From a virus (taxonomy: Duplodnaviria; Heunggongvirae; Uroviricota; Caudoviricetes): a DNA stretch of 64,000 nt. Each line of letters opens with the position of its first letter. Positions within the stretch are counted from its first letter, which is position 1. The notes beneath the pieces were generated by a model. It had not been told where the DNA came from, made no database searches, and saw only the letters and a program-made list of their open reading frames with translations. Below, one piece after another: positions 1 through 64,000 of the stretch. The translations under genes were made by a program, and so were the position numbers. The stretch covers positions 28,236-92,235 of IMG/VR virus record IMGVR_UViG_3300043410_000565; one strand, given 5' to 3'.

Positions 1-11
1 TGATTGATCAA

Positions 12-194
12 TTGATCCTAGATGTGGGTAAACAATATGCTCCATCGGGTATTGAGTTCGCTGCAATTGCTCTTGGTCGTTTAATGGTATTCACCAAACA
101 CGTTGATTGTTTTAATACATTCCAAGATATGATGACAGAAATTGTAAACATGAGAGAACCAGAGCCTCTCATCAAACCACAAGATGTCCAGTAA
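12..194 (+). CDS. hypothetical protein (may be the 3' part of a gene starting before the window)
   Basis: ORF track; overlaps the next gene start. Confidence 0.5.
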   Translation: MILDVGKQYAPSGIEFAAIALGRLMVFTKHVDCFNTFQDMMTEIVNMREPEPLIKPQDVQ

Positions 195-375
195 ATATAA
201 ATGCTTCTGTTATAACTGTAACAAGAACGAACGAAACGAATATGGTTTTCCAGTCGTACTGACTAGGATGATCGTATGTCCAACTTGTGGTAACAAACGT
301 TGTCCGCATTCTACCGATCACAAGTTGGCATGTACTCAATCAAATGAGCCAGGACAACCAGGAAGTAGATATTAA
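184..375 (+). CDS. small Cys-rich putative Zn-binding protein
   Basis: CFCYNC and CPTCGNKRCPHSTDH motifs; TAATG coupling to the next gene. Confidence 0.75.
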   Translation: MSSKYKCFCYNCNKNERNEYGFPVVLTRMIVCPTCGNKRCPHSTDHKLACTQSNEPGQPGSRY

Positions 376-872
376 TGATTGCAACACTAACACAATTCGC
401 CAGACATAAGGATGGAACCTATGTCTCAATGGACTTATCTGACCAATGTAGAGAACTGATTGATCACTTTGTTGAGATGAATCTAGGCTTGACTGAGCGG
501 GTTGATAAATCAACATACCATATTACTGTCATCTATTCGAGAGCACCAGTCCCATCAGCTGAACAATATGCAGGCATAACGACTGATATTGGCGCAACTG
601 TGACAGGTTACGAAGTATTCCCAACTAAGAATGATGGCAAGTGTTTGGTTATGCGTTTGGACTTTCCATGTGCTGAAACTCTAAACAGACAATTGACAGC
701 TGAGGGTGCCATGTCTGATTATGATTCATACAAGCCACATATGACTATTGCCTATGATATCAAACAAGAGATTGATCCACATACTCTTCCAGTTCCAGAG
801 TTTAAATTACAGTTTGGCCATGTTAAGGTTGAACCACTAGACCCTGAGTTCATTCCAAAGAACAAGGATTGA
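375..872 (+). CDS. 57B (acb1): 2H phosphoesterase, T4 gp57B / anti-CBASS nuclease Acb1-like
   Basis: two HxT motifs (YHITVIYSR, YKPHMTIAY) with spacing and length like T4 gp57B. Confidence 0.85.
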   Translation: MIATLTQFARHKDGTYVSMDLSDQCRELIDHFVEMNLGLTERVDKSTYHITVIYSRAPVPSAEQYAGITTDIGATVTGYEVFPTKNDGKCLVMRLDFPCAETLNRQLTAEGAMSDYDSYKPHMTIAYDIKQEIDPHTLPVPEFKLQFGHVKVEPLDPEFIPKNKD

Positions 873-873
873 T

Positions 874-1167
874 ATGTACCACGAACCAGATTTTAAAACA
901 TACGATTACACGATCGGTGGGAAGCTGGTCGTTGGTAGAGCAGTCATTGATGAATCATATCAGCATCTGATGTTGAGTGATGCTGAGTCTCGACAAAGGG
1001 TCAAAGAGAAACTGATATCTGACATGGCTCAGTACATGTTGGAGAATAACCTCGTTGAGTTTATGCAGCAGAAGAATGTGGACATGACAACCACTGTTGT
1101 TGTTCGTGCTTACTTGGCTCCAAACAACGAGATAAAGATTTTAAGACTAGCAAATAAGATTGTATGA
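874..1167 (+). CDS. hypothetical protein
   Basis: ORF in a tightly packed operon. Confidence 0.75.
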   Translation: MYHEPDFKTYDYTIGGKLVVGRAVIDESYQHLMLSDAESRQRVKEKLISDMAQYMLENNLVEFMQQKNVDMTTTVVVRAYLAPNNEIKILRLANKIV

Positions 1168-1403
1168 AGTATTATACCATTGTATTCCCAGGCGAGTACG
1201 GGCAACATGTCCAAGAAACATGGAGCGAGGCTCAGATTCTAACATCATATTATGCTTATTGGTGTTCTATGATGATTCAGAACGTGGCTGCTCCCGATCT
1301 ATCAGAAGTTAATTGTATTGATGATTGGTGTATTGTCCACTGGGCAATGGAGACTGATCAATTTGGAAATAAGTTATGTCAGACTACACTCAACAATGCC
1401 TAA
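1164..1403 (+). CDS. hypothetical protein
   Basis: ATGA overlap with the upstream gene. Confidence 0.75.
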   Translation: MKYYTIVFPGEYGQHVQETWSEAQILTSYYAYWCSMMIQNVAAPDLSEVNCIDDWCIVHWAMETDQFGNKLCQTTLNNA

Positions 1404-1544
1404 TCGCTGCGGTTTATAACCTTACGATTCTCTTTCTATGTACTACTTTGGTAGTCCTTTTCAACTTCAGTCCTTGGTGGTTCGTGGGGGCTGTAATGAT
1501 CATGGCTTCGGTCTCTGAAGAAGACAAAAAAGATTGAAAATCGC

Positions 1545-1573
1545 TTTACTTTAATTCACAGGTGCGGTATAAT
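1545..1573 (+). promoter_or_regulatory. sigma70-type early promoter
   Basis: TTTACT-17 bp (begins TTAATT)-TATAAT, followed by RBS AAGGAG and ATG 1596. Confidence 0.85.
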
Positions 1574-1595
1574 TACTGTATTGAAGGAGAAAAGT

Positions 1596-1799
1596 ATGGG
1601 ATTCGAAAAGAAGGTTCTTGAAGTTGCAACCCCTCATCTTAGCAAAGGTGAGAGTGCTTACTTTTTCAACGGGACATTGTTCATTGATGGTGTTGAGCGT
1701 ACATCGCGAAAGATCTTCTCTGATATCATGATGAAGATCACTCCCATGGTCAAAGTCTCTAAGACTGGTCCAGAAGAATTTGCTATTGATTTTGTTTGA
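1596..1799 (+). CDS. hypothetical early protein
   Basis: AAGGAG RBS upstream of ATG 1596. Confidence 0.8.
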   Translation: MGFEKKVLEVATPHLSKGESAYFFNGTLFIDGVERTSRKIFSDIMMKITPMVKVSKTGPEEFAIDFV

Positions 1800-1806
1800 G
1801 GTTGTT

Positions 1807-2886
1807 ATGCGTAAACTTGCTAAGATTGTTAAGATTGATGAACTGAACCCGATCGAGGGTGCTGATGCCATTGAATGTGCTGTCGTTGGTGGCTGGAAAG
1901 TTGTAGCCCAGAAGGGTCTCTACAACGTTGGTGACCTTGCTGTTTACTTTGAGATTGATTCATGGATTCCCCATGAGTTGGCTCCATTCCTGTCTAAAGG
2001 TAAAGAGCCACGTGAGTTCGAAGGTGTCAGGGGTGAACGTCTGAAGACTATCAAGCTGCGTGGTCAGTTGTCTCAAGGTTTGCTGATGCCTCTGGAATAC
2101 ACTGAAGACGGTGGATTCTATTTCCGTCGCACCGATGGTGATATTCAGAATGTTAGCGAAGACCAAGACGTTACTGAATTGCTTGGCATCAAGAAGTGGG
2201 AGAAGCCCGTCAATGCCCAGCTGGCTGGTGTGTGTCGTGGTAATTTCCCGTCACTGATCCCTAAGACTGATCAAGAACGTGCTCAAAACCTGAAGAAAGA
2301 GATTGTTGCTGCGAATGAGGCTGGCACTCAATTTGAAATCACTGAGAAGCTAGAAGGCTCATCTATGACCGTATATCGTATGGTTGTGGATGGTGAAATG
2401 CAGTTCGGTGTTTGCTCACGTAACATGGATCTCAAGGAAGTTGCTGGTAATACATTCTGGGACGTTGCTCGTCAGGATGATATCGAGGCTAAGATGATTG
2501 CTGTTGATGAGTTCTGGTCATTCGCTATTCAAGGTGAGTTGATTGGTCCTAACATCCAAGGTAACATCTACAAACTGTCTCAACCCGAATTCCGAGTGTT
2601 CGATGTTTACGATATTCAGGCTGGTAAGTATCTGAACCCTGAAGCACGTTGGCAATTGATCACTCGTATGGGATTGAAGCATGTGCCAGTTTTGGCTTTC
2701 ACTGCTTCTTTGTACGACACACTTGGTATCAGCGACATGAACCAACTGTTGGACTTTGCCGATGGTAAGTCTATGAACGGTGCTGCTGGCCATGAGCCAC
2801 TTCGCGAAGGTGTAGTGTTCAAAGAGGTCAACGGAGGCATGACTTTCAAGGTTATCTCTAACCAGTACCTGTTAGGTGAAAAGTAG
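1807..2886 (+). CDS. RNA ligase (DRB0094/Rnl2-like) with an N-terminal OB/tRNA-binding-like domain
   Basis: nucleotidyltransferase motif I TEKLEGSS, QGELIG, EFRVFDV, REGVVFK and C-terminal FKVISNQYLL; GAGG RBS before ATG 1807. Confidence 0.9.
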   Translation: MRKLAKIVKIDELNPIEGADAIECAVVGGWKVVAQKGLYNVGDLAVYFEIDSWIPHELAPFLSKGKEPREFEGVRGERLKTIKLRGQLSQGLLMPLEYTEDGGFYFRRTDGDIQNVSEDQDVTELLGIKKWEKPVNAQLAGVCRGNFPSLIPKTDQERAQNLKKEIVAANEAGTQFEITEKLEGSSMTVYRMVVDGEMQFGVCSRNMDLKEVAGNTFWDVARQDDIEAKMIAVDEFWSFAIQGELIGPNIQGNIYKLSQPEFRVFDVYDIQAGKYLNPEARWQLITRMGLKHVPVLAFTASLYDTLGISDMNQLLDFADGKSMNGAAGHEPLREGVVFKEVNGGMTFKVISNQYLLGEK

Positions 2887-2892
2887 TAAAAA

Positions 2893-2919
2893 AGAAACCC
2901 TACCGAGTGTAGGGTTTCT
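2893..2919 (+). terminator. hairpin between the ligase gene and the next promoter (terminator-like)
   Basis: AGAAACCCTAC-CGAGT-GTAGGGTTTCT, perfect 11-bp stem. Confidence 0.7.
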
Positions 2920-2931
2920 ATCAAATATCGC

Positions 2932-2960
2932 TTTACTTTAATTCAACATTAGACTATAAT
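2932..2960 (+). promoter_or_regulatory. sigma70-type early promoter
   Basis: TTTACT-17-TATAAT. Confidence 0.85.
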
Positions 2961-2990
2961 TAATGTATTGGTTGAGATAAAGGACATATT

Positions 2991-3668
2991 ATGAAATTGC
3001 TGAGCACTGGTAACCCAAAGTTGATCAAAGGTGAGAAGAAAGGTTATTTGTCATTCGTTCTTCACCTGTCTCCCGCTGATGTGGCTGGTTATGAAACCTG
3101 CCCCAAACGCACTGCTGGTTGCACAGCTGCTTGCCTGAATACCGCTGGTCGTGGTGGTATGTTCAAACCTGGTGGCACAAATACTATTCAAGAAGCACGC
3201 AAGCGCAAGACACGTATGTTCTTCGAGCAACGTGATCAGTTCTTGGCTGATCTTGAAGCCGATATTCGTAAGGGTATCAAACAAGCAGAGAAGAAGGGTA
3301 TGATCCCTGCTTTCCGTTTGAATGGCACCAGCGATATCGCTTGGGAAAAGTATGGTATCATCCAGAAGTTTCCCGAAGTCCAATTCTATGATTATACAAA
3401 GATCCGCAATCGTAAAGTCGCTGCACTGAGCAACTACCACTTGACCTTCTCCAAGGCTGATGGTAACGATATGGATGTTCGTTTGGCTGCATCTGCTGGC
3501 ATGAATGTGGCAGTTGTATTCAAAAATGTACCCGATTCTTATATCGGTCGTACAGTTATTGATGGCGATGATACCGATCTGCGATTCCTTGATCCAAAGG
3601 GTGTTGTGGTTGGTTTGAAAGCCAAAGGTCGTGCTCGTAAAGACACTTCTGGTTTTGTAGTTGTTTAA
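2991..3668 (+). CDS. Gp88-like conserved phage protein, putative Fe-S/Cys-cluster enzyme
   Basis: HLSPAD...CPKRTAGCTAACLNTAGRG, FRLNGTSDIAWE, FYDYTK, DGDDTDLRFLDP motifs. Confidence 0.7.
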   Translation: MKLLSTGNPKLIKGEKKGYLSFVLHLSPADVAGYETCPKRTAGCTAACLNTAGRGGMFKPGGTNTIQEARKRKTRMFFEQRDQFLADLEADIRKGIKQAEKKGMIPAFRLNGTSDIAWEKYGIIQKFPEVQFYDYTKIRNRKVAALSNYHLTFSKADGNDMDVRLAASAGMNVAVVFKNVPDSYIGRTVIDGDDTDLRFLDPKGVVVGLKAKGRARKDTSGFVVV

Positions 3669-3684
3669 ATAAGGAAATTATATC

Positions 3685-4041
3685 ATGGCAAAAGCTCAAA
3701 TTATTCAAGACTCTATCGACGGCATCTTCGGCGAGAAGGTTAATGTTGGTGACCAAGTTATGGTCGTCACGACTGGTTATTCTCATCGAGTGAATGTTCG
3801 TAAGGGTATCTACAAAGGTTATGTTGATACAGGAATGGGCTGGCGAAAGAGCAAGAAAGCAAAGATCGAGATCAATACCACTCGTTCTATTCAAGTGAAA
3901 CCCGATGGCAATGAGTTTTGCTGGAACAAGGATTATGATTCCAAGACATGGCCAGAAGTCAGCAAGACTCTGACCCGCAAGGAAGTTCCTTATACATACA
4001 TGACAACCCTTCAACTCAACCGCATCGCAACTATCAAGTAA
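3685..4041 (+). CDS. hypothetical protein
   Basis: AAGGA RBS; ORF track. Confidence 0.8.
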   Translation: MAKAQIIQDSIDGIFGEKVNVGDQVMVVTTGYSHRVNVRKGIYKGYVDTGMGWRKSKKAKIEINTTRSIQVKPDGNEFCWNKDYDSKTWPEVSKTLTRKEVPYTYMTTLQLNRIATIK

Positions 4042-4316
4042 TGGATAAAGATATCATCCTCGCAGCAGCCAATATGATGTCCGATAAAGGATATGGACTG
4101 GGTAATGAACCCGATTATCTCAAGTTCAAGGCAGGTCGCTTGCTCCTGACGTTGGTCAAGTATCGGGATGCGGGGATGAATTCTTACACCTATTTCTGGA
4201 AGAACGAACAAGAGCGAGTTACATCCCCATTCTTTGATTCTGAGAAAGAAGCCTATGCATGGATCAAACAGGTTGACGAATGGGATAATTGGAAAGCAAA
4301 CAAGGATATCGTATGA
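4041..4316 (+). CDS. hypothetical protein
   Basis: TAATG coupling gives start 4041. Confidence 0.75.
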   Translation: MDKDIILAAANMMSDKGYGLGNEPDYLKFKAGRLLLTLVKYRDAGMNSYTYFWKNEQERVTSPFFDSEKEAYAWIKQVDEWDNWKANKDIV

Positions 4317-4660
4317 GAGTAATTATTGCTGGTGGTCGCGATATCCATGACTACAACCTAGTGCTTGATGCTATCAACGAATGTAACTTCAACATTCAGG
4401 CTGTTGTATCTGGTGGAGCCAAAGGTGTTGATGCTCTTGGTGAGCGATATGCTGAGTCTGCCGATGTACCATTGCATATATTTGAAGCTGATTGGGAGAC
4501 GCATGGTCGTGCTGCTGGTCCAATCCGTAACCGAAAGATGGCAGAGAATGCCGATGCTTTAATCGCTATCTGGGATGGTAAATCCCGTGGCACTAAGAAT
4601 ATGATTGAAACCGCAACCAAGAAAGGTTTGCTGGTATTTGTAAAGAGGACTGATGTATGA
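4313..4660 (+). CDS. SLOG-superfamily protein (YspA/DUF2493-like)
   Basis: MRVIIAGGRD, VSGGAKGVDALG, GRAAGPIRNRKM, WDGKSRGTKNMI. Confidence 0.85.
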   Translation: MRVIIAGGRDIHDYNLVLDAINECNFNIQAVVSGGAKGVDALGERYAESADVPLHIFEADWETHGRAAGPIRNRKMAENADALIAIWDGKSRGTKNMIETATKKGLLVFVKRTDV

Positions 4661-4911
4661 TGGCTACAATGGAACAAAGAATGGCTCAACTAGAGGCTCG
4701 TATTGCCCAGCTAGAAGCACGCATCGCTAATCAAGAAGCGAAGACTATGACGTTTGGTCCATCTACTCCGTATCAACCATTCCCTGTCTCCCCATATCCA
4801 GATCCCAATAGCCCGTGGAATCCTCCATATACAATCACATGTAAGCTGGCTGATGGTACGACCAAGGAAATGACATTTACAACTCCAATCGTGGCACAGA
4901 CAAATGGCTGA
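4657..4911 (+). CDS. hypothetical protein with N-terminal coiled coil and Pro-rich segment
   Basis: ORF with overlapping start/stop. Confidence 0.7.
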   Translation: MMATMEQRMAQLEARIAQLEARIANQEAKTMTFGPSTPYQPFPVSPYPDPNSPWNPPYTITCKLADGTTKEMTFTTPIVAQTNG

Positions 4912-5269
4912 TACTGTATTAATCCTAATGACGCTTCTGATCCTGAAGCACTTCATCGTTGATTTCCCTCTTCAAGGACCATATCAATGGATGAATAAAG
5001 GGACATATCTACATCCTGGTGGCTTACTGCATGCGTTCATGCACGGAGTAGCAACCATGCTATGTTTTACTTGGTATGCTCCGCAAGCTGCGTTCTGGTT
5101 GGGTTTATTCGATGCCGTTATCCATTATCACGTGGACTGGGCAAAGATGAATATCAATGCCAAATTCGGTTGGAAAGCCGACCAACATCCACAATTCTGG
5201 TATCTAATGGGAGCCGATCAGCTGGCTCATTATCTAACATATATCTGGTTAATCTATCTTGTAGTATGA
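4904..5269 (+). CDS. DUF3307-like membrane protein
   Basis: KHFIVDFPLQ, LLHAFMHG, HYHVDWAK, GADQLAH; hydrophobic. Confidence 0.8.
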   Translation: MADTVLILMTLLILKHFIVDFPLQGPYQWMNKGTYLHPGGLLHAFMHGVATMLCFTWYAPQAAFWLGLFDAVIHYHVDWAKMNINAKFGWKADQHPQFWYLMGADQLAHYLTYIWLIYLVV

Positions 5270-5715
5270 AGCATCGTGTATGGGTCATTGCTGGTAACGA
5301 ACACCAGTATCATGATTATGTTAGGGGTAAACCCTTAAATGGTGATAAGAAGTATTCGTATGTCTATGCGCCAGATACTCTCCGTGGGTTTGTTAATCCG
5401 CATGGTGTATTCATAGGTACATGGAGACATCGGGCTGATATTATCCCCATTCTTGATATGCTGATCATGTCCACTAATGAGGACACGAAGAATCTGCATA
5501 AGATTCGGCTTGAGTTAATGATGAACGCATCCCATACTCAAACTCTCGCTGCCACCATGCAGACTGGGTATAGTGATGCCGCTGATTTGTTAGCCAAAGC
5601 CATCGACCAAGAAGTATTGGATCAAATGGTGGATAAGCCAAAGATCGTGCAGACTGTATTCGATATTATGGAAGAATTCGATACACCCATGACATGGAAA
5701 GGATTCGTGAAATGA
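5266..5715 (+). CDS. hypothetical protein
   Basis: ATGA overlap gives start 5266. Confidence 0.75.
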   Translation: MKHRVWVIAGNEHQYHDYVRGKPLNGDKKYSYVYAPDTLRGFVNPHGVFIGTWRHRADIIPILDMLIMSTNEDTKNLHKIRLELMMNASHTQTLAATMQTGYSDAADLLAKAIDQEVLDQMVDKPKIVQTVFDIMEEFDTPMTWKGFVK

Positions 5716-5960
5716 CCGAAGAAGAAGTAATTAAAGACATTATCAAACGATCCAATGCAAAGGTTAAGCTGATTCGTAAGCATCAGAAAGAACTCCAAGA
5801 GATATATGACCAATGTAATCACCATGGTACAGTTGAGCAGAAATCATCTTATTTCGGTGGTTCATACTATGACCATGCATATACTCGCTACTGGGCTCAA
5901 TGTACAGTCTGCGGTAAGAAATCAGAAGAAGTAACAAAAGAACATAGTTATTATGGATAA
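5712..5960 (+). CDS. hypothetical protein with CxHH...CxxC (possible Zn ribbon)
   Basis: ORF; start chosen at overlap. Confidence 0.7.
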   Translation: MTEEEVIKDIIKRSNAKVKLIRKHQKELQEIYDQCNHHGTVEQKSSYFGGSYYDHAYTRYWAQCTVCGKKSEEVTKEHSYYG

Positions 5961-6141
5961 GTCCTATGACACCTGAGTTTATTGAACGAGCAAGAAAAGA
6001 CTTTGATAAGGATGATCGATATCTAGATTGGGAATCATTCCTGGCTGGATATTGGGCTGCAACTAAACGATTCGGTCAGAGACAGGATCGTAGAGAGATT
6101 CGTTCAAAGCAAGGGTATTCACGTATAGGAGCAAACAACGT

Positions 6142-6465
6142 ATGAACGAACGAATTGTAAAACTTATCACAGAGGCTGATGCCTATGCTTGGACCATTTC
6201 TGAAAAGTATGTGCCTGAATGTGGTGAAGTAAACTATCTTTGGGAAGATGCATTCCGTAAAAAGTTCGCCGAGTTGATTGTTCGGGAATGCATCGGATGT
6301 TGTGAACAAGTTATTAGTGATCCTGTTCCTAAATCAGTTGACACTTGGCTTAACGGTGGTTCACAATGTATCAAAGAGATTAAAGAACGTTTCGGAGTTG
6401 AAGGTATGTCTACAGAAGATAAAAAGACTTTGATTAAAGAATTATTGGGATTGAATAATGTATGA
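6142..6465 (+). CDS. hypothetical phage protein (MNERI...FAELIVREC...FGVE type)
   Basis: ORF track; GGAG RBS. Confidence 0.75.
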   Translation: MNERIVKLITEADAYAWTISEKYVPECGEVNYLWEDAFRKKFAELIVRECIGCCEQVISDPVPKSVDTWLNGGSQCIKEIKERFGVEGMSTEDKKTLIKELLGLNNV

Positions 6466-6650
6466 ACTGGGAAGACACCGAACAAGAACTCAAACGTCTA
6501 AACGATATCCTGATTAGCCTACACCAACGACCAGAACGCGACTGGGAAATCCATGAAAAGAATTGTGCGCAAATCGTCCGTCGTAAGCTAAGAGATCTGG
6601 GTGAGTATCGTTATAGTCTATTAAGGAAGAAAAATGAACCAACTAACTGA
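6462..6650 (+). CDS. hypothetical protein
   Basis: ATGA overlap. Confidence 0.65.
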   Translation: MNWEDTEQELKRLNDILISLHQRPERDWEIHEKNCAQIVRRKLRDLGEYRYSLLRKKNEPTN

Positions 6651-6867
6651 ACTGTTCGTCCGTCTAAAGCAGATGGAGAATGCAATTGATCTAATCCTCA
6701 TGAGTCTACCAGCAACGGATAATGAAGCCTTCAATGCTAGAAAGATTCAAGCTGCAAGACGTCAAGAACGAATCCAAGCAGAACAACAGGCAACCCAAGA
6801 ATATCTCAATCTAAAGAGCCGTCTCCAAGAATTAGAGAATGATTATCCAACACTGAAGAAGCTATGA
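6634..6867 (+). CDS. hypothetical coiled-coil protein
   Basis: AAGGA RBS; ORF track. Confidence 0.65.
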   Translation: MNQLTELFVRLKQMENAIDLILMSLPATDNEAFNARKIQAARRQERIQAEQQATQEYLNLKSRLQELENDYPTLKKL

Positions 6868-7010
6868 CACCTAGAATAATCCCTCGCTATGTTGATCATC
6901 TATGGTATCCGATTCTATGTCGAGGGCTTGGCTCAGGTCATTGTAGAATTGTGGAGATGCAAGGAAAAGAAGTAAATGCTTGGAATGATTATGTACGGAG
7001 CCAACGATGA
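6864..7010 (+). CDS. small hypothetical protein (48 aa, below track cutoff)
   Basis: hand-translated MTPRIIPRYVDHLWYP...; ATGA overlaps at both ends. Confidence 0.55.
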   Translation: MTPRIIPRYVDHLWYPILCRGLGSGHCRIVEMQGKEVNAWNDYVRSQR

Positions 7011-7186
7011 ATAATCTAATTAAATCACTCCTAGCCAAAGCCCATCTAGAGAAACACCCTGATACCAATGCAATCGCTGAAAGATTCGCTTATCTAATAG
7101 TCCTAGAATGCATTAATACTCTAAGCGAAGACGACGGAGCAACCCATCATGAAGAACTTCTATTACAAAGATTCGGTATAAAATGA
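7007..7186 (+). CDS. small hypothetical protein, similar to 6142..6465
   Basis: hand-translated MNNLIKSLL...ERFAYLIVLEC...QRFGIK. Confidence 0.65.
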   Translation: MNNLIKSLLAKAHLEKHPDTNAIAERFAYLIVLECINTLSEDDGATHHEELLLQRFGIK

Positions 7187-7341
7187 AACTAACTGAAGAA
7201 CACAAACAATTCCTGATAGATCTAAGAGACAGCGGAGTAACCAACATGTGGGGTGCCTCTCCATATCTAGAAAGAGAATTCGGTCTAACCCGCAAAGAAG
7301 CCTCGGATATCCTATTACAATGGATCAAATCATTTAAATGA
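7183..7341 (+). CDS. small conserved phage protein (52 aa)
   Basis: hand-translated MKLTEEHKQFLIDLRDSGVTNMWGASPYLEREFGL...; ATGA overlaps. Confidence 0.7.
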   Translation: MKLTEEHKQFLIDLRDSGVTNMWGASPYLEREFGLTRKEASDILLQWIKSFK

Positions 7342-7598
7342 GAGAACTAAAACAACTCCTCCTGCTGGCTCCGAAAGGACATATAGATCCCATAGCAATG
7401 AAAACCATCAAGGAATGGGATAAATCTCCTAAAGCAATCCAGATATTAAAGACTCTAGATATGTGTGTTCACTCGGGATTAGCCTCAGGATTCGTTATAC
7501 ATGTCCTGGAGCAAATGTTTAATAAGGCTCTGAAGAAAGAGAAAACCACATACGAAGAAGTGGTAAAGGAAGCAGTATGGAGAAAGAATTCGACATAG
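7338..7598 (+). CDS. hypothetical protein
   Basis: ORF track; overlap. Confidence 0.65.
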   Translation: MRELKQLLLLAPKGHIDPIAMKTIKEWDKSPKAIQILKTLDMCVHSGLASGFVIHVLEQMFNKALKKEKTTYEEVVKEAVWRKNST

Positions 7599-7780
7599 TA
7601 ATAGCCACTCTAGAGGAAAAGAAACAAAAACTCTGGAAAATGACCCAAGATAATATGAAGATGGATATGGTCAATATGATGGATGATATCCGTCTAGAAC
7701 AGATTCAAGAGTTAAATGAAGCCATGGGTATGTGGTTATTATGGAAAGAAGAGAAATCTAATAGAGGCTCAGGGGTATAA
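7577..7780 (+). CDS. hypothetical protein
   Basis: AAGGA RBS; ORF track. Confidence 0.6.
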   Translation: MEKEFDIVIATLEEKKQKLWKMTQDNMKMDMVNMMDDIRLEQIQELNEAMGMWLLWKEEKSNRGSGV

Positions 7781-7865
7781 TCGAATAGAGGCTCACACTA
7801 CCTATTAGAAAGAGGCTCACAGGGTAAATGCGATAGAGGCTCACAGGGTTTCTCTAAGAGGCTTA
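7763..7865. repeat. five AGAGGCT(C/T)A repeats, iteron-like
   Basis: copies at 7763, 7787, 7811, 7835, 7857 (spacing 24, 24, 24, 22). Confidence 0.85.
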
Positions 7866-7946
7866 TAGGGCAATATACAGACGTATATGCGGCACGCTAG
7901 AGAATACTGAGTGGTGGTCTCTATTTAGGTAGCGTTAAAACAGCCC

Positions 7947-7954
7947 TATAAATA
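7947..7954 (+). promoter_or_regulatory. T4-type late promoter
   Basis: exact TATAAATA in an intergenic region. Confidence 0.6.
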
Positions 7955-8001
7955 GAACTTAGCGTTCGTCTTAATCCTTTTGCCAGAAAGGCAAATTTTT
8001 T

Positions 8002-8319
8002 ATGCCAGGAGTTTACCGAGAAAAGCAGTGTCCCGTGTGTGGTGTTACGCATCGCCGAAGAGGACCATATTGCTCTAGGTCACATGCGCTTAGTGACCGC
8101 ACACATTCCGAAGCCACTAAAGAGAAGATCAGCGAGGCTGGCAAAGCACGTATGGCTGATCGCACTGGGGATGCTTACTTAGACGCAGTGGATAATCTCC
8201 GTCAAGCCACAGCAGTCTCTAAGGGAAGGGACACGGCTCCGATTCCTCCCCGTCTTCGCGATGATCGTCGTGGTGAGGTCATTGACGGAGACTATTGGGT
8301 ATCGGCTGACGATTGGTAA
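8002..8319 (+). CDS. hypothetical protein with Zn-ribbon-like CPVC and a NUMOD3-like DNA-binding motif
   Basis: CPVCG...GPYCSRSH, then HSEATKEKISEAGKAR; no clear SD. Confidence 0.6.
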   Translation: MPGVYREKQCPVCGVTHRRRGPYCSRSHALSDRTHSEATKEKISEAGKARMADRTGDAYLDAVDNLRQATAVSKGRDTAPIPPRLRDDRRGEVIDGDYWVSADDW

Positions 8320-8346
8320 AAACAATCGGATCCCAGCCCATCTACC

Positions 8347-8375
8347 ATTATAACCCGATTCCGAATTAAAGTCAA
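8347..8375 (-). promoter_or_regulatory. leftward sigma70-type promoter
   Basis: reverse strand TTGACT-TTAATTCGGAATCGGGT (17)-TATAAT. Confidence 0.8.
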
Positions 8376-8419
8376 GTCAGATTATTCCCCTGCAAGATTG
8401 AGGGGATTGCAAAATAAAT

Positions 8420-8448
8420 TTGACGAATATTCCAGTCCTGGGTATAAT
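8420..8448 (+). promoter_or_regulatory. sigma70-type early promoter
   Basis: TTGACG-17-TATAAT. Confidence 0.8.
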
Positions 8449-8475
8449 ATCCTTGTTGGGTATGATAAAGGACTA

Positions 8476-8640
8476 ATGATGACTGATTTTGAAACGGGTG
8501 TGACTGACGCTAATCTAGACCGATCTGAAGGCTGGTTGGAAGAAGGGTATGGATTAGATCAGCTGATCGCTCATCTCCGTATGGCTGGTGATTATAGCGA
8601 TTCCTACATCGCTGGATATGTTTCGGTGGTTTTCGGGTAA
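8476..8640 (+). CDS. hypothetical early protein
   Basis: AAGGA RBS then ATG 8476. Confidence 0.7.
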   Translation: MMTDFETGVTDANLDRSEGWLEEGYGLDQLIAHLRMAGDYSDSYIAGYVSVVFG

Positions 8641-8691
8641 TAACCTTCAATCTCTGAGGGGCTTTACTTTAATTCAAGATTGCGTTATAAT
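8641..8691 (+). promoter_or_regulatory. hairpin plus early promoter cassette
   Basis: CCTTCA-ATCTC-TGAGGG then TTTACT (8663)-17-TATAAT (8686). Confidence 0.85.
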
Positions 8692-8715
8692 ACTTCTATT
8701 GAATAAGGAAACGAA

Positions 8716-9039
8716 ATGAACTTTACCAAAATCTCCCGTGAGTTGCTCGAATCGCTGACTTTCCGTGTCTTTACTAAAAATGACTACTATGGGTTCGCTG
8801 GGGTTATGTCGCCTGTTCCCCTGATCGCTGAGTTAGAAGACGAAGGCATCTGCGTTGTTATTGACGGTGATTTTGCTGAGCTTTATGCCTATGACGGATG
8901 CGCGAATTTCGAGTGTATTGATACCTGCGACAATATCCGTGAGCTTCAGTACAAATCCGAGGCGCAACTGAAAATCGAAGCCGAGATCGCTACTATGGAG
9001 AAGGCACTGGCTGAACTGAAGAAAACCCTACAGAATTGA
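8716..9039 (+). CDS. hypothetical early protein
   Basis: AAGGA RBS; downstream of promoter. Confidence 0.8.
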   Translation: MNFTKISRELLESLTFRVFTKNDYYGFAGVMSPVPLIAELEDEGICVVIDGDFAELYAYDGCANFECIDTCDNIRELQYKSEAQLKIEAEIATMEKALAELKKTLQN

Positions 9040-9044
9040 GGGGC

Positions 9045-9073
9045 TTTACTTTAATTCAGGTTGGCTGTATAAT
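9045..9073 (+). promoter_or_regulatory. early promoter cassette
   Basis: GAGGGG-C-TTTACT-17-TATAAT. Confidence 0.85.
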
Positions 9074-9100
9074 TCTTATATGATGATACGAAAGGGTGAT

Positions 9101-9307
9101 ATGAATACAGTGTTCAAGTCGAAGTCCCAGCTCCGCGAAGAAGGTGCTGATGCTCTCCAGGAATTCCTAGCCCGAGGCGGGAAAATCGAAGTGGTGAAAG
9201 CCCGAAAAGCACCCAAGCAAAAGATGCGTGCCAAGGCATCCCGAGGCGGATCCGCATCCACCAGTGGCTTTGCGGTTGGTTATGTTTCCTCTAAGATCGG
9301 AGCCTAA
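9101..9307 (+). CDS. hypothetical basic early protein
   Basis: GGGTG RBS; FLARGGKIEVVK motif seen in small phage proteins. Confidence 0.75.
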   Translation: MNTVFKSKSQLREEGADALQEFLARGGKIEVVKARKAPKQKMRAKASRGGSASTSGFAVGYVSSKIGA

Positions 9308-9309
9308 GC

Positions 9310-9543
9310 ATGTTGGTTTCTACCCAAGTCCGCAAGTACAACATCGCCACTAAAGACTACGAACTGATGGATCAGGTTGTGGAGGTGCTGACCGTTCACT
9401 TCGAGAAGGGGACGATGCGAGTCCGTTGGGTAGAGAACGATCCCCGCACATACCCAGCGTCACAGGGTAAAATCCAGACGGATAACATGAGCAACAAATC
9501 TTTCCTTGAACAATACAGCGTAGTGGAGAACAAGAATGCCTAA
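9310..9543 (+). CDS. hypothetical protein
   Basis: GGAG RBS. Confidence 0.7.
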   Translation: MLVSTQVRKYNIATKDYELMDQVVEVLTVHFEKGTMRVRWVENDPRTYPASQGKIQTDNMSNKSFLEQYSVVENKNA

Positions 9544-10006
9544 TTGGTGCGATAATACCCTTGAAGTGAGCCACGAAGACCCAGCAATGGTCAAACGACT
9601 GACCGATGCCTTTGCAGCTGGTCGTCTATGCGAAGAGTTCATCCCCTCGCCCAATGGTGAGTGGAGCTTTGACTTCAGCGTCAATAACTGGGGCACCAAG
9701 TGGGATGTTGGTGGGGATGACGGATACTGCGAGGCGGAAGGGCATAATGCTTCTATGAGCTTTCAATCAGCGTGGTCGCCACCCACTGGTCTGTATCCCG
9801 TGCTGGAAGAGCTAGGATTCATCGTCCGTGCCATGTACTATGAGCCAGGGATGGGATTCGCTGGCATCTATGAGGACGGGTTGGATGAGACCTATGAACT
9901 CGATGGCACCAGCGATGAGGTCAAGGAACAGATCCCAGCCGAGCTAGATGAGGCATTCTGCATCACCGAGAACATGGCTATGTTCGAAGAGGAGAACGAA
10001 GAATAA
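9536..10006 (+). CDS. DUF1281/Api92-like ferredoxin-fold protein
   Basis: MPNWCDN, NWGTKWD, FQSAWSPP, YYEPGMGFAG motifs. Confidence 0.8.
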   Translation: MPNWCDNTLEVSHEDPAMVKRLTDAFAAGRLCEEFIPSPNGEWSFDFSVNNWGTKWDVGGDDGYCEAEGHNASMSFQSAWSPPTGLYPVLEELGFIVRAMYYEPGMGFAGIYEDGLDETYELDGTSDEVKEQIPAELDEAFCITENMAMFEEENEE

Positions 10007-10054
10007 CCCTCATTTCCTGAGGGGTTTGACTTTAATTCAGGATTATCGTATAAT
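10005..10054 (+). promoter_or_regulatory. hairpin plus early promoter cassette
   Basis: CCCTCA-TTTCC-TGAGGG then TTGACT (10026)-17-TATAAT (10049). Confidence 0.85.
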
Positions 10055-10076
10055 CAATGTATTGAAGGAGAAAAGT

Positions 10077-10259
10077 ATGACTGTATTTGTTGCTGTTGCT
10101 GTCACTGAGTCTAGCGATCGCTATGTGTGGGTCTATGCCAAGGAGCCAACCCGTGATGAAGTCATTGAGCGTGTCTATGAGCTAGAGATGTGCGAAGATC
10201 TCGACTGGTACATGGACACCACGTCCGTGGCTATCTATGAGACGGAGGTTATCGAATAA
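10077..10259 (+). CDS. hypothetical early protein
   Basis: AAGGAG RBS then ATG 10077. Confidence 0.75.
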   Translation: MTVFVAVAVTESSDRYVWVYAKEPTRDEVIERVYELEMCEDLDWYMDTTSVAIYETEVIE

Positions 10260-10283
10260 CCATACGAGCATGAGGGGAATGGG

Positions 10284-10312
10284 TTTACTTTAATTCCAAT
10301 CCCTGTTATAAT
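10284..10312 (+). promoter_or_regulatory. early promoter cassette
   Basis: TTTACT-17-TATAAT. Confidence 0.85.
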
Positions 10313-10342
10313 TCTTATATGATGATTAGAAAAGGAAATGAA

Positions 10343-11248
10343 ATGACTGCTCGTATCGTGTTTGATAAGTCTTCTGAGAAGTTCGTTGGTTATGTTGGTA
10401 ACAAGGCTGTTGTTCGTTCTAAGTACAAAGCAGCTGTCGAGAAGCGCATTGCTGAACTCGGTGGCAATGTAGACTTTGCTGCAGCTGAGAAAGCAGCAGC
10501 TGACCGTGATGCGAAATTCGGTATTAATACACGATTCGAGTTTGTTGAGAAGTTGGTTAACATGGTCGCTGCTGGCGTCCAACCCTCTGCTGTGATCACT
10601 GGTGAAGGTGGTCTGGGCAAAACCTATACGGTGACCAAAACCCTTGAGTCCGCTGGTTACAAAGACATCAGCGACATGGGTGAATTCCAAGTTGGTCAAG
10701 TGGTCAACACTCGCAAGTGCTTCACCACTGTCAAGGGTTACTCTACTGCCAAGGGTTTGTATCGTACCCTCTTTGAGAACAACAAGTCGATCATTGTGTT
10801 CGATGACTGCGATGCCGTGCTCAAAGACCCAGTCGCTCTGAACTTGCTGAAGGGTGCTCTTGATTCCTACGGTAAGCGAATCATCAGCTGGAACGCTGAC
10901 ATGCGTGACGAAGATCTGCCTCGTTCGTTCAACTTTGAAGGTCGTGTTATCTTCATCTCCAACATGGACCAGAACAACATTGATCAAGCGATCCGTTCGC
11001 GTTCTATGCTGATTGACTTGTCCATGAATGCTGATCAAAAGATTGAGCGTATGGAAACCATCGCCAAGTGTGATTCGTTCATGCCTGAGTACGATGCCAA
11101 GATCAAGACCGATGCATTGAACCTGATCCGTGAGTTGAAGACTTCAGCCAAGGAAATCAGCCTCCGTACCCTGATCAGTGTTTGCAAGATCCGTGCGTCC
11201 AATCCCAAGGACTATGCTGCTCTCGCTGAATACATGATCTGCCAATAA
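10343..11248 (+). CDS. P-loop AAA-type ATPase
   Basis: Walker A GEGGLGKT, Walker B IIVFDDCD, LLKGALDS, RVIFISN. Confidence 0.85.
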   Translation: MTARIVFDKSSEKFVGYVGNKAVVRSKYKAAVEKRIAELGGNVDFAAAEKAAADRDAKFGINTRFEFVEKLVNMVAAGVQPSAVITGEGGLGKTYTVTKTLESAGYKDISDMGEFQVGQVVNTRKCFTTVKGYSTAKGLYRTLFENNKSIIVFDDCDAVLKDPVALNLLKGALDSYGKRIISWNADMRDEDLPRSFNFEGRVIFISNMDQNNIDQAIRSRSMLIDLSMNADQKIERMETIAKCDSFMPEYDAKIKTDALNLIRELKTSAKEISLRTLISVCKIRASNPKDYAALAEYMICQ

Positions 11249-11296
11249 CCCTCATGCCCTGAGGGGCTTTACTTTAATTAGACATTATCGTATAAT
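11246..11296 (+). promoter_or_regulatory. hairpin plus early promoter cassette
   Basis: CCCTCA-TGCCC-TGAGGG then TTTACT (11268)-17-TATAAT (11291). Confidence 0.85.
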
Positions 11297-11319
11297 TAAT
11301 GTAATGAAGGAGAAAAGAT

Positions 11320-11517
11320 ATGACCAAAGTTGAAGCGATCAAAGAACACATTGCCCTCCGTGAGCAGTTCTGGGGAAAGTATAGCAAGATGAAGTATGCA
11401 TATGGCTTCTTCCGTTGCTTGTTCCATAAGCAATCACTGATCGAAGGTGCTTCCGCTGGTCTTCGTGTTTACATCAAGGACTATGGTACAGCTGCTAATC
11501 TGAACAAGGCTCTCTAA
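11320..11517 (+). CDS. hypothetical early protein
   Basis: AAGGAG RBS. Confidence 0.75.
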   Translation: MTKVEAIKEHIALREQFWGKYSKMKYAYGFFRCLFHKQSLIEGASAGLRVYIKDYGTAANLNKAL

Positions 11518-11666
11518 TGTACACAGTCATCTTCCCCTCTGGTCGTATAATGACCTTTCACATCGAGTCGGTTGCCCGTATGTATGCAATGACCATGGAG
11601 TCAAAGCCAGGACAACTGATTACCCCACAAATTCTAGAAACACTGAAAAGGATGCAAAATGTTTGA
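11517..11666 (+). CDS. small hypothetical protein
   Basis: hand-translated MYTVIFPSGRIMTFHIE...; TAATG coupling. Confidence 0.6.
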   Translation: MYTVIFPSGRIMTFHIESVARMYAMTMESKPGQLITPQILETLKRMQNV

Positions 11667-11772
11667 AATGATGATCGCAATTCTCCAAGGACACTCAGCC
11701 AAGGTCGTTAAGGCAGTTGAGAAAGAACTCAAGCCCTATGTTAAGGAAGTCCGAGTGATCCGTAGGAAATAA
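11659..11772 (+). CDS. small hypothetical protein
   Basis: hand-translated MFEMMIAILQGHSAK...; AAGGA RBS. Confidence 0.5.
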   Translation: MFEMMIAILQGHSAKVVKAVEKELKPYVKEVRVIRRK

Positions 11773-11791
11773 CCCTCAATCTCCTATGGGC

Positions 11792-11820
11792 TTTACTTTA
11801 ATTACAAGATGCCTTATAAT
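11792..11820 (+). promoter_or_regulatory. early promoter cassette
   Basis: TTTACT-17-TATAAT. Confidence 0.85.
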
Positions 11821-11841
11821 TACTGTATTGATTAGGAGAAA

Positions 11842-12234
11842 ATGATGTACAGTTTCCAACCCCTCGCCACTATCCCAGTTGACCACAAAGGTTTCGTGGT
11901 CTTCTGTTTCATTGTTGGTGTGATCCTGTTGTTTGCACTGTTCAATGAACCAGAGGCATTCTTCGTGTACTTCTTCATTGGCACTGTGTTCCTGGGAGGC
12001 GTATATTACATCAGTTATCATGTCTGCGACCAAGAGCCAAAAGTCTTCAAGAACGAAGTCGTCATCGGTGAGTTCGTTGGCTATGAGTCCGAAGGGTACA
12101 AAGAGCGTTCTGGCAAGAGCTATGTTGACCGTCACTATACCTATGTCATCTACAAGACACCTGAAGGCAACGTGATGCTCCCTTGCGTCGTTGGTACACC
12201 ATACCCACAGCGTGCTACTCTCTACAAGAATTAA
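11842..12234 (+). CDS. hypothetical membrane protein (2 TM)
   Basis: AGGAG RBS; two hydrophobic stretches. Confidence 0.8.
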   Translation: MMYSFQPLATIPVDHKGFVVFCFIVGVILLFALFNEPEAFFVYFFIGTVFLGGVYYISYHVCDQEPKVFKNEVVIGEFVGYESEGYKERSGKSYVDRHYTYVIYKTPEGNVMLPCVVGTPYPQRATLYKN

Positions 12235-12258
12235 CCCTACACACCATATGGTTATCGC

Positions 12259-12287
12259 TTTACTTTAATTCGAGATCCTGGTATAAT
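12259..12287 (+). promoter_or_regulatory. early promoter cassette
   Basis: TTTACT-17-TATAAT. Confidence 0.85.
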
Positions 12288-12310
12288 AACTGTATAGATT
12301 GGAGAAATAT

Positions 12311-12472
12311 ATGACTGGTTCTATCCGTGCTTTCGTTGGTCTTGTAATCACTATGGGTGCTGCTGGTGGTATTGACACTGCCACTGATGCACAACTGTTC
12401 AGCTGTGTTGCTATGGCAGCAGTCGGTCTTGCGATCATGGCAAGTGGAGTATCCGCTATGCAACGAGCATAA
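12311..12472 (+). CDS. small membrane protein (53 aa)
   Basis: hand-translated MTGSIRAFVGLVITMGAAGGID...; GGAG RBS. Confidence 0.7.
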   Translation: MTGSIRAFVGLVITMGAAGGIDTATDAQLFSCVAMAAVGLAIMASGVSAMQRA

Positions 12473-12727
12473 ATTGGAGTTATAATGCCCATGCCTCGCG
12501 TATGGGTATGCGGTATGCGTCGGGTCAAAATTGGAGTTAAATGCGTCGTCTGGTGCGCCTCCCGTTGCGGTATGCGCATCGGTAAAAATAGATTTCAGGG
12601 TCCCCTTTTCTTATACCTAAACACGACCTAAACTCCCCCATCATATTATTCTCTCGCCAGCATAATCTCAAAAATACTTCCCACTTTTCAATGTGTTTTC
12701 TTTAAAAAATTTCCCGCAGAAAAAAAT

Positions 12728-12890
12728 TATGCTTAAAACCTCATTCTCTAAACAAGGTCTTTGGTACACCCTTTCTCATAAGGGTGAGACCGTTAATCAC
12801 CTATTCCGTATTGGCACCACTACAAAGGATGGTATGACCATTTACGAGATTATCGTATGGCGTTTGGCTATACAATGGAGTTTCAAATGA
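12728..12890 (+). CDS. hypothetical protein (start approximate)
   Basis: ORF track 12693..12890; internal ATG near 12728-12729 more plausible. Confidence 0.45.
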
Positions 12891-13069
12891 TTTTACTTAA
12901 TATGTTCCTCGTTATCTTCTGTGCATATATTGCAGGAGAGCTAAAATGTTCCATAGATATTGATCGGTTAGAAGATCGAGAAGTTCCGTGGTATCGCTAT
13001 GCATTGGTCTTTACGAACCTTCTTGCAAGTTTGCTTAACCTCATTATTTGTATTGGAATACATCGATGA
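12887..13069 (+). CDS. hypothetical membrane protein
   Basis: GGAG RBS; hydrophobic. Confidence 0.6.
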   Translation: MILLNMFLVIFCAYIAGELKCSIDIDRLEDREVPWYRYALVFTNLLASLLNLIICIGIHR

Positions 13070-13294
13070 AATACCGTGTTTATTACTGGAAGAAATTCCT
13101 TCAACAATTGGAGATTACTTGGCTCATTCTTTGGCACGGTGTAATTCGTAACGAAGGACATCATTCTGGTTGGGGTAAGGGTTGGTTCTACGGGAAGAAG
13201 AAATGACAGCATTATTTGGTTTCTTTATGGCAATTGCCTATGACGCACCCTTCTGGGTATTTTTAGTTGGTTTTCTTTGTTTAATGGCGGACTC

Positions 13295-13510
13295 ATGAAA
13301 GAATCTACTATTGGCGGGATTATCCTTGGATATATCCTAGCATTTATTTTAACATTTGGGCACGCTTATCACCAGATTCCCGATTCGGAGCAGCGTGAGT
13401 TCGCAGGGCAGATGTATACTGTGCACAACGGATTAGGTGCTAAAGCAGCTGGTGCGTTTCTTGCATCTATCTTTTGGCCATTGTATTGGTCAGCAAAGGC
13501 TTGGGAATGA
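13295..13510 (+). CDS. hypothetical membrane protein
   Basis: ORF track 13277..13510; MKESTIGG start with GCGGA RBS. Confidence 0.7.
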   Translation: MKESTIGGIILGYILAFILTFGHAYHQIPDSEQREFAGQMYTVHNGLGAKAAGAFLASIFWPLYWSAKAWE

Positions 13511-13692
13511 TTGAACGTTGTTTAGAGTGTGGTGCAAAAGCCACTTGGATGCGGTCAACGCAGTTTGCAGGTGACCATCCTTATTGTGAAGAACATGCTA
13601 AGTTGGAGAAGGACTTTGGTGTTTCGGATTCTTATGCTTACTGGTACGAAATAAAAATTTCGGGTTCCCCAGAGACAGAGACAACAGAGTAA
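13507..13692 (+). CDS. hypothetical Zn-finger-like protein
   Basis: CLECG...HPYCEEH; ATGA overlap. Confidence 0.7.
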   Translation: MIERCLECGAKATWMRSTQFAGDHPYCEEHAKLEKDFGVSDSYAYWYEIKISGSPETETTE

Positions 13693-13698
13693 TTTCGC

Positions 13699-13727
13699 TT
13701 GCCTTGCAAGAACTTTTATAGTATAAT
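13699..13727 (+). promoter_or_regulatory. sigma70-type promoter, leaderless geometry
   Basis: TTGCCT-17-TATAAT-6 nt-ATG. Confidence 0.7.
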
Positions 13728-13733
13728 AGTGGT

Positions 13734-13889
13734 ATGAATGATAAAGAAATAGAAGACTTCTATAATGAGCTAGTTGAGCACTATGGTGATGAACTGGTTA
13801 ATTTTGAACATTATCCTTTGCAGTTCGCCATGCAGGTGAAACTGTACAAATATTACAAGGAAGATAAAAATGAAAATAGCAGTGTGTAG
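13734..13889 (+). CDS. small hypothetical protein (51 aa)
   Basis: hand-translated MNDKEIEDFYNELVEHYGDELVNFEHYPLQF... Confidence 0.65.
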   Translation: MNDKEIEDFYNELVEHYGDELVNFEHYPLQFAMQVKLYKYYKEDKNENSSV

Positions 13890-14796
13890 TGACGTACACT
13901 TGGAATTTGGTCCACTTACTCTTGAGAACCCAGGAGGAGTGGATGTACTCATTTTGAGTGGAGATATCTTAGTTGAACGTGACCTAGACGAGTGGAATGA
14001 AGCTCAAGCTGGTCAGGGTTTCATGCGTTATCGTTCGGAGATGTTCCATACATTCTTCCAAGAGTGTTCTAGAGCGTTTCCTCACGTACTTTATGTTGCT
14101 GGTAACCATGAATCTTATCATGGGGACTTCGCTTACACCACTAAAGCCTTGAAACGCAAGTTCGCTTACCTTGAGAACGTTCATGTTCTTGATAAAGAGG
14201 TATTCAAGCTGGGTGATTACACGTTTGTTGGCTCTACTTTGTGGACTGACATGAACAATCGCGACCCTTTGACCTTGTATCACATGAAAGATTACATGAA
14301 CGACTTTAGAATCATCAAGAATTCTAACCGTTCGGTGTTCAGAAATGTGCCAATCTATGAATATGACTCAAATGGCAACGTTGCTCGCAATGAAGCAGGT
14401 CAACAAATTCAAATTGGTATGAAAAAGAAGGAAGACCCAGCTACTTTTACCCCTGAAGACGCTGTTGAAGAAAACGAAAAGTGTTTCGAGTTCATCAAAT
14501 TTGTGGTTTCAGAGGCTAAAGACCATGAAAAAGTCATTGTTGTTGGTCACCACACCCCTTCTCATCAATCTTGTCACCCTCGCTACAAGGATGATCAGAT
14601 AATGAACGGTGGTTATCACAATAACTACGAAGACTACATCATGGATCACCCAAAAATCGCTTTGTGGACTCATGGTCACACTCATGAACGCTACGATTAC
14701 ATGATCGGTGAAACTCGAATCATCTGTAATCCACGTGGTTACATGGGTCACGAGGCAATTTCCCGTGATTTTGAATTGAAAGTGGTGGAAGTCTGA
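13870..14796 (+). CDS. calcineurin-like metallophosphoesterase
   Basis: SDVHLE, GD, AGNHE, GHHTPS, HGHTH motifs. Confidence 0.9.
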   Translation: MKIAVCSDVHLEFGPLTLENPGGVDVLILSGDILVERDLDEWNEAQAGQGFMRYRSEMFHTFFQECSRAFPHVLYVAGNHESYHGDFAYTTKALKRKFAYLENVHVLDKEVFKLGDYTFVGSTLWTDMNNRDPLTLYHMKDYMNDFRIIKNSNRSVFRNVPIYEYDSNGNVARNEAGQQIQIGMKKKEDPATFTPEDAVEENEKCFEFIKFVVSEAKDHEKVIVVGHHTPSHQSCHPRYKDDQIMNGGYHNNYEDYIMDHPKIALWTHGHTHERYDYMIGETRIICNPRGYMGHEAISRDFELKVVEV

Positions 14797-14948
14797 TGAT
14801 TCGAACTGAAGAATTTGATAAAACCGATAAGGAGCGCGACGACGCATTAGAATATTACATGCGTCGTTGCTCTGAACTTGAAACTGAGAATAAAAATCTC
14901 AAAGAGCGACTTGCTCGTCTATTATGGAGTATGGAAGAACATGACTAA
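14796..14948 (+). CDS. small coiled-coil hypothetical protein
   Basis: hand-translated MIRTEEFDKTDKERDDALEYYMRRC...; TGATG coupling. Confidence 0.55.
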   Translation: MIRTEEFDKTDKERDDALEYYMRRCSELETENKNLKERLARLLWSMEEHD

Positions 14949-15144
14949 ATTTACCCTTGTGTGTGATCATTCTTGTGATCTAGATACACACGTTGTTACT
15001 CACACATTTAATGCTGAGTATTTACCCGATGTTCTTTTAAACATTGAACAATTCCTACGTGGTGCTGGTTATCACTTTGATGGTGTATTAACTATTGAAG
15101 AACCTCACTCTGAACACTATTACGATACTGAAAGAAACCGATGA
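14941..15144 (+). CDS. hypothetical protein
   Basis: MTKFTLVCDH...FLRGAGY; overlap. Confidence 0.7.
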   Translation: MTKFTLVCDHSCDLDTHVVTHTFNAEYLPDVLLNIEQFLRGAGYHFDGVLTIEEPHSEHYYDTERNR

Positions 15145-15512
15145 ATCCTTTTAACGATGTAGAAAAATTCCTAAACGCTGTTGGACAAAACCCACCTCCG
15201 TTCACCGTTGGCGAAAACCCTCAATCGCTTTTGTATAAAGAGTTGATTCGCGAGGAAATCAAAGAGTTCTGGGAAGCTGATGAAGCTAACGATGATGTTG
15301 AACGCTTGGATGCTTGCTTTGATATGATTTGGGTTATCGTTGGATATGCCCGTTCACGTGGTTGGGACTTTGACCTTGCTTGGGAAGAAGGTGCTGACTC
15401 TAACCTATCCAAAATTGATCCAGAGACTGGTTTGGTTCGTCGTCGTGAAGACGGTAAGATTCTGAAACCAGAAGGCTGGAAACCACCTAACTTTGAGCAA
15501 TTTGTAAAATGA
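15141..15512 (+). CDS. MazG-like/PRA-PH nucleoside triphosphate pyrophosphohydrolase
   Basis: LIREEIKEF, LDACFDMIWV, SNLSK, REDGKILKPEGWKPP. Confidence 0.85.
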   Translation: MNPFNDVEKFLNAVGQNPPPFTVGENPQSLLYKELIREEIKEFWEADEANDDVERLDACFDMIWVIVGYARSRGWDFDLAWEEGADSNLSKIDPETGLVRRREDGKILKPEGWKPPNFEQFVK

Positions 15513-15997
15513 TTACCTTATACCTAGACATGGATGGTGTACTCGCCGACTTCAATAAAGAGTACACAAAGTTTGACCCTGAAAAGGCTGACCGCAAACG
15601 TTTTCGCGAATCAGTCCTTCAACATCATATTTTTGAGAAGCTGGATTTTATGCCAGACACTCAAGAGTTACTAAACCACGTGTCTAGGTTACATGGGGTA
15701 ACTATTGAGATTTTGACCTCCATGGGTACTCATGAACCACTTCAAGCTCAAGAAGCTAAACATCAAAAGCTGAAATGGTTAGCTGCTAAGAATATCCCAT
15801 ACAAAGCTAACTTCGTACACAATAAACAAGAGAAAGCAAAATATGCCACTCCTAGAAGTATTCTTATTGATGACTCTGCTGGCTGTATTTCTCCCTTTAT
15901 TGAGGCTGGTGGTCACGGCATTCTTCATACTAATGCTTCTGATACCATTCGCATTCTTGACTCAACTATTCTTCAACTGAGAGCATTAGATGTTTGA
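15509..15997 (+). CDS. HAD-family 5'(3')-deoxyribonucleotidase
   Basis: LDMDGVLADF, ILTS, KLKWL, ILIDD. Confidence 0.85.
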   Translation: MITLYLDMDGVLADFNKEYTKFDPEKADRKRFRESVLQHHIFEKLDFMPDTQELLNHVSRLHGVTIEILTSMGTHEPLQAQEAKHQKLKWLAAKNIPYKANFVHNKQEKAKYATPRSILIDDSAGCISPFIEAGGHGILHTNASDTIRILDSTILQLRALDV

Positions 15998-16277
15998 TAT
16001 TTTAGCACCAACCTTCGACTGGATTAAGAATGACTTCAAAAGTAATAAACTTCGTTTTTGTCTTGAGGTCACTGCTTGGGTTCTTTCTATTAGTTGTTCT
16101 CTCGCTATGGCACTCACCGTTCCAAACCCACCTCTCAAGTATCTTTACACCCCTTGGGTCATTAGCACTAGCATATATGCTGGGTGTGCTTATAGTCGTC
16201 GTTCCTTTGGTATGTTGGCTAATTATATGCTTCTCGCGATCATCGACGGAATCGCATTAAGCCAGTGGTGGTTCTAA
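15990..16277 (+). CDS. hypothetical membrane protein
   Basis: three hydrophobic segments. Confidence 0.75.
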   Translation: MFDILAPTFDWIKNDFKSNKLRFCLEVTAWVLSISCSLAMALTVPNPPLKYLYTPWVISTSIYAGCAYSRRSFGMLANYMLLAIIDGIALSQWWF

Positions 16278-16525
16278 TGCAACTAACACAAAAATATATT
16301 AATTTACCTGTACCTCAACCACAACCATCAACTGCGCCATTTGTTAAACCTTTATCGTATGAGTTTCGTGTTGCAGAACTACTAGACGAAGAAGGTAAAA
16401 TTGAGAAGGTTCAATTACAGCTGCAAATTTGGGAACATGATGAATATGGGTCAGGTATTGTAAAGCAGCATTGGAGCGCTGTCCCTCGTATTAAAATTGA
16501 TAAAAATGGGTCAATAATCCCTTGA
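16277..16525 (+). CDS. hypothetical protein
   Basis: TAATG coupling. Confidence 0.7.
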   Translation: MQLTQKYINLPVPQPQPSTAPFVKPLSYEFRVAELLDEEGKIEKVQLQLQIWEHDEYGSGIVKQHWSAVPRIKIDKNGSIIP

Positions 16526-16550
16526 CTTTAATTCCGGATTAGGGTATAAT
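16522..16550 (+). promoter_or_regulatory. sigma70-type promoter, leaderless geometry
   Basis: TTGACT-17-TATAAT-6 nt-ATG 16557. Confidence 0.85.
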
Positions 16551-16556
16551 TATAGT

Positions 16557-17105
16557 ATGAATATCTTTTATGTACACCCCGATCCTGTCATCTGTGCTCA
16601 ACAGCACGTTGACAAACACGTGGTCAAAATGATCTTAGAATATGCCCAACTTCTTAGTACTGCTCATCGTGTTCTTGATGGTTCCATTAGTGTTGGTCTA
16701 TCCCCTAAAGGACGGAAGAAAACCAGTTACAAACTTGCCGATGATCGCGATGCCGTTCTGTATTCTGCTACCCATCTTAATCACCCGTCTGCTAAATGGG
16801 CTCGGCACTCACTCTCCAACTATCAACATCTTTTCAAACTTTGGATTGAATTGATGCGCGAGTATCATTATCGTTATGGCAAGATTCATGCGTCAATGCG
16901 TCTTGCTAAACACCTCAAGAATCCACCAACTAATATCCCCACATCAGAAGGTTTCTCTGCTCCATGGCGAGCAATGCCTGATGAATACAAATTTGACCGC
17001 AGTGAACCTAACTACACTGTTAGATCATATCGTGCATATATCCTTGGCGCAAAAAGTCAAATGCTTAAATGGAAAAATCGCGAAACACCTGAATGGGTTC
17101 GCTAA
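16557..17105 (+). CDS. pyrimidine-dimer DNA glycosylase/DenV-family protein
   Basis: MNIF...DKHVVKMILEYAQLLSTAH, THLNHPSAKWAR, EYHYRYGKIH. Confidence 0.75.
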   Translation: MNIFYVHPDPVICAQQHVDKHVVKMILEYAQLLSTAHRVLDGSISVGLSPKGRKKTSYKLADDRDAVLYSATHLNHPSAKWARHSLSNYQHLFKLWIELMREYHYRYGKIHASMRLAKHLKNPPTNIPTSEGFSAPWRAMPDEYKFDRSEPNYTVRSYRAYILGAKSQMLKWKNRETPEWVR

Positions 17106-17126
17106 ATAGGTTTGTAAGGAGTTATA

Positions 17127-17369
17127 ATGCCAACATATGATTTTAGAAATAAAGACACTGGCGAAGTGTTTGAGAAAATTATGAAAATTGCTGAGAAAGA
17201 GCAATATCTCATTGACAATCCCCACATCGAACAAGCAATTGTGAGCGCACCAGCGTTCACTGGTGATCACATCATCATTAAAAAGGATTCAGGTTTTAAG
17301 GAGGTGTTACAGAAAATTAACGAACGAGTGCCAGGTGGCATGAAACAAAGCGGATCTTCTCAACTATAA
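17127..17369 (+). CDS. FmdB-like small regulatory protein (no Cys)
   Basis: MPTYDFRNKDTGEVFE...GFKEVLQKI; late-promoter motif CTAAATA at 17102. Confidence 0.65.
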   Translation: MPTYDFRNKDTGEVFEKIMKIAEKEQYLIDNPHIEQAIVSAPAFTGDHIIIKKDSGFKEVLQKINERVPGGMKQSGSSQL

Positions 17370-17381
17370 TAAGGGGTATGC

Positions 17382-18143
17382 ATGGCGACAAAGACCAGAG
17401 CAAAACTTCTAGATAATGATTTAAGTGACAAACCAAAAGAGGTTAAAGTAAATAACTCTTTGAAAATTAGGATCGATGATTTAAAAACTTTTGATCCATT
17501 AACTGCGCATCAAAAAGACTTTTATGACGCTTACAAGCGACAAGATTATTTTATTGCATTACACGGTGTAGCAGGTACAGGTAAAACTTTCATCGCTTTG
17601 TATAAAGCATTGGAAGAAGTATTAGATAAAAGCAATCCGTTCAATAAGATTATTATCGTTCGTTCGGCAGTACCATCTCGTGAAGTTGGTCACCTTCCTG
17701 GGGATTTAAATGAAAAAACAGAAATCTACAGACAACCTTACCAGCAAATCTGTACCACTCTCTTTGGAAGACCTGATGCCTACCAACGGTTGGAAGAGCA
17801 ACACCACATTGAATTTATTTCTACATCGTTCATCCGTGGGATGTCCTTCGACGATGCTATCATCATCGTTGACGAAATGCAAAACCTAACATACGAAGAA
17901 ATCGACACAGTTATGACTCGTGTTGGTTATCGTTCTAAAATTATCTGGTGTGGTGATTATCGCCAAACCGACTTGAATAAGAAAAAGAATGACATGTCTG
18001 GTATTCTTAAGTTCTTTGAAATTGCTCAACACATGAGAGCTTTCACTAGAATTGAGTTCACACCTGATGACATTGTTCGTTCATCACTAGTGAAAGATTA
18101 TATCCTCGCCAAACTACGATATGAGGATTATGTAGAGAAATAA
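17382..18143 (+). CDS. phoH: PhoH-like ATPase
   Basis: GVAGTGKTF, GHLPGDLNEK, SFIRGMSFDDAIIIVDEMQN, GDYRQTDL. Confidence 0.92.
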   Translation: MATKTRAKLLDNDLSDKPKEVKVNNSLKIRIDDLKTFDPLTAHQKDFYDAYKRQDYFIALHGVAGTGKTFIALYKALEEVLDKSNPFNKIIIVRSAVPSREVGHLPGDLNEKTEIYRQPYQQICTTLFGRPDAYQRLEEQHHIEFISTSFIRGMSFDDAIIIVDEMQNLTYEEIDTVMTRVGYRSKIIWCGDYRQTDLNKKKNDMSGILKFFEIAQHMRAFTRIEFTPDDIVRSSLVKDYILAKLRYEDYVEK

Positions 18144-18796
18144 TGAAAACATTTATACATCATGATTTTGCGAAGTTAGAAAGGGATACAGCTGCTGACG
18201 GTCGTCGAGTTTATAAGACGCCAGAAGGTAAGCTGTATCCTTCAGTCACTTCTATCACAGGTGTTAATAGCACCTTCAACAAGAGTGCGTGGATTCAGCG
18301 TGTTGGCGTTGACGAAGCCAACCGTATTACTCAGCGAGCACTTGACCGTGGCACTCGCATCCATTCTCTCTGTGAAAACTTCTTACTTGGTAATGAAGTA
18401 AAGATTGATATGTTTGATCAAGACATGTGGAGCACTATGCTACCTTTGTTGAACAAGATCGACAATATTCATTGCCTTGAAACTCCACTGTATTCTGACT
18501 TTCTACAAGCAGCTGGTACAGTTGACTGTATTGCGGAGTATGAAGGTAAGTTATCCGTCATCGACTTTAAGACTTCATCTAGGGTTAAAGAGCGTGATGA
18601 TATTCACAACTACTTCGAGCAGACTGCAGCTTATGCCGTTATGTTTGAAGAACGAACAGGTATTCCAATCGGTCGTTTAATTATCTTGATGGTGATTGAC
18701 GATGATGCACCAAGAGTGTTTATTGAGAAACGTGATGGTTGGATTGCAGGATTCCGTAAGTCACGTATGGATTATCGTCAAAAGTATAATATATAG
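18143..18796 (+). CDS. PD-(D/E)XK (Cas4-like) exonuclease
   Basis: YPSVTSI, RGTRIH, AGTVDCIAEY, IDFKTS, QTAAYA. Confidence 0.88.
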   Translation: MKTFIHHDFAKLERDTAADGRRVYKTPEGKLYPSVTSITGVNSTFNKSAWIQRVGVDEANRITQRALDRGTRIHSLCENFLLGNEVKIDMFDQDMWSTMLPLLNKIDNIHCLETPLYSDFLQAAGTVDCIAEYEGKLSVIDFKTSSRVKERDDIHNYFEQTAAYAVMFEERTGIPIGRLIILMVIDDDAPRVFIEKRDGWIAGFRKSRMDYRQKYNI

Positions 18797-18800
18797 AATA

Positions 18801-19113
18801 TTGCTGTAATCCCTTCAAAGCGAAGGACTTCTGGACGGGGGTTCGACTCCCCCCATCTCCACCAAAAGAGAATTGACACGGTGTACAACGTGCATCACTG
18901 AGTAATCAAATGGTTCAGACGTAGAGCTGAAATTCAGTTTTCTTTTGATGGGGATGCCATGGTTTCGACAGGGGTAGATAGTAGCGACGGCAGCACGACA
19001 GGAGTAGTCGTTAAAAGCAAATCAAAGTAAATGCAAACGATGAAGTTTTCGCATTGGCAGCCTAAACGCTGACTAGGGTTTCGATGGGTTTCCTCGTAAC
19101 AGAATAACCCATC
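18801..19113 (+). ncRNA. ssrA: circularly permuted two-piece tmRNA, tag ANDEVFALAA
   Basis: acceptor piece with T-arm GGGGG-TTCGACT-CCCCC and CATCTCC-ACCA end (18864) comes before the coding piece starting GGGGATG (18950). The 7-bp acceptor stem has G3:U70 and A73. Tag ORF GCAAACGATGAAGTTTTCGCATTGGCAGCCTAA at 19033-19065. The outer ends are approximate. Confidence 0.93.
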
Positions 19114-19130
19114 ACTAATTCGGAGATATT

Positions 19131-19634
19131 ATGATTGGTGTTGTATTAGGTAATGGTCCGAGTCGTGAACATTACGACAGAAAAGGTGATATTGTTCTTG
19201 GATGTAATATTCCCAATGAAGAACATAGCGTAGATGCCACTGTTATTTGCGATGAAGAGATTGCGTGGATTATTAAAAATGACTTGACTTTAATTCAGGT
19301 TCCAGTTATAATATCTACTAAGGTGTTTGAAAAGTTTAAGGAATTCCGTATCGAGGATCAATTCATAATCTTGGATGTTTTCAAACCCAAAGACTGGTAC
19401 AATGCTGCCCACTATGCAGCCGAGTATCTAATTAAGAATACTGAGTGCGACGAGATTCATTTGTGGGGGTGTGATTCTATTTTTGAGAATACAGTTTCCT
19501 CTACAACTGGTAAACTAATCCAACAAACAACAATTGGCGATACTAGGTTTATCAAGAATTGGCGTAGAGTTTGGAATGAGATTCATATCGACAACCCCGA
19601 TGTGCATTTCGTAGCTATGAGAATGCCTAAATAA
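19131..19634 (+). CDS. hypothetical protein, possibly a Rossmann-like glycosyltransferase/MptE-like fold
   Basis: VVLGNGPSR, GCN, AAHYAAEYL, IHLWGCDS; GGAG RBS; the function is a guess. Confidence 0.55.
   Translation: MIGVVLGNGPSREHYDRKGDIVLGCNIPNEEHSVDATVICDEEIAWIIKNDLTLIQVPVIISTKVFEKFKEFRIEDQFIILDVFKPKDWYNAAHYAAEYLIKNTECDEIHLWGCDSIFENTVSSTTGKLIQQTTIGDTRFIKNWRRVWNEIHIDNPDVHFVAMRMPK
19284..19312 (+). promoter_or_regulatory. cassette-type promoter inside a CDS
   Basis: TTGACT-TTAATTCAGGTTCCAGT (17)-TATAAT. Confidence 0.65.
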
Positions 19635-19697
19635 TATACCAGCTTGACGGTTGCTGGCACACACTGAAACCGTTTTTACACACACAAGGAGTTAGTT

Positions 19698-19976
19698 ATG
19701 TCAAATATGACACCGTTCGAAATTCGTCTCGAACTATTAAAAATGGCGAAAGATATGCTTGTTGAAGAATACCACGGTAAGAAAGAACAAGTATCACAAG
19801 ATTGGCACGTTAGAGTTGAAAATGCTCGACACGCTGGTTCTGTTCCACCAGAACATCCTGCTATGCCATCTTATCCGACTGAAGCTGATGTTGTCGCAAA
19901 GGCAACTCAATTAAACGGCTTCGTCTCACAAATCCCACAAGCTACATTAGAAAAGGCAAGCAAAAAGTCCACCTGA
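19698..19976 (+). CDS. conserved hypothetical phage protein
   Basis: MSNMTPFEIRLELLKMAKDML; AAGGAG RBS. Confidence 0.85.
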   Translation: MSNMTPFEIRLELLKMAKDMLVEEYHGKKEQVSQDWHVRVENARHAGSVPPEHPAMPSYPTEADVVAKATQLNGFVSQIPQATLEKASKKST

Positions 19977-19985
19977 TAGGGATTG

Positions 19986-20008
19986 GGATGTGCATCCGCA
20001 CATCCTTT
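19986..20008 (+). terminator. intrinsic terminator-like hairpin
   Basis: GGATGTGC-ATCC-GCACATCC-TTT. Confidence 0.65.
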
Positions 20009-20028
20009 AACTTACAAAGGAGATAATT

Positions 20029-20547
20029 ATGCGTAAAGCAAAATTAATACTACTTGGTTCATTCATTGCAATCTGCTCCATCATTGGGTTAGGTTCTACG
20101 ATTGAACAAAACAAAATAATGGAGATTGCTTATAGCGATCTAACAAAAGATGCCAAAAAGCAAGTAGACTGCTTGGCTGAAAATATCTACCACGAAGCTG
20201 GTTATGAATCTGAAACGGGTAAACAAGCTGTTGCTCTGGTTACTCTAAACAGAACCCAAGATGAACGTTTTCCTTCGCAAATTTGCGAGGTAGTAAAACA
20301 AAAGACACAAGGTACATGTCAGTTCAGCTGGTTCTGTATGCCTGTTAAATTAAACAGGAACACTGATGCGTATAAACAGTCACTAGAAGTTGCGCTGTTT
20401 GTATATGCTAACTATGAGAAGTTAAAAGATGTCACACATGGTGCTCTTTACTATCATGCCGACTACGTCAACCCTCGTTGGCGCAATGTTGAAAAGACAA
20501 CCGTTATTGGTCGTCACATTTTTTATAAGGAAAAACTGAAATTATGA
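20029..20547 (+). CDS. cell wall hydrolase, SleB/Hydrolase_2 family
   Basis: CLAENIYHEA, AVALVTLNR, CQFSW, GALYYHADYVNPRW, IGRHIFY; N-terminal hydrophobic anchor. Confidence 0.9.
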   Translation: MRKAKLILLGSFIAICSIIGLGSTIEQNKIMEIAYSDLTKDAKKQVDCLAENIYHEAGYESETGKQAVALVTLNRTQDERFPSQICEVVKQKTQGTCQFSWFCMPVKLNRNTDAYKQSLEVALFVYANYEKLKDVTHGALYYHADYVNPRWRNVEKTTVIGRHIFYKEKLKL

Positions 20548-21104
20548 TGAATAAATTAAATCTACAATTAACTGATGGTGGTGATTCGAAGCATTCGTTT
20601 TTCCTCATGATGGAAGAAGTTAGCCTCCCGACTGTTAAGTCTGCAGTTGAATGGATTCTTGAAGCTAACTTTACCGAAGAACGACCAGAGATGCTTAACC
20701 TCATCATCACTTCTCCAGGAGGTGACTTGAATGCAGCGTTTGCATTGATTGACGTTATGCGTGGATCAGCTATTCCAGTTCGTACCATTGGGCTTGGACA
20801 AATCGCTTCTGCTGGTCTAATGATTTTCATTGCTGGTGAAAAGGGACAACGTATCTTGACGCCAAATACTTCAATTCTATCTCACCAATATTCATGGGGT
20901 GCTATTGGTAAAGAGCATGAATTGTTTGCTCAAATTAAAGAGTTTGACCTCACTACTAAAAAGGTTATTGACCACTACAAGAAATGTACTGGTCTTGCGG
21001 ATAAGAAGATTCGCGAAGTTCTATTACCACCACAAGACGTTTGGTTATCCCCAGTTGAAGCCAAAAAACTTGGTTTGTGTGACGATGTTAAGGATCTAAA
21101 ATGA
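20544..21104 (+). CDS. clpP: ClpP-like protease proteolytic subunit
   Basis: ITSPGGD, GQIASAG (Ser), SILSHQ (His), DVWLSPVEAKKLGLCD. Confidence 0.88.
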   Translation: MMNKLNLQLTDGGDSKHSFFLMMEEVSLPTVKSAVEWILEANFTEERPEMLNLIITSPGGDLNAAFALIDVMRGSAIPVRTIGLGQIASAGLMIFIAGEKGQRILTPNTSILSHQYSWGAIGKEHELFAQIKEFDLTTKKVIDHYKKCTGLADKKIREVLLPPQDVWLSPVEAKKLGLCDDVKDLK

Positions 21105-21313
21105 AAACTGATTACATTGCAACCCTAGTCGCTATTACTATTTGCGTCATCTCTGGGATCTCAGCTGCTGTATGGCATCAAGATAAAGAACTAGAAGCCA
21201 TGAAATCTAACATTGAGTCTGCCATTGTAAAAGGTATTGACCCAATTGCTGTGAAATGTGCATACGGGAAGGCTGATTCCGTGTGTATCGTTTATGCTGC
21301 TAATAAAAAATAA
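21101..21313 (+). CDS. small membrane protein
   Basis: N-terminal TM; GIDPIAVKCAY. Confidence 0.7.
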   Translation: MKTDYIATLVAITICVISGISAAVWHQDKELEAMKSNIESAIVKGIDPIAVKCAYGKADSVCIVYAANKK

Positions 21314-21314
21314 C

Positions 21315-21343
21315 TTGACTTACAAACAAATTTGAGGTATAAT
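21315..21343 (+). promoter_or_regulatory. sigma70-type promoter, leaderless geometry
   Basis: TTGACT-17-TATAAT-6 nt-ATG 21350. Confidence 0.8.
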
Positions 21344-21349
21344 TATAGT

Positions 21350-21568
21350 ATGAAAACAAAAAGTGAACTTCTAACGGAACGCGAAACCCTTTATATTGAG
21401 AAGATGAAACTTGATAGATTCTTCTCTTTATTTTTGGATAAGTTTGGAGACTCGATGGATCCCAAGTCTCCAAACACAAAGGTTTGGACATTATACAAAA
21501 CCAAACTTAACGACTATGAAAAGGTTTCGCAGTCTATTAAACGATTAGATTATTGGATTTCAAAATAA
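21350..21568 (+). CDS. hypothetical protein
   Basis: KLDRFFSLFLDKF...WTLYK; start at the predicted +1. Confidence 0.75.
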   Translation: MKTKSELLTERETLYIEKMKLDRFFSLFLDKFGDSMDPKSPNTKVWTLYKTKLNDYEKVSQSIKRLDYWISK

Positions 21569-21783
21569 TGTTTAAAACCTCAAATGAATTCTCGTTGTTT
21601 ATTGAACAACAAGCAAAAGCAAACCGTATGACTCATATGGATGCAGTTCTGGAATATTGTAGAGTGAACTTTCTAGAACCTGAAGATGTTGCTAAGTTAA
21701 TCAACAAATCACTCAAAGACAAAATTGAAATGGATTTTCGGGATGTTAATATGCTCCCGAAGCAAGCACAGTTAGATATTTAA
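21568..21783 (+). CDS. 33: late promoter transcription coactivator gp33
   Basis: FSLFIE...MDAVLEYC...KLINKSLKDKIE; position before 59 and 32. Confidence 0.85.
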   Translation: MFKTSNEFSLFIEQQAKANRMTHMDAVLEYCRVNFLEPEDVAKLINKSLKDKIEMDFRDVNMLPKQAQLDI

Positions 21784-21784
21784 A

Positions 21785-22396
21785 ATGGATGGTTTTAAAG
21801 CATACAAGTATTACATGGCTGTAAAACTACACTTTACATCTAAGAAGTATAATGTGTTTGAAACTCGTGGTCATGTTAAAGGTACTCGCGATACATTCAA
21901 CTCGCGAAACGACAGATATATTTTTGAGAAATTGGCTCAGAAGTATCCATCCGATAAGGATATGATTCAGTTCTGTGTTTCCAACTTTGCATATGGTAAC
22001 GATACCGCAATTTATGGAAACGGTGAAGCTGATGAGTTATACTCAGAATGGCAGAAAAGAAAACAATCAATCAGTAAGATTTTTGTGGACGATTTAACAA
22101 ACATCATGAATATGTGCGATGTTCACAAATTCAACACTGATGGGATTTTCAAAGTTGTAGATGGAGATCTACCAGTATTGACTTCCATGTTTCTTTCAGG
22201 TAAAATATCTATTGAGACATTAAGAATAATTGATGACATTGACCCATTCTTAGATAAGTGGGAAAATGATTCAACAATTAAGATCGTTTTAGGTGACAAA
22301 CTTCTTCGTGTTGAGAAACTTAAAGGTTTCGTAAAATACGATAAAGAAAAACTCACTAAAATTTTCAATCACTTTAAACAAGAACTTTCTTTATAA
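21785..22396 (+). CDS. 59: helicase loader gp59
   Basis: YKYYMAVKLHFTSKKYN...FNSRNDRYIFEKLA; ISIETL. Confidence 0.88.
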   Translation: MDGFKAYKYYMAVKLHFTSKKYNVFETRGHVKGTRDTFNSRNDRYIFEKLAQKYPSDKDMIQFCVSNFAYGNDTAIYGNGEADELYSEWQKRKQSISKIFVDDLTNIMNMCDVHKFNTDGIFKVVDGDLPVLTSMFLSGKISIETLRIIDDIDPFLDKWENDSTIKIVLGDKLLRVEKLKGFVKYDKEKLTKIFNHFKQELSL

Positions 22397-22400
22397 TATC

Positions 22401-22625
22401 ATGGGTAAGACCTACCATAAATCATCTAGTCGTTACGACGAAGAACCCTCAAGCCGTTCAGGGAAACATTCTAAACACTCAAATAATCGTAAAAGTGGTG
22501 GAATGAGAACGCTAAATAGTTACGTTGAAGAAGATATTAACTTTAACGACGAAGACCTCTTTGATGATGACTTCGGAGTTGAAGATGAGATTCAGATTCA
22601 GCATATACAAAACAATAAACCGTAA
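22401..22625 (+). CDS. small basic/acidic hypothetical protein
   Basis: MGKTYHK; ORF track. Confidence 0.7.
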   Translation: MGKTYHKSSSRYDEEPSSRSGKHSKHSNNRKSGGMRTLNSYVEEDINFNDEDLFDDDFGVEDEIQIQHIQNNKP

Positions 22626-22651
22626 TACAATTACATACAAAGGAAAATACA

Positions 22652-23572
22652 ATGGATATTCAATCTCTACGCAAAATGCGCAATAACGACTTCGGTAGCA
22701 TTTCTAATGCTTTTGAGAAGATCGCAAACCCTCAATCAGAAACTAAGTCATACGCTGACGACCGCTTCTGGAAACTTGAAGGTGACAAAGCAGGCAACGG
22801 CACTGCTACTATTCGATTCCTACCAAAGACAGATGCAGATGAACTCCCATGGGTTCGTATCTTCAGCCATGGTTTCCAAGGACCAACTGGTAAATGGTAT
22901 ATCGAAAACTCCCTTACCACTCTCGGCGAACAAGACCCTGTTAGCGAACTCAATACCACTTTGTGGAACTCTGGAGTTGAAGCTAACAAGAAGATCGCGC
23001 AAAACCAAAAGCGTCGTCTGTCTTACATCGCAAACGTTCTAGTTGTTTCTGATCCGAAGCATCCAGAGAACGAAGGTAAGGTATTCTTGTTCAAGTTCGG
23101 TAAGAAGATCTTTGATAAAATCATGGATAAGGCTCGCCCAACTTTTGAAGACGAGAAGCCAGTCAACGTGTTTGACTTTGATCAAGGTGCTAACTTCAAA
23201 CTGCGCATGCGCAAGAAAGACGGCTTCACTAACTATGATGAGTCTGTTTTCAGCGACCCATCTTCAATTGGTGATGACGATGAAATCTTGCGTGTATTGA
23301 ATGCACGCTATGAACTTGCTGAGTTCACTAATCGTAAGAACTTCAAGTCTTATGATGAATTGAAGCGTAAGTTGGATGAGGTTCTTTCTGGTAATGGCTT
23401 CAACGCCAAGTCTGCAGCTGAAATGTCTGCTGATGAGCCAGCTTCTATGGCTGCACCAGAACCAGCGAAAGCTGCACCAGCGTTTACTCCAAAGGCATCT
23501 GCTAAACCAGCAATGGATGAAGATGATGAAGACGTAATGTCTTACTTTGAGAAGATCGCTAAAGAAGACTAA
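22652..23572 (+). CDS. 32: single-stranded DNA-binding protein gp32
   Basis: DDRFWK, GNGTATIRFLP, HGFQGPTGKWYIENSLTT, FKFGKKIFDKI, acidic C-terminal tail. Confidence 0.95.
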   Translation: MDIQSLRKMRNNDFGSISNAFEKIANPQSETKSYADDRFWKLEGDKAGNGTATIRFLPKTDADELPWVRIFSHGFQGPTGKWYIENSLTTLGEQDPVSELNTTLWNSGVEANKKIAQNQKRRLSYIANVLVVSDPKHPENEGKVFLFKFGKKIFDKIMDKARPTFEDEKPVNVFDFDQGANFKLRMRKKDGFTNYDESVFSDPSSIGDDDEILRVLNARYELAEFTNRKNFKSYDELKRKLDEVLSGNGFNAKSAAEMSADEPASMAAPEPAKAAPAFTPKASAKPAMDEDDEDVMSYFEKIAKED

Positions 23573-23589
23573 TAAGTCTTAGGCAAAAT

Positions 23590-23615
23590 AAAAGGGAGCG
23601 TTAAGCTCCCTTTTT
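23590..23615. terminator. bidirectional intrinsic terminator
   Basis: AAAAGGGAGC-GTTAA-GCTCCCTTTTT between convergent genes. Confidence 0.85.
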
Positions 23616-23619
23616 CATT

Positions 23620-25533
23620 TTAGTATCTAGTGGCGAGATACTTAGAGAAACTAGATTCACTATTTCTAGCCTGTTGTTTAATAACGTTGGTTTGGTTATT
23701 GCTAGTTTGAATAGAAGTCTTAGGTGCATTAACAATATTGCTACCACCTTGAGTCTTAGCGTCAGCGTCAGCATTACCCTTTGATGCGCTATACACAGAA
23801 GCACCAGCCACCTGCATTGCTCCACCAGCAGCGGCAAACTTAGTTGCTTGTTCCCAAGGGAAGTCCTTCAAAGAAGCCATCGACTTTGGATCAACCTTAG
23901 AGAACCCAGCCATTGCGCCAGACATTCTCTCCATACCATCAGCTGCATCCTTAACACCTGAACCAGCATTACCAATTTTGATCAATTGATCAACTGGAGA
24001 ACCACCAGGAGTTACAGCGCCCAAGAAGCCACCAACTAGGTTTCCAAGACCACCAAGGGCTTGTCCAGCACCGAAAGCAGCGATAGCAGCACCTAAAGCA
24101 GCTACACCACCAGCGACTGCTAATAAGTTACCACCATCAATGGCAGCTAGTCTTTCCAAACCATCAGTGAAGTTCTTTAACCCATCACCCATGGCGTTCA
24201 TTGCTTCACCAATAACCCAAACAGAAGCACCTAAACCTGCTAAAGCAAGAGCACCAAGACCAAGCATTGGAGCAATGGAACCTGCCAATGCGCCAGCACC
24301 AATTAAAGCAGCAAGAGTGATACCAGCTTTAGCAAGCGTATCCCAATCGAGGTTTGAGAAATTATCTAGTGCCTTACCTAAACCCCAAACGACGCCAGTT
24401 AGTAATGCCATAACAGCGATACCTGCAACTGTCTTAGCTGAAGCAAAGGTCTTAATACCATCGGATAGACCACCAAGAATACCAGCGAAGATAGCACCAA
24501 TGCCTTGACCGATACCTTTACCAACTGCAGCCACACCTTGACCAAGTGAACTCATGGAATCGGAAAGACCAGATACAATACTACTTCCACCGCTTCTAGG
24601 TCTAGCAGATTTACCAGAATCTTCACCACCGCCAGCAGAAGAACCACCAACTTGAATCAATGATGAAGTGTTAGTCGCGATCTGTTGTAGTAAGTCAGTT
24701 TGCATACCAGTCAAACGAAGCATTTCTACTTGGTTTTCGTGAGCTGCTTGTTGTTCTGCCGCTAGGTCAGTTGTAGATTGCGAAACTTGACCTTTGTCTG
24801 AAGGTAATTGCGTCAACCCAGCGCTCTTATATGAAACGTTGCCACCCATAGAGTTTTTAGCATCTCTATCGGATGGGTTAACTTGATTCATTCGGTTATA
24901 GTTGTTCAGTGCAGCATTACGATTCTTCATCGCTGCGCTGTTGGCGATCTGGTCGTCAGTTGCCCCTAATTTCTTCAGACGGTCAACACCTTCCTGGGAT
25001 CTTAGTGCGCTTTCTTTATAACCACGCTGCTTCTGTGAGTCGGCTTTTAATTCTTTATCCGTTTTGGTAGAACCAAGAGCTTTCATTCTCTTAGTATAGT
25101 CAAGGTCTTCCATTTTATTACGGACGCCCTTGAACATACTAAATGGTCCAAGCATTGCTTTCTTGATAGTATTTGGGTCAAGCGCATCAGCTAAGTTGCG
25201 CTTCATGTCCTTAAACTTATCCCCTACAGACTTCCAGTCTTTGTTACCTTTTTGTAAGGCTTCAATCTGTTTATTCTGACTATCGCTGATTTTCTTTAAA
25301 AAGGCTGTTGAGTCTTTTTGTAATTCAAGTTGAGCTTGTTGAATCTTAATAGACATTAAGACTCTAGAGTCATTCTGATTAGATCTGTTATCATCAGAAC
25401 CAGCAGCCTGAATTTGTTGAAGGGCTTGGGACTGTTGATCTAAAACAGCCGAGATTTGACCAAGGGCATTATTGGCTTTACCCATGCCTCTTGCTATGGT
25501 TTTAATTGGTCCCTTACCACCTCTTTTTGGCAT
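23620..25533 (-). CDS. tape measure / baseplate hub protein (gp29-like)
   Basis: Ala/Gly-rich helical sequence with hydrophobic repeats; follows 26 and 51. Confidence 0.7.
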   Translation of the reverse strand: MPKRGGKGPIKTIARGMGKANNALGQISAVLDQQSQALQQIQAAGSDDNRSNQNDSRVLMSIKIQQAQLELQKDSTAFLKKISDSQNKQIEALQKGNKDWKSVGDKFKDMKRNLADALDPNTIKKAMLGPFSMFKGVRNKMEDLDYTKRMKALGSTKTDKELKADSQKQRGYKESALRSQEGVDRLKKLGATDDQIANSAAMKNRNAALNNYNRMNQVNPSDRDAKNSMGGNVSYKSAGLTQLPSDKGQVSQSTTDLAAEQQAAHENQVEMLRLTGMQTDLLQQIATNTSSLIQVGGSSAGGGEDSGKSARPRSGGSSIVSGLSDSMSSLGQGVAAVGKGIGQGIGAIFAGILGGLSDGIKTFASAKTVAGIAVMALLTGVVWGLGKALDNFSNLDWDTLAKAGITLAALIGAGALAGSIAPMLGLGALALAGLGASVWVIGEAMNAMGDGLKNFTDGLERLAAIDGGNLLAVAGGVAALGAAIAAFGAGQALGGLGNLVGGFLGAVTPGGSPVDQLIKIGNAGSGVKDAADGMERMSGAMAGFSKVDPKSMASLKDFPWEQATKFAAAGGAMQVAGASVYSASKGNADADAKTQGGSNIVNAPKTSIQTSNNQTNVIKQQARNSESSFSKYLATRY

Positions 25534-25535
25534 TC

Positions 25536-25721
25536 TTATATCCTCTTCTTGGATTCAATCCGTTGTTTTTCTTCGTCAAGGTACTGAACTAGCATATGCA
25601 CATAAAGCTCTCGTTCAAATGGCAGCATATCTTCCAATTCTGCTAACGAATATTTATGATATTGCATAAGCGCAAAGTTCATACGATAATAGTTTTGCAG
25701 AGATTCATGCCCGAGAGCCAT
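25536..25721 (-). CDS. 51: baseplate hub assembly protein gp51-like
   Basis: YYRMNFALMQYHKYSLAELEDMLPFERELYV. Confidence 0.85.
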   Translation of the reverse strand: MALGHESLQNYYRMNFALMQYHKYSLAELEDMLPFERELYVHMLVQYLDEEKQRIESKKRI

Positions 25722-26437
25722 TAGAAAAAATTCTGTAGACCTTCCAATACCTTATGATGTTCTCTACCACAGATAGGGCACTTATATTCCACTTTAGTTG
25801 AGATCTTTGGCATAGTCTCAAAAAACTTTTGAATTTTAGCGAACTGTTCTGTTGTTAGGTTATTCAAGAACTGCAATAGTTCTTCTTTCTTAGTCTCATG
25901 AGCGTAATATACATCATCGCCGTCATAGATGCAGTCAATTAAGTCTGCCACTAAGTTAAATACTTCTTCAATACCACTAGCTTCCTGCAACAAATCAGTT
26001 GCGTCTAATGTTGGGTATTTCATGATGATACCAACGTTATTGAATAGTGGAATGTTATTTGTGTGTTCTTCTGGTTTAATAACCTTAATATCTTGAATAT
26101 TAATTGTTACCTTTGAACGAGCTTTTTCATTTTGTTCACCATGGTCTTCGTCGCAGTTGAACAATAGATCAATAGTTTCACCAACTGACTTACCACGGAT
26201 CTGTAAGAACATGTATTCAATATCAAACGTTGCCAGTTTATCAACGTCGATCTTATCTTGAATTACACTAGTGAATACGGTTTTCAACGTATCAACCATA
26301 ACTGTTGGGTCTTCAGATTGCTGAGCAATCAAAAGAGCCTTTTCTTCTTTTACAACGAAAGGTCTAAATTTAACACTCTTCCCAGTAGATGGAATGACCA
26401 TGTTAAATGTTGGTTGTGTATTCATCGGCAAAGCCAT
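25721..26437 (-). CDS. 26: baseplate hub subunit gp26-like
   Basis: MALP...VKFRPFVVKEEKALL, DIEYMFLQIRGKSVGE, CPICG, LEGLQNFF. Confidence 0.88.
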   Translation of the reverse strand: MALPMNTQPTFNMVIPSTGKSVKFRPFVVKEEKALLIAQQSEDPTVMVDTLKTVFTSVIQDKIDVDKLATFDIEYMFLQIRGKSVGETIDLLFNCDEDHGEQNEKARSKVTINIQDIKVIKPEEHTNNIPLFNNVGIIMKYPTLDATDLLQEASGIEEVFNLVADLIDCIYDGDDVYYAHETKKEELLQFLNNLTTEQFAKIQKFFETMPKISTKVEYKCPICGREHHKVLEGLQNFF

Positions 26438-26438
26438 A

Positions 26439-26867
26439 TTATTCTCCTGTCATTTTCTTAATCATTTTATTCAAATCAGCCGTACTGCCAACAAAGATAG
26501 CATTGTTAGTAGTAACTTCTTTCGTGGAACCCTTTGTAGGTTCTTCCAGTTTCTTTTTCTGTTGGTGAACATCCATCAACTGTTGGTTAATATCAGCAAG
26601 TTGTTTCATTAACCCACCAACAACTTCAAACGCACGTGGGTGTTCAGAAGATCTAGCAACCGATAAGGCTGTTTCTAAAGCAGCCTTACCTTGAGATAAT
26701 AATTCGCGCAAGTTATCTCTAGCGTGATCATAATCATCTTCTATTTTAGCGGAAGTGTGTTTAGGCTCTTCCGTCGGCGGCAGAACTTCAACTACTTCTT
26801 GCTCTTTTATAGGTTCAATATCAAATATCTTTGACAAAGACTCATCAGTATTCATATACAAATCCAA
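26439..26867 (-). CDS. 16: terminase small subunit gp16
   Basis: DYDHARDNL, EHPRAFEV, NNAIFVGSTADL. Confidence 0.88.
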   Translation of the reverse strand: MDLYMNTDESLSKIFDIEPIKEQEVVEVLPPTEEPKHTSAKIEDDYDHARDNLRELLSQGKAALETALSVARSSEHPRAFEVVGGLMKQLADINQQLMDVHQQKKKLEEPTKGSTKEVTTNNAIFVGSTADLNKMIKKMTGE

Positions 26868-26870
26868 AAA

Positions 26871-27587
26871 TTAAAAACGAATAGTGGGGATTCTACTTGT
26901 AAAATTAGAGAACCCACGTTGCGCGAATTGACCAACGGCACCAGTAAGGAAGTTACCAGCCTCACCAAGCCCTTTAAGATATTTCTGTTGGAAGCCAGAA
27001 AAATCATTAATGAAACCAGCAAGTCCACCAGCGCTCTTTTCTAACTTGGTGAAGTCATCTTGCGCGATTTCAGTGGCAGTCCAATACTTATATTGGAAAG
27101 TAACATCTAAACGCATAGTGTCGTTATTGTTCTGTGAATCTAGAGGTACAGGAGCGATAGTCTTAGGGTATGCTTCGTAGAGTGTGACTAGGTATGTAAC
27201 TTTGTCTTCCAAATCCTGAATACGGATAGTCATTGGAGTGACATAATCGTTATACCATCCGATTGTGCGGTTGCTTGGGTTTACGATATACTGAGACCAA
27301 TCGTCGAAGATAGACTTAACTGTCATTTTTCTATCAACGTGGAATGTCAATTGTACAGGGTCAAACATTCTATCATAAACCACTTCTCTACCTTCACCAA
27401 ATGATCTGTTAGTAACAGTGGCGAAGTTGATACCAGGTAACGATGCTTTTTCACAGAATAGAAGCATGCGTTTAGTTTGCGAAGGTACAGCTTTTGGTGG
27501 AGTAAAATCTACTGTGAAGCGGTTGGTACGAGCGATACCTTGCGTTTTAATTTCGGCGATAAAGTCTTTTTGTCTATTTTCAGCCAT
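26871..27587 (-). CDS. tail-tube-like baseplate protein (gp54-like)
   Basis: ARTNRF, CEKASLPG, LYEAYPKTI, LDVTFQYKYW. Confidence 0.75.
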   Translation of the reverse strand: MAENRQKDFIAEIKTQGIARTNRFTVDFTPPKAVPSQTKRMLLFCEKASLPGINFATVTNRSFGEGREVVYDRMFDPVQLTFHVDRKMTVKSIFDDWSQYIVNPSNRTIGWYNDYVTPMTIRIQDLEDKVTYLVTLYEAYPKTIAPVPLDSQNNNDTMRLDVTFQYKYWTATEIAQDDFTKLEKSAGGLAGFINDFSGFQQKYLKGLGEAGNFLTGAVGQFAQRGFSNFTSRIPTIRF

Positions 27588-27588
27588 T

Positions 27589-28239
27589 TTATTTTCTCTT
27601 CTTTCCTTGATTCATTCTGTTAACATACTGACGAGATTTATCCCAAATTCTATCATCAGGCATCTTAACAAATTGTTCAACGGGTAATAACACAGCAGTT
27701 GCCCAGTCGTACGCACGGATTTCTCTGAACGTAGATCTTAACCCACCGAAGTTATAATTGTGGAATGCTGGGACTGCAGCTGCGAATTTTCTAACTCCCT
27801 TGATGGCTGCCCAACTATATTTGATACGAGTTGATTCATCCATCTTAGCGTTGGTCTTGTACTGCATCAAGTGGTAAAGCAAGTGCATTCTCATCTGATA
27901 TGGCAGATAGTGGAAGTTGATTCCACTGAATCCGCTAATAGAACGCTGATATAAAAGCGTACAAGGGAAACGGTCAAAATATGGGATAGAAGACTTGTAT
28001 AACGGGTCATAGATATACATGTACATTTTCCCAGGCATCAGCTTAGTTGTTAGCTGGGTTGGGTTACCCTTCAGTACTGTCCATGGGCTGTTAATTTGCT
28101 TCATAAGCAAAATCATCTGCTGTTCGTACCAAGCCTTTGATTTACGAAAGGCTGTTTTCAGGTCGTATTTGTTCTTCTCGAAGATATCGAGAGCAGCGAT
28201 CTGGGCAGCAGTGCGAGATTGTTTAATTGCAACGGGCAT
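27589..28239 (-). CDS. 2: DNA end protector gp2
   Basis: PGKMYMYIYDP, YFDRFP, GINFHYLP, WATAVLLPVEQF. Confidence 0.88.
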   Translation of the reverse strand: MPVAIKQSRTAAQIAALDIFEKNKYDLKTAFRKSKAWYEQQMILLMKQINSPWTVLKGNPTQLTTKLMPGKMYMYIYDPLYKSSIPYFDRFPCTLLYQRSISGFSGINFHYLPYQMRMHLLYHLMQYKTNAKMDESTRIKYSWAAIKGVRKFAAAVPAFHNYNFGGLRSTFREIRAYDWATAVLLPVEQFVKMPDDRIWDKSRQYVNRMNQGKKRK

Positions 28240-28255
28240 AACTACTATTTAGGTG

Positions 28256-28690
28256 TTATAGCCCAAGTTCTTTCTCTGTAATAACTTTAAACTCCCAACC
28301 ACGATCTTTAGCATATTCAGTGGCAGCTTTCCATTTGGCTTGGTTTTTCAAGAAACTGTATGATTCAGCTAAATACTTCTTGGTTCTTCTGCCTGGGAAT
28401 TCTGGCGGAGCAGTATATTTTAGTGGTTTAATCTCTATTAGATACACCCTAATAGATCCATCTCGTTGTTGAACCCTGATCTTAAAATCTATAAAGTAAC
28501 GGTGTAATTTGCCATCAGTTGGGCAAACGTATGGGATAACAGTTTCTTCTGAACTCCACCTTATTATCTGTGGATTTTTATCGCACCATAGAGCAAACCT
28601 TCGTTCCCAACCAGAACGGCATATAATATTAGAAACATCACCTGAGTATTTTTCAGGGTGTAACGGAGTGTACTTTGATTTATGGAACAT
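28256..28690 (-). CDS. 4: head completion nuclease gp4
   Basis: PEKYSGD, RSGWERRF, WSSEETVIPY, RYFIDF, EIKP, NQAKWKAA. Confidence 0.92.
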   Translation of the reverse strand: MFHKSKYTPLHPEKYSGDVSNIICRSGWERRFALWCDKNPQIIRWSSEETVIPYVCPTDGKLHRYFIDFKIRVQQRDGSIRVYLIEIKPLKYTAPPEFPGRRTKKYLAESYSFLKNQAKWKAATEYAKDRGWEFKVITEKELGL

Positions 28691-28730
28691 AAATATAGAA
28701 AGCAAAATAACCAATATTTAGGAAACCCAG

Positions 28731-29972
28731 ATGGATTTACTTGGTGCTATTAAAAACAAGATTCAAGGTGGCGTGGACAACGTGCAGCAAAAAGCTGCTG
28801 GCGTGGTAGACAATTTCAAGGACGCTGGTAAAGCGTTCGAACATAACTTGGCTAAACCCATGACTATCAACAAGATTGGTCCAAGAGCCTATGATGAGAC
28901 TATGGCAAAATACAGTATGGCGAGCCATATGTACCCAAACGATCTTTTAAGCCAGTCATATGCAGGTAATTACGCAGTATTCTACATCAATGTGTCTGAT
29001 GAGTCTAAGCTATTCACTCCAGAAGAAACAGTAGAACTCGACCCAAAGGTTGAAAAGAGATATAGAAGTAAATTCGTTGGTGGTTCTATTAACACAGCTG
29101 GCGTTGTAGGTGCAGCTGCTGCAGTTAACATTGGTGGTGGTATGGTTAAAGGTACTATCAACACTGTTGCTGGTAATAAAGGTAAAGACTCAAAAGATAA
29201 ATCTTCGGTTCTTGGTGGAGCACTTGGTGGCGCTGGCGATCAATTGGCGCCAACGATCGGTCTAGGTTTTGCTGCACAACAAGCTCCAAAATCATATAGA
29301 TTACAACGTAGATTAAAAACTGCTATCGCTCTTCACGTACCAAACCAATTGTCTGTTAGATATGGTACTCAATGGGGTGAAGAAGACACTGCCGCTGTTC
29401 AAGCAATTTATGACGCAGGTTCTAGTGCATTCGCTGCAGCTGCGCAAGAAAAAGGTGGTCTAGCAAAAATGGCTGGTGCCGCTGGCGCAGTTACTGGCGT
29501 TGGTACTGAAGCCATGGCGAACTATGGTTTAAGCAAGGCTAATAATGCGGGTGCTGTTTCTGCAGCCATGGGTATTGCCGCGAACCCAAAGAAAGAACAA
29601 ACATTCAAGGGTGTTGATTTCCGTAAGTTCACGTTTGATTATCAGTTCTACCCACGTAGTGCTGCTGAAGCTAGAAACGTGTTGAACATTATTGAAACAT
29701 TCAAGTTACATATGCATCCAGAGTTCAAAAGTGAACTAAACTATATCTGGATTTACCCTTCTGAATTCGACATCATCTATTACACAAACCATACAGAGAA
29801 CTTAAACCTTCACAGACATACATCATGTGTTCTTGAAGAATTAAGCGTAAACTATACACCAAACGGTGTTTATTCTACATTTGAGAACGGTATGCCGACT
29901 CAAATTAATATCTCAATGTCATTCAAAGAACTACAAATCCTTTCAAAGGAAACTGTAAAGGAAGGTCTATAA
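28731..29972 (+). CDS. 48: baseplate tail tube cap gp48
   Basis: IALHVP, NPKKEQTFKGVDFRKFTFDYQFYPRSAAEA, NYTPNG, MPTQINISMSFKE. Confidence 0.88.
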   Translation: MDLLGAIKNKIQGGVDNVQQKAAGVVDNFKDAGKAFEHNLAKPMTINKIGPRAYDETMAKYSMASHMYPNDLLSQSYAGNYAVFYINVSDESKLFTPEETVELDPKVEKRYRSKFVGGSINTAGVVGAAAAVNIGGGMVKGTINTVAGNKGKDSKDKSSVLGGALGGAGDQLAPTIGLGFAAQQAPKSYRLQRRLKTAIALHVPNQLSVRYGTQWGEEDTAAVQAIYDAGSSAFAAAAQEKGGLAKMAGAAGAVTGVGTEAMANYGLSKANNAGAVSAAMGIAANPKKEQTFKGVDFRKFTFDYQFYPRSAAEARNVLNIIETFKLHMHPEFKSELNYIWIYPSEFDIIYYTNHTENLNLHRHTSCVLEELSVNYTPNGVYSTFENGMPTQINISMSFKELQILSKETVKEGL

Positions 29973-29973
29973 A

Positions 29974-30789
29974 ATGTACTTTAAAGATTTCCCTAAATTC
30001 TTATATGATTTTAATTATGGTGATGGTAAAACAAAAACAACTATTGTTTCTGATATCACCCGCAACGTTCGTCTTAGAAAAGAGATTCTAAGAAACGTAA
30101 CTATCTTTGATGAATATGATATCCAAGACGGTGAAACACCAGAGATTATCGCAGAGAAGTTCTATGGTACTCCAGAGTACCACTGGATTGTTATGCTAAC
30201 AAATGACAAGTATGATTGGATCACTGATTTTCCATTAACAGAAACCCAATTAGTCAAACATACACAAGACGTGTATAACCCCCAGCTGTCATCTAATGAT
30301 TGGTATTGGGACGTGCATGAAGATGGTATCACGTATATTCACATTAAGATTACAAGCACGGACGTTCCATTTGAGCTTGCATATCTAACTGCTCCAGTGA
30401 AGATTACTTTATCTGACGCAACTAAACAATTTGTTAAGGTTATCAATTTCCCAACTGATCCAATTGGATTAGAAGAGACTACTCAGTACTTCTATTTCCC
30501 ATACATCGAACCATGGGATATTACTCAATTTGGTAAACCAGGAGCTACTGCAACATCAGGTGTTGGCGCCATTACAATTTACGTTGATACAGAGGGTAGA
30601 GAAAACAACCCCGTGATGTATGTTAACCAACAAGGTTATGTTGTGAATGCTGATCCAACAAATACCAACTTGATTCCACTTTCTGGCGAAGAAGTTGTTC
30701 GTATTGAGAACGATTTGAAGCGTCGAATCCGTTTAATTTCCCCAGAACTAATTGAAGTTGTTATCCGAAATTATGAAGAATTGCTATGA
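29974..30789 (+). CDS. 53: baseplate wedge subunit gp53
   Basis: MYFKDFP, YDIQDGETPEIIAEKFYGTPEYHWIVMLTN, ENDLKRRIRLI. Confidence 0.9.
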   Translation: MYFKDFPKFLYDFNYGDGKTKTTIVSDITRNVRLRKEILRNVTIFDEYDIQDGETPEIIAEKFYGTPEYHWIVMLTNDKYDWITDFPLTETQLVKHTQDVYNPQLSSNDWYWDVHEDGITYIHIKITSTDVPFELAYLTAPVKITLSDATKQFVKVINFPTDPIGLEETTQYFYFPYIEPWDITQFGKPGATATSGVGAITIYVDTEGRENNPVMYVNQQGYVVNADPTNTNLIPLSGEEVVRIENDLKRRIRLISPELIEVVIRNYEELL

Positions 30790-32063
30790 GTTTTAATCCT
30801 AAAAATACATTAAGGTTTGCTGGCGACGTTAACATTGAGAGCGTCGTCATCACAACACCGAAAGGTGTTTACCAGAACGTCACTGGGCAAACTTTAGCTA
30901 TTAACGTGTATGAAGATATCTTCTCACCGTTTATTACAGGGTCACTAATCCTGAAAGAGTCATTTGACTTCTCTAACATGTTCCCATTAGTTGGCGAAGA
31001 AGTTCTTGACTTGGTAGTTACAACACCACAGATTCCAACTGGTAAAATTTCAGGCAGATTCCATATCTATAAAATGAGTAATAAAACTCAAGTTGGCGAT
31101 AAGACAACCATGTACGAGTTGAATTTTATTTCAATCGAATCGCTTATTGATATGAACAAAAAGGTCAGTAAAGTTTACAGTGGTAAAATTTCTGACCTTA
31201 TCAAACAGTTCATCGTTGACCAAGTTGACGGTATGGAAAGCGAGAAACAGTATGTGATCGAGAATACTAGAAACTCTATCAAATACATTTCAAACTTCTG
31301 GAATCCAATTAAGAATCTAACATTCTTGGCAGATAACGCCATCTCCGAAACTCAATCTCCATCTTTCCTTTTCTTTGAAAACAGAGATGGCTTTAACTTT
31401 AGATCTCTGGAAAACCTCTACAAAGGTAACGTTGTTCAGAAGTTTACACGTGACCGATACACTCGTGATAACTTTGACTTGGGTGGTAACGCACTTAACA
31501 TCACGGAAGATTACAAACGTATCGTTGATTATACAATCGTTGATTCGTATGACTACATTGATAGATTGCGTTCTGGTATGTTATCATCAAAGTTGATGTC
31601 GTATGACTCAACTAAGAAGACTTATACTGTCAAGAACTATTCAGCCACAAGTAGATTTTCTTCACAGATTCACTTAAACCCGCACCCACTGTTCAGCGAA
31701 AAGCCAGTATCTCGTGCGGTATCTAAGTTCTTCTTATACCCACGTGCGTTTGAAACATTTACTTCTTTCGGTGACACAACCAACGCCAGAATTATTCAAG
31801 AACGAACATCGTTTCTTAAAATGGCAGAAGCTCAAAAATTAAACATCACAGTTCCTGGGAGATGCGATTATACAGTTGGTCAAGTAGTTGAACTTTTCCT
31901 AACTAAAAATCAACCAATTAAAAAGAGCGAAACACAAGATGAAATTACCGATAAGATTCTATCAGGTAAGTATTTGATTTCCGCAATTAATCATAGCATC
32001 AAGCACAGCGGTCATGACTGTATCCTTGAGCTAGTAAAAGATTCTTCAATGAAAGCAGCGTAA
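30786..32063 (+). CDS. baseplate hub/tail protein (gp27/late-control-D-like)
   Basis: IYEDIFSPFITG, FLFFENRDGFNFRSL, VPGRCDYTVGQ, SGKYLISAINH; between 53 and 5. Confidence 0.75.
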   Translation: MSFNPKNTLRFAGDVNIESVVITTPKGVYQNVTGQTLAINVYEDIFSPFITGSLILKESFDFSNMFPLVGEEVLDLVVTTPQIPTGKISGRFHIYKMSNKTQVGDKTTMYELNFISIESLIDMNKKVSKVYSGKISDLIKQFIVDQVDGMESEKQYVIENTRNSIKYISNFWNPIKNLTFLADNAISETQSPSFLFFENRDGFNFRSLENLYKGNVVQKFTRDRYTRDNFDLGGNALNITEDYKRIVDYTIVDSYDYIDRLRSGMLSSKLMSYDSTKKTYTVKNYSATSRFSSQIHLNPHPLFSEKPVSRAVSKFFLYPRAFETFTSFGDTTNARIIQERTSFLKMAEAQKLNITVPGRCDYTVGQVVELFLTKNQPIKKSETQDEITDKILSGKYLISAINHSIKHSGHDCILELVKDSSMKAA

Positions 32064-32065
32064 TT

Positions 32066-35000
32066 ATGCAAATTTATTTTGGTATTGTTGAAAATAGAAA
32101 CGACCCACTAACGCTAGGACGTTGTCAAGTTCGCGTGGTGGGTTTACATACTCACGACAAGAACTTACTTCCAACATCAGACTTACCATGGTGCGCTTCA
32201 ATGCAACCAACCACATCCGCTGCGATGAATGGTATTGGATATACTCCAATTGGTCCAGTTGAGGGTACTTCCGTTGTTGTAACATATCTTGACGATTCTA
32301 TGCAACAGGGTCTTATACTTGGTTCTGTTGGTGGTATTGCTACTGAACCAGTACCGATTGACTATGATGACTCTGGACCAATTTTAAAATCTGATGATGT
32401 AAAATCAATTTCTTTACGCTCAGTTCCTGGTCCAACGAACGGAAATTCTATTAAGTTCTACGATCCAAACTCATCTAGAACTAACCTTACAACTGAACTA
32501 AAAGCCAACATGCGTGTTATTGGTTATGGTATTCCCGACGGTACTACAATCGTTTCAGTTGATAGCGGCACGCAAATTACAATCTCCACACAGGTTAGAG
32601 ATTTTGGCGAGAACATCATTGACTTCATGCCGCCACCAACTAACGCTGCGGCTGTTGTTGAATCAAAGACTCTAGTTTCAGCCAGCACTGTTGCTGATAA
32701 AGCCGCAGATGTTAAACCTTCTGCTGTTAATAGTTCAATTCCAACTATCCCTCCACCAAAATCAGTAAGTAACCAGACAAAGGCTTCCGAAGGTATTAAG
32801 GCTCTTATTGCCGCATGTGATAAAGTTGGTCTAACAACCAAAGAACAGAAATGTGCGTTGTTGGGTATTGCTGGCGGTGAATCTGGATGGATTCCGCAAA
32901 AAGAAAGTTACAACTACAGCCCAACACGCCTCAGAGAAGTATTCCCGAAGGCAACTGACGAACAAATTCAGAAATATGCTAATGCCCAAACTAAGGGTAT
33001 GGCCAGAGAAGAATTCTTCTCTTTCTTCTATGGTCCAACATTCCGTGGAAAAGGATTCTTGGGTAACAAGACTGATGAAGACGGTGGAAAATATTATGGT
33101 CGCGGTTTCATTCAACTGACTGGACGATCTAACTATCTACAGTTTCAAAATGAAGCAAAGAAGAATGGCGTTGATATTAATCTAGTTGATGACCCAGATT
33201 CTCTTGACGCTGATATTAACGTATCAGCGCTTGTGGCTGCTCTTTACATTAAAAAGAGAACGCCATCTACAGCTAACCCAAACGCATCCCCTGGGTATTT
33301 TGAAGCTGCAAAAAATGGAGTTGGTGTAAACCCAGCAAACATTGCTGCTAAGAAATTACGATTCTATGAGTATTTCTATGGTGATGTTGGTTCTGGTTCT
33401 CACAGAAAAGACGCAGGTGCAGAAGCACCATCTGCACCAGAAGATACAACAGCTATTAACAATTTCCAACCTGGTCCATCAGAGAAGTCTATTACTTCTG
33501 GTTCATTCTCAATTGGTTTCCGTGACCCAAATAACAAATATCCATTGAAAGATTACATTGGAGAGTCTGACGTTAACCGTCTAGCCCGTGGTGTAATCGA
33601 GGGCACTATTATCGGTGATAAAGATGCTTCCAGAAAGATGGGTATTCCACGTGCCCTTGGTGGTGGTGAATGGAACCAACCAATGGCTCCATTTGGCGCA
33701 CAATATCCATACAATAAAGTATTTGAATCTGAATCTGGCCATGTTCAAGAATTCGACGACACACCTGGGCAAGAACGTGTTAATACATACCACCGTTCTG
33801 GTACATTTACTGAAATTGACGCCAACGGCACACAGGTCAATTACATCGTTGGTGACAATTACATCTTGATGGAATCTAACGGTTGTATTCACGTTGCTGG
33901 TGAGTGTAATATCACAGTTGATGGTAATGTTAACCTGTTCGCTCGTTCAGATTTGAACGCACAGGTTTCTGGTAATGCCACTGTTGAAGTTGGTAATAAC
34001 GCCAACGTTGGTGTCGCTAATGATATAACTCTTGCAGTTGGCGGAGATATGCAAACATACGTTGCTGGTAAATATCAAGTTACTGCTGCGGAAGGTATTG
34101 AGTTCGTGTCAAACAAGAGCGTTAACGTTCAATCTACTGAAGAGATTAGTATTAAATCCAAGACAATTAAAGCTGACGCTTCTTCTGAATTCAACGCAAA
34201 AGCTGGTTCAGCTGTAAAAGTTTCTGGCTCAACAGTTAATGTTAAAGGTTCTGGCGCTGTCAACGTTGACTATGGTACATACAACCTTGGCACTGGCGCA
34301 GCGCAAGCTGCCTCTGAAGCCACTGCAGTTACTGCTCTGGAATTAACACCTCCAGCAGCTGGCGATGCTTTATATACATCACCAGAATATTTGGTTCCAC
34401 CACCAAGACAGTTTGAGAATAATAGTCCAATTGAAACGCCAGACGACTGGAATACCCCAGAAGGTAGGGCAGTTCTTGGCGCCATGGCTAGAACCGAAGG
34501 TGTGGAAAATCCACCCGCTGCGAGTTCAGAGGAAACTTCTGCGCCAACTGGTGGTAGCCAGTCTGCTGCAGTTAAGGCTGACTGTGCGATTATCTACACA
34601 ACTAAAGACTTCACGAAAGACTATCGCTTATCTAAGAACTTCACTCTTGGTATGATGATTGCAGATAACAGACACTTGTTACAATCCCAAATGTTGAAGC
34701 CTAATAAGCAATCTAATGAACGTCTATACACTGTACAAGAAATTGTATGTAATATGGCGCACTTGGCTCAGAACGTTCTAGAACCAGGGTTAGCATTCTT
34801 CCCAGAAGGCTTGAATGGTTACAAGAAGCTATGGCATATTACATCTGGTTACCGATTGAAGGGTGTTGTACCACACGAGTCGCCAACATCTGATCACTGT
34901 AAGGGTCACTGTGTGGATATTTCTCTTGGTAACGGGTCATCTATGTTCCAGTTCAACTACAAGTTAGCCAAGCAACTTGAAGCTGCTATTATCTACGACC

Positions 35001-35167
35001 AGTTGATTCTAGAATACCAATCCCCTGATAAGTGTTGGGTTCATATTGGTTATAAGCCAGAAGGAAATCGTAGACAAGCATTTACGATGATCAACCACGT
35101 GTATGATCCAAACAGTAAAGGGTTTGTACTTTTATCTGGTTCAGTACCTCAAGTTTCAAAGAAATAA
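32066..35167 (+). CDS. 5: baseplate central spike gp5 with GH19-type glycosidase and C-terminal M15 peptidase domains
   Basis: N-terminal OB fold (DPLTLGRCQVRV, DLPWC); YYGRGFIQLTGRSNY; YPYNKVFESESGH, DDTPGQER; beta-helix; ITSGYR, SDHCKGHCVDI, WVHIGY. Confidence 0.9.
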   Translation: MQIYFGIVENRNDPLTLGRCQVRVVGLHTHDKNLLPTSDLPWCASMQPTTSAAMNGIGYTPIGPVEGTSVVVTYLDDSMQQGLILGSVGGIATEPVPIDYDDSGPILKSDDVKSISLRSVPGPTNGNSIKFYDPNSSRTNLTTELKANMRVIGYGIPDGTTIVSVDSGTQITISTQVRDFGENIIDFMPPPTNAAAVVESKTLVSASTVADKAADVKPSAVNSSIPTIPPPKSVSNQTKASEGIKALIAACDKVGLTTKEQKCALLGIAGGESGWIPQKESYNYSPTRLREVFPKATDEQIQKYANAQTKGMAREEFFSFFYGPTFRGKGFLGNKTDEDGGKYYGRGFIQLTGRSNYLQFQNEAKKNGVDINLVDDPDSLDADINVSALVAALYIKKRTPSTANPNASPGYFEAAKNGVGVNPANIAAKKLRFYEYFYGDVGSGSHRKDAGAEAPSAPEDTTAINNFQPGPSEKSITSGSFSIGFRDPNNKYPLKDYIGESDVNRLARGVIEGTIIGDKDASRKMGIPRALGGGEWNQPMAPFGAQYPYNKVFESESGHVQEFDDTPGQERVNTYHRSGTFTEIDANGTQVNYIVGDNYILMESNGCIHVAGECNITVDGNVNLFARSDLNAQVSGNATVEVGNNANVGVANDITLAVGGDMQTYVAGKYQVTAAEGIEFVSNKSVNVQSTEEISIKSKTIKADASSEFNAKAGSAVKVSGSTVNVKGSGAVNVDYGTYNLGTGAAQAASEATAVTALELTPPAAGDALYTSPEYLVPPPRQFENNSPIETPDDWNTPEGRAVLGAMARTEGVENPPAASSEETSAPTGGSQSAAVKADCAIIYTTKDFTKDYRLSKNFTLGMMIADNRHLLQSQMLKPNKQSNERLYTVQEIVCNMAHLAQNVLEPGLAFFPEGLNGYKKLWHITSGYRLKGVVPHESPTSDHCKGHCVDISLGNGSSMFQFNYKLAKQLEAAIIYDQLILEYQSPDKCWVHIGYKPEGNRRQAFTMINHVYDPNSKGFVLLSGSVPQVSKK

Positions 35168-35192
35168 TAAAGTGGAAACCTAAATAAGAGAT

Positions 35193-35585
35193 ATGGCAAG
35201 AAATACAAGAATCTTCTCGGATCTAGATCTGAATTTTACCCCGCACCCTGTGACGGGGGATTTAGTCCGCAAGTACGACGAGAATGCTATAAAGCAATCT
35301 ATCAAAAACCTCATCATGACTAGGCACTATGAGAGACCGTTCCATAGTGAAATGGGTTCTCCGATTAGAGAATTACTATTTGATTTGATCACACCCGTGA
35401 CAGCGTTAATGGTTAGAAGAGCAATCATTGACTTAATCTCTAATTTCGAGCCAAGAGTTAAACTGCTTGGGGTAGAGGTTATCCCGTCAGAAGAAAACAA
35501 CTCACTGTATGTCTCTATTACATTTAAAATTGTAAATACAGAATCACCACTTTCCCTAGAGTTTTTACTTGAAAGAACACGATAA
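35193..35585 (+). CDS. 25: baseplate wedge subunit gp25
   Basis: FSDLDLNF, AIKQSIKNLI, ERPF, FEPRV. Confidence 0.92.
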   Translation: MARNTRIFSDLDLNFTPHPVTGDLVRKYDENAIKQSIKNLIMTRHYERPFHSEMGSPIRELLFDLITPVTALMVRRAIIDLISNFEPRVKLLGVEVIPSEENNSLYVSITFKIVNTESPLSLEFLLERTR

Positions 35586-37417
35586 TGGCTTTCTCAAAAA
35601 GAATTAAAGTAAGCGAACTAGATTTTGACACGATTAAGTCAAACCTTAAAAATTTCCTTAGAGGTCAAGAACAATTTCAAGACTATGATTTTGACGGCTC
35701 TTCGTTTTCTATCTTATTAGACTTACTAGCATATAACACTCACTACAACTCGATCTATACTAACCTTGCAGTCAACGAAATGTTCCTTGACTCCGCAAGT
35801 AAGCGTTCTTCTGTTGTTTCGTTAGCTAAGATGTTGGGTTATACCCCAAACTCTGCAACCTGCGCGAAAGCGTATGTTAATGCTACTGTTACTGCCCCAA
35901 CATATAACCAAGACGTTGTAACCTTACAAGCGGGTCAACCATTCTTGACATCTATTGACGGTGTTTCTTACACTTTCTACAACCAAGACGACGTTACAAC
36001 TGTTGCTGCTGGTGGCTTCTATACCTTCTCTAACATTGAATTGATTGAGGGTATTCCACTTCGCTATAATTACTACATCGGCAAAGGTCAGAAATATGTT
36101 CTACCTAACAACAACGTTGACCTTACTACACTGAAAGTTAAGATTCGTGAAACTCCAACAGACGATACATTTACTGTATATACGTTGGCAGATTCTATGA
36201 CATCTCTAAGTGCCACAACGAAAGCATACTTCATTAAAGAATTAGATGATGGTTTATATGAAATCTATTTCGGTGATGGTGTTGTTGGTTTCAAACCAGA
36301 AGATGGTAACTACCTCTCTTTTGAATATTACGTTTCTTCTTTAGAAGCCCCTAATGGCGCAAACACATTCTCATATGCTGGATCTGCTATTTTGGGTTCT
36401 GGTTTAACTGTTGTTGCTAACACTCCAGCTTTGGGTGGCGCATCGCCAGAAGACGTTGACGCTATCAAGTATAATGCACCACGTATGTTCGCTGCACAGA
36501 ACCGTGCAGTTACAACTGAAGACTATAAAGCCTTGATCTTCAAGAACTTCCCGCAAGCAGCTTCAGTTGTTGTTTGGGGTGGTGAGGATAATGATCCGCC
36601 GATTTATGGCAAGACATTCATTTGTATCAAACCAACTGATACTAACAAACTAACTGAAGCCCAAAAAGACTTCATTAAAAATAACATCATTGCTCCAAAG
36701 TCTATCGTTTCTATTACGCCAGAGTTCGTTGATCCTGAATACTTCAACGTCCAAATTAACGTGACTGCATATTATAATGCTAAGATTTCAGATAAAACTC
36801 CAGCTCAGTTGGAAACAATTATTCGCGACTCGATCACAGCATACGATGACGAGAACCTGAAACGCTTCGATGGTATTCTTCGTTACTCTCAGTTAGTGCG
36901 TTTGGTTGATGATGCTGATCAAGCTATCGTGAACAACACAACCAAGGTTCTAGTACGTCGCGAGTTTACTCCACGATACAACCTTTCTTCTGAGTATAAG
37001 TTGAACATGATTAACCCGATCTATCGTTCAACTGTTCCTGATGAATCTGTACTATCAACTGGTTTCTATATCCCAGAATCAGCGAACGTTCACTATATCG
37101 ACGACGATGGCCAAGGAAACTTGCGTTTATTCTACTTTGATGCGAACCAAAATAAATATATCGTAAACCCAACAATCGGTAGTGTAAATTATGATAAGGG
37201 TACTTTAGTTATCCGCAACTTGGTTATTACTTCGATGGCTGAAGCAAAGTTTGAACTTATCTTGAAGCCTGAGTCTTATGACGTTATCACTGCTTACAAC
37301 CAGATTGTACAAATTGACCGTGCTCACTTAACAGTGAACGTAATTAACGATATGACAGCAGCTGGTTCGAACCAAGCAGGTAAGAACTATATCTTTACTT
37401 CAATTAGAAACACATAA
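35585..37417 (+). CDS. 6: baseplate wedge subunit gp6
   Basis: ELDFDTIKSNLK, DYDFDGS, LAYNTHYN, QNRAVTTEDY, WGGEDNDPPIYGK. Confidence 0.93.
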   Translation: MAFSKRIKVSELDFDTIKSNLKNFLRGQEQFQDYDFDGSSFSILLDLLAYNTHYNSIYTNLAVNEMFLDSASKRSSVVSLAKMLGYTPNSATCAKAYVNATVTAPTYNQDVVTLQAGQPFLTSIDGVSYTFYNQDDVTTVAAGGFYTFSNIELIEGIPLRYNYYIGKGQKYVLPNNNVDLTTLKVKIRETPTDDTFTVYTLADSMTSLSATTKAYFIKELDDGLYEIYFGDGVVGFKPEDGNYLSFEYYVSSLEAPNGANTFSYAGSAILGSGLTVVANTPALGGASPEDVDAIKYNAPRMFAAQNRAVTTEDYKALIFKNFPQAASVVVWGGEDNDPPIYGKTFICIKPTDTNKLTEAQKDFIKNNIIAPKSIVSITPEFVDPEYFNVQINVTAYYNAKISDKTPAQLETIIRDSITAYDDENLKRFDGILRYSQLVRLVDDADQAIVNNTTKVLVRREFTPRYNLSSEYKLNMINPIYRSTVPDESVLSTGFYIPESANVHYIDDDGQGNLRLFYFDANQNKYIVNPTIGSVNYDKGTLVIRNLVITSMAEAKFELILKPESYDVITAYNQIVQIDRAHLTVNVINDMTAAGSNQAGKNYIFTSIRNT

Positions 37418-39591
37418 TGGGTAAGTATAATAATATCCGTACAAAAATAAGCAACGTTGTTGCTACTCAGCTGCCCGAATTCGTGCGCAGCGAGTATCCA
37501 ACATTCGTTGCTTTCGTTGAGGCATATTATGAATTCCTTGAAGCCAACCAAGTTGATATCAGCAAAGTTAGAGATATTGATACAACTCTAGACGAGTTTA
37601 TTAAACACTTTAAATCTGAGCTTGCGCACAATTACCCAAACAGCGCCAGCTATGATACTGAACGATATCTTTTAAAACACATTAAAGACCAATACTTGGC
37701 AAAGGGATCAGAGGCTTCTTATAAGTTGCTATTCCGTTTGTTATATGGTAAAGACGTTTTCATGGAATACCCAGGAAAACAGATGCTTCGTGTTTCCGAT
37801 GGTCGTTGGCAGCAAGATATTTCTCTATTCGTTAGAGTTGACGTTGGTAACCCGATTGATCTTATTGGTAAGATTGTTGACATCCAAACGTCAAAGAAGA
37901 TTTACATCTCAACACCAGTCGATGGTTATTCTGCCAGCGGCAAGAACGTTACAAAAGTTACAGCTAACATTGAAAACGTTGTACCGTTTGACGCAGATGC
38001 TAATATCTATGAAGTATTCTTAAACAGAAACTTCTATGGCGAGATCTTCCCAGGTGACGTTGTTAAATATGGTTCAGTATTCCAAGGTCAGATTTTACCA
38101 GTAACATCTAAGATTAAGATCCAGAACAGAGGCGTTGGTTTCAAACCAGGTCAAGTGTTCCAAGTTTCTTCTGGTGATGGTACACCATTGTGGTTTAAAG
38201 TTCTTACAATTCAGACATACTATGATAAGAACGGTGCTAAGGTTGAAGGTGGTTTAAAAACTATCGACTTGATTCGTTTCGGTCTAAACTACAACACCGA
38301 CTTCTCGCTTACAGTGTTACCTTCTTCTGCGGTTTCTACCAACAAGAAGATTAAACAACAAGCAGTTGCGATTACATACTCCGTTGAAACTGGCACGATT
38401 TCTCAAATCAATATCAACTCTGCTGGTTATGGTTATCTAGTACCACCATCAGTTGAAATTGGTGGCGTTGGTGGCACTGGAGCAAGTGCCCATGCTGTAA
38501 TTGAAGACGGCGAAGTTGTAGAAATCATCGTTGATAATCCAGGATTTGGATATGAAAGTGCTTTCGTAAATATCGTACCGCAAGTTGGCGATCCAGGATC
38601 TGGCGCTGAAGCTGAGCCAACAATTGGTTTTATTTACAACTATGCGTATTCTGATTCTACAAGTGGTTTCAGTGAAAACGGTTATCTAAACTATGGTGAC
38701 TATTGGGCTTCTGACTTCTCTGACGGTGCCTACGTTGGTACAATCTGCCGTCAGTTCTTCGTTGACGCTAAAGACACTGCATCAAATGACTCTGCATTGT
38801 TGAACGTTTCTCTTGGCGCACTTGCAAGATACCCAGGATATTACAAAACTAACGACGGTTTCTTGGACGACTCAATGTTCATCCAAGACTCATATTACTA
38901 TCAAGCGTTCTCATACGTTGTTCGTATTGACCAACAGTTAGAAACATATGCCGCTGTGGTTCGTACTATGCTACACCCTTCTGGTATGGCTATGTTCGGT
39001 GAATACTCAATCAATAACAAGATTGACTTAGCAGTTGGATTGCAATCTCTTGTCAAATCTCTTGGTATTACCTTATACGATACTATGGTTGTTTCTGATG
39101 ACCAGAAGTTTGACCAATATGGTAATGTCATTCGTGGTGTTTATTATACATTCTCTAAGGATCTAAACACCGCATCTGAAGTACCAGTCGATGAGATTCA
39201 AAGCCTATTCTTTGTTAAGAAAGCGCAAGACGACTCAGTTGTGGCAACTACACCTGAACTATTCTGGTATTTTGTCAAGAAGATAGGTTTTACTGGTCAG
39301 GCTGAATCTGTATTCGCTATTGATGATGGTTCTAAGAAAACCTTGACAAAAGATGTCAGAGATACAACATCATTGGTTGAAAACTATGCAAAGATCTATA
39401 CGAATAAGGCATTTACAGACCCTCAGCCAATTGCAGATGTACATAGTTTATTTTATACCCTAAATACCATTGATGATCCATTAACTGGGGAATACCCAGA
39501 AATAGGATACGTTGTATTGAACCCATATGACGAGGGTTCTTATCAAGCTGAACATTATTCAAATAATCGAGACGCAACATTCTCAACATAA
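37417..39591 (+). CDS. 7: baseplate wedge initiator gp7-like
   Basis: QLPEFVRSEYPTFVAFVEAYYEF, KGSEASYKLLFRLLYG, QDSYYYQAFSYV, LHPSGMAMFGE. Confidence 0.8.
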   Translation: MGKYNNIRTKISNVVATQLPEFVRSEYPTFVAFVEAYYEFLEANQVDISKVRDIDTTLDEFIKHFKSELAHNYPNSASYDTERYLLKHIKDQYLAKGSEASYKLLFRLLYGKDVFMEYPGKQMLRVSDGRWQQDISLFVRVDVGNPIDLIGKIVDIQTSKKIYISTPVDGYSASGKNVTKVTANIENVVPFDADANIYEVFLNRNFYGEIFPGDVVKYGSVFQGQILPVTSKIKIQNRGVGFKPGQVFQVSSGDGTPLWFKVLTIQTYYDKNGAKVEGGLKTIDLIRFGLNYNTDFSLTVLPSSAVSTNKKIKQQAVAITYSVETGTISQININSAGYGYLVPPSVEIGGVGGTGASAHAVIEDGEVVEIIVDNPGFGYESAFVNIVPQVGDPGSGAEAEPTIGFIYNYAYSDSTSGFSENGYLNYGDYWASDFSDGAYVGTICRQFFVDAKDTASNDSALLNVSLGALARYPGYYKTNDGFLDDSMFIQDSYYYQAFSYVVRIDQQLETYAAVVRTMLHPSGMAMFGEYSINNKIDLAVGLQSLVKSLGITLYDTMVVSDDQKFDQYGNVIRGVYYTFSKDLNTASEVPVDEIQSLFFVKKAQDDSVVATTPELFWYFVKKIGFTGQAESVFAIDDGSKKTLTKDVRDTTSLVENYAKIYTNKAFTDPQPIADVHSLFYTLNTIDDPLTGEYPEIGYVVLNPYDEGSYQAEHYSNNRDATFST

Positions 39592-39601
39592 AGGAGTCCT
39601 T

Positions 39602-40063
39602 ATGACTGAACAATTTTCTGAAAGCCAAGTAGCCCCAAAGGGATGGGTTACAATTACTAAGACTAACGAACTAGGTCAAATTACAGATCAGTTCGAAGTC
39701 CCTAACCTAGTTGTTACTGCAGGTAAAATTTACATTGCAGGTAAGATGATTGCAACTGATTCCAACGTGCCAATCGCTATGTCTCACATGGGTATTGGTA
39801 CTGGTACTGCATCCCCAGTTGCTGAAGACACTGGTTTGGGTACTCAAACTGGTCGTGTTCTATTGAGCGGTTCTCTACAAGATAACAACTCTATCACTTA
39901 CACTGCTACTTTCCCAGCAGGTACTGGTACTGGTGCTATTACTGAAGCTGGTATTTTCAACGCTGGTACTGGTGGTACTATGCTTTGCCGCACAGTGTTC
40001 CCAGTTGTTACTAAGCAAGCTGGTGATACAATCGCTGTTACTTGGAAAGTTACAGTAAGCTGA
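39602..40063 (+). CDS. virion structural protein (tail-associated)
   Basis: NLVVTAGK, MGIGTG, YTATFPAGTGTGAITEAGIFNA, VVTKQAGD; AAGGAG RBS gives start 39602. Confidence 0.8.
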   Translation: MTEQFSESQVAPKGWVTITKTNELGQITDQFEVPNLVVTAGKIYIAGKMIATDSNVPIAMSHMGIGTGTASPVAEDTGLGTQTGRVLLSGSLQDNNSITYTATFPAGTGTGAITEAGIFNAGTGGTMLCRTVFPVVTKQAGDTIAVTWKVTVS

Positions 40064-40115
40064 TTTATCGCAATATATTATGCGACTATCAACAGGTTAT
40101 ACGGAATAAAACAGA

Positions 40116-43100
40116 ATGGCAAATACATCTTTAATTAAGAATATCCTTTACAAGTCTTTAGCTGAGGGTGTTTTTAAGGACGTGGTTACACGTTCGTCTT
40201 CATACTACTATTACCTTGGCAAAACATTGTCATGGGAAGATGAGACCAAACCACCGTTACCTGTTGATAGTTATACTTACGAGCGTGCTGCTCGTAATGA
40301 GATCATCACGATCAAAGAAATTAAGCCATCAGACGTATCTTTCGTTATCCCAAGAAGAGATTGGGTTTCTGATATCGTCTATGACATGTATGATGACAGA
40401 TACTCCGACGAAGTTCTTGGTATTAACATTGTTTCTGGTGGTTCTGGATATATTAACGTTGATGACATCAATATCACTATCACTGGCGGTGGTGGTACTG
40501 GAGCGACCGCAGTTGCTGTTGAAGCATTCCGTGGTGGTATATCAAAGGTAATTTTGACTGAACCTGGTTCTGGTTATACTTCAGAACCAACTGTCACAGT
40601 AACATCGGCATCTGGTCAAGGTGCAGTATTAAAAGCCACCATGGGTATTACAATCAATGGTGTTCAGAAGATTGAAGATACAAACTTCTATGTTGTTACT
40701 GATGATTACAACGTGTACAAGTGTCTAGATAATAACAATAATACACGTTCTATGTACAAACCTACTGGAACGCAGTTAGACCCTATTACAACTCTTGATG
40801 GTTATGTTTGGAAGTTTATGTATAACATTCCAATTAACCTACGCAACAAATTCTATACCGATGAGTACGTGCCAGTAGTTTCTGCGTTGACTAACCACTT
40901 CTACTCTAATGGTACAATTGACAACATCTTTATTGCGAATAAAGGTAAAAATTATACTTCTGCCGTGGTTTCTGTTACAGGTGATGGTTACAGAAGTTCT
41001 GACCCAATCTATATCAACGACGCACGTGTTGTTGCTGAAGGTACTGGTTATACAGCCCCGCAAATTGAATTTAGCGCACCATTCGGCGCAGCTTCTCAAT
41101 TTGTTGCAAACAGTAGCGTAAATTTGGGTCAAGTTATTTACACTGAAGATTTTGATTACTATGAGGTTGTAACTCCTGGTAGAATGTCAGCAGTCCCACC
41201 TTCTCATAAGTTTAACGTTGTGCAAAACAACGAAGCTGCTCTTAAGTTCGTTGGAACCCGTTTAAAGGGTAGCGTATCATTACGCAACGATCAGAACATC
41301 ACACGAATCGACTTAACTAATCCTGGCGTTGGTTACACTTCTGTTCCAACAGTTACAATTACTGATCCAACTGGTGTTAATGCTATTGCAACTGCCAGAA
41401 TCAGCACTTCAACTATTTCAAACGTAACAATCGTTGATGGTGGTACTGGTTATCTAAACCCAACAGTTGACGTTGTTGGCGGTGGTGGTAATGGTACTGA
41501 ATTACAAGCAATTGTTTCTGGTGGTGTTATTACCAGCGTTGTTATTTTACAATCTGGTCAAGGGTACACAAGTGTGCCTAATTTGGTTATCACAGACGCT
41601 GCTGGTACTGGCGCAGAATTAACTGCTGTTCTTTCTGGCTCCCCAATTACAAGTATCGTTGTTTCTAATGGTGGTACTGGCTATACAGACCCAACAGTAA
41701 CTATTACTGGTGGTGGTGGCGCTGCTGCGGTAGCTGAAGCTACAGTTGAAACTGGGGTTATTGACGATATTACTTTATTCGGTTCAGTCCGCGAAGTTGT
41801 TGTTTTGAACTCTGGTTCTGGTTACAGAGAGCCTCCTGAAATTATTATTGGTACTGCTTTAGATTCTATCGAGGTTCAAGATGGAGGTTCTGGTTACACT
41901 TCTGAACCTGATGTAATCTTAACTGGCGGTGGTGGTTCTGGTGCTACTGCAGCTGCTATTTTGACAGGTGATGTTGTAACATCAATCGTCGTAGTTGACA
42001 GAGGTACAGGCTACACTCAGGCACCATTAGTTACAATCACTGGCGGTGGTGGTTCTGGTGCTACTGCAGTTGCGACTCTAGCAAGCGGATCATACGCTGA
42101 AGTGAAATCTAAATTATACGCTGATAAAGTTATCTCAACATATGTTGTAAACCCAGGAGATAATTATAACGAAGTACCTTCTGTGACTTTCGGTAAAGCA
42201 TATGAACCATTCTTAGAAGTTTATACCAACCAACAATATTCTAACGGTAATTATCTGTATACTGTTATTGAAGATGGCGTATTCGGTACGTTATACCCAA
42301 CTTGGGCAACTGCTAATGATATTCGTTATACATCAAATCCATGGGAAGCTGATATGCCAGTCTCTTATGGTGAAACTGTATACGTCGCAAACAGATTATA
42401 CAAAGTTGTTGTAGCTGGAACTACATCATCTACTGCTCCAACGCACACTACTGGTATTGAAGTTGATAACACAGCTGAATTAGAATATATCGGTAAACCT
42501 GCAAGTGTTAGAAAAGACGGTTCTGTTGCCACTGGTTATGCCGTTCTACGTTACGGTGCTGGTTATTCTGTAACACCAACAATTGCATTTAATGATCCAA
42601 CTGGTACTGGCGCAGAGATTAACTTCTTGACATCAAAGTCTGAAGCTAAGATTTCTGCCATTACTGAAGATGGACAGATCGCATACCTAGTTATTGACGA
42701 TCCTGGTGTAGGTTACACTAAAGCGTCTATCACTGTTTCTGGTGAAGGGCAAGGTGCTTCTTTAATCCCTGACTTGAGCCTTGGTGCTATTTCGTCACAA
42801 CAAGCCAACAACGAGATTTTAACACCTCCTGGAACTATTGACGCTATCGCTATCGTTTCTGGTGGTTATTCTTATGGTGTTGCCAACGTTTCTATCGAGG
42901 GTGACGGTACTGGAGCAACTGCTGAAGCAGTTATCAACCCAATTACTAACTCAATCACTAAGATTATTGTGACTAATCGCGGTCAAGATTACACTTACGC
43001 TAATGTTAGAATTATTGGTAACGGTCAAGGTGCTGAGTTGCGTGCTATCATCTCTCCATATGGTGGTCATGGTAAGAACTGCCCTGAAGAACTATACGCA

Positions 43101-43748
43101 CGTTCATTGATGTTCTACTCAAACATCTCAACCGACTTGAACCAAGGTGTTGTAGTTGGCAACGATTATCGCCAAGTTGGTATTATTAAGAACCCTCGCG
43201 TGTTCCAAGGATATGAGAAATATCAAGGTTCTATCGGTTCTGCGTGTTATATCGTTCAGTCACCTATCAATACTGCTAAGTTTATAAAGGATGATGAGTT
43301 ATTCATTGAGCGAGTTACTACTCCTGAGATTGAATGGGCTTCTTCCATTAACCTAGTTATCGGTGACTTTATTTGGTATGAGGATAGAATTTATACTGTT
43401 GTTGTTTCTGGTGTCACTGATTCTGTACCTCCAACAACAGTTACTGGTTCTGAAGAAATCGGTTCTGCGGTTGTAACATACGTTGGTTCTACAAAGTCTA
43501 AGAAGCGTTATCGTATTGTTTCAGTTACAGATACTACTGCTTTGGTGCAATCTCTTGATAATGACATCCCTTCATCAAACGACGTTTTCATTAAGACTTC
43601 TAGTATCACAGATAACTTTACTGCGGTTACAGTAGGCTATCCTTCGTTTGATAAATACTCTGGACAGTTAATGTACATTGATAACAAACAAGGCTTCACA
43701 CCTTCTGGTGATGAAACAATTACTTTACGAACAATTATCAAATTCTAA
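40116..43748 (+). CDS. 8: expanded baseplate wedge subunit gp8-like
   Basis: gp8-like core (YYYLGK, PRRDW, NVYKCLDN, DGYVWKFMY, YRQVGIIKNP, GQLMYIDN) interrupted by GxGYT-P-V-ITGGGG repeats. Confidence 0.8.
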   Translation: MANTSLIKNILYKSLAEGVFKDVVTRSSSYYYYLGKTLSWEDETKPPLPVDSYTYERAARNEIITIKEIKPSDVSFVIPRRDWVSDIVYDMYDDRYSDEVLGINIVSGGSGYINVDDINITITGGGGTGATAVAVEAFRGGISKVILTEPGSGYTSEPTVTVTSASGQGAVLKATMGITINGVQKIEDTNFYVVTDDYNVYKCLDNNNNTRSMYKPTGTQLDPITTLDGYVWKFMYNIPINLRNKFYTDEYVPVVSALTNHFYSNGTIDNIFIANKGKNYTSAVVSVTGDGYRSSDPIYINDARVVAEGTGYTAPQIEFSAPFGAASQFVANSSVNLGQVIYTEDFDYYEVVTPGRMSAVPPSHKFNVVQNNEAALKFVGTRLKGSVSLRNDQNITRIDLTNPGVGYTSVPTVTITDPTGVNAIATARISTSTISNVTIVDGGTGYLNPTVDVVGGGGNGTELQAIVSGGVITSVVILQSGQGYTSVPNLVITDAAGTGAELTAVLSGSPITSIVVSNGGTGYTDPTVTITGGGGAAAVAEATVETGVIDDITLFGSVREVVVLNSGSGYREPPEIIIGTALDSIEVQDGGSGYTSEPDVILTGGGGSGATAAAILTGDVVTSIVVVDRGTGYTQAPLVTITGGGGSGATAVATLASGSYAEVKSKLYADKVISTYVVNPGDNYNEVPSVTFGKAYEPFLEVYTNQQYSNGNYLYTVIEDGVFGTLYPTWATANDIRYTSNPWEADMPVSYGETVYVANRLYKVVVAGTTSSTAPTHTTGIEVDNTAELEYIGKPASVRKDGSVATGYAVLRYGAGYSVTPTIAFNDPTGTGAEINFLTSKSEAKISAITEDGQIAYLVIDDPGVGYTKASITVSGEGQGASLIPDLSLGAISSQQANNEILTPPGTIDAIAIVSGGYSYGVANVSIEGDGTGATAEAVINPITNSITKIIVTNRGQDYTYANVRIIGNGQGAELRAIISPYGGHGKNCPEELYARSLMFYSNISTDLNQGVVVGNDYRQVGIIKNPRVFQGYEKYQGSIGSACYIVQSPINTAKFIKDDELFIERVTTPEIEWASSINLVIGDFIWYEDRIYTVVVSGVTDSVPPTTVTGSEEIGSAVVTYVGSTKSKKRYRIVSVTDTTALVQSLDNDIPSSNDVFIKTSSITDNFTAVTVGYPSFDKYSGQLMYIDNKQGFTPSGDETITLRTIIKF

Positions 43749-43788
43749 CTAAATAATTGTAAGTTTAAATTTTTAGAAGAGACACAGA

Positions 43789-46700
43789 ATGGCACTAGAC
43801 TTTAATACAGAACCGTACTTTGATGATTACAGCGACGCGAAGGATTTCTATAGAATCCTTTTCCGTCCAAGTTATGCGGTTCAAGCCCGAGAACTTACTC
43901 AAATCCAAACTATTCTCCAGAATCAAGTTTCTCGATTCGGAGATCACGTTTTTAAGAACGGTTCGCAAGTTATCCCTGGCTCTGTAAACGTCAATAACAA
44001 AGTACACTTCATTAAACTTGAAAAGTTTACTGGTACTGAAGACGTTACAACATATATCAAAGAATTTAAGAATAAAGTTATCAGAGGTGAAACCTCTGGT
44101 GTAAAAATGGTCGTTATTGATACATCAGCTGATTCTTCAGTTGTTGACAATCTAGACGAACCGACATTATACTGCCAGATTGAAGGTACTGCTGATAACA
44201 ACGAAACATATCGTTTACAACCTGGCGAAAACATCTGGGCTGAAGTTGAAGACAACTTGATCAGCACTAACTTCCGTTTGACTGAAGATCAGTTAGTTCG
44301 CCGTCAACTTATTATTAAAGCCACTGGTTCTGAAGGCGAAGAGCCTTCTACATATCTAGAAGCTCCGACAATTGATTTCCCAAATCCAGCTTCTTCTAAC
44401 GTTCTTGGCTATGCTTACAGCGTAGAAGTTAAGGCTGGTATTTATTACGTTGATGGTATCTTTGTTCGCAATGACGACTTAAAAGTTTATGCGGGTCGTT
44501 TCTCGAACACACCAACTTACCGTGTCGGTTTTAAAGTAACAGAAGAATATATTACTCCAGAAGACGACGAGTCAATCCTCGACAACGCAACTGGTTCTTA
44601 TAACTTCGCCGCACCTGGCGCTCACCGCTATCAAATTAAACTTTCTCTAGTTAAACTACCTCTGGTCAGCACTGATACATTCAAGTTTATTGAATTGGTT
44701 CGTGTTGTTGATGGTCGCATTCAATCTAAAGTTGATCGTGCTTCTTACTCAGAATTAGAAAAAGCTATGGCTCGCCGCACACACGATGAGTCTGGCAACT
44801 ATGAAGTAAACAAGTTTAAACTATCAATCCGCGAACACTTAAACGATGGTACAAACCAAGGTATGTATCCAGAGTTAATCGGTACTGCAGTTCCTGGAAC
44901 AACTTATGGCGATGCTGATAAGTTCGTTCTTGTTATGGATCCTGGTAAAGCGTATGTTAGCGGTTACGAGATTGAATCTACATCTTCTCAATACATTGAG
45001 TTCGATAAAGCTCGCGAAAACAATGGCTTGGAAAACGGTCACGTTCGCCGCATTGGTCTACAAAACATTGGTTTGAATTATGGTAACTATGTAAAGGTTA
45101 ATAACCTATTCAGAGTGCCAGATATTAAGAACTTCACTAAGGTTTACCTAGTTAAGAAGTTGCAACCAAAACCAGCCACATTCAGAGTCAATCTTTCTGG
45201 CGGTTCAGTATCATCAGTTGATGTTATTGACGGTGGTATTGGTTACAGCGGTAATGGTACTGTCGTTATCAAACCAACTTCTTCTTTCTCTGGTACTCCT
45301 GCAGTAGCAACTGCAACTGTTACTAATGGTAAAGTTGTTTCTGTTTCTGTTGGTACTGCTGGTTCTGGTTATTCAACTACACCAAACGCATACTTTATTT
45401 CTAACCTAACAGGTTTGGGTGTTGCACCATCAGCTTCTGATATCGTTGGTACTGCTCGTGTAAAAGCCCTACAACTAGCTTCTGGTTCATACTCTAGCGC
45501 AGCTACTGTATACAACCTTGGTCTAATTGACATCAACATGAACAGCGGTTATTCTTTTGACCTTGATGTTAAGTCTATCATCGGTACTGCTGGTTCTGGT
45601 AACTTCTCTTGCGATGTACAACCAACTCTAGTTAGTCTAATCGGTACAGGTACATCTTCAACATCTTCAACTACTATTACTGGTTCTGGTACTGCGTTTA
45701 TCGGATTTGTTAAAGCTGGCGATATTATTTACTTGAACGACAAACGTGTTGGTACTGTATCTACATTCACCAATACTGCTATCACTCTAACTGCTAACGC
45801 TGAATTTGCGGTAACAGATGGACGTATTAGCGTATTTACTTCTACACTATACGAGCCAAAATTTGAATCTCTGTTATTCCCAGTTGGTCAAGCATATGTT
45901 AAGACTCTAAAAGGAAGAAACGCTAACAACACAGCTGATACTGAGCCAGTATCTAGCACTCTAGTTCGCCGTCTATTCGGTTCTAAGACTTCTTCTAACA
46001 ACATTGTTGAATTCAAAGTAACAGATACTGACGAAACTATCGAACTAGATACAGATTTGTCAAACTACACTCTAATCAATAATACAACTGGTCTTCCAGT
46101 TGATATTAGCGAAACTACTGTAACTTTCAACTCTTCTGGTCCACGCCAAACTGTTTATATCTCTGGCGTTGCTGATACAGAATCATATTCTCTAATTGCT
46201 TCTGTTGCTCAAGAACAAGCTGCTGCAAGAGCGAAACAAAAAGTTCTAGTTGAGAACTATGAGTTTGATGGTGCATTCAAGAAGAATATTGCAGCCACTT
46301 CGGCTATTACGCTAGATCACTGCGATATCTTTAAATTGAAGTCAGTTCTAATGAATCCTGGCGAGTTCGACACATTCGATGAACTTGCTGCTATTGATAT
46401 TACTGACCGCTATACTCTAGACAACGGTCAACGCGATACATACTATGCTGCTGGTCGTATCTTGTTGAAGCCAGGTTTCCAAGTACCAAACGGTGCTATC
46501 CGTGTTGTGTATGATTACTTCGAAGGTGGTATTGAAAGCGGTAACTACTTCTCAGTGGATTCTTACACTCACGCTTCTGGCGTTCCATACGCTGATATTC
46601 CTTCTCACTATGTTACTAACCAAGAAAATGGTAAGCGTGTTCAAACATCTCTATCTGATGTTTTAGACTTCCGCCCATATATTTCTGGTTTAAACGCAAG

Positions 46701-49700
46701 CACTTTCAAACCAGAATTGCCGAAGTTTGGTTCTGGTATGGTTTCTCCAATCGCGTACTATGTTGGTCGTATTGATAAAGTTTCCCTTGACTCTGTTGGT
46801 AAATTGAATGTTATCACTGGCGTGCCATCAGCAAGCCCTAAAGAACCTTCTGATCCAAAAGAAGGTATGGTTATTGCGTCTATCATCGTACCACCATACA
46901 CTAAGACAGTTAAGGAAATTGTTGTAAAACAACAAGACAACCGTCGTTACACTATGCGTGATATTGGTAAGTTGGAACGTCGTATCGCTAACCTTGAATA
47001 CTATGTTACTCTTTCTTTATTGGAAAAAGATACAGCCGACTTACAAATCAAAGATGCAACTACTGGTTTGGATCGTTTCAAGAACGGTTTCATTGTTGAC
47101 CAATTTACTGGTCACGGTATCGGTGATGTTAAGAATCAAGACTATAGAATTTCTGTAGATAAGGAAACACGTACACTACGACCAATGCACGATTCTCAAG
47201 CATTGGAAATTGTTGAAAACCTAGTTTCAGGTACAGACCGTTCAAACAAGTCATATAAAAAGACTGGTGATTTGATCACTTTACCATACACTGAGTCTGC
47301 GTATATTTTCAACAATAACGCATCGCGTGCTATGGACATCCACGCTATGTCTTCTGGTGCGTTCAAGGGTCAGATTACTCTAATCCCAGAAGGTGATAAC
47401 TGGAAATCTACAGAGCGTCGTCCAGATTTGATCGCTGTTGACGATAACAACTACGATGCTATTAAATACATCGCAGAAAATGCTATCATTGATACCAAAG
47501 GTAATACCATCGTTGGTACTAAGTGGAACGAATGGCAAACTAACTGGACATCTGTAAAGAATGAAGTTGTTGGTAAGTTTGAAACATGGACATACCGTGG
47601 TTATGCTAACTCGTATGATGTTCGTGGATATGAGAACGTTCTAACAACTATGGAAGGTTATAACTACCGTGATGGTATTTCAACTTCCATGGCGAACAAT
47701 GTAAACGCTCAAGATTATGGCGATCGCGTTGTTGATGTGTCATATATTCCATATATGCGTTCTCGTCCAGTTACTGTTATCGCTCAGAACTTGAAGCCAA
47801 CAACTCGCTTCTACCCATTCTTTGATAACATCGCTGTAACAGATTATTTCAAGCCATGTGATGTATTCACTGTAACACGTGATGGTTCATCTCTAATGTC
47901 ATTCAGTTCTTTAGACCTAGATGACAACATCTTGGCTGATAGCGATAGAAGATCTTGGAATAACAAGATTGAACAAGCATTCTCTGTTGGTGACGTTTTA
48001 ACTAACGCATCTCACACTGCTGTCAACATTGAAACTATTGATCAATTGACAACAGAAGCGGCATCGTTCAACGTATATGTTACTTCTACTTCTGGTGTGC
48101 GTGCTGGGCACCACGTGTTCTTGTATAACCTTAACAACCACTCTGCTCTTAAAGAAATCACTCTTGGTGATCTAAAAGAGAACCAAGATATCCCAGAGTC
48201 AATCGGTCTAAATGACAACAGCGCTTCTGCAAGCGAATTAAACTTCAAGAAGTTTAAGGTTCTATCAGTGTCTGGCACTAAGCTAGTTCTTGGTAACATC
48301 GACGGTAGCTTGGTACAACCATTTAGCGCATACTCTACTGGTTCTTATGATTCTGGTTACTATGGTAAACTGTTGCGCTTGAAAGCATCTGGCGTTGTTG
48401 TTTATGGTGGCGTTGTTGCTGCAACCGACACAAACGGTAAGATTGTTACTCAAGACATTCACGTTGCTAACATCAAGAATGGTTTCTCTATTGGCGAAAC
48501 TTTGACTGGTTCTGTTAATATTGGTAACACTTCTTCTTACAACGGTGTTTCTATTGATTCCATCAACGGTGCATCAAGCGGTGTAGCGACTATGAAGGTT
48601 GAGGGTGATAAAGTTATCACTGATATTGATGGCACTGCAGTTGGCGTGTTCTATATCCCAGAATCTGATACTCTATCATTCCGTACTGGCGAACGTACTT
48701 TCAAGTTCACTGATAACTCAGCGAACAGCAATGCTTCGTTTGACTCTATTGGTTCATGCGTATACTACTCACAAGGTATTAGCCTAAGCAAAGAACGCAC
48801 TATCGTTTCTTCTCGTAGCGTTGAGTTTGTACAAGCCGCCACTTATGAAGATACCAAGGCACTTCCACCTGTCCGTCGTTCTTCTACAACAGCACGTCAG
48901 ATTTACTATTGGGTGTATGATCCACTAGCGCAAACGTTCACTGTAAGCTCTGAAGGTGGTTGCTTCATTACTTCAGTTGACTTGTATTTCGCCGCTAAAG
49001 GTAATCGTCCTGTTTCTATCGAACTTAGAAACACTGACAATGGAGTACCTTCTTCAAAGGTTATCCCATTCTCTAAGGTTACTAAACCAGTTGATGATAT
49101 TATCGTTTCTGATGACAGCTCTTTGAAGACAACATTTAAGTTCAAGTCTCCAGTATACCTACAGGATACTGAAACATACTCTCTAGTTGTTATGACTGAT
49201 GAGCCAGGAACTCAATTATATGTTTCTGAAATGGGACAAGTTGACTTGTTGACTTCTAACACTATCGCAGGTCAGCCTCTAACTGGTTCTCTATATGCTT
49301 CTCAAAATGCTAAAGAGTGGGAAATCCACTCGCTATTGGATATGAAGTTTGCCTTAAATAAAGCAACTTTCGATATCTCTGTTAGCCCAGAAGTTGAGTT
49401 CAGAACTGTTGCTCCTGGTATGGCTAAACTACCATACAACCCGTTTGAAATTACCCCAGGAACTAATAAGGTTCGTGTGTATGCTCCAAACCACGGTTTA
49501 ATGGCAGGTCAAACTGTTACAATCGACAACGTACCAGAAGGCTTCTATGGCGCCAACTCTGAGACTGTTGGTATCCCGCACACTTTGTTGAATACTAAAC
49601 ACACAGTTCTATCTGCTGGTTTGGAAAAAGACTCATTCGTTATCGCAATCGTCACAGCTGTAAATGGCGAAAACGTGTTGGGTGGAACTGTTAACGATTT

Positions 49701-51030
49701 CATCAAAGGTGAATACGGTGGTGCGGACGTACAGTGCTCTCGTGGTATTCCAATGGACGTTCTATTCTTGAGAACTTCTGATTTGAACTTCCAAGACACA
49801 AGCATCAAATACAGCGTTATCTCTCAAACTGCGGCTGGAACCTTTAACGATTCCAACCCATATGCTATTGTTGCTAATGCTAACCATAACTTCGACACAC
49901 GCATGAACATCCGTTCTGTTGATAACCAAGAAACTGATATCAACAATAACAAGCGTTCTTCGTTACAAGTTAAGGCTGCATTGTATTCTTCAAATAAGAA
50001 TCTTTCTCCAGTTATTGACTTACAACAAGTTTCAGCTTACGCTATCGCTAACATGATCGATGATCAAACTGCTGAAGATATTAACGTACCTGAGATTGAT
50101 ACTCGAAAGATTATCGGTGCTGGTGATACAGTTCTTTCAAACTATGCAGTTGTTGGTACTGGTACAATCAGCGTAAGCAACGGTTCTACTTCAGTTGTTG
50201 GTGCAAGTTCTCTGTTTACTGTTGAAGTTGCTGTTGGTAACATCTTGACAAAGAGCGATGGAACTGTTATTGGTACTGTACAGACTATCACTGATAACAC
50301 TCATATCACTCTAGCTTCAAGCTACACTGGCACTACTTTATCTGCAGTTGCCTATGACATTGGTTCTACTCCAAGCCTAGTGTTTGAAAACATTAACGGT
50401 GTTGGCGTTATCAGAACTAATATTGACTCCGCAGATAACCTATTGGCTTCTGTTGGTATTGGTAAGTCGTTGACTATCTCTGGTGTTGCTTCTGGTATTG
50501 ATGGTGATTATGTTGTCACTGACGTACAAGTATCTGAAGATACAAGCATCTATTATGGTAATACTGAGCTAGATAAAGTTAAGGTATTCTTGAATGCAGC
50601 CTTCGGAACTACAACTACTATCGATATGTCACAAGACGTTGATTTCGATATCAGCGTACAAAATAAGTTCGTGAATGATTTTGCTCCATCTGGTTCACAC
50701 AATGCAGCAAACTATATTACTAGAACTCTACAATTGACATCGGCAGCTGATAGCTTCAAGGTCATCTTTGATGGTAATATCGTTAACAATACTGACGTTA
50801 AGATTTACTACCGTACATGGACTGGTGACGTTGATTTGTTGAAGTTGCCATACAAAGACGCTGGTGCAAGTTTCGACAACTCTGATCCAGAAGGTAAATT
50901 TGTTGAGCGCACCCTTGAAGTTGGCGGTATTGAACCTTTCTATAACATCGCTATCAAGATTGTTATGAAATCTTCAAACCCTGTTGCCGTTCCAATGATC
51001 AAGAACTTACGTTTGTTGGCTCTATCATGA
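43789..51030 (+). CDS. very large virion structural protein (DUF4815/VrlC-like)
   Basis: DFNTEPYFDDY...FYRILFRPSYAVQARELTQIQ, APGAHRY, ARRTHDESGNY, DRFKNGFIVD, DPLAQTF. Confidence 0.85.
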   Translation: MALDFNTEPYFDDYSDAKDFYRILFRPSYAVQARELTQIQTILQNQVSRFGDHVFKNGSQVIPGSVNVNNKVHFIKLEKFTGTEDVTTYIKEFKNKVIRGETSGVKMVVIDTSADSSVVDNLDEPTLYCQIEGTADNNETYRLQPGENIWAEVEDNLISTNFRLTEDQLVRRQLIIKATGSEGEEPSTYLEAPTIDFPNPASSNVLGYAYSVEVKAGIYYVDGIFVRNDDLKVYAGRFSNTPTYRVGFKVTEEYITPEDDESILDNATGSYNFAAPGAHRYQIKLSLVKLPLVSTDTFKFIELVRVVDGRIQSKVDRASYSELEKAMARRTHDESGNYEVNKFKLSIREHLNDGTNQGMYPELIGTAVPGTTYGDADKFVLVMDPGKAYVSGYEIESTSSQYIEFDKARENNGLENGHVRRIGLQNIGLNYGNYVKVNNLFRVPDIKNFTKVYLVKKLQPKPATFRVNLSGGSVSSVDVIDGGIGYSGNGTVVIKPTSSFSGTPAVATATVTNGKVVSVSVGTAGSGYSTTPNAYFISNLTGLGVAPSASDIVGTARVKALQLASGSYSSAATVYNLGLIDINMNSGYSFDLDVKSIIGTAGSGNFSCDVQPTLVSLIGTGTSSTSSTTITGSGTAFIGFVKAGDIIYLNDKRVGTVSTFTNTAITLTANAEFAVTDGRISVFTSTLYEPKFESLLFPVGQAYVKTLKGRNANNTADTEPVSSTLVRRLFGSKTSSNNIVEFKVTDTDETIELDTDLSNYTLINNTTGLPVDISETTVTFNSSGPRQTVYISGVADTESYSLIASVAQEQAAARAKQKVLVENYEFDGAFKKNIAATSAITLDHCDIFKLKSVLMNPGEFDTFDELAAIDITDRYTLDNGQRDTYYAAGRILLKPGFQVPNGAIRVVYDYFEGGIESGNYFSVDSYTHASGVPYADIPSHYVTNQENGKRVQTSLSDVLDFRPYISGLNASTFKPELPKFGSGMVSPIAYYVGRIDKVSLDSVGKLNVITGVPSASPKEPSDPKEGMVIASIIVPPYTKTVKEIVVKQQDNRRYTMRDIGKLERRIANLEYYVTLSLLEKDTADLQIKDATTGLDRFKNGFIVDQFTGHGIGDVKNQDYRISVDKETRTLRPMHDSQALEIVENLVSGTDRSNKSYKKTGDLITLPYTESAYIFNNNASRAMDIHAMSSGAFKGQITLIPEGDNWKSTERRPDLIAVDDNNYDAIKYIAENAIIDTKGNTIVGTKWNEWQTNWTSVKNEVVGKFETWTYRGYANSYDVRGYENVLTTMEGYNYRDGISTSMANNVNAQDYGDRVVDVSYIPYMRSRPVTVIAQNLKPTTRFYPFFDNIAVTDYFKPCDVFTVTRDGSSLMSFSSLDLDDNILADSDRRSWNNKIEQAFSVGDVLTNASHTAVNIETIDQLTTEAASFNVYVTSTSGVRAGHHVFLYNLNNHSALKEITLGDLKENQDIPESIGLNDNSASASELNFKKFKVLSVSGTKLVLGNIDGSLVQPFSAYSTGSYDSGYYGKLLRLKASGVVVYGGVVAATDTNGKIVTQDIHVANIKNGFSIGETLTGSVNIGNTSSYNGVSIDSINGASSGVATMKVEGDKVITDIDGTAVGVFYIPESDTLSFRTGERTFKFTDNSANSNASFDSIGSCVYYSQGISLSKERTIVSSRSVEFVQAATYEDTKALPPVRRSSTTARQIYYWVYDPLAQTFTVSSEGGCFITSVDLYFAAKGNRPVSIELRNTDNGVPSSKVIPFSKVTKPVDDIIVSDDSSLKTTFKFKSPVYLQDTETYSLVVMTDEPGTQLYVSEMGQVDLLTSNTIAGQPLTGSLYASQNAKEWEIHSLLDMKFALNKATFDISVSPEVEFRTVAPGMAKLPYNPFEITPGTNKVRVYAPNHGLMAGQTVTIDNVPEGFYGANSETVGIPHTLLNTKHTVLSAGLEKDSFVIAIVTAVNGENVLGGTVNDFIKGEYGGADVQCSRGIPMDVLFLRTSDLNFQDTSIKYSVISQTAAGTFNDSNPYAIVANANHNFDTRMNIRSVDNQETDINNNKRSSLQVKAALYSSNKNLSPVIDLQQVSAYAIANMIDDQTAEDINVPEIDTRKIIGAGDTVLSNYAVVGTGTISVSNGSTSVVGASSLFTVEVAVGNILTKSDGTVIGTVQTITDNTHITLASSYTGTTLSAVAYDIGSTPSLVFENINGVGVIRTNIDSADNLLASVGIGKSLTISGVASGIDGDYVVTDVQVSEDTSIYYGNTELDKVKVFLNAAFGTTTTIDMSQDVDFDISVQNKFVNDFAPSGSHNAANYITRTLQLTSAADSFKVIFDGNIVNNTDVKIYYRTWTGDVDLLKLPYKDAGASFDNSDPEGKFVERTLEVGGIEPFYNIAIKIVMKSSNPVAVPMIKNLRLLALS

Positions 51031-51275
51031 GTTTAGCTCAGATTGAAGGGTTCTCTAGTCTAAGAAAAGACACCGCCAATGGCGGTGTCGTGAACGTCGA
51101 TACTAAGATGTATGAGAATCATAAAGCTCAGAAAATGCTTGCTCTTAGAAATATGCAACAACAGAAATCAACGCAAGATACTATGTCCAACTTGCAGAGC
51201 GAGATAAATATGATTAAGAATGACATGAACGACATTAGAAGCATGTTGATTCAACTATTAGAAAAAGGTAACTGA
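51027..51275 (+). CDS. small coiled-coil protein
   Basis: ATGA overlap; usual position after the large virion gene. Confidence 0.75.
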   Translation: MSLAQIEGFSSLRKDTANGGVVNVDTKMYENHKAQKMLALRNMQQQKSTQDTMSNLQSEINMIKNDMNDIRSMLIQLLEKGN

Positions 51276-52489
51276 TGGCTGCTATTCACTTAAGACAAGA
51301 CAAAGAACGTCCACTAACAATTCAAGAAGTTGACGAGAACTTTGACTCAATCAACCGTGAGGTTGGACAGAAGCTGGACACGTTGGCGTTTAACGCTACT
51401 AACATCTTACAATTATTGAACGGTAACGCTGGCGCTGGTTCAACTCTTGATGCTGATAAAGTTCAAGGTAAGTATCCAACATCTGCCGCTAACCCAAACA
51501 CAGTGGTAATCCGCGATGGTTCTGGTAACACTTACTTCAATCAGGTCTATGGTCTACACATTGGTGATGTTGTTGGTGACGTACAAGGTACAGTAACTGG
51601 GGCATTGATCGGTAACGCAACCAACGTTGATGGTGTTGTTCAAGTTGAGCACGGTGGTACTGGTGGTACGACTCCTTCGGCAGCTAGACAGAACATTGGT
51701 TGTGGTTCTATGGCAGTTCAAAACAAGAACACCGTTGATATCACTGGTGGTACTATTACTGGCATCACTGACTTAACAGTCGCCGACGGTGGTACTGGTG
51801 CTTCTACTGCATCTGGCGCACGTTCTAACCTTGGTTTAGTTATCGGTGCTGACGTTCAATCATATGCAGCTATCCTTTCTGGTATTTCATCCACAGCAGG
51901 TGATGGTCTAATTATTAGAACTACGACTAACTCTGCAGTATCTCGCAAGTTTATCCAAGGTAACTCTATCGAGATCACCAACCCTACTGGTAAAGATGGT
52001 GATATTACAGTTGCTTTGGCTCTAGCACCTTCTGTCTCAAGTATTACTAAAGCTGGTACAGACGGTACTGGTGATATTGGACAATCTAATAATAGATTCG
52101 CGACTATCTATGGTACAGCTACTTCAGCAAAATACGCTGACTTGGCAGAAAAGTATACAACAGATAAACATTATGAGCCAGGAACAGTTATTGTAGTTGC
52201 TCACGGTGGCGATTCCGAAGCCACTGCATCATTCCAACTAGGTCAACGTGTAATTGGTGTTGTTTCTACAAAACCAGCGCACATTATGAATGATGAATCT
52301 ACTGGTCAAGCTATCGGTTTGACAGGTCGTTTACCAGTTAAGGTTACTGGACCAATTAAAAAAGGTCAAACTCTTATCGCTTCTCCAGACGGTTATGCTG
52401 TTGCGGGTGAAGGTCAAAACGTGATTGGTCAAGCGCTGGAAACTAACTTGAACGCTGGCGTTAAGCTAGTGGAATGTATTATTAAATAA
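51275..52489 (+). CDS. tail fibre-like protein with C-terminal chaperone/autocleavage-like domain
   Basis: N-terminal KERPLTIQEVDENF; GGTG repeats; ATSAKYADLAEKY...GVVSTKPAH...GLTGRLPVKV. Confidence 0.75.
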   Translation: MAAIHLRQDKERPLTIQEVDENFDSINREVGQKLDTLAFNATNILQLLNGNAGAGSTLDADKVQGKYPTSAANPNTVVIRDGSGNTYFNQVYGLHIGDVVGDVQGTVTGALIGNATNVDGVVQVEHGGTGGTTPSAARQNIGCGSMAVQNKNTVDITGGTITGITDLTVADGGTGASTASGARSNLGLVIGADVQSYAAILSGISSTAGDGLIIRTTTNSAVSRKFIQGNSIEITNPTGKDGDITVALALAPSVSSITKAGTDGTGDIGQSNNRFATIYGTATSAKYADLAEKYTTDKHYEPGTVIVVAHGGDSEATASFQLGQRVIGVVSTKPAHIMNDESTGQAIGLTGRLPVKVTGPIKKGQTLIASPDGYAVAGEGQNVIGQALETNLNAGVKLVECIIK

Positions 52490-52504
52490 CACTGGATTTT
52501 TGTT

Positions 52505-54355
52505 ATGAAAAAGTTCCTGTTGGTGAATTACTCGCCAGCTACATCCAACGATGGGTCACAAGAGGTTCCATACCTCTGGATGACCCTTCATTCATACTTC
52601 AAACGTAATTCTGTAAACCCAAATGCATGGGAATGGTTAGAACCAATATATTCACCATTAGCAGAAACCCCAGAAGAATTAGTAGATAAAATTGTATCTC
52701 AAACGCCAGACGTTATTGGGATATCTTGTTACATCTGGAACAGCTCTCTTACTTTTTGGGTGGCTGAGCAAGTTAAATTAAAGCTACCTAATGTAAAGAT
52801 TATCGCTGGTGGACCAAGTTTAAATTATTGGAAACATCAAGATTGGTTTAAGATATACTGGTATATTGACCTTGTTTGTAATTACAATGGATACGGTGAA
52901 CCCTTTATAACATCATATTTGGATGGTGCTTCGGTAAAGGAAATTCCATATGCGATATATCCAGACCTTGGTCGGCACGTGTGGAATGAATCAACTGCAA
53001 AAATTACTGTAAAAGAATTTAAGTGGCCAGCACCATATAAAGATAATATTGAATATCTAAAACAGTTTAAAATAAAACACCCTGATGTTAAGGGGATAGT
53101 TGATACTTCTCGTGGATGCCCCTATGCTTGCGTATTCTGTGAGTGGGGTGGCGGCACTTCCACCAAAGTGGCATTTAGACCACTTGTAGACACGCTAGAA
53201 GAACTAGAAATTATGTTTAGTATCTTACAGCCGAAATACGTTGATATTAACAATGCCAATTTTGGTGTTATTAAAGAAGATTTAGTATGCGCTGAAAAGA
53301 TTTGCGAATTGCAAGAAAAATATAAATGTGTACAAGACGTTAATGTGTATGGACCAACTAAGTCTAATAAACTAAGGTTGAAGCAGATATTAAATCTATT
53401 TGCGAAGGTTGGTATAATCCAAGATATGAAACTTTCCGTCCAGTCAACTAATAAACAAATCCTTGATAATATCAAACGTGTTGATATGACATACTCTGAT
53501 CAAAAAGATTTGTTTATCTCAGTTGCAGAAGAAAATAATATCCAATTAAAATTTGAAGGTATTTTGGGGCTTCCAGGGGAAACCGTTGAAACATTCTATC
53601 AAACTATATCTGATTTGGTTGACGATCAAACTCACCCAATGATGTATGAGTGGATTATGTTAGATTCATCTCCAGCTGCAAGAGAACCATATTTCAGCGA
53701 AATGGGTATTGTAACAAAAGAAGTAAAATTCAGAAGAAATGCGTATCTAAACCACACAAAACCTAAGAAAGACGAAGCTATCGGTGACGTTGGTTATCGT
53801 AATATTTTACACGATACTGTATTCGCTAATATAGAAGCTCCAAGGTATGTTGTTGGTACATATTCATACAACTCAGTAGATTGGGTTGAGATGAAGATGG
53901 CTCGTCACGTGTTCTATACTCTTTATAAAACACATTTGATTCAACCATACATTAGACACCTAAGATCTATTGGCGTCCCTATCAATGAATTCTTCAAACG
54001 TTCATTTAGAGGATTCTTCTTAAGAATCCCTCAAGTAAAAATAGCGCATGATGTAATGTTGAAGCAGGTACAATCTGATGAACTACTAGACCCATATTAT
54101 GTAAGTATCGCTGATAACTTACCATACTTTAGCTACTATTCTACTATTAAGTTTGCCATTCTGTTAGACCCTAAGATGTTCTTTAAACTATTTGGAGAAT
54201 GGTTGGTGTCAGCGTATGGTGATACTCACTTTATTGATATTTCTAATGCGATTGGCAACGCTGTTCAAACACCAATGTATAGTGAAATGCCACCAAGAGA
54301 AAAGATATCATCAATCATCGCAATGTGCGAAATGGTAGAATTACCTTTGGTCTAA
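52505..54355 (+). CDS. cobalamin-binding (class B) radical SAM enzyme
   Basis: B12-domain-like PDVIGISCYIWN...IIAGGP; TSRGCPYACVFCEWG; LSVQS; ILGLPGET. Confidence 0.88.
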   Translation: MKKFLLVNYSPATSNDGSQEVPYLWMTLHSYFKRNSVNPNAWEWLEPIYSPLAETPEELVDKIVSQTPDVIGISCYIWNSSLTFWVAEQVKLKLPNVKIIAGGPSLNYWKHQDWFKIYWYIDLVCNYNGYGEPFITSYLDGASVKEIPYAIYPDLGRHVWNESTAKITVKEFKWPAPYKDNIEYLKQFKIKHPDVKGIVDTSRGCPYACVFCEWGGGTSTKVAFRPLVDTLEELEIMFSILQPKYVDINNANFGVIKEDLVCAEKICELQEKYKCVQDVNVYGPTKSNKLRLKQILNLFAKVGIIQDMKLSVQSTNKQILDNIKRVDMTYSDQKDLFISVAEENNIQLKFEGILGLPGETVETFYQTISDLVDDQTHPMMYEWIMLDSSPAAREPYFSEMGIVTKEVKFRRNAYLNHTKPKKDEAIGDVGYRNILHDTVFANIEAPRYVVGTYSYNSVDWVEMKMARHVFYTLYKTHLIQPYIRHLRSIGVPINEFFKRSFRGFFLRIPQVKIAHDVMLKQVQSDELLDPYYVSIADNLPYFSYYSTIKFAILLDPKMFFKLFGEWLVSAYGDTHFIDISNAIGNAVQTPMYSEMPPREKISSIIAMCEMVELPLV

Positions 54356-55684
54356 TTTCTTATTGAAAATCATTTCAAAGGCTTTGTTTTGAATAGCCTT
54401 GTGATAAACTTTTTCAATCGCGCAGTTTGTGTAGAACACCTCATCAGGTACTTCGATTGGGCAGTTAGATTTACACAGTCTAAACACCTCACATGAGCGA
54501 CAGTGACGTTCATAGCGATCCAAATCTACCCTTGCTAAAGAAACGTTCTCGAGTTCATCAATATGACCGCCGATGAATGATTCATCTGTATGCGGGCAAG
54601 TTCTAACATTACCCTTCATATCAACGGATAATACTCCAGAGTCATCAACCCCACACGAAGTAATATAAGTTGGGAGGATCTGTTTACGCAGAGTCTTGGT
54701 GTATGGTAAAACTCCAAGGTGTGACTCTATCAAGGAGTTGTTTAATAGTTTATGGTCTACACCCTTAAAGCGTTGTTCAATGCTATCGTCAATGAAGCGT
54801 TTGATGATATCTTTGAACTTTGCTAGACTTTCACCGTGGATGACATGGTGAGAAGAACCACCATCATGATTGTGACCAACTGTCCAGCTGATCGCAGTCT
54901 TTCTTAAATCAATACCGTTCTGTGTACAATATTCATAGAAGAACTTATTGATTTCGTACAAGTCATAGTTCGTGTGAGAAAGAACTGGGTTAAAGCTGAA
55001 TTGTATGTTGCTATACTTCTGAGCTTCTTTAAGAATATCAACCTTCTTGTGTAGGAATTCTTCACCACGCAGTCGTTCGTGTCCTGGACCATCATGCGAC
55101 AAACCAATAGAAACAGTACCTTTAAGAGTCTTGAAGAACTCAATATGTTTCATCTGTAGAGGTGTACCATTGGTTGGGATAAACCACGTCAACCCCTCGC
55201 GATCAAACTCGCGCATTAACACTTCCATCGTCTTCCAATATAGAAGCGTTTCTCCACCCCACAAATCAATCTTCTCTAAACGAGATAAATCAAGTCGTTT
55301 GATTTGTTCAATAAACGTGTCAACTGTTGTTATCTTCTCACGTTCGTCTGGATTGCCAATATCCTTCTGCATGCAATATGAACAATCGTAATTGCAAGCG
55401 TGACCGAGAAGAACCCTAATCCAGAATGGCTTGTTTGATTTAGCCCTAGTTCTTACTTCTCCATTTACACTCTCATAGAAAGCATCAGGTTCAGTTGGTT
55501 CAGAAAGCGGTTCTTTATTACTATTGTAGATACCGTTGGTGTAGTTATCATAATAGAACTGAGTTCCGTCTTCAAATTTGAACTGAATAAAACTCTCAGC
55601 ATCTCGTGCAAGAGGAGTTCTTTGAGTTTCCTTCTTTAGCTTACTGCGTAGAGAAGCGAGGCTGATGCTGTATGTGTGGCTCAT
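54341..55684 (-). CDS. radical SAM/SPASM protein
   Basis: GHACNYDCSYC, WGGETL, SHDGP, SPASM CGVD...GNVRTC...CRSCEVFRLCKSNCP. Confidence 0.92.
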   Translation of the reverse strand: MSHTYSISLASLRSKLKKETQRTPLARDAESFIQFKFEDGTQFYYDNYTNGIYNSNKEPLSEPTEPDAFYESVNGEVRTRAKSNKPFWIRVLLGHACNYDCSYCMQKDIGNPDEREKITTVDTFIEQIKRLDLSRLEKIDLWGGETLLYWKTMEVLMREFDREGLTWFIPTNGTPLQMKHIEFFKTLKGTVSIGLSHDGPGHERLRGEEFLHKKVDILKEAQKYSNIQFSFNPVLSHTNYDLYEINKFFYEYCTQNGIDLRKTAISWTVGHNHDGGSSHHVIHGESLAKFKDIIKRFIDDSIEQRFKGVDHKLLNNSLIESHLGVLPYTKTLRKQILPTYITSCGVDDSGVLSVDMKGNVRTCPHTDESFIGGHIDELENVSLARVDLDRYERHCRSCEVFRLCKSNCPIEVPDEVFYTNCAIEKVYHKAIQNKAFEMIFNKKLDQR

Positions 55685-56721
55685 TTTGATAAGATAGAAA
55701 CTACTGGAGTTTGTCCATTGTGTAAACCATATGGTGTTTTAGTCCACCCCTCTAGAGAATTAAAGAAAGAACACTCTCTGGGATACATCACATATGGTAT
55801 GAAGTTAAAATCTCTATTCACTTTCGTGTTTAGAGTCGTCGTGAAATACTCTTTAAACTTACTTATGTTTGACTGGTTCGCCCAATCAGCGTATAACTCT
55901 TGTTTCCCTTTTACAACTCTATACAGGAATTCGTTCATATCAAACTCTTCAGCAAATGTATAGAATGGGTCAATAGATAAATCGCAAGCATCATCGCTTG
56001 CATAAAAGAAGTTATTGTAATACAAATGCAACGCTTCTTTATTTACCCTGATTATCTTATCATCTGTTGTCTCAATCCAAGTGTTTTGATACTCTGCCCA
56101 AGGGTGATTCAATATCTTACGCTCTTGTCTAAAATCATTATGTACACAATTGTAGACACGGCTATTATAACCCCATTCTATGATTTGGTCAAATATTTCT
56201 GAGTCTCCACAATCAATGTATTTGATCTTTTTTATTGTAAACCTATCATGTGCCCGTTTGATAAAATCAAGAAGTTTATCGACCCCAATATGCTTTACAA
56301 ACGTTGAACTAATAGATAAGTCAGCGATACCTTTAATTTGTAAATCTTTTAATTGCAAAGTTCTAATTAGGGAGTTATCGGTAACGCAGAGTTCAAACAT
56401 ATTACCGTTGGAGACATACCAATTGTAATCAGCTTTATGGAATTGCTTTAGATAGTATAAGTCGTCGTTTGTTCTAATCGAACCGAACCTTGGCAAGAAG
56501 TCCATCCAAACTTTTTCATACTTCTTTAAATCATTCCCATAGTTTGGTAGGGACTTTGTCTTTTGTAGGTTGTTCTTGATGTAACAAACCTCGCATCCAG
56601 CATCACAATAGTAGCGTTTACCAAGGCTGAAGTTTATATCATAATCCAAAGATCTAAGCGCATCTTCTTTTACCCAGTATGCGTTTAGATCGGTGTAATT
56701 ATCAAAGTCATTTCTGTCCAT
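55681..56721 (-). CDS. divergent radical SAM-like protein
   Basis: YYCDAGCEVCYI (CxxxCxxC) near the N-terminus; start MDRNDF chosen from the overlap with the upstream stop. Confidence 0.6.
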   Translation of the reverse strand: MDRNDFDNYTDLNAYWVKEDALRSLDYDINFSLGKRYYCDAGCEVCYIKNNLQKTKSLPNYGNDLKKYEKVWMDFLPRFGSIRTNDDLYYLKQFHKADYNWYVSNGNMFELCVTDNSLIRTLQLKDLQIKGIADLSISSTFVKHIGVDKLLDFIKRAHDRFTIKKIKYIDCGDSEIFDQIIEWGYNSRVYNCVHNDFRQERKILNHPWAEYQNTWIETTDDKIIRVNKEALHLYYNNFFYASDDACDLSIDPFYTFAEEFDMNEFLYRVVKGKQELYADWANQSNISKFKEYFTTTLNTKVNRDFNFIPYVMYPRECSFFNSLEGWTKTPYGLHNGQTPVVSILSK

Positions 56722-57769
56722 CGGCGATCCAGTGGTAGAAAGATTTCTTTTCATGTAGCTTGGTTGTATAGTGTACCATTGCGTTTTGAATCTGATAGAA
56801 CTGAACGCATTTAGTCCCAGGTTCAGTATCAAACATCTTATGTAGATATTTCAATCCGCATAAAGTTCTAGAAGGGCAACCTGTGCACTTCTCTGGTACA
56901 ACCTCGTCTGGTTCGCCGTTTCTAGTCAGGCTGATATCACCAACCCATTTACCGACTTGATATTCTGGACGCTTATATTCGCAGAAGTCATACTCTGAGT
57001 AAATGTAACCATCTGGTGAAAGGATAATTTTGTAGTGATCGCCGAAGTAGTTCTTGTCAGTAACTCCATAGTTTCCGTCAATGAATACCATAATATTGTA
57101 GTTGTAAAGAACGTTCACGAAACGGATGAAAGCGTCAGCGTATTGAGCCATATCCATATCTTCAATTAGAGTCTTAAACTTCTGCCCACCTCTATGATGA
57201 CGTAGAGGTATAAGGTTGATTGATCGAACCTTGCAGCGAGAAACTTTATCTAGGATATCTTTGATACAATCTAGACTGAACACCTTACGGTCTTGAACTG
57301 GCATAACGAATTGCCAGTGAATGGGGATATTGTAATACCCGCACAACTCAATAGACTTGTAAATATCAAATTGTTCACGGTTGGCTTCTTGGTAAATGAA
57401 GTCATATGATATGGTGAACTTTAAATACTTGCGCCATTTCTCCAAGAACCATTGTTCCTTTTCAAACAGAGCAGCATTAGTTGTGATTGATACATATAAA
57501 CCCTTGCCGTCTAAGTATTTGTCTTTAAGGGTTTCTAGGATTTCATCCATTCGCTTTACATAGAGGAATGGTTCTCCGCCATGTAAAGCAATACGGTCTA
57601 CTTTATTTGGTTGATCAAATGCCCACTCAAAAAATGTTTCCAGTTCTTGGATGTATTTCTTTGACATATTCTGCCCACCGAGACTTTTAATATAGTCTCG
57701 GTCGCAGTAAGTGCAGTTGAAATTACAAGTATCTCCAAGATAGATGGAGATAGTATTCACATTCTTCAT
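56708..57769 (-). CDS. radical SAM protein with degenerate SPASM/twitch
   Basis: GDTCNFNCTYC, HGGEPFL, TTNA, ISYD, ILSPDGYIY, CTGCPSRTLC. Confidence 0.9.
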   Translation of the reverse strand: MKNVNTISIYLGDTCNFNCTYCDRDYIKSLGGQNMSKKYIQELETFFEWAFDQPNKVDRIALHGGEPFLYVKRMDEILETLKDKYLDGKGLYVSITTNAALFEKEQWFLEKWRKYLKFTISYDFIYQEANREQFDIYKSIELCGYYNIPIHWQFVMPVQDRKVFSLDCIKDILDKVSRCKVRSINLIPLRHHRGGQKFKTLIEDMDMAQYADAFIRFVNVLYNYNIMVFIDGNYGVTDKNYFGDHYKIILSPDGYIYSEYDFCEYKRPEYQVGKWVGDISLTRNGEPDEVVPEKCTGCPSRTLCGLKYLHKMFDTEPGTKCVQFYQIQNAMVHYTTKLHEKKSFYHWIADGQK

Positions 57770-59070
57770 AATCCCATTGATACTTTACGATAATTTCTAG
57801 CTGATTGTTTTTTAGCTACATCGTCTTGTAGATCTAGGTATAACTTGACGATCTTTTGACACATATCGTCTGGACGGAATAACGGTGTTCCAGTGGACAC
57901 GTTTCCAGCTGGGCATTGATAACAGTAGTTGCGATAATCGCAGGACTTACATTGTTCTTCCTCTGTGTGCATTTTGTTGTAGAGGTCTTGGAATGTAGTA
58001 TAACGATCTATGTGAACACGGTCTTCAAAGATATTACCTAACACAGTAGGTTTAACTGCATCTACTTCTTTCATATTAGTGAAGAAGTAGCAACCAGTAA
58101 AGTCACCAGAACCGTCGATCGCGATCATATCGCTTCCAACTAAACAGTTGTTTTCAACCTTTTGACCAACACCTTCTGAAAACGAGATTTCAAAATCAGC
58201 GTATTTGTCGATAAGGTGAATAATATCTGAGTGTAAGTTAGACCAAGTGTCAGTATTCCAGCTGATATAACCAACGCTAGAATCGTGAACTAGCGGATGA
58301 ACGATGATATTACGGATACCAATTCCATATAGTTTCTCCATATATTCTTTGAAGTATGGAGCGTGTTCTTGCGCAAGAGTACATCTAAAGAAGATACGGT
58401 CTTTAGCGTGGCGTGGTAAACCAGAAACCGTGTCGATGATGTGGTCAATTTGTTCTTGTTTTAACTCACGGTGATCCAACTCAACTTGTAGTGTATCGAG
58501 GGAAATCATCATATATGTGAAGTCATACTCGAAGTATACCTTACAAAATTCTTTGTTTAAAAGGATACCGTTAGTAATCATGCTAACAGCTTGTCCCTTA
58601 TCAAAGAAAGTCTTTGTTAGGTATTCCTTGTTTCTTTCCAAGAAATTAACAATAAGGTCTTTGTGAATTAACGGTTCTCCACCAAAGAACTGGAATCGTT
58701 TATTCTTAGCTTTGGAGTTATCCAATAACCAGTTGTATGCTTTTAGTAGAGAGTCTTCTGTAAATCTACCATAATCTTTCTTATGCTGTTCGTAGCAATA
58801 TGAACAAGAAAGGTTACATGCATTGGTTAGAATCACATTCATATGTCCAATATCTTGAAATAGATGTTGGACAGCTGAGAATGAAACAACCTTTTCTTCA
58901 GGTGATGGAAGAATGGAGATTAGTTTGTTTTGCTTGGAAAGCCCCTTCGGAGTGATAATATCTTCAGTTCTAAATTGAAGAGTCCCATCAGGGGAAACCC
59001 CGACCGTCGCTTCATGGTCGGGGTTGATTGATTTTCTAGACTTGTGAAATACCAAAGGATATTCGCTCAT
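57766..59070 (-). CDS. radical SAM/SPASM protein
   Basis: TNACNLSCSYC, FFGGEPL, TNG, ISLD, CLVG...GDFTGC...CKSCDYRNYCYQCPAGN; GAGG RBS before ATG 59070. Confidence 0.92.
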   Translation of the reverse strand: MSEYPLVFHKSRKSINPDHEATVGVSPDGTLQFRTEDIITPKGLSKQNKLISILPSPEEKVVSFSAVQHLFQDIGHMNVILTNACNLSCSYCYEQHKKDYGRFTEDSLLKAYNWLLDNSKAKNKRFQFFGGEPLIHKDLIVNFLERNKEYLTKTFFDKGQAVSMITNGILLNKEFCKVYFEYDFTYMMISLDTLQVELDHRELKQEQIDHIIDTVSGLPRHAKDRIFFRCTLAQEHAPYFKEYMEKLYGIGIRNIIVHPLVHDSSVGYISWNTDTWSNLHSDIIHLIDKYADFEISFSEGVGQKVENNCLVGSDMIAIDGSGDFTGCYFFTNMKEVDAVKPTVLGNIFEDRVHIDRYTTFQDLYNKMHTEEEQCKSCDYRNYCYQCPAGNVSTGTPLFRPDDMCQKIVKLYLDLQDDVAKKQSARNYRKVSMGL

Positions 59071-59086
59071 AATATACCTCAAAAAG

Positions 59087-60040
59087 TTAATGTCGGATAA
59101 TCACAAAATCGTATCTTAGTTGTTCCTGTTTAGAAGAAATATAATCCAACTCAGTACCTGTGACCCAACGATATGAAAGTGTCGTTACGTCTTTATTTAG
59201 TGAGATTGTAATAGTGTTGCTGTCACGTTGATAATTGCCAGAACATTCAACATCCAAACGGATACGTGGAAGTTCATCATTACCTAAACGGCGACCAGCG
59301 ATCTTATGGAATTTAGAGTTGTAACCAAATAAATCAATCACAACAGTATCGCTAGTCGTAGCAATAATGTTTGGACCAATAAACTTAGAGTTAGAATCTA
59401 GACTCGGAGTAAACACTGAATCTCTTAGATTACCGTCGTGAGAGTTTAAGAACTCGATAACGTCAGTTCTATCTCGTAGATTAATTTCAGACTCGTCGCT
59501 CTTAATGATAGAAGACTCTAGCAAGTTATCATTGATCACAACGTAGTATACATCAGTATCAACCATCTTGTAGAACGCCATCCAAATAGCTGCAAATGGA
59601 TTACCTTCTAACACGCTTTGGCGAGTTAGGTTAGTTGGTCGTTTATCTAGAACATTTCTACCAAAGAAGCAAGATTGTTCAATAACTGTATTCTGAGAAA
59701 CCATTTCATCCGTGAAAAGGTAGCCAAAATAAACAACATCCAAACCGCTATCTAAAAATGCCTTTGCTTTTTCTAAGTCGATTTCCTTGATGCCCATAGT
59801 TTGGTTTTCAGTTGGCATAGCCATGGCTAAAAGTAGCTTGCCCTCGGCATCGTTATAGATGCCTAGCTTTTTATCAATCTTGATGTAAGAATTAAAGAAG
59901 TTGTCGTACTTCTTAATCTTAGTTAGATCTACCTGACCAAGACCAGGTGGCAATCCATCATAATAAACGTTCAACCCTTCGGCTACGTTCGCCCAAGAGT
60001 GGTTGACTGAGTTCTCAGTGTTAAAGAAAAATGTACTCAT
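59087..60040 (-). CDS. hypothetical protein in the rSAM operon
   Basis: TAATG coupling to the Cys-rich peptide gene; no recognised motif. Confidence 0.75.
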   Translation of the reverse strand: MSTFFFNTENSVNHSWANVAEGLNVYYDGLPPGLGQVDLTKIKKYDNFFNSYIKIDKKLGIYNDAEGKLLLAMAMPTENQTMGIKEIDLEKAKAFLDSGLDVVYFGYLFTDEMVSQNTVIEQSCFFGRNVLDKRPTNLTRQSVLEGNPFAAIWMAFYKMVDTDVYYVVINDNLLESSIIKSDESEINLRDRTDVIEFLNSHDGNLRDSVFTPSLDSNSKFIGPNIIATTSDTVVIDLFGYNSKFHKIAGRRLGNDELPRIRLDVECSGNYQRDSNTITISLNKDVTTLSYRWVTGTELDYISSKQEQLRYDFVIIRH

Positions 60041-60243
60041 TAGCAAGATCCTCTTCCGCAAGCGCAGTTACAATTGCAGTTGCAATTAGTTGAATAGTCG
60101 TCGTAAAATAGATGAGTGTGGTCAGTTAGCGAATCCAACACTTCTAGCATTTGTTTATATGTATCAGCGGTTACGATATCCCCCGCTGCTTTAGAGTCTA
60201 CGGTTAGACCAGTGGTCACCGTGCTTAGGTTTTCAACTGCCAT
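60040..60243 (-). CDS. Cys-rich candidate rSAM substrate (67 aa)
   Basis: ends DYSTNCNCNCNCACGRGSC; GGAG RBS; adjacent to rSAM genes. Confidence 0.8.
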   Translation of the reverse strand: MAVENLSTVTTGLTVDSKAAGDIVTADTYKQMLEVLDSLTDHTHLFYDDYSTNCNCNCNCACGRGSC

Positions 60244-60246
60244 TTA

Positions 60247-60642
60247 TTAAGCTCCAGTTCTATCGTCGATAGAATGATAGTGATCATTACCAGACAGAAT
60301 ACTAGATCTTAGAGTCTGGTGTAAAGATGCTGTTATGTCATCACCTGACGCAACTGTTGTTGAGATATCAGCCGAAGTTGCAAGAGAAGCAGAAGTATTC
60401 TCTGGGTTATTATCGTATGATGTACCATACGGTGAAGTGTTACCATACGCTTCCCACCATTGATCCGGAACAGTGTGATAGTGATTATTGAAGCTGTTCC
60501 AGCAAGAAATTAGAGAATTAATCTGAGCCGCAGTGATTGTACTGCCAGCTGCGATCGCTGCCTTCAAATCGGTGATTGTCGTTTGAAGACTAGCTGAGGT
60601 AGGACCAACCATACCTGATGTAGTTCTCGTTATTTGAGGCAT
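60247..60642 (-). CDS. small HxH-repeat virion-like protein
   Basis: two (A/S)G..ITA...HYH repeats; GGA RBS; first gene after a late-promoter motif. Confidence 0.75.
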   Translation of the reverse strand: MPQITRTTSGMVGPTSASLQTTITDLKAAIAAGSTITAAQINSLISCWNSFNNHYHTVPDQWWEAYGNTSPYGTSYDNNPENTSASLATSADISTTVASGDDITASLHQTLRSSILSGNDHYHSIDDRTGA

Positions 60643-60670
60643 TTTATCGTTCCAAGGTGTTATACATCTA

Positions 60671-60720
60671 TATTTAGCCCTGTTGGATTACCTAAATAAA
60701 AGGTAGCTAAATATAAATAT
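60671..60720. promoter_or_regulatory. divergent late-promoter motifs
   Basis: CTAAATA on minus (60677-60671); CTAAATA at 60692 and 60708 and TATAAATA at 60713 on plus. Confidence 0.65.
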
Positions 60721-60752
60721 ATTTATTGAAACTCTCATTTTAGGGATCATAG

Positions 60753-62015
60753 ATGCCATCTATTATTACAAGAACGACCTCCGGAACCGACGCAACGGTC
60801 AAGGGGTTGCCATTAACCAACGCTGAAATTGACGGTAACTTTATAGCGATAAACCACGCTATCATTGCAACTGGCGATTTAACTGGGTTTACAGACAGAT
60901 CAGCCAGCACTCTCGTTTGGAACAACGCCACTAGAACTATTTTTCTAGCCCCAGTGGTTGGTTCTTTTAGCGTGTATTATAGAGGATCAGAACTAACTGT
61001 ATCTGACTCTCTTCAGTATCAAATCCCAAATAACACTGGTGGTCGATGGATTATTTTAAACCCATCAACGCTGCAGTTAGAAGAGTCTTTAACGATTGAT
61101 TTCGAAACTGACCTCCCAGTTGCTTGGATTTATTATAATCACGTTGACGCAGTGGCAATTGTAGCTTCTGATGAAAGACATACTGCTTCTAGAGATATTC
61201 AATGGCACATCTCCAAGCATGCTGAAGTTGGAACTACATGGTTATCTGGCGGCGACTGCACATATAATCTAAACAACCAAACATCACTGTCCCTTGGTTT
61301 CACTGATATCACAATTGCTGATGAAGATATTAACCACGATATATCTCACAGCATAACACCAAACGGGTTCTACCAACAAATCCTTTCATCAAACGCGATG
61401 ATCCCAGTTGTGTATAAGAACGGTTCCGTTACAAGCCAAATCGCTGCAGCGAACCCACCGTGGCAAGTTAACACAACTGCTAAGTATAATCAAGTCATTG
61501 GTAACAGTGGTAGTCTTGTAGATGCGCCAAACAACACTTATGTAAATTATTACATTATCGCCACTAATGACATGACGTTCCCAATCAAGGCTGTGGTTGG
61601 AACTGGTAATTATGCAACCTTATTGCAGGCATTCAATGAACAATTTGATGTTGCCAACCTTCTTATGGAAGAAGTTGTTGCAATGTATCAAATCACTCTG
61701 CATACAAATACCGCATACACAAACAAGGTTGTTATTGCTTCTGTTAGAAAATTATCTAGCCAAGCAAACGTCTTACCAGATCAAATCTTAAATGGTCCAT
61801 CCCACGCTGGATTGAGCAAGCTATCAAATGATGATCACTTACAGTATGTTCATATTTCTAACGCTAGAACAATCACTGCAGCGCACACGTTTAATGGCGT
61901 TCAAACTTTTGTAAACGGTATTAAAATTAACTCAAAACCAGTTGTAAACCTTGATGGTGCTAATAAACAATACGTTGATCAGCAAGCATTACTGATGTCA
62001 TTCTTAAATGCTTAA
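60753..62015 (+). CDS. tail fibre-like structural protein
   Basis: N-terminal KGLPLTNAEIDGNF (similar to 51275); C-terminal LSNDDHLQY and DGANKQYVD motifs. Confidence 0.7.
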   Translation: MPSIITRTTSGTDATVKGLPLTNAEIDGNFIAINHAIIATGDLTGFTDRSASTLVWNNATRTIFLAPVVGSFSVYYRGSELTVSDSLQYQIPNNTGGRWIILNPSTLQLEESLTIDFETDLPVAWIYYNHVDAVAIVASDERHTASRDIQWHISKHAEVGTTWLSGGDCTYNLNNQTSLSLGFTDITIADEDINHDISHSITPNGFYQQILSSNAMIPVVYKNGSVTSQIAAANPPWQVNTTAKYNQVIGNSGSLVDAPNNTYVNYYIIATNDMTFPIKAVVGTGNYATLLQAFNEQFDVANLLMEEVVAMYQITLHTNTAYTNKVVIASVRKLSSQANVLPDQILNGPSHAGLSKLSNDDHLQYVHISNARTITAAHTFNGVQTFVNGIKINSKPVVNLDGANKQYVDQQALLMSFLNA

Positions 62016-62055
62016 TGCAACTAAATAACCTAAATATATGTAATCGGAGAAATTA

Positions 62056-62379
62056 ATGGCAACAGGAAGATTAGGCACTGCTAACATCAATACCGCTGCA
62101 ACGTACTTTACACCATACACTGTACCAGCGAACACATTTACAATGTGTTCAATCTCAGTGTGTAATAGAGGTAACTCAGACGCTGGTATTAGAATCGCTT
62201 TAGCGGCATCAACAACACCTACTGACGACGAATGGATTGAATACAACGTAGCCGTTGGTGGTGGCGGTGTATTAGAAAGAACTGGCGTATTATTGAGCGC
62301 TGGTCAAAGAATCATTGCGTGGTCAAGCACACCGAACGTTAGCGTTGTAGTTGTCGGTGTAGAAACATCAACACTATAA
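62056..62379 (+). CDS. small virion structural protein
   Basis: MATGRLG...YTVPA...SVCNRG...ERTGVLL; preceded by tandem CTAAATA. Confidence 0.75.
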   Translation: MATGRLGTANINTAATYFTPYTVPANTFTMCSISVCNRGNSDAGIRIALAASTTPTDDEWIEYNVAVGGGGVLERTGVLLSAGQRIIAWSSTPNVSVVVVGVETSTL

Positions 62380-62391
62380 TAGGATAAATTT

Positions 62392-62721
62392 ATGGGACGC
62401 TTTTTAACATCTCAAGGCACTCTAGGTATCGTTCTGAAAGAGAACGTTGTTACCTCACAAAGTATTAATGCTAATGACCGTATTTTAGCAAACACAGCTG
62501 GTGGTGCTATTACTTTAACATTACCAGTCTCACCATTGGTGAACGACATGGTACAGATTATTGACGTCGGTAACGTTGCGGCTACTAACAAAATTACAGT
62601 AGCAAGAAACGGGCAAAAGATTCAAGGTCTTAACGAAGATCTAACAATTGACTTGAACGGTTCTGTTACATCTTTAATCTTTACTGGCTCAACATACGGT
62701 TGGATCTACGCTGCTGTTTAA
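62392..62721 (+). CDS. gp9/gp10/gp34-repeat-like tail connector domain protein
   Basis: ANTAGGAITLTLPVSP...VQIIDV...ITVARNGQKIQG...YGW. Confidence 0.7.
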   Translation: MGRFLTSQGTLGIVLKENVVTSQSINANDRILANTAGGAITLTLPVSPLVNDMVQIIDVGNVAATNKITVARNGQKIQGLNEDLTIDLNGSVTSLIFTGSTYGWIYAAV

Positions 62722-62739
62722 TAGAATAAGGATAGAATC

Positions 62740-63723
62740 GTGGCTTCATTATCACAATTACTAGAATCAAAAAGAGGCACGTTCAATTCTGCAGAAGAAA
62801 ATATTGAACAAGGGCAGATTTGGGTTTATACCTCTCCTGCTGGTTATACTGGTTACTGGAACAACTTCTGCTGGCAAGCGCCAGGATGCGGTCATGTAAC
62901 AGTTGAAGTTTGGGGTGCTGGCGGATCAAGCGCAAAGATGTGCTGCTGCGGATTCGGTATCCCAGGCAACCCAGGAGCCTATGCCAAGAAAACTATTCAC
63001 GTTCAACCAGGCGACTGGTTGTGCGGTGACGTCGGTAAAGCATGTAACAACTCAAACGATTTATGTTTCCGTGGTTGTTCTTCACCAAGCTGGGTGGGTT
63101 GGACTGGACGAGATTGCCGTGGTAATACCACAGGTTATATCTGCGCTCAGGGTGGTAAAGGTGGTGTAACGCTATGTTCCACTGGCACTTCTGCCACTTG
63201 CTGTTTCGGTCTACAAGGTTTCTGTACTACAATATATCCATATGGTTGCGTTTATGCAGGCGTTGTGTGTAACAAATGTTCTGGTGAATGGATAGCCCAA
63301 GCATATGGTGGTGATATTAACTGTTGCGGTGGTTTCTCTTGTGCGTCATTTATGCTTTGCGCTCCAGAATGTATGTGTACATACCACTACCATTTGGCGA
63401 CTCCTCCAGGGTTATACTCTAAAGAAGGTGGCGTTGCAACTCATACTGTAGAAAACAACAACGAATTCTCTAACTGGTCTGGTCAAGGGCACAGCGAGGC
63501 ATTATCTGCAATCAACGCTCTTGGTAGATTCCCGTCACAGTCAAATAACTGGGCTTCTTGCTGGGGTTTCTCTGGACAATGCGGATGTTATGATTCAGAC
63601 GGATGTACTAGAGGTATGCCAACTGGCGTTCCAGGAACAGCTCCGCATCCATGCGCTGGTGTTCGCGATCACGCTCATACTGGCGGTAGTGGTGCAGTTC
63701 GAATCAAATTTATTGCGGGATAA
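62740..63723 (+). CDS. Cys/Gly-rich fibre-associated protein
   Basis: EVWGAGGS...MCCCG..G.PG..GAYAKKTI; about 29 Cys; GTG start. Confidence 0.75.
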   Translation: MASLSQLLESKRGTFNSAEENIEQGQIWVYTSPAGYTGYWNNFCWQAPGCGHVTVEVWGAGGSSAKMCCCGFGIPGNPGAYAKKTIHVQPGDWLCGDVGKACNNSNDLCFRGCSSPSWVGWTGRDCRGNTTGYICAQGGKGGVTLCSTGTSATCCFGLQGFCTTIYPYGCVYAGVVCNKCSGEWIAQAYGGDINCCGGFSCASFMLCAPECMCTYHYHLATPPGLYSKEGGVATHTVENNNEFSNWSGQGHSEALSAINALGRFPSQSNNWASCWGFSGQCGCYDSDGCTRGMPTGVPGTAPHPCAGVRDHAHTGGSGAVRIKFIAG

Positions 63724-63726
63724 AAT

Positions 63727-64000
63727 ATGGCGTCATTAAGACAAAGTTTATTAGTAAAATATGACACAATCGTTAATAACGAACAAAACCTAGAAACTGG
63801 TAAAGTTTGGGTATATAACGAAGCGACTGTTCGTACTAAATTTTACAACTGCTGGTGTTGGAAATCACCAGGAGTTGGTAAGGCTATTATTGAAGCATGG
63901 GGTGCTGGCGGATCTGGTGCTCGTATGTGCTGCTGCGGGTCAGGTTTGCCAGGAAACTCTGGCGCTTACTCAAAGAAAACTATTTGCGTAGACGCTAACA
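63727..64000 (+). CDS. paralog of 62740..63723, truncated by the window end
   Basis: hand-translated MASLRQSLL...EAWGAGGSGARMCCCGSGLPGNSGAYSKKTI. Confidence 0.85.
   Translation, partial: MASLRQSLLVKYDTIVNNEQNLETGKVWVYNEATVRTKFYNCWCWKSPGVGKAIIEAWGAGGSGARMCCCGSGLPGNSGAYSKKTICVDAN

What the first reader, a model, noticed from the sequence alone, without database searches (positions are those of the whole stretch)
18801..19113. Phage-borne circularly permuted (two-piece) tmRNA
Seen: the 3' acceptor piece (ends CCA 18864) precedes an 85-nt intervening segment and the coding piece (18950). The acceptor stem is GGGGATG/CATCTCC with the Ala identity pair G3:U70. Inter-piece helices CAGGGGT (18969)/ACTTCTG (18827) and GCAGC (18990)/GCTGT (18803) are present, and the intervening segment is closed by AAAAGAGAATTGA/TCAGTTTTCTTTT. 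Known: permuted tmRNAs occur in Alphaproteobacteria and some Betaproteobacteria and cyanobacteria. Inference: the phage supplies its own ribosome-rescue RNA; no smpB is in the window.
Basis: partly seen in the sequence, partly recalled or inferred. Interest (0 to 1): 0.7.

Follow-up and report, generated by a model that had tools for sequence, protein, structure and literature searches.

The report
Phage two-piece tmRNA, structured spacer RNA
This T4-like phage carries a real two-piece gene for tmRNA, the RNA that frees stalled ribosomes, which is already a published kind; the new detail is that the spacer cut out of it is a conserved, folded small RNA that related phages swap between their tmRNA genes.

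Summary
Confirmed at every coordinate. ARAGORN calls a permuted tmRNA; Rfam beta_tmRNA scores 161 bits (cut-off 84) and tmRNA_permuted 146 (47). The 160,850-bp T4-like genome has 30 tRNAs and no smpB, so host SmpB is needed. The kind is published (53 two-piece phage tmRNAs, PMC9004378), and this scan's index lists 288 matching notes in at least 239 genomes, several describing protein genes in the spacer. The host cannot be read from the subtype: cultured Stenotrophomonas and Ralstonia phages also carry beta-type genes.

New here: the 85-nt spacer belongs to a non-coding family absent from Rfam, found in 16 distinct phage tmRNA genes plus a truncated one, never elsewhere. It folds as a four-way junction: 9 of 30 pairs show compensatory change (0/500 shuffles; kinship not controlled), and two conserved loops may pair. 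It averages 87% identity while the mature tmRNA pieces average 67%. The closest relative (98% in mature pieces) has a different spacer, so spacers are exchanged as cassettes. Expression, processing, tagging and the spacer RNA's function are untested; no read data were available.

The parts
18785..18790 (+). Likely -10 element (TATAAT) inside the 3' end of the exonuclease gene; no consensus -35
   Evidence: Sequence; lies at or two bases before the -10 position of the RF01850 consensus; similarity to relatives L015, L035, L023, L030, which have other DNA upstream, begins at about 18784. The sigma-70 scan did not call it. Function inferred.
18797..18864 (+). Acceptor piece (about 65-68 nt; 5' end inferred): inter-piece strands 18803-18807 and 18829-18833, T arm 18837-18853, acceptor 3' strand 18854-18860, discriminator A and encoded CCA
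   Evidence: In 63 phage homologues acceptor stem 434/440 and T stem 314/315 cells paired, G3-U70 63/63.
18865..18949 (+). Intervening segment: conserved four-way-junction RNA. P1 18865-18876/18934-18945; P2 18877-18892 (4 bp, 8-nt loop); P3 18893-18912 (GNRA-capped); P4 18914-18931 (5 bp, 8-nt loop); possible 4-bp pairing of P2 loop with P4 loop
   Evidence: Family of 16 distinct carriers; RNAalifold finds P1, P2, P4 unaided, 7 compensated pairs; 9 of 30 pairs compensated, 97.6% of cells paired; no Rfam family.
18950..19113 (+). Coding piece (about 164 nt; 3' end inferred): acceptor 5' strand 18950-18956, inter-piece strands 18969-18973 and 18990-18994, hairpin 18996-19010, resume region 19028-19035, H-type pseudoknot 19075-19113
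   Evidence: The pseudoknot's two stems were found in about 32 of the 34 loop-motif-bearing phage genes that reached before the script stopped, with varied stem sequences.
19033..19065 (+). Tag reading frame, (A)ANDEVFALAA-stop
   Evidence: the C-terminal LAA is the usual Clp degradation signal (established knowledge).
18143..18796 (+). Upstream neighbour: T4-like PD-(D/E)XK exonuclease gene, after phoH (17382-18143)
   Evidence: PHROG 298 and 170, Pfam PF12705 and PF02562. Permuted tmRNAs lie within 5 kb downstream of this gene in many relatives.
19131..19634 (+). Downstream 167-aa gene of unknown family, probably co-transcribed (no terminator after the tmRNA)
   Evidence: No family in PHROGs or Pfam and nothing above cut-off in NCBIfam; terminator scan.

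Best explanation
The phage transcribes one precursor: acceptor piece, spacer, coding piece. Host tRNA-processing enzymes cut it (RNase P at G18950, 3' trimming to CCA18864) into two base-paired pieces of about 65 and 164 nt. Host AlaRS charges the G3-U70 stem, host SmpB and EF-Tu deliver it to stalled ribosomes, translation resumes on the tag, and host Clp proteases (perhaps also the phage ClpP-like protein) remove the product. It keeps ribosomes cycling during infection, alongside 30 phage tRNAs. The spacer is a stem-closed cassette slot that phages exchange by recombination in the short conserved flanks. Here it holds a selected four-way-junction RNA that maturation would release as an about 85-nt RNA. 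Shown: gene anatomy, conservation, absence of smpB, spacer exchange, spacer covariation. Inferred: processing, charging, tagging, benefit to the phage, release and role of the spacer RNA.
For: Rfam and ARAGORN calls; invariant G3-U70 and compensated stems in 63 phage genes; intact resume region, tag and pseudoknot; no SmpB in a genome rated 100% complete while the control search found it. Two-piece tmRNA works in Caulobacter and is thought to mature via RNase P and tRNase Z (PMC3985003). Exchange: L015 is 98% identical in the mature pieces and about 80-88% in flanking genes (with L034, L035) but has another 105-nt spacer, itself 100% identical to the spacer of L051; L309 and L311 share 95% of the spacer but 66-67% of the mature pieces. 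Of 55 phage pairs with mature identity of at least 90%, only 3 share a spacer. Spacer structure; 10 of 10 members found through the P4 pattern also keep the P2 hairpin.
Against: My searches found no paper testing a phage two-piece tmRNA in infection. A phage tmRNA-like RNA without a tag frame (DS6A) inhibits host tmRNA (PMC11915505, PMC4131195), so presence alone does not prove rescue. The spacer alone folds no better than shuffles (z -1.36). The covariation control ignores kinship and the structure was drawn from the same sequences. The loop-loop pairing has no double compensation. The closest relative by exonuclease (L058) has no tmRNA within 5 kb downstream, and many others lack one there.
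Confidence: 0.8

Rival explanations
1. The tmRNA is made but acts against the host system: it titrates SmpB or redirects tagging, or serves to recycle host proteins, rather than rescuing phage translation.
For: The DS6A precedent (PMC4131195); the recycling idea is raised for Melnitz (PMC9004378); the phage has no SmpB of its own.
Against: DS6A lacks the tag frame; here the frame, resume region and ALAA end are intact and conserved across the group (25, 26, 73).
Confidence: 0.1
2. The tmRNA is kept mainly as a processing scaffold for releasing spacer cargo; trans-translation is secondary.
For: L051 carries a tag-less copy of the tRNA-like domain with two stacked spacers upstream of its full tmRNA; L019 stacks two spacers with a CCA-ended minihelix between them. 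Phage spacers have a median of 80 nt against 4-42 nt in 20 host genes.
Against: A scaffold needs no tag frame or pseudoknot, yet both are conserved; one phage gene has a plain 25-nt spacer (L110).
Confidence: 0.07
3. The spacer family is a neutral or selfish hitchhiker: a recently spread cassette whose fold only has to stay stem-closed so that processing works. (Rival for the spacer only; compatible with an active tmRNA.)
For: High identity (74-100%) could reflect recent spread; dozens of unrelated spacers fill the same slot; earlier scan notes report homing-type nucleases in such spacers (unchecked); MFE z-score not significant.
Against: Compensatory changes fall in the inner helices P3 and P4, not only in the closing stem; the P2 and P4 loops stay nearly fixed while the P4 stem changes in four of five pairs; GNRA-type caps are kept on differing P3 stems.
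Confidence: 0.3
4. The gene is a decayed or host-derived remnant (integration-site fragment, contamination).
For: ssrA is a common integration site (PMC11915505).
Against: It is complete, lies between T4-like genes in a single viral contig (7, 13), groups with phage rather than host genes and is syntenic in many relatives.
Confidence: 0.02

Closest known systems
Betaproteobacterial two-piece tmRNA (Rfam RF01850; Rhodocyclaceae such as Thauera, loci L168, L258)
   Same: Permuted order, acceptor and T stems, both inter-piece helices, resume region, 10-residue tag ending ALAA, downstream pseudoknot, spacer closed by a stem plus 4 nt.
   Different: Viral location; about 64-74% identity in the coding piece; spacer 85 nt and multibranched against 4-42 nt simple hairpins; no terminator hairpin after the gene; scores 161 bits against 214-305 for complete Rhodocyclaceae genes.
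Two-piece tmRNAs of aquatic phages: Methylophilales phage Melnitz, pelagimyophages, cyanomyophages, Menderavirus (PMC9004378 and its Table S1)
   Same: Complete permuted ssrA in a lytic T4-like or large phage; common but not universal in the group (17 of 47 Melnitz-like contigs). Melnitz is the best cultured match to this phage's gp32, 50%.
   Different: Melnitz's gene is reported as alphaproteobacterial-like with a glutamine riboswitch; this one is beta-type with no riboswitch hit. The paper's passages on tmRNA say nothing about spacer content.
tRNA-Ala gene inside the intervening sequence of one permuted tmRNA, and a repeat element inside another (PMC11915505)
   Same: Shows that the excised segment can hold cargo, including an RNA gene.
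   Different: Single curiosities from non-phage records; here a recurring, covarying, non-tRNA family exchanged among phages.
T4 small stable RNAs (species 1 and 2, rnaC and rnaD) and YrlA-type Y RNAs (RF02553; PMC4201824)
   Same: Small phage RNAs made by, or shaped for, tRNA-processing enzymes; M. smegmatis YrlA is cut by RNase P. The T4 part is from my own knowledge.
   Different: No sequence or Rfam match; the spacer RNA has no T-loop consensus, no CCA and no Y-type handle.

Membership tests
Permuted tmRNA (RF04321) | Score above the Rfam gathering cut-off over the whole model | tested here: met
   145.6 bits against 47, positions 1-213/213
Permuted tmRNA (RF04321) | 3' tRNA-like half with CCA precedes the 5' half, separated by an intervening segment | tested here: met
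Permuted tmRNA (RF04321) | 7-bp acceptor stem with G3-U70 and A73 | tested here: met
   G18952-U18858, A18861; 63/63 in phage homologues
Permuted tmRNA (RF04321) | Resume region and open tag frame ending in a hydrophobic degradation signal | tested here: met
   Tag 19033-19065 ending ALAA
Permuted tmRNA (RF04321) | Pieces held together by helices beyond the acceptor stem | tested here: met
   18990-18994/18803-18807: 309/314 cells paired with compensation; five conserved pairs at 18969-18973/18829-18833
Permuted tmRNA (RF04321) | Processing into two stable pieces in vivo | not testable with these tools
Permuted tmRNA (RF04321) | Alanylation and SmpB-dependent tagging | not testable with these tools
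   Needs bench work; no smpB in the phage
beta_tmRNA (RF01850) | Best-scoring subtype model, above cut-off | tested here: met
   161.3 bits against 84; other clan matches scored lower
beta_tmRNA (RF01850) | Pseudoknot 3' of the tag | tested here: met
   Stems 19075-19078/19091-19094 and 19083-19090/19106-19113; about 32 of 34 genes reached (partial run)
Any Rfam family, for the spacer RNA | Match to a curated model | tested here: not met
   Only tmRNA models pass; other matches are far below cut-off
Hammerhead ribozyme, for the spacer RNA | Core motifs CUGANGA and GAAA around three stems | tested here: not met
   By inspection of alignment A2 neither motif is conserved; no Rfam hit
tRNA or YrlA, for the spacer RNA | T-loop and D-loop consensus, CCA or Y-RNA handle | tested here: not met
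   Cloverleaf-like topology only; loops lack the consensus; no ARAGORN or Rfam call

The most novel reading that the evidence does not exclude
Aquatic T4-like phages use the maturation of their two-piece tmRNA as an expression device: the excised spacer is an exchangeable slot, and here it yields a stable, trans-acting, about 85-nt four-way-junction RNA with a loop-loop contact, of a family not in Rfam, for example a decoy or ligand for an RNA-binding defence protein.
Probability: 0.3. Interest if true: 0.72.

Novelty: new variant of a known kind. Interest (0 to 1): 0.42.

Why it matters
The tmRNA itself adds one more example to a published class. It keeps open a real but old question: why lytic phages carry tmRNA without SmpB. 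The spacer result is the useful part. A segment treated as disposable is longer in phages than in hosts, moves independently of the tmRNA, and here carries a covarying RNA fold. If it is released and active, it defines a new small-RNA family and a route by which phages express and shuffle RNA cargo using host tRNA-processing enzymes. This can be tested cheaply in E. coli. The data also warn against inferring a phage's host from its tmRNA subtype.

Tried and rejected
Host assignment: the tree of mature pieces puts the window's gene in a phage clade whose sister relation to Rhodocyclaceae has support of only 0.34, and beta-type genes pass the cut-off in cultured Stenotrophomonas, Ralstonia and 'Synechococcus' phages, so no host is claimed. 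The genome scan with the acceptor pattern mostly returned one-piece genes of Chloroflexota. Protein in the spacer: no start-to-stop frame of note in six frames. My first spacer structure (7-bp second hairpin) was dropped after more members broke it and supported the 4-bp P2 instead. Hammerhead and tRNA readings were rejected. Spacer family elsewhere: no second copy in this genome, none in 50,697 cultured phage records, none in 101 sampled Burkholderiales genomes (104, no positive control); L343, which shares 16 nt, does not score; one search used a faulty pattern and gave one known member and four unrelated hits. Helix registers for the tag hairpin and terminal hairpin were mis-set and are not used. 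One search stopped part-way. The 559-nt 'host spacer' is a false parse of a one-piece gene; two phage entries there are also parse artefacts and one is a stacked array. The paper on the beta lineage (PMC516066) was not held. TAG recoding was considered because of a CUA tRNA: TAG is rare but used as a stop (6 of 113 long frames).

Full report
Observation. ARAGORN calls a permuted tmRNA with tag ANDEVFALAA. Rfam gives beta_tmRNA RF01850 161.3 bits (cut-off 84) and tmRNA_permuted RF04321 145.6 bits (cut-off 47), both over the full model.

Context. The window lies in a single 160,850-bp virus record rated 100% complete, with 30 tRNA genes outside the window and one tmRNA. Neighbours are T4-like: phoH, exonuclease, cell-wall hydrolase, ClpP-like protease, gp59, gp32. 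The best cultured gp32 match is Methylophilales phage Melnitz at 50%. SmpB is not found in the genome, while the same search finds it over the cut-off in 10 of 14 controls.

Anatomy. A TATAAT at 18785-18790 lies at or two bases before the -10 position of the RF01850 consensus, and similarity to relatives with other upstream DNA begins there; no -35 is evident, and read-through from a consensus promoter at 16522-16550 is also possible. In 63 phage homologues the acceptor stem is paired in 434 of 440 cells, the T stem in 314 of 315, G3-U70 in 63 of 63, and the 18990/18807 inter-piece helix in 309 of 314 with compensation. A two-stem pseudoknot follows the tag (19075-19113); both stems were present in about 32 of the 34 genes that reached. 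This is the pattern of a gene under selection as a working tmRNA.

Is it known? Yes. Buchholz et al. report 402 of 18,146 phage genomes with tmRNA, 133 unique, 53 of them two-piece, and 17 of 47 Melnitz-like contigs with permuted genes (PMC9004378). The 2025 tmRNA database lists 79 phage sequences (PMC11915505). One 36-base pattern returned 54 viral loci, nearly all permuted tmRNAs. Beta-type genes pass the RF01850 cut-off in cultured Stenotrophomonas phage Marzo, Ralstonia phage RsoM2USA and phage BUCT-ZZ01; from my own knowledge the first two hosts have one-piece genes, so the subtype does not name the host. The tree of mature pieces does not resolve it either. This scan's index holds 288 notes on the same theme in at least 239 genomes.

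The spacer is a slot. About 65 distinct phage genes have spacers with a median of 80 nt (25 to 237, plus a stacked array of 290), against 4-42 nt in 20 host genes. Nearly all are closed by a stem and 4 nt, as in most hosts, but the interiors differ: tRNA-like cloverleaves, small reading frames, multibranched RNAs. Spacer and tmRNA are uncoupled: of 55 pairs with mature identity of at least 90%, 3 share a spacer; of 29 pairs sharing a spacer, 3 have mature identity of at least 90%. For this gene, L015 matches the mature pieces at 98% and, with L034 and L035, the flanking genes at about 80-88%, yet has a different 105-nt spacer. Earlier scan notes had reached the same 'swapped slot' idea for protein cargo; I tested it independently here.

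The spacer here is a structured RNA. Its homologues occur in 15 other distinct phage tmRNA genes and one truncated one, always exactly between CCA and the coding piece, in genes with many different tags and five different acceptor stems. Mean pairwise identity is 87% for the spacer and 67% for the mature pieces, without correlation (rho 0.14; pairs not independent). RNAalifold predicts P1, P2 and P4 unaided, with 7 compensated pairs. Adding P3 and a 4-bp pairing between the P2 and P4 loops gives 97.6% of cells paired and 9 of 30 pairs with change on both sides; no shuffle of 500 reaches this and slid controls give at most 1. The junction is nearly perfect (0, 0, 1 and 2 unpaired bases). P2 was the search key for most members, so its invariance is partly built in; but all 10 members retrieved by a P4-only pattern also keep it. 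Limits: the shuffle ignores kinship, the structure came from these sequences, the loop-loop pairs show only one-sided changes and one mismatch, three rows are misaligned by one base in P3, and the window's spacer alone has a folding z-score of only -1.36. No Rfam family matches, nor any cultured phage record, nor 101 sampled Burkholderiales genomes. A word search for this combination and a sequence look-up with the spacer found no earlier scan note on this family, and six paper searches found no description.

Mechanism. Established for two-piece tmRNA: a permuted precursor is cut, probably by RNase P and tRNase Z, and the Caulobacter RNA is active in trans-translation with SmpB (PMC3985003). 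Inferred for this phage: the same route with host enzymes, giving extra or nuclease-resistant rescue capacity during infection (0.8). Maturation necessarily frees the spacer. Since hosts process spacers as short as 4 nt and phages tolerate dozens of unrelated ones, processing does not need the conserved inner loops; that argues for a role of the freed RNA itself (about 0.65 that the fold is selected, 0.3 that it is a stable trans-acting RNA). Exchange most simply occurs by recombination in the roughly 11-nt conserved flanks (inference). One further link: the spacer of L011 is 85% identical over 64 nt to the loop insert of a Y-RNA-like element in this phage's tRNA array, so the same cassettes move between tRNA-shaped scaffolds.

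Verdict. The finding as written is right but is a member of a published kind (alone about 0.2). The conserved, exchanged spacer RNA makes it a new variant worth a cheap test. Overall interest 0.42.

Noticed in passing
window 20544-21104: ClpP-like gene 1.4 kb downstream, with Ser, His and Asp at the expected motifs by eye. Among 80 exonuclease-anchored loci, 18 have it (63-85% identity) and 16 of those have a permuted tmRNA, but many tmRNA loci lack it within 5 kb and the overlap follows kinship.
   Followed up: partly
L259 4707-4895 (genome 14706-14894, outside the window): Stem-closed element with a CAGCAA box and tRNA halves in swapped order (YrlA-like). The insert between its halves matches the tmRNA spacer of L011 (85%, E 1e-13). 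Similar elements lie at L259 about 3440-3560, 3930-4000, 4510-4590, 4995-5090 and 7570-7630. No Rfam hit.
   Followed up: partly
genome 23198-23953 (L315): DUF2828 (PF11443) gene in a 488-aa frame at the end of the tRNA array, the Ro60-like partner proposed in earlier scan notes.
   Followed up: partly
genome 22029-22104: tRNA with CUA anticodon (amber suppressor-like); also in L001 and L310. TAG ends only 6 of 113 long frames.
   Followed up: partly
L051 about 1140-1920 (minus strand); L019 1084-1625: Stacked spacers: L051 has a tag-less tRNA-like domain with two cassettes separated by a CCA-ended minihelix, directly before a complete tmRNA with a third; L019 has two cassettes in one gene.
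   Followed up: partly
L060 1061-1522, L061 5866-6357, L071 4216-4624: Spacers that hold small reading frames, two with Shine-Dalgarno-like sites; the L060 frame has a homologue just upstream of the tmRNA in L082 and L083. The L024 spacer has a homologue upstream of the tmRNA in L105.
   Followed up: partly
window 18784-18800: The exonuclease-tmRNA junction is an insertion hot spot: L030, L033 and L035 carry 5.5-6.4 kb there; L058 has other genes and no tmRNA within 5 kb.
   Followed up: no
L262, L304, L305: Beta-type permuted tmRNAs (160-169 bits) in 1.7-2.3 Mb AT-rich genomes of a Burkholderiales family other than Rhodocyclaceae, 3 of 41 sampled.
   Followed up: no
L310 1415-1736 (minus strand): Permuted tmRNA with a seemingly long, basic tag frame of about 28 codons; missed by ARAGORN, RF04321 74 bits.
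   Followed up: no
window 19131-19634: 167-aa protein with an N-terminal GNGPS motif, no family hit; homologues near the same site in L061, L064, L070, L078, L085.
   Followed up: no

Follow-up and report, generated by a model that had tools for sequence, protein, structure and literature searches.

We show that a freshwater T4-like phage carries an eight-gene cassette (A-H, positions 52505-60642 of the window, i.e., the whole 64-kb stretch of DNA analysed) between two tail-fibre genes, fibL and the putative fibR, comprising five CxxxCxxC proteins (A-E) together with F, G and H. We consider it probable, though with modest confidence, that the cassette serves a late-expressed, RiPP-like maturation of a small fibre-associated bundle of H and G, probably through Cys thioether cross-links. 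Our literature search found no description of such a virus-particle modification or of this system.

Gene A (52505..54355, 616 aa) lies on the plus strand, and the others form a minus-strand operon running from H (60247..60642, 131 aa) through G (60040..60243, 67 aa), F (59087..60040, 317 aa), E (57766..59070, 434 aa from the ATG at 59070), D (56708..57769, 353 aa) and C (55681..56721, 346 aa from the ATG at 56721) to B (54341..55684, 447 aa). The earlier note had described a tightly coupled operon headed by two small genes, which we confirm: 3 nt separate H from G, G and F overlap by TAATG, E/D and C/B overlap by ATGA, and the D/C overlap is 14 nt. Its further claim that the cluster lacks transporter, peptidase and immunity genes also holds, as Pfam, NCBIfam and PHROG family searches found none of these families there.

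The five CxxxCxxC proteins fall into the proposed types, namely one B12-type enzyme (A), two with full SPASM sets (B and E), one with a reduced set (D) and one very divergent member (C), and no radical-SAM gene of the cassette reaches any NCBIfam family cut-off. E, a radical-SAM/SPASM enzyme of peptide-maturase type, has CNLSCSYC, GGE and a complete SPASM set matched by the Pfam SPASM model; its best matches are the Cys-thioether maturases PapB, CXXX-repeat maturase, CcpM, SCIFF maturase and CteB, with PapB as top NCBIfam match (122 bits, E 2.6e-35, against a cut-off of 340) and CteB (5WGG/5WHY, E 8e-11) as closest solved structure. B is also a radical-SAM/SPASM enzyme, with CNYDCSYC, GGE and the complete seven-Cys set C344, C363, C395, C398, C404, C408 and C421. 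D (Pfam Radical_SAM, 46.5 bits) has CNFNCTYC, GGE and a reduced auxiliary set of C263, C295, C298, C304 and C321, the last four of which are invariant (alignment A4). C is a divergent radical-SAM-like protein with CDAGCEVC alone, lacking GGE and SPASM and without a Pfam or NCBIfam match; its CxxxCxxC is invariant in 10 homologues (alignment A3), profile comparison with D gave E 3.4e-4 at 38% probability, and its language-model neighbours are viral Radical_SAM clusters (0.95). A is a B12-binding, class-B radical-SAM enzyme whose CxxxCxxC (CPYACVFC) starts at residue 205; its B12-binding match exceeds the Pfam cut-off (32.5 against 32.1 bits), its Radical_SAM match lies slightly below (26.7 against 29.5), and its top NCBIfam match, the KedN5 C-methyltransferase family, is far below cut-off (105 against 700 bits). 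An RRE domain was not detected by Pfam.

G, the likely substrate, consists of one helix+HxH (His-x-His) unit, then FYDDY, then an (NC)4-AC-GRGSC tail. It ends, as had been noticed, in NCNCNCNCACGRGSC, the sole alternating-Cys run of the whole 160,850-bp genome. The G family comprises 27 clusters at 90% identity and 79 representatives at 50%, with L33, L36, H42, T43, H44, Y47, D48, D49, Y50, C54, C56, N57, C58, C60, R64 and G65 invariant. The Cys-rich tail region is its most conserved part and the N-terminus its least, the last Cys is not conserved, and in some relatives tail Asn residues are replaced by Glu, Gln, Asp or Ala. H, the likely partner of G, shares the helix+HxH unit and has two of them, with H54, H56, D60, H121, H123 and D127 invariant (alignment A5), and its N-terminus (MPQITRTTSG) matches that of fibR. 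Exactly three such units were present in every system examined, arranged as 2+1 in this phage, L022 and L025, as 1+2 in L031, and fused in P0119 and in P0067, the latter a fused H+G form. Prediction of an H+G complex scored 0.58 (three runs, 0.57-0.62; best control, 0.02), with partner pLDDT of at least 58 and contact agreement between runs of at least 79%, reaching a mark that 58 of 80 solved complexes and 2 of 110 mismatched pairs also reached; passes at or below 0.60 are weak, comprising 7 of the 80 solved complexes and both mismatched pairs. The prediction thus weakly supports an association of H with G. In L025 and L093, HxH units bear large C-terminal domains, and in P0078 an NCNCNC run precedes a proline linker and a domain of ~180 aa, suggesting that the HxH part is an assembly domain and not a disposable leader.

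The gene for F adjoins that for G in all cases. The AlphaFold2 model of F (pLDDT 85.5, pTM 0.86) is all-beta, its C-terminal domain being Ig-like, and its best viral structural match is RP12 ORF075 (TM 0.70); PDB and AFDB gave generic Ig-like matches only, and no enzyme fold was matched.

That both flanks are tail-fibre genes was borne out on the left and only partly on the right. fibL (51275..52489, + strand, 404 aa) matches the tail-fibre PHROGs phrog_19602 (3e-11) and phrog_22593 (3e-18), and its homologues in other phages carry a C-terminal (NC)4 tail of their own (L069, L085, L100). fibR (60753..62015, + strand, 420 aa) had no family match in Pfam, NCBIfam or PHROG searches, but its residues 1-43 are 65% identical to a fibre-positioned 436-aa protein of the close relatives L152/L153; by eye, the C-terminus of that protein reads like an S74-type fibre chaperone domain. 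In these relatives (large structural protein 50-72% identical), the fibL and fibR counterparts are joined directly with no cassette gene between them, indicating that the cassette was gained or lost whole. Two Cys/Gly-rich fibre-tip paralogues lie 2 kb from the cassette (62740 onward), outside its conserved block. As for the proposed late promoter, a T4-type motif read directly from the sequence, AATAAATA, lies on the minus strand at 60727-60720, 78 nt 5' of H, and might drive late expression of the operon; the exact TATAAATA, on the other hand, is on the plus strand (60712-60719), facing fibR 34 nt upstream of its start (60753). Copies of the core ATAAATA number 9 in the window, fewer than the 17.2 expected, and several of them precede the start of a gene on their own strand.

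The order H-G-(F)-E-D-C-B is kept in the Ralstonia jumbo phages RP12/RP31 and in ~14 IMG/VR contigs, which range from 10 kb fragments to 379 kb, and also in one Bdellovibrio MAG contig (L026). In phage loci the cassette comes after a tail-fibre gene or inside a fibre module, and the gene immediately upstream of H matches tail-fibre PHROGs in L011, L022, L023 and L025. Of the peptide, radical-SAM and fibre gene linkage that the earlier note proposed to survey, the co-occurrence of peptide and radical-SAM genes was found in every related locus examined: all loci with a Cys-tailed G-type protein have at least one radical-SAM gene, be it E, D, C and B, E and D (L023), or B alone, adjoining an NCNCNC protein (L022). 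Conversely, the tail-less L025 has no radical-SAM gene within 8 kb, nor was any called on the contig of P0119, whose sequence stops one gene further downstream. A is tied to the cassette only in L004, L005 and L012/L013 (~4 of ~15 loci) and is an accessory member; methylation, put forward earlier as part of the system, is accordingly not core. Some relatives carry extra enzymes, namely a DUF3050 protein (annotated MgoB-like in RP12), a class-III aminotransferase and a 2OG-Fe(II) oxygenase, which are more typical of natural-product clusters; all are absent from this phage, with the proviso that one search gave no signal for its control. The Bdellovibrio MAG contig holds a full chromosomal copy of the cassette among ordinary bacterial genes, ~5 kb from fibre-like genes. 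In RP31, the virion proteome lists 32 proteins from excised gel bands, and the H and F homologues (ORF70, ORF71) and adjoining fibre genes are absent from it (PMC5468394 Table S3). The 65-aa G-type ORF is unannotated in RP12/RP31 and so could not have been scored there.

Alternating Asn-Cys tails also occur on fibres of other phages. Across 80 IMG/VR loci we found 53 in-frame (NC)≥4 runs. In 45 of these the run comes no more than 11 residues from the C-terminal end, and a same-strand radical-SAM gene is found no further than 2.5 kb from 35 of the 53, or from 17 of the 19 runs whose flanks extend 3 kb or more in each direction. Tail-fibre PHROGs were matched by 8 of 10 long (NC)n carriers, down to 2e-70. 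The radical-SAM enzymes adjoining such fibres are the sister group of B, the tree splitting B and these enzymes from E and D (support 96/95). Judged from these sequences, the enzyme type tied to (NC)n tails includes B, and not the PapB-like E alone.

Our favoured explanation is that an optional set of genes within the tail-fibre module directs both the assembly and the chemical maturation of a small protein complex associated with a fibre. H (two helix+HxH units) and G (one) would assemble into a three-unit bundle, a pseudo-trimer, whose six clustered histidines probably bind a metal ion in the manner of fibre HxH sites. The alternating-Cys C-terminal tail of G (NCNCNCNCAC-GRG) would be the substrate of the neighbouring radical-SAM enzymes; B, E and D most likely form sulfur-to-carbon (ranthionine-type) links from its Cys thiols to side-chain carbons of the interleaved Asn, Asp, Glu or Gln, C might be a divergent helper or enzyme, A could add optional C-methylation, and F may act as a non-enzymatic partner, adaptor or chaperone. 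We infer that the product remains protein-bound on or near the fibre, with no cleavage and no export. The co-occurrence of Cys tails with radical-SAM genes, the position in the fibre module and the fibre-borne (NC)n tails favour a structural target over a secreted bacteriocin, as proposed earlier, whereas the RP31 virion proteome speaks against it, as do the natural-product-like enzymes of relatives and the Bdellovibrio copy. Also against our reading, no radical-SAM gene of the cassette scores above an NCBIfam cut-off, the H+G prediction is weak, and radical-SAM enzymes are oxygen-sensitive yet would have to work in an aerobic aquatic host.

Release of a RiPP natural product, whether bacteriocin, signal or host-takeover peptide, would fit the RP31 proteome, the extra enzymes of relatives and the Bdellovibrio copy; the G N-terminus would then be a leader, and the modified Cys-rich core would be cleaved to act off the virion. 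Having a small Cys-rich-tailed protein such as G encoded immediately upstream of a PapB/CteB-like SPASM enzyme also follows the classic arrangement of precursor and maturase. Nevertheless, we regard release as unlikely, given that no locus examined has a protease, exporter or immunity gene, that the supposed leader is one of three conserved bundle units and bears large domains in other systems, and that the NC run of P0078 is internal, with a domain after it. Conservation in G is also highest in the supposed core and lowest at the N-terminus, proven tail fibres bear (NC)n tails beside enzymes sister to B, and placement after a fibre gene is constant.

We give low credence to the idea that the Cys tail and HxH motifs are plain metal or Fe-S sites of a small fibre protein while the radical-SAM enzymes modify another target, such as the Cys/Gly-rich tip proteins, a glycan or the fibres themselves. 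In its favour, metals are classically bound by CxCxC runs and HxH motifs, and the HxH sites of T4 fibres do bind metal; the nearby tip paralogues and the differing enzyme subsets between loci would also fit. Yet it is the Cys tail, rather than the HxH units, that radical-SAM genes accompany: L025 has neither tail nor enzyme, and within its extent the P0119 contig likewise shows no enzyme. G, unlike the tip genes, adjoins the enzymes in every locus, and elsewhere one B-like enzyme comes after each (NC)n-tailed fibre. Finally, the invariant Y47, D48, D49 and Y50 adjoining the Cys run, the several radical-SAM/SPASM enzymes and the extra enzymes of some loci might suggest that a peptide-derived cofactor or small molecule (cf. 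PQQ, mycofactocin) is made from G, out of FYDDY or the C-terminal residues, with the accessory oxygenase and aminotransferase completing it. This seems to us highly improbable, because those accessory enzymes are absent from this phage as far as the searches reached, no peptidase is present for product release, and both the fibre-fused (NC)n tails and the three-unit rule would be left unaccounted for.

Maturation of a fibre-associated H-G bundle has its nearest parallels among ranthipeptide systems. PapB/PapA (freyrasin) and CteB/CteA (SCIFF) likewise place a SPASM enzyme gene next to that of a small, Cys-rich peptide whose Cys residues are interspersed with Asp, Glu or Asn. Here, however, E stays well under the PapB cut-off, four to five radical-SAM genes replace one, and the cassette lies in a phage tail-fibre module without protease or exporter; the 'leader' of G is a conserved HxH assembly unit common to its partner H, and the product is probably not released. 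NxxcB reportedly forms a Cys-to-Asn beta-thioether in NxxcA across N-x-x-C spacing, and the (NC)n run of G can be read as overlapping N-x-x-C motifs (N53-C56, N55-C58, N57-C60), but in some G relatives Asn gives way to Glu, Gln, Asp or Ala. The class-B C-methyltransferases (KedN5 family, PoyC-type) share with A a B12-binding domain followed by a radical-SAM domain, although A scores far below the KedN5 cut-off and is only accessory to the cassette.

In T4 fibres, the HxH sites of the gp37 tip and gp12 arise in three copies through the homotrimer of one long fibre. The three His-x-His copies per assembly predicted here from sequence, likewise in fibre-module proteins, would instead come from two small proteins (2+1) or one fused chain. 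QhpD/QhpC and CrpC/CrpA show that SPASM radical-SAM enzymes can put ranthionine links into an intact, functional protein, and CrpA has a folded N-terminal domain that aids binding as well as a look-alike partner, CrpB (PMC13692751). G compares with CrpA in its probably folded N-terminal part and look-alike partner (here H), but those systems belong to cells, their targets being an enzyme subunit and a methanogen protein of unknown role, whereas the target here would be a fibre-tied, three-unit HxH bundle. The (NC)n-tailed phage fibres with a single B-like gene also have alternating Asn-Cys at the extreme C-terminus and a sister-group enzyme, often with an intervening 230-310 aa gene at the place of F; in those phages the tail forms part of a full-length fibre and a single enzyme is enough, whereas here it is borne by a 67-aa HxH protein accompanied by H and three or four extra radical-SAM genes.

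The virus record carrying the window is a T4-like phage genome of 160,850 bp rated complete by CheckV. Near-identical DNA occurs in DNA sequencing runs of freshwater, aquatic and marine metagenomes, and no RNA run is among the sequencing runs listed. Eight genes (A, H, G, F, E, D, C and B) separate fibL (51275-52489) from fibR (60753-62015, plus strand). On the plus strand lies A (52505-54355), a B12-binding radical SAM protein. The minus strand carries H (60247-60642, 131 aa), G (60040-60243, 67 aa, the putative substrate), F (59087-60040, 317 aa), E (57766-59070) and B (54341-55684), both radical SAM proteins with complete SPASM sets, D (56708-57769), a radical SAM protein with a reduced auxiliary Cys set, and C (55681-56721), which has CxxxCxxC alone and no family match. 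The minus-strand genes are translationally coupled, overlapping at TAATG (G/F), at ATGA (E/D and C/B) and by 14 nt (D/C). G ends in NCNCNCNCACGRGSC, the sole alternating-Cys run of the genome. The earlier note had described five CxxxCxxC proteins, coupled minus-strand genes and a small protein with a Cys run, and this description was accurate.

The same note placed a late-promoter motif before the operon and tail-fibre genes on both flanks, and each claim holds in part. Upstream of H, at a distance of 78 nt, the operon carries AATAAATA, but the exact motif, TATAAATA, faces fibR on the plus strand and was therefore rejected as the driver of the minus-strand operon. The two late-promoter-like motifs stand back to back at 60712-60727, with TATAAATA (plus strand, towards fibR) abutting AATAAATA (minus strand, towards H). 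The core ATAAATA is rarer in the window than expected (9 copies versus 17.2), and a gene start on the same strand follows several of these copies. fibR and the cassette, i.e., the A-H block, may share one divergent control region. As for the flanks, fibL matches tail-fibre PHROGs, but fibR has no family match of its own, its searches returning nothing beyond weak matches to hypothetical proteins. The first ten residues of H (MPQITRTTSG; 60613-60642, minus strand) and the start of fibR (MPSIITRTTSG; 60753-60782, plus strand) are near-identical; within the 160-kb genome the N-terminus MP.ITRTTSG is confined to these two, and G has a looser form, LSTVTTG. Two kilobases from the cassette, 62740-64000 holds tandem Cys/Gly-rich paralogues (~29 Cys in 327 aa), which lie outside the conserved block in other loci.

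The cassette enzymes belong to the radical SAM superfamily. With CxxxCxxC plus a Pfam PF04055 score of at least 29.5 bits (the gathering score) as the test, B (49.6), D (46.5) and E (62.9 bits) are above the threshold; A, at 26.7 bits, is just below it and has both CxxxCxxC and a B12 domain; for C, the motif is the only evidence by this test. The seven-Cys SPASM pattern (Cx9-15Gx4C ... CxxCx5Cx3C ... C) is complete in B and E, reduced to five Cys in D (CxxCx5C and two more) and has no Cys in C, which agrees with the two full sets, the degenerate set and the highly divergent protein noted previously. Pfam SPASM matches E (24.5 bits, cut-off 21.5) and TIGR04085 matches B (28.3 bits, cut-off 27). 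E is PapB/CteB-like (match to 5WGG at 8e-11) and resembles the PapB family, although it is not a member by the NCBI criterion: against the equivalog cut-off of 340 bits for NF047865, E scored 122.2, D 41.7 and B 39.8 bits. A has the class-B domain order, with a cobalamin-binding domain (PF02310, 32.5 bits, cut-off 32.1) at residues 50-106 and CxxxCxxC from residue 205; it scored 105 bits against KedN5 (cut-off 700) and reached no subfamily cut-off. No cassette enzyme reached a curated family cut-off. Since the single-sequence AlphaFold2 model of C had a pLDDT of 32, C was assessed by profile comparison and language-model neighbours: its CxxxCxxC is invariant, it weakly matches the D profile (E = 3.4e-4), and its neighbours are viral radical SAM proteins.

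None of the cassette proteins matched Pfam PqqD (RRE) at E ≤ 0.01; the N-termini of E and B extend ~85-95 aa before the cluster motif and could be RREs. E of the window, like E in L004 and L005, has 434 aa and lacks the ~150-aa C-terminal extension found in most other loci, where orthologues have 537-587 aa (e.g., L007:9941-11698, L001:11944-13557). F is a beta-sandwich for which no enzyme or RRE fold was matched in the PDB, VIA and AFDB; its model gave only generic Ig-like/beta-sandwich matches (PDB Foldseek TM ≤ 0.22; VIA Z ≤ 6.4 over residues 200-317; AFDB TM ≤ 0.25). Pfam, NCBIfam and PHROGs revealed no leader peptidase or exporter in the cassette or in the related loci examined, consistent with the earlier note, which recognised neither transporter nor leader peptidase in the cluster.

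Megablast of the 8.2-kb region and tblastn of H found no match in phage records. The gene order is conserved in two Ralstonia jumbo phages, RP12 and RP31, where ORF074 corresponds to H, an unannotated 65-aa ORF to G, ORF075 to F and ORF076-079 to E, D, C and B. The G homologue (L001:10790-10987; RP12 record 82888-83085) is unannotated in both GenBank records. The AlphaFold2 model of F aligns with RP12 ORF075 at TM 0.70 and 11% identity. H-G/F-E-D-C-B also occurs in ~14 distinct IMG/VR contigs, whose sizes extend from fragments to 257- and 379-kb records, and A is present at only ~4 loci. At 90% identity the G family falls into 27 clusters, and at 50% it has 79 representatives; almost all are 55-135 aa long, with a variable N-terminus and the near-invariant block QML.ILD.L..H[TS]H.FYDDY..C.C.C.C.C[GT]RG. 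A word-index search found no longer protein containing G; an exhaustive profile search with G found fused and extended forms. Four weak matches to the profile (P0121 and P0125-P0127, E 3e-5 to 6e-4) were discarded as unrelated repeat proteins. In the closest cassette-free relatives (L152 and L153; 50-72% identity in the large structural protein), the fibL homologue and a fibR-type gene are immediate neighbours and all eight cassette genes are missing between them, which indicates that the cassette was inserted between two fibre genes on an all-or-none basis. The 436-aa fibR-type protein of these relatives is 65% identical to the first 43 residues of fibR, and its C-terminus, read by eye, is S74-type-chaperone-like.

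H and G share a unit of the form G..I.A...helix...HxH...D, present twice in H and once in G. All six architectures examined carry three such units per system, arranged as 2+1 in the window, L022 and L025, as 1+2 in L031, and in a single chain in P0067 (an H+G fusion) and P0119. This count matches the three HxH motifs per assembly of the fibre type, with a putative metal site. Both L025 proteins bear large C-terminal domains, and an H-type protein of 452 aa (L093:6623-7978) has two units followed by a 320-aa extension with a Hint/intein-like segment (CFPAGSFVLMADGTWKLIEDVDVGDMI). Because the units carry large domains elsewhere, the HxH unit behaves like an assembly domain whose distal parts vary, rather than like a disposable leader. 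Pairing of H with G was likely beforehand given the natural fusion, and the complex prediction lends it weak support: it scored 0.58 versus 0.02 for the best control (partner pLDDT ≥58, contact agreement between runs ≥79%). Among solved complexes 58 of 80 reach the mark used, among mismatched pairs 2 of 110, and passes ≤0.60 are weak.

The occurrence of radical SAM genes follows the Cys tail rather than the HxH units. One or more of them accompany every system with such a tail, be it {E,D,C,B}, {E,D} (L023) or {B} (L022). HxH units were rejected as the enzymes' targets because three-unit systems lacking the tail have no radical SAM neighbours: in L025 no such gene lies within 8 kb, and P0119 has no radical SAM call on its contig, which ends one gene downstream. 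In L022, the G-type protein P0078 (L022:4239-5009) has an internal NCNCNC, after which come a poly-proline linker and a ~180-aa Cys-containing domain; only a B-type radical SAM gene lies near it. When IMG/VR was scanned for the pattern (NC)4, the 80 loci fetched contained 53 in-frame runs, 45 of them ≤11 residues from the protein C-terminus. A same-strand radical SAM gene lies within 2.5 kb of 35 of the 53, and of 17 of the 19 for which both flanks extend ≥3 kb. Long (NC)n carriers matched tail-fibre PHROGs in 8 of 10 cases (best 2e-70). Three fibL homologues (L069:9297-10469, L085:2819-3997 and L100:899-2041; 31-34% identity over ~270 aa) end in a NCNCNCNC tail of their own, each followed by a ~270-aa gene and a B-like radical SAM gene. 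In an unrooted maximum-likelihood tree of 50 rows, from whose fibre group the three G-type loci were excluded, E, D, B and the fibre-associated enzymes formed four clean groups, and B with the fibre-associated enzymes split from E with D at a support of 96/95. B is hence the type of enzyme that generally goes with (NC)n tails.

Fibre-linked thioether maturation of H-G by the cassette enzymes seems most likely. The cassette would be expressed together with the phage fibre genes, and H and G would assemble into a three-unit bundle, probably centred on a metal at the putative site. B, E and D would form thioethers from Cys to side chains within the N-C ladder of G, which can be read as overlapping NxxC motifs; A, where present, would methylate, F would serve as partner or adaptor, and the product would stay attached to the fibre apparatus. 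More broadly, we tentatively propose, with somewhat more doubt than confidence, that several unrelated phage lineages (and perhaps predatory Bdellovibrio) apply radical SAM chemistry to a ladder of alternating Asn and Cys, located where a fibre contacts the host, and convert it into a polycyclic knot that is stapled by thioethers and in some cases methylated; in the present phage the ladder would lie on a dedicated two-protein, three-HxH, metal-centred mini-fibre.

Several observations argue against this mechanism. The accessory enzymes of relatives look like natural-product tailoring: a DUF3050 gene (PF11251, heme-oxygenase-like) follows B in many of them (L007:15122-15877, L001:17063-17899, L026:8562-9326), its product being called MgoB-like in the RP12 paper (PMC5468394), and a class-III aminotransferase occurs in L007, L009 and L017 and a 2OG-Fe(II) oxygenase in L031. 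All three are absent from the cassette of the window, and a DUF3050 search found no match in the phage's own genome nor in the control genomes, and so is no evidence of absence. The oxygen sensitivity of radical SAM enzymes in such hosts also speaks against the proposal. The H and F homologues are absent from the RP31 virion gel-band proteome (PMC5468394); neighbouring annotated fibre genes are missing as well, so its sensitivity is limited, and G could not be scored since the unannotated 65-aa ORF was outside its database. Finally, Bdellovibrio MAG contig NCGL01000045.1 (L026:1971-9326, L030:1975-6971) has a complete H-G-F-E-D-C-B-DUF3050 set among bacterial genes. About 5 kb from that cassette lie three fibre-like genes and a second C-like gene. 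Read by eye, the fibre-like genes have prepilin-type N-termini and chaperone-type C-termini. Bdellovibrio has fibre-like prey-recognition proteins, which these genes recall by analogy.

Literature searches covering phages and their tail fibres, radical SAM enzymes, thioethers and Bdellovibrio turned up passing gene annotations only and no description of such a system. Phage papers list 'radical SAM' genes without function or as 'antibiotic synthesis genes' (PMC5468394, PMC12801897), one such gene being named an antibiotic-synthesis gene in a cyanophage (PMC12801897). Fibre-linked maturation, if true, would account for these genes, and the stapled knot would be the first case of enzymatic cross-linking within a virus particle, as well as a new, exchangeable factor determining adsorption or the stability of the particle. 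Direct tests are feasible because RP12 and RP31 are cultured, the substrate has only 65-67 residues and the gene set is small. We class it as RiPP-like radical SAM maturation in a virion-fibre setting together with a new assembly module, the three-unit HxH bundle, which is compact and whose distal domains differ between phages. Radical SAM peptide maturases are known from the biosynthesis of secreted natural products and, in rare cases, for cross-linking cellular proteins. Precedents for radical SAM thioethers on protein substrates are QhpD/QhpC and CrpC/CrpA (PMC13692751). If our reading is right, tailed phages apply this maturase chemistry to their own host-recognition apparatus, and post-translational carbon-sulfur stapling would be an unrecognised layer in how fibres are built, stabilised and diversified.

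Follow-up and report, generated by a model that had tools for sequence, protein, structure and literature searches.

What is the N-terminal part of a short cysteine-rich peptide for, when its gene lies beside several radical SAM (rSAM) enzymes in the tail-fibre region of a T4-like phage? The leaders of RiPPs are usually seen as recognition tags that RRE domains read and that can then be discarded, whereas the initial annotation of this locus had proposed that the peptide and its neighbour share a fibre-type trimer domain, so that the leader would be a structural assembly domain displaying a modified Cys core on the virion. The two open reading frames concerned were found on the minus strand of the window (the whole 64,000-nucleotide stretch of viral DNA that was analysed): a 67-aa peptide (P0001; 60040..60243), with 27 homologous clusters, and a 131-aa partner protein (P0002; 60247..60642), which matches phrog_31780, of unassigned function, over residues 5–75 (4.2e-12); the three sequence stretches on which that proposal was built were found in these two products. 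The peptide gene begins 3 nt past the stop codon of the partner (TAA TAA ATG), with GGAG upstream, and its own stop overlaps the ATG of the next gene (TAATG). The reading favoured here, with slightly better than even confidence, is that the two proteins are halves of one unit, in which the Cys tail of the peptide is modified by rSAM enzymes.

A module shared by the peptide and its partner

The sharing of a module was borne out, with one copy in the peptide, two in the 131-aa protein, and a similarity above chance; the motif, initially worded G..(I/V)TA...HxH, is better given for the three homologous copies as HxHxxxD after an amphipathic helix, the whole pattern being G-x-x-[IV]-x-A...helix...H-x-H-x-x-x-D. 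Module 1 of the partner (G33–D60, GSTITAAQINSLISCWNSFNNHYHTVPD; 60463..60546, minus strand) was placed by conservation and by its homology to module 2 and the peptide, module 2 (G100–D127, GDDITASLHQTLRSSILSGNDHYHSIDD; 60262..60345, minus strand) by conservation and by hhalign against module 1, and module 3, in the peptide (G21–D48, GDIVTADTYKQMLEVLDSLTDHTHLFYD; 60100..60183, minus strand), by hhalign against the other two. Comparison of family profiles (hhalign) relates module 1 to module 2 with 98% probability (E 2e-13), and the peptide to module 1 with 94.5% (E 7.8e-8) and to module 2 with 96.7% (E 4.4e-10); in BLASTP, both modules of the 131-aa protein align with the peptide (E 6e-4 and 3e-3). 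When the complete genome (160,850 bp) was scanned in six frames for G..[IVLA].{15-24}H.H...D, exactly three sites appeared, all in these two genes, and the profile of the 131-aa family matched, in the same genome, its own gene and the peptide only (peptide E 1.1e-4). HxHxxxD is the most conserved feature in both families: H54 and H56 of module 1 are present in all 125 representatives of the partner family, H121 and H123 of module 2 in 124 of them, and positions 60 and 127 hold Asp or Glu in 125 of 125.

The partner starts with a strand motif (MPQITRTTSG), followed by a helix at 16–31, module 1, a low-confidence linker of about 40 aa, and module 2; its AF2 model (pLDDT 76) has helices at 16–31, 38–52, and 105–120, with a helix predicted directly before each HxH. 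The 131-aa family counts 264 representatives at E ≤ 1e-3, and exactly two HxH motifs occur in 136 of 149 representatives, the peptides having one. Some members carry extra domains, namely a Gly_rich_2 insertion that separates the two modules (6e-13), a Hint domain at the C-terminus (2.6e-9), or beta-rich domains without Pfam match that were judged PA14-like by eye; an 847-aa candidate with 13 matched stretches (P0094) was dropped from the family as an unrelated repetitive ORF. Neither Pfam nor NCBIfam assigned a family to the peptide, to its 131-aa partner, or to the 317-aa product of the adjacent gene, and a PDB sequence search with the 131-aa family profile gave chance matches only, all with E ≥ 0.7. 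The 131-aa model had no Foldseek match (E ≥ 3.9 in the PDB, ≥ 2.6 in AFDB clusters), and its best VIA match (Z 4.8) is at the noise level of helical bundles. The family formed by these modules is new, structure searches found no fold relative of it, and no paper describing it was found in the literature.

One account of the sharing takes the module as a common recognition sequence and the 131-aa protein as a second substrate, with two leaders and two cores. Paralogous precursors with a shared leader are common in RiPP clusters, and the stretch that follows module 1, D..[FY]GN, is conserved in the 131-aa family; nevertheless, most members of this family have no cysteine, only 4–8 residues lie beyond module 2, and the three-module protein described below has no recorded rSAM neighbour, so that a second substrate is highly improbable.

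Modules 1 and 2 and a peptide-type module 3 also occur within single chains without a Cys core, in P0172 (221 aa) and P0108 (332 aa), where the third module is matched with probabilities of 95.5% (E 1.5e-8) and 89.5% (E 2e-6), respectively. Both are singletons, from one assembly each, and P0172 has no relative in IMG/VR; among the neighbours of P0172, the one of the two for which gene calls were available, no Radical_SAM family is recorded. Longer chains containing the peptide itself were sought without success, a negative result of little weight. A 103-aa form with an apparent second HxH (P0030) is not a fusion and reflects ORF calling in L018, a phage with TGA=Trp, where two frameshifts interrupt the partner gene and the last part of its module 2 is read continuously with the peptide. 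The N-terminal part of the peptide is homologous to both partner modules and, in these single chains, fused to them; this agrees with the initial proposal that it behaves as an assembly domain and not as a disposable leader, as does its predicted docking on the same two modules.

Predicted docking of the peptide on its partner

Complex prediction for partner, peptide, and Zn gave an ipSAE of 0.63 (0.63, 0.62, and 0.70 in the separate runs), against 0.01 for the best control, with at least 83% of contacts in common between runs and a partner pLDDT of at least 61. The score passes a mark that 58 of 80 solved complexes and 2 of 110 mismatched pairs also reach, a calibration set that differs from the present complex in that the latter was built on its own unpaired alignments with a riding metal; since none of the solved complexes resembles it, a pass owed to structures seen in training is improbable. 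The predicted interface takes only residues 7–49 from the peptide, leaves the Cys core outside, and includes residues 121–123 of the protein. Since equivalent residues of the modules touch in the predicted complex (protein 44 with peptide 33, and protein 112/115 with peptide 32/35/36), the packing of the helices would be parallel and in register. His56 of the protein and His44 of the peptide are predicted in contact, with an expected error of 1.5 A.

These predictions suggest a split unit to which the partner would supply two modules and the peptide the third, each an amphipathic helix ending in HxHxxxD. The three helices would pack in parallel, with the N-terminal helix of the partner as an antiparallel fourth, and the three HxH motifs would meet at one end, where six His probably hold one metal ion; this His6 site is proposed from one predicted His–His contact and the list of interface residues. 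The metal would then be arranged as in trimeric phage fibres, yet by unlike chains, and the docked peptide would leave its C-terminal (Cys-X)n tail free.

The fibre-type trimer domain of the initial annotation implies another arrangement, in which each protein is homotrimeric as are T4 gp12 and gp37, the HxH motifs of identical chains bind a metal at the three-fold axis, and a thin fibre has the Cys tail as its tip. HxH motifs of trimeric phage fibres do bind Fe (PMC11705849), and such sites (Fe in T4 gp37, Zn in T4 gp12, those of R-pyocin and others) receive His-x-His three times, as is proposed here; the likeness extends to the locus, which lies among tail-fibre genes, and the alternating cysteines would all face one side of a beta-strand. 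T4-type fibres, however, have three identical chains and a beta-helical shaft, whereas here HxH follows a predicted alpha-helix, no fibre fold appeared among the Foldseek or VIA matches of the 131-aa model, and the proteins are very short, without shaft repeats. Homotrimers would also leave unexplained the three-module single chains, the confident heterodimer prediction, and the constant count of two modules plus one, which speaks for a pseudo-trimer of two unlike chains. The homotrimeric fibre is accordingly regarded as improbable.

The cysteine core and the enzymes encoded beside it

The Cys core (C54–C67, CNCNCNCACGRGSC; 60043..60084, minus strand), defined by the alignment of homologues, has five conserved cysteines that alternate, across the homologues too, with Asn, Asp, Glu, Gln, or Ala, and then an invariant R-G. 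Among the 28 aligned sequences (the peptide of the window and 27 homologues), H42, T43, H44, Y47, D48, D49, Y50, C54, C56, N57, C58, C60, R64, and G65 are invariant, and the last Cys (C67) is not conserved. Such an alternation would be as expected for thioether cross-linking and, because the N, D, E, and Q between the cysteines are acceptor-type residues, Cys-to-Asn/Asp/Glu thioethers appear to be the most likely chemistry; these residue types are those of the acceptor classes of PapB and QhpD (PMC13692751).

The short precursor gene adjoins an rSAM with a SPASM domain, an association conserved in about 20 loci. The gene that starts at the ATG overlapping the peptide stop (59087..60040, minus strand; ATG at 60040) encodes a conserved accessory protein of 317 aa, with homologues in nearly all loci, for which AF2 (pLDDT 86, pTM 0.86) predicts an alpha/beta domain at the N-terminus and an Ig-like beta-sandwich at the C-terminus; residues 203–317 resemble Ig-like domains with Z up to 7.5. 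No protease-like match was obtained for this model, in whole-model fold searches that matched the C-terminal Ig-like domain only and barely probed the N-terminal domain.

It is followed by a radical SAM/SPASM enzyme of 438 aa (57766..59082, minus strand; Pfam Radical_SAM 5.5e-17, SPASM 3.2e-5). In NCBIfam it comes closest to the PapB ranthipeptide maturase (2.6e-35), scoring 122 bits where the cut-off is 340, so that even the best match does not reach the curated cut-off of a named maturase family. The same enzyme matches the maturases of CXXX-repeat and Cys-every-fifth peptides, with scores far below the cut-offs, and, weakly, the QhpD family (5.4e-17). The radical SAM enzyme of 353 aa (56708..57769, minus strand; Pfam Radical_SAM 5.8e-12) is orthologous to RP12 ORF077. 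A divergent CX3CX2C protein with a CDAGCEVC motif and a match to phrog_36229 (55681..56832, minus strand) has a longest ORF of 383 aa, within which its true start probably lies; its orthologues have CX3CX2C in every full locus, and N-terminal extensions are short in RP12, with only 48 residues ahead of the motif in ORF076. The last enzyme on this strand, a radical SAM/SPASM protein of 447 aa (54341..55684, minus strand; Pfam and NCBIfam scans), shares 44% identity (E 9e-130) with the single rSAM of the minimal locus L020, its orthologue being the sole maturase kept beside a one-Cys peptide (…FYDDYTTACGG); this pairing of one Cys with one rSAM links the remaining enzymes with the (Cys-X)n repeat. 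A B12-binding radical SAM enzyme of 616 aa (52505..54355, plus strand; Pfam B12-binding 8.3e-8, Radical_SAM 7.1e-6) is convergent with the operon and is an accessory of the closest relatives only, adjoining the cluster in L003 and L004. The tail of the peptide would thus be modified by four radical SAM enzymes aided by the 317-aa Ig-domain protein, with probable help in this phage from the B12-dependent enzyme.

A classical RiPP pathway would assign other roles to the same genes, with the 131-aa protein as a PqqD/RRE-like chaperone, the leader later cut, and a cross-linked toxin, metallophore, or signal released at lysis. In line with this, Pfam and NCBIfam scans detected no PqqD or RRE domain in the rSAMs, the short extension of RP12 ORF076 leaves little before its CX3CX2C motif, and the predicted binding involves the leader only, with the core free. 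Against it, no protease or exporter/transporter gene was seen in about 20 loci, HxHxxxD is present in all three modules and more conserved than usual leader motifs, and three-module chains exist without a Cys core, P0172 with no rSAM on record beside it; the Gly-rich, Hint, and beta-rich domains fused to partner variants would, moreover, be odd in a mere leader chaperone. The RiPP-chaperone reading is considered unlikely, although it partly overlaps the split unit, presenting the peptide and staying bound to it being compatible. In the split unit, the N-terminal part is probably not removed, although host proteases could remove it, and the product would be a small heterodimeric protein with a cross-linked tail.

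Long leaders of the NHLP and Nif11 type are homologous to a real protein domain and not a short tag, and they are cleaved at a Gly-Gly site; they are not known to have a partner completing their fold. The present leader resembles them in its homology to a protein domain and differs in that a neighbour is predicted to complete the fold. The QhpC leader is later removed as well. QhpD, a PapB/CteB-like rSAM, introduces Cys–Asp/Glu thioethers into QhpC, the small Cys-rich subunit of quinohemoprotein amine dehydrogenase; the QhpC leader is engaged by an RRE, and the chain is kept as a complex subunit (PMC13692751). The likeness lies in the small Cys-rich chain, the SPASM rSAM, and the fate as a complex subunit, chemistry and retention being proposed by inference in the phage system, which differs in its four or five rSAMs, in having no detectable RRE or protease, in its leader being a structural module, and in its phage context. 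Ranthipeptide and Cys-repeat systems (PapA/PapB, SCIFF/CteB, NxxC, CXXX-repeat, and Cys-every-fifth) likewise have a short precursor with periodic Cys beside SPASM rSAMs, whereas the system described here has a Cys period of two, four maturases per 14-residue core, a phage location, and a leader paired with a homologous two-module protein. The predicted arrangement, a peptide held in a three-copy bundle while radical enzymes modify its tail, has not been described before. A leader forming a structural third of a His-rich bundle would be a new way to hold an rSAM substrate, and the bundle itself a new small metal-binding fold.

Distribution of the cluster and its relation to tail fibres

The gene order is fixed, with the two-module protein, the Cys peptide, the ~310-aa protein, and four radical SAM enzymes, and the peptide directly follows the two-HxH protein in about 20 fetched loci, the exception being L008/L009, where a ~275-aa protein lies between them. 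Both families are conserved and almost confined to phages: the system is widespread in uncultured T4-like and jumbo phages, and one locus only was found in a set of representative genomes covering 185,579 species of bacteria and archaea. The cluster had no megablast match in 50,697 phage records, and tblastn returned RP12 and RP31 only; a narrower family alignment, used as query for related loci, gave two loci. The two cultured Ralstonia phages, RP12 and RP31, carry the complete cluster, in which the gene of a 65-aa peptide is unannotated, and this makes the system directly testable.

In most loci, the cluster lies among tail-fibre genes, with neighbours that match tail-fibre PHROGs. In the window, a fibre-like protein of 420 aa is transcribed divergently (60753..62015, plus strand), and its N-terminus (MPSIITRTTSG) repeats that of the partner, these two ORFs being the only ones in the genome that begin with this motif; a 107-aa protein next to it matches a tail-fibre PHROG. 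This context suggests that the product of the split unit most likely acts together with the tail fibres, at their tip or as an accessory, and it may be located in the virion. Two observations agree better with the classical RiPP pathway. One full cluster, on a Bdellovibrio MAG contig, has cell-like flanks and no fibre genes, and LC-MS/MS of excised gel bands from RP31 virions detected 32 proteins, among which neither ORF71 nor the partner homologue, ORF70, appears; the YomR-like fibre proteins encoded next to the RP31 cluster were equally missed. A search of the literature on phage rSAM/RiPP systems among tail fibres found nothing relevant.

PAAR-repeat proteins and the gp38 adhesins of the T2/S16 type sit as single chains on the end of a trimeric spike or fibre; they are small units with three-fold pseudo-symmetry inside one chain, PAAR having a metal site as well, and their members vary in extra domains, as the partner family does. 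By analogy, the His bundle may be a pseudo-three-fold adaptor seated on the end of a trimeric tail fibre, as PAAR is on the spike, and displaying at the fibre tip a thioether knot cross-linked by the enzymes, a tentative proposal to which a rather low probability is given. The analogy is architectural only, with no relation in sequence or fold detected (Pfam PAAR gave no match, and the PAAR fold was absent from the fold-search matches of the 131-aa model), and contact with a fibre is proposed. If true, the adaptor would be the first case of RiPP-type post-translational cross-linking of a virion component, and of a leader peptide that provides a third of a metal-binding fold, the remainder coming from a partner protein. 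The position of the cluster amid host-recognition genes raises the possibility of an unrecognised phage route to build or harden adsorption structures.

Only two copies of the consensus of T4 late promoters, TATAAATA, lie in the window, no more than chance would give. DUF3050, absent from this genome, for which a control search gave no match at all, accompanies the cluster in RP12, L005, L015, L017, and L024.

Modules shared by the peptide and its partner

The 131-aa partner (60247-60642, minus strand) is followed three bases later by the ORF of the 67-aa Cys-tailed peptide (60040-60243, minus strand). The initial annotation had aligned the two, and the partner stretches, AGSTITAAQINSLISCWNSFNNHYHTVPD and SGDDITASLHQTLRSSILSGNDHYHSIDD, are identical to its wording; the peptide stretch reads ...AGDIVTADTYKQMLEVLDSLTDHTHLFYDDYSTNCNCNCNCACGRGSC. 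The likeness holds up in direct BLASTP alignment of the peptide with both partner stretches (E 6e-4 and 3e-3), and profiles of 125 family representatives match partner module 1 with module 2 (98% probability, E 2e-13) and the peptide family with module 1 (E 7.8e-8) and module 2 (E 4.4e-10); with a smaller profile the E-value was 7.6e-6. In six frames of the whole 160,850-bp genome, a complete IMG/VR virus record of 160.8 kb, the pattern G..[IVLA].{15-24}H.H...D has exactly three sites, all of them these modules, and with the partner-family profile the genome yields no match beyond the 131-aa gene and the peptide.

Homologues of the peptide form 27 clusters, almost all of 65-70 aa, with L33, L36, H42, T43, H44, Y47, D48, D49, Y50, C54, C56, N57, C58, C60, R64 and G65 invariant and the terminal Cys67 not conserved. 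The partner family, which has no name beyond phrog_31780 (unknown function), is far larger, with 264 representatives at E<=1e-3, 167 of them at E<=1e-10, each standing for one 50%-identity cluster; exactly two HxH motifs are present in 136 of the 149 representatives listed. The two pairs are conserved in 125/125 and 124/125 sequences, and every sequence has D or E at the Asp position four residues on; the unit can thus be written as an amphipathic helix leading into HxHxxxD.

In two family members all three modules sit on a single chain: P0172 (221 aa), which ends ...AGDIISRDTFNRMLYTLDFLVDHNHTFDDKYNWVIWSN, and P0108 (332 aa), which contains GQTIAAGTFVRIVAVLMEQVSHVHSFADNYQD and then an unrelated 150-residue domain. 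Both are singletons, from one assembly each, and the peptide family is the best match of their third module (95.5%, E 1.5e-8 and 89.5%, E 2e-6, respectively). The Cys core, the C-terminal end of the peptide, is absent from both, and no Radical_SAM family is recorded on the neighbour genes of the P0172 phage contig. Other partners bear extra domains: Gly_rich_2 between the modules (P0075 and locus L017), a C-terminal Hint domain (P0083, P0107 and locus L013), or beta-rich domains that are PA14-like by eye and have no Pfam match (P0067, P0144). The fusions, together with these partners, indicate that the three-module bundle is a unit with its own function and that the Cys tail, with its enzymes, has been added to it. 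The Hint domain (L013:8614-9972, P0083, P0107) is intein/hedgehog-like and begins CCFPAG, a sign that the two-module domain may undergo self-cleavage or ligation in the phages concerned.

Predicted structure of the complex

The AlphaFold2 model of the partner, made from a 14-sequence alignment, has helices at residues 16-31, 38-52 and 105-120 (pLDDT 76, pTM 0.68) and a poorly defined 40-residue linker; it has no match among solved or predicted folds, and the family has no sequence match in the PDB. Since two modules in the partner and one in the peptide make three, the heterodimer was chosen for complex prediction, with Zn included. It scored 0.63 (runs 0.63, 0.62 and 0.70) against 0.01 for the best control. 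In the calibration set that mark was attained by 58 of 80 solved complexes as against 2 of 110 mismatched pairs, counts that are only a rough guide here because the heterodimer had its own alignments and a ligand. The runs have at least 83% of contacts in common, with a partner pLDDT of at least 61. The predicted interface covers peptide residues 7-49, residues 7-12 contacting partner residues 3-11, and takes nothing from the Cys core. Equivalent module residues touch (protein 44 with peptide 33; protein 112/115 with peptide 32/35/36; His56 with His44), and the three module helices are therefore predicted to be parallel and in register, whereas the N-terminal helix of the partner, with contacts of opposite sense, would be antiparallel. 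The two HxH motifs of the partner family lie 61-89 residues apart, and this long linker, kept throughout, fits parallel packing.

The peptide "leader" most likely supplies the third module of a pseudo-trimer split between it and the partner. Of the original proposal, which made it the assembly domain of a fibre-type trimer, the assembly role stands, the peptide module being homologous to, and predicted to be docked on, the partner; a fibre-type homotrimer is unlikely. In T4 gp37 it is established that HxH motifs bind iron on the fibre's three-fold axis, and the same has been proposed for many marine phages (PMC11705849); the present modules have the same motif and the same idea of a three-fold contribution, but differ in predicted secondary structure and are probably not homotrimeric. 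The architecture would be like that of PAAR-type pseudo-trimeric caps, by analogy only. In the split pseudo-trimer reading, metal binding, the cross-link chemistry and the virion location are putative.

Cluster organization and putative enzyme targets

The peptide stop codon overlaps the ATG of a gene for a 317-aa protein, followed by three recognisable radical SAM (rSAM) enzymes, two with SPASM, a divergent CX3CX2C protein and then a convergent B12-binding rSAM. The confident model of the 317-aa protein (pLDDT 86) has an N-terminal alpha/beta domain and a C-terminal Ig-like sandwich; structure comparisons of this model gave no protease-like match, and a protease or exporter gene is absent from every locus examined.

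The order partner, peptide, ~310-aa protein and four CX3CX2C proteins is found again in 16 IMG/VR loci, in other metagenome contigs, in a 379-kb jumbo-phage contig and in two cultured Ralstonia jumbo phages, RP12 and RP31. Neither of these two has an annotation for its 65-aa Cys-core peptide gene (in RP12 at L001:8989-9186, record 82888-83085), though the flanking ORF074 and ORF075 are annotated. No paper describing the cluster was found in the literature on phage rSAM/RiPP systems among tail fibres.

The cores read (C-X)4-6, then [GTS]-R-G-x-x, where X is N, D, E, Q or A. QhpD thioethers have Asp and Glu as acceptor residues, and PapB-type enzymes form ranthionine links (PMC13692751); the putative chemistry is closest to QhpC/QhpD and ranthipeptides, and the first rSAM is nearest PapB, yet far under the family cut-off. 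A minimal system (L020:3738-6059), between two tail-fibre-like genes, consists of a partner that ends in a beta-rich domain, a 58-aa peptide with one Cys, ending ...HVHVFYDDYTTACGG (…FYDDYTTACGG), and one rSAM, orthologous at 44% identity to the 447-aa enzyme of the window; it is without the 317-aa protein. The target of the 447-aa type would therefore be the first Cys or the FYDDY region, and the remaining enzymes go with the Cys repeat. The system is a new form of rSAM-modified Cys peptides; the phage domain family on which it is built is widespread and had not been described before.

A DUF3050 protein accompanies the cluster in RP12 (L001:15262-16098; Pfam 2e-68, MgoB-like annotation) and, by sequence likeness only, at L024:8562-9326, L005:8784-9530, L015:12846-13583 and L017:15828-16634; it is absent from the window's phage genome. 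In locus L019 a ferritin/rubrerythrin-like gene separates the partner from the 317-aa homologue, while three fatty-acid-desaturase-like genes and one for an Asp/Arg hydroxylase lie upstream in L021. Oxygen-dependent iron enzymes seem to recur as accessories. L021 also carries two tandem partner genes (3844-5295), one for 257 aa including an N-terminal beta-rich domain and one for 131 aa; a single peptide gene follows them, and the 317-aa protein is represented there by two paralogues. In L018 (7669-8312), a contig reading TGA as Trp, the partner gene is broken by two frameshifts and the end of module 2 continues in frame into the peptide, either an assembly error or a real fusion.

Possible virion location

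Display of the cluster product on the virion is plausible. The window is the baseplate and tail-fibre region of a T4-like phage, the cluster genes stand among fibre genes, with flanking genes matching tail-fibre PHROGs in most loci, and partners are fused to kinds of domain found in fibre tips. Genome-wide, the N-terminal motif ITRTTSG is common only to the partner (MPQITRTTSG, 60615-60642, minus strand) and the divergent 420-aa fibre-like protein (MPSIITRTTSG, 60753-60785, plus strand). A structural role is opposed by RP31 virion LC-MS/MS, whose 32 proteins include neither ORF70 nor ORF71 (PMC5468394, Table S3); that analysis covered gel bands only, and adjacent YomR-like proteins were likewise missed. 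The only locus among 185,579 prokaryote species (one genome each), L024 on the Bdellovibrio sp. MAG contig NCGL01000045.1, also argues against it: the full cluster adjoins lipoprotein-like and signal-peptide genes, not fibre genes. Its flanks look cellular; the copy may belong to a cell, or to a phage region that was mis-binned or has degraded.

The T4 late-promoter consensus TATAAATA lies at 60712-60719, 34 nt 5′ of the 420-aa gene; with two copies only within the window, it is not above chance. Divergent fibre-like genes start alike in loci L004 and L005 (MALITTRETSG, MTTIVTRLTTG), and the peptide start, LSTVTTG, is related to the ITRTTSG motif.
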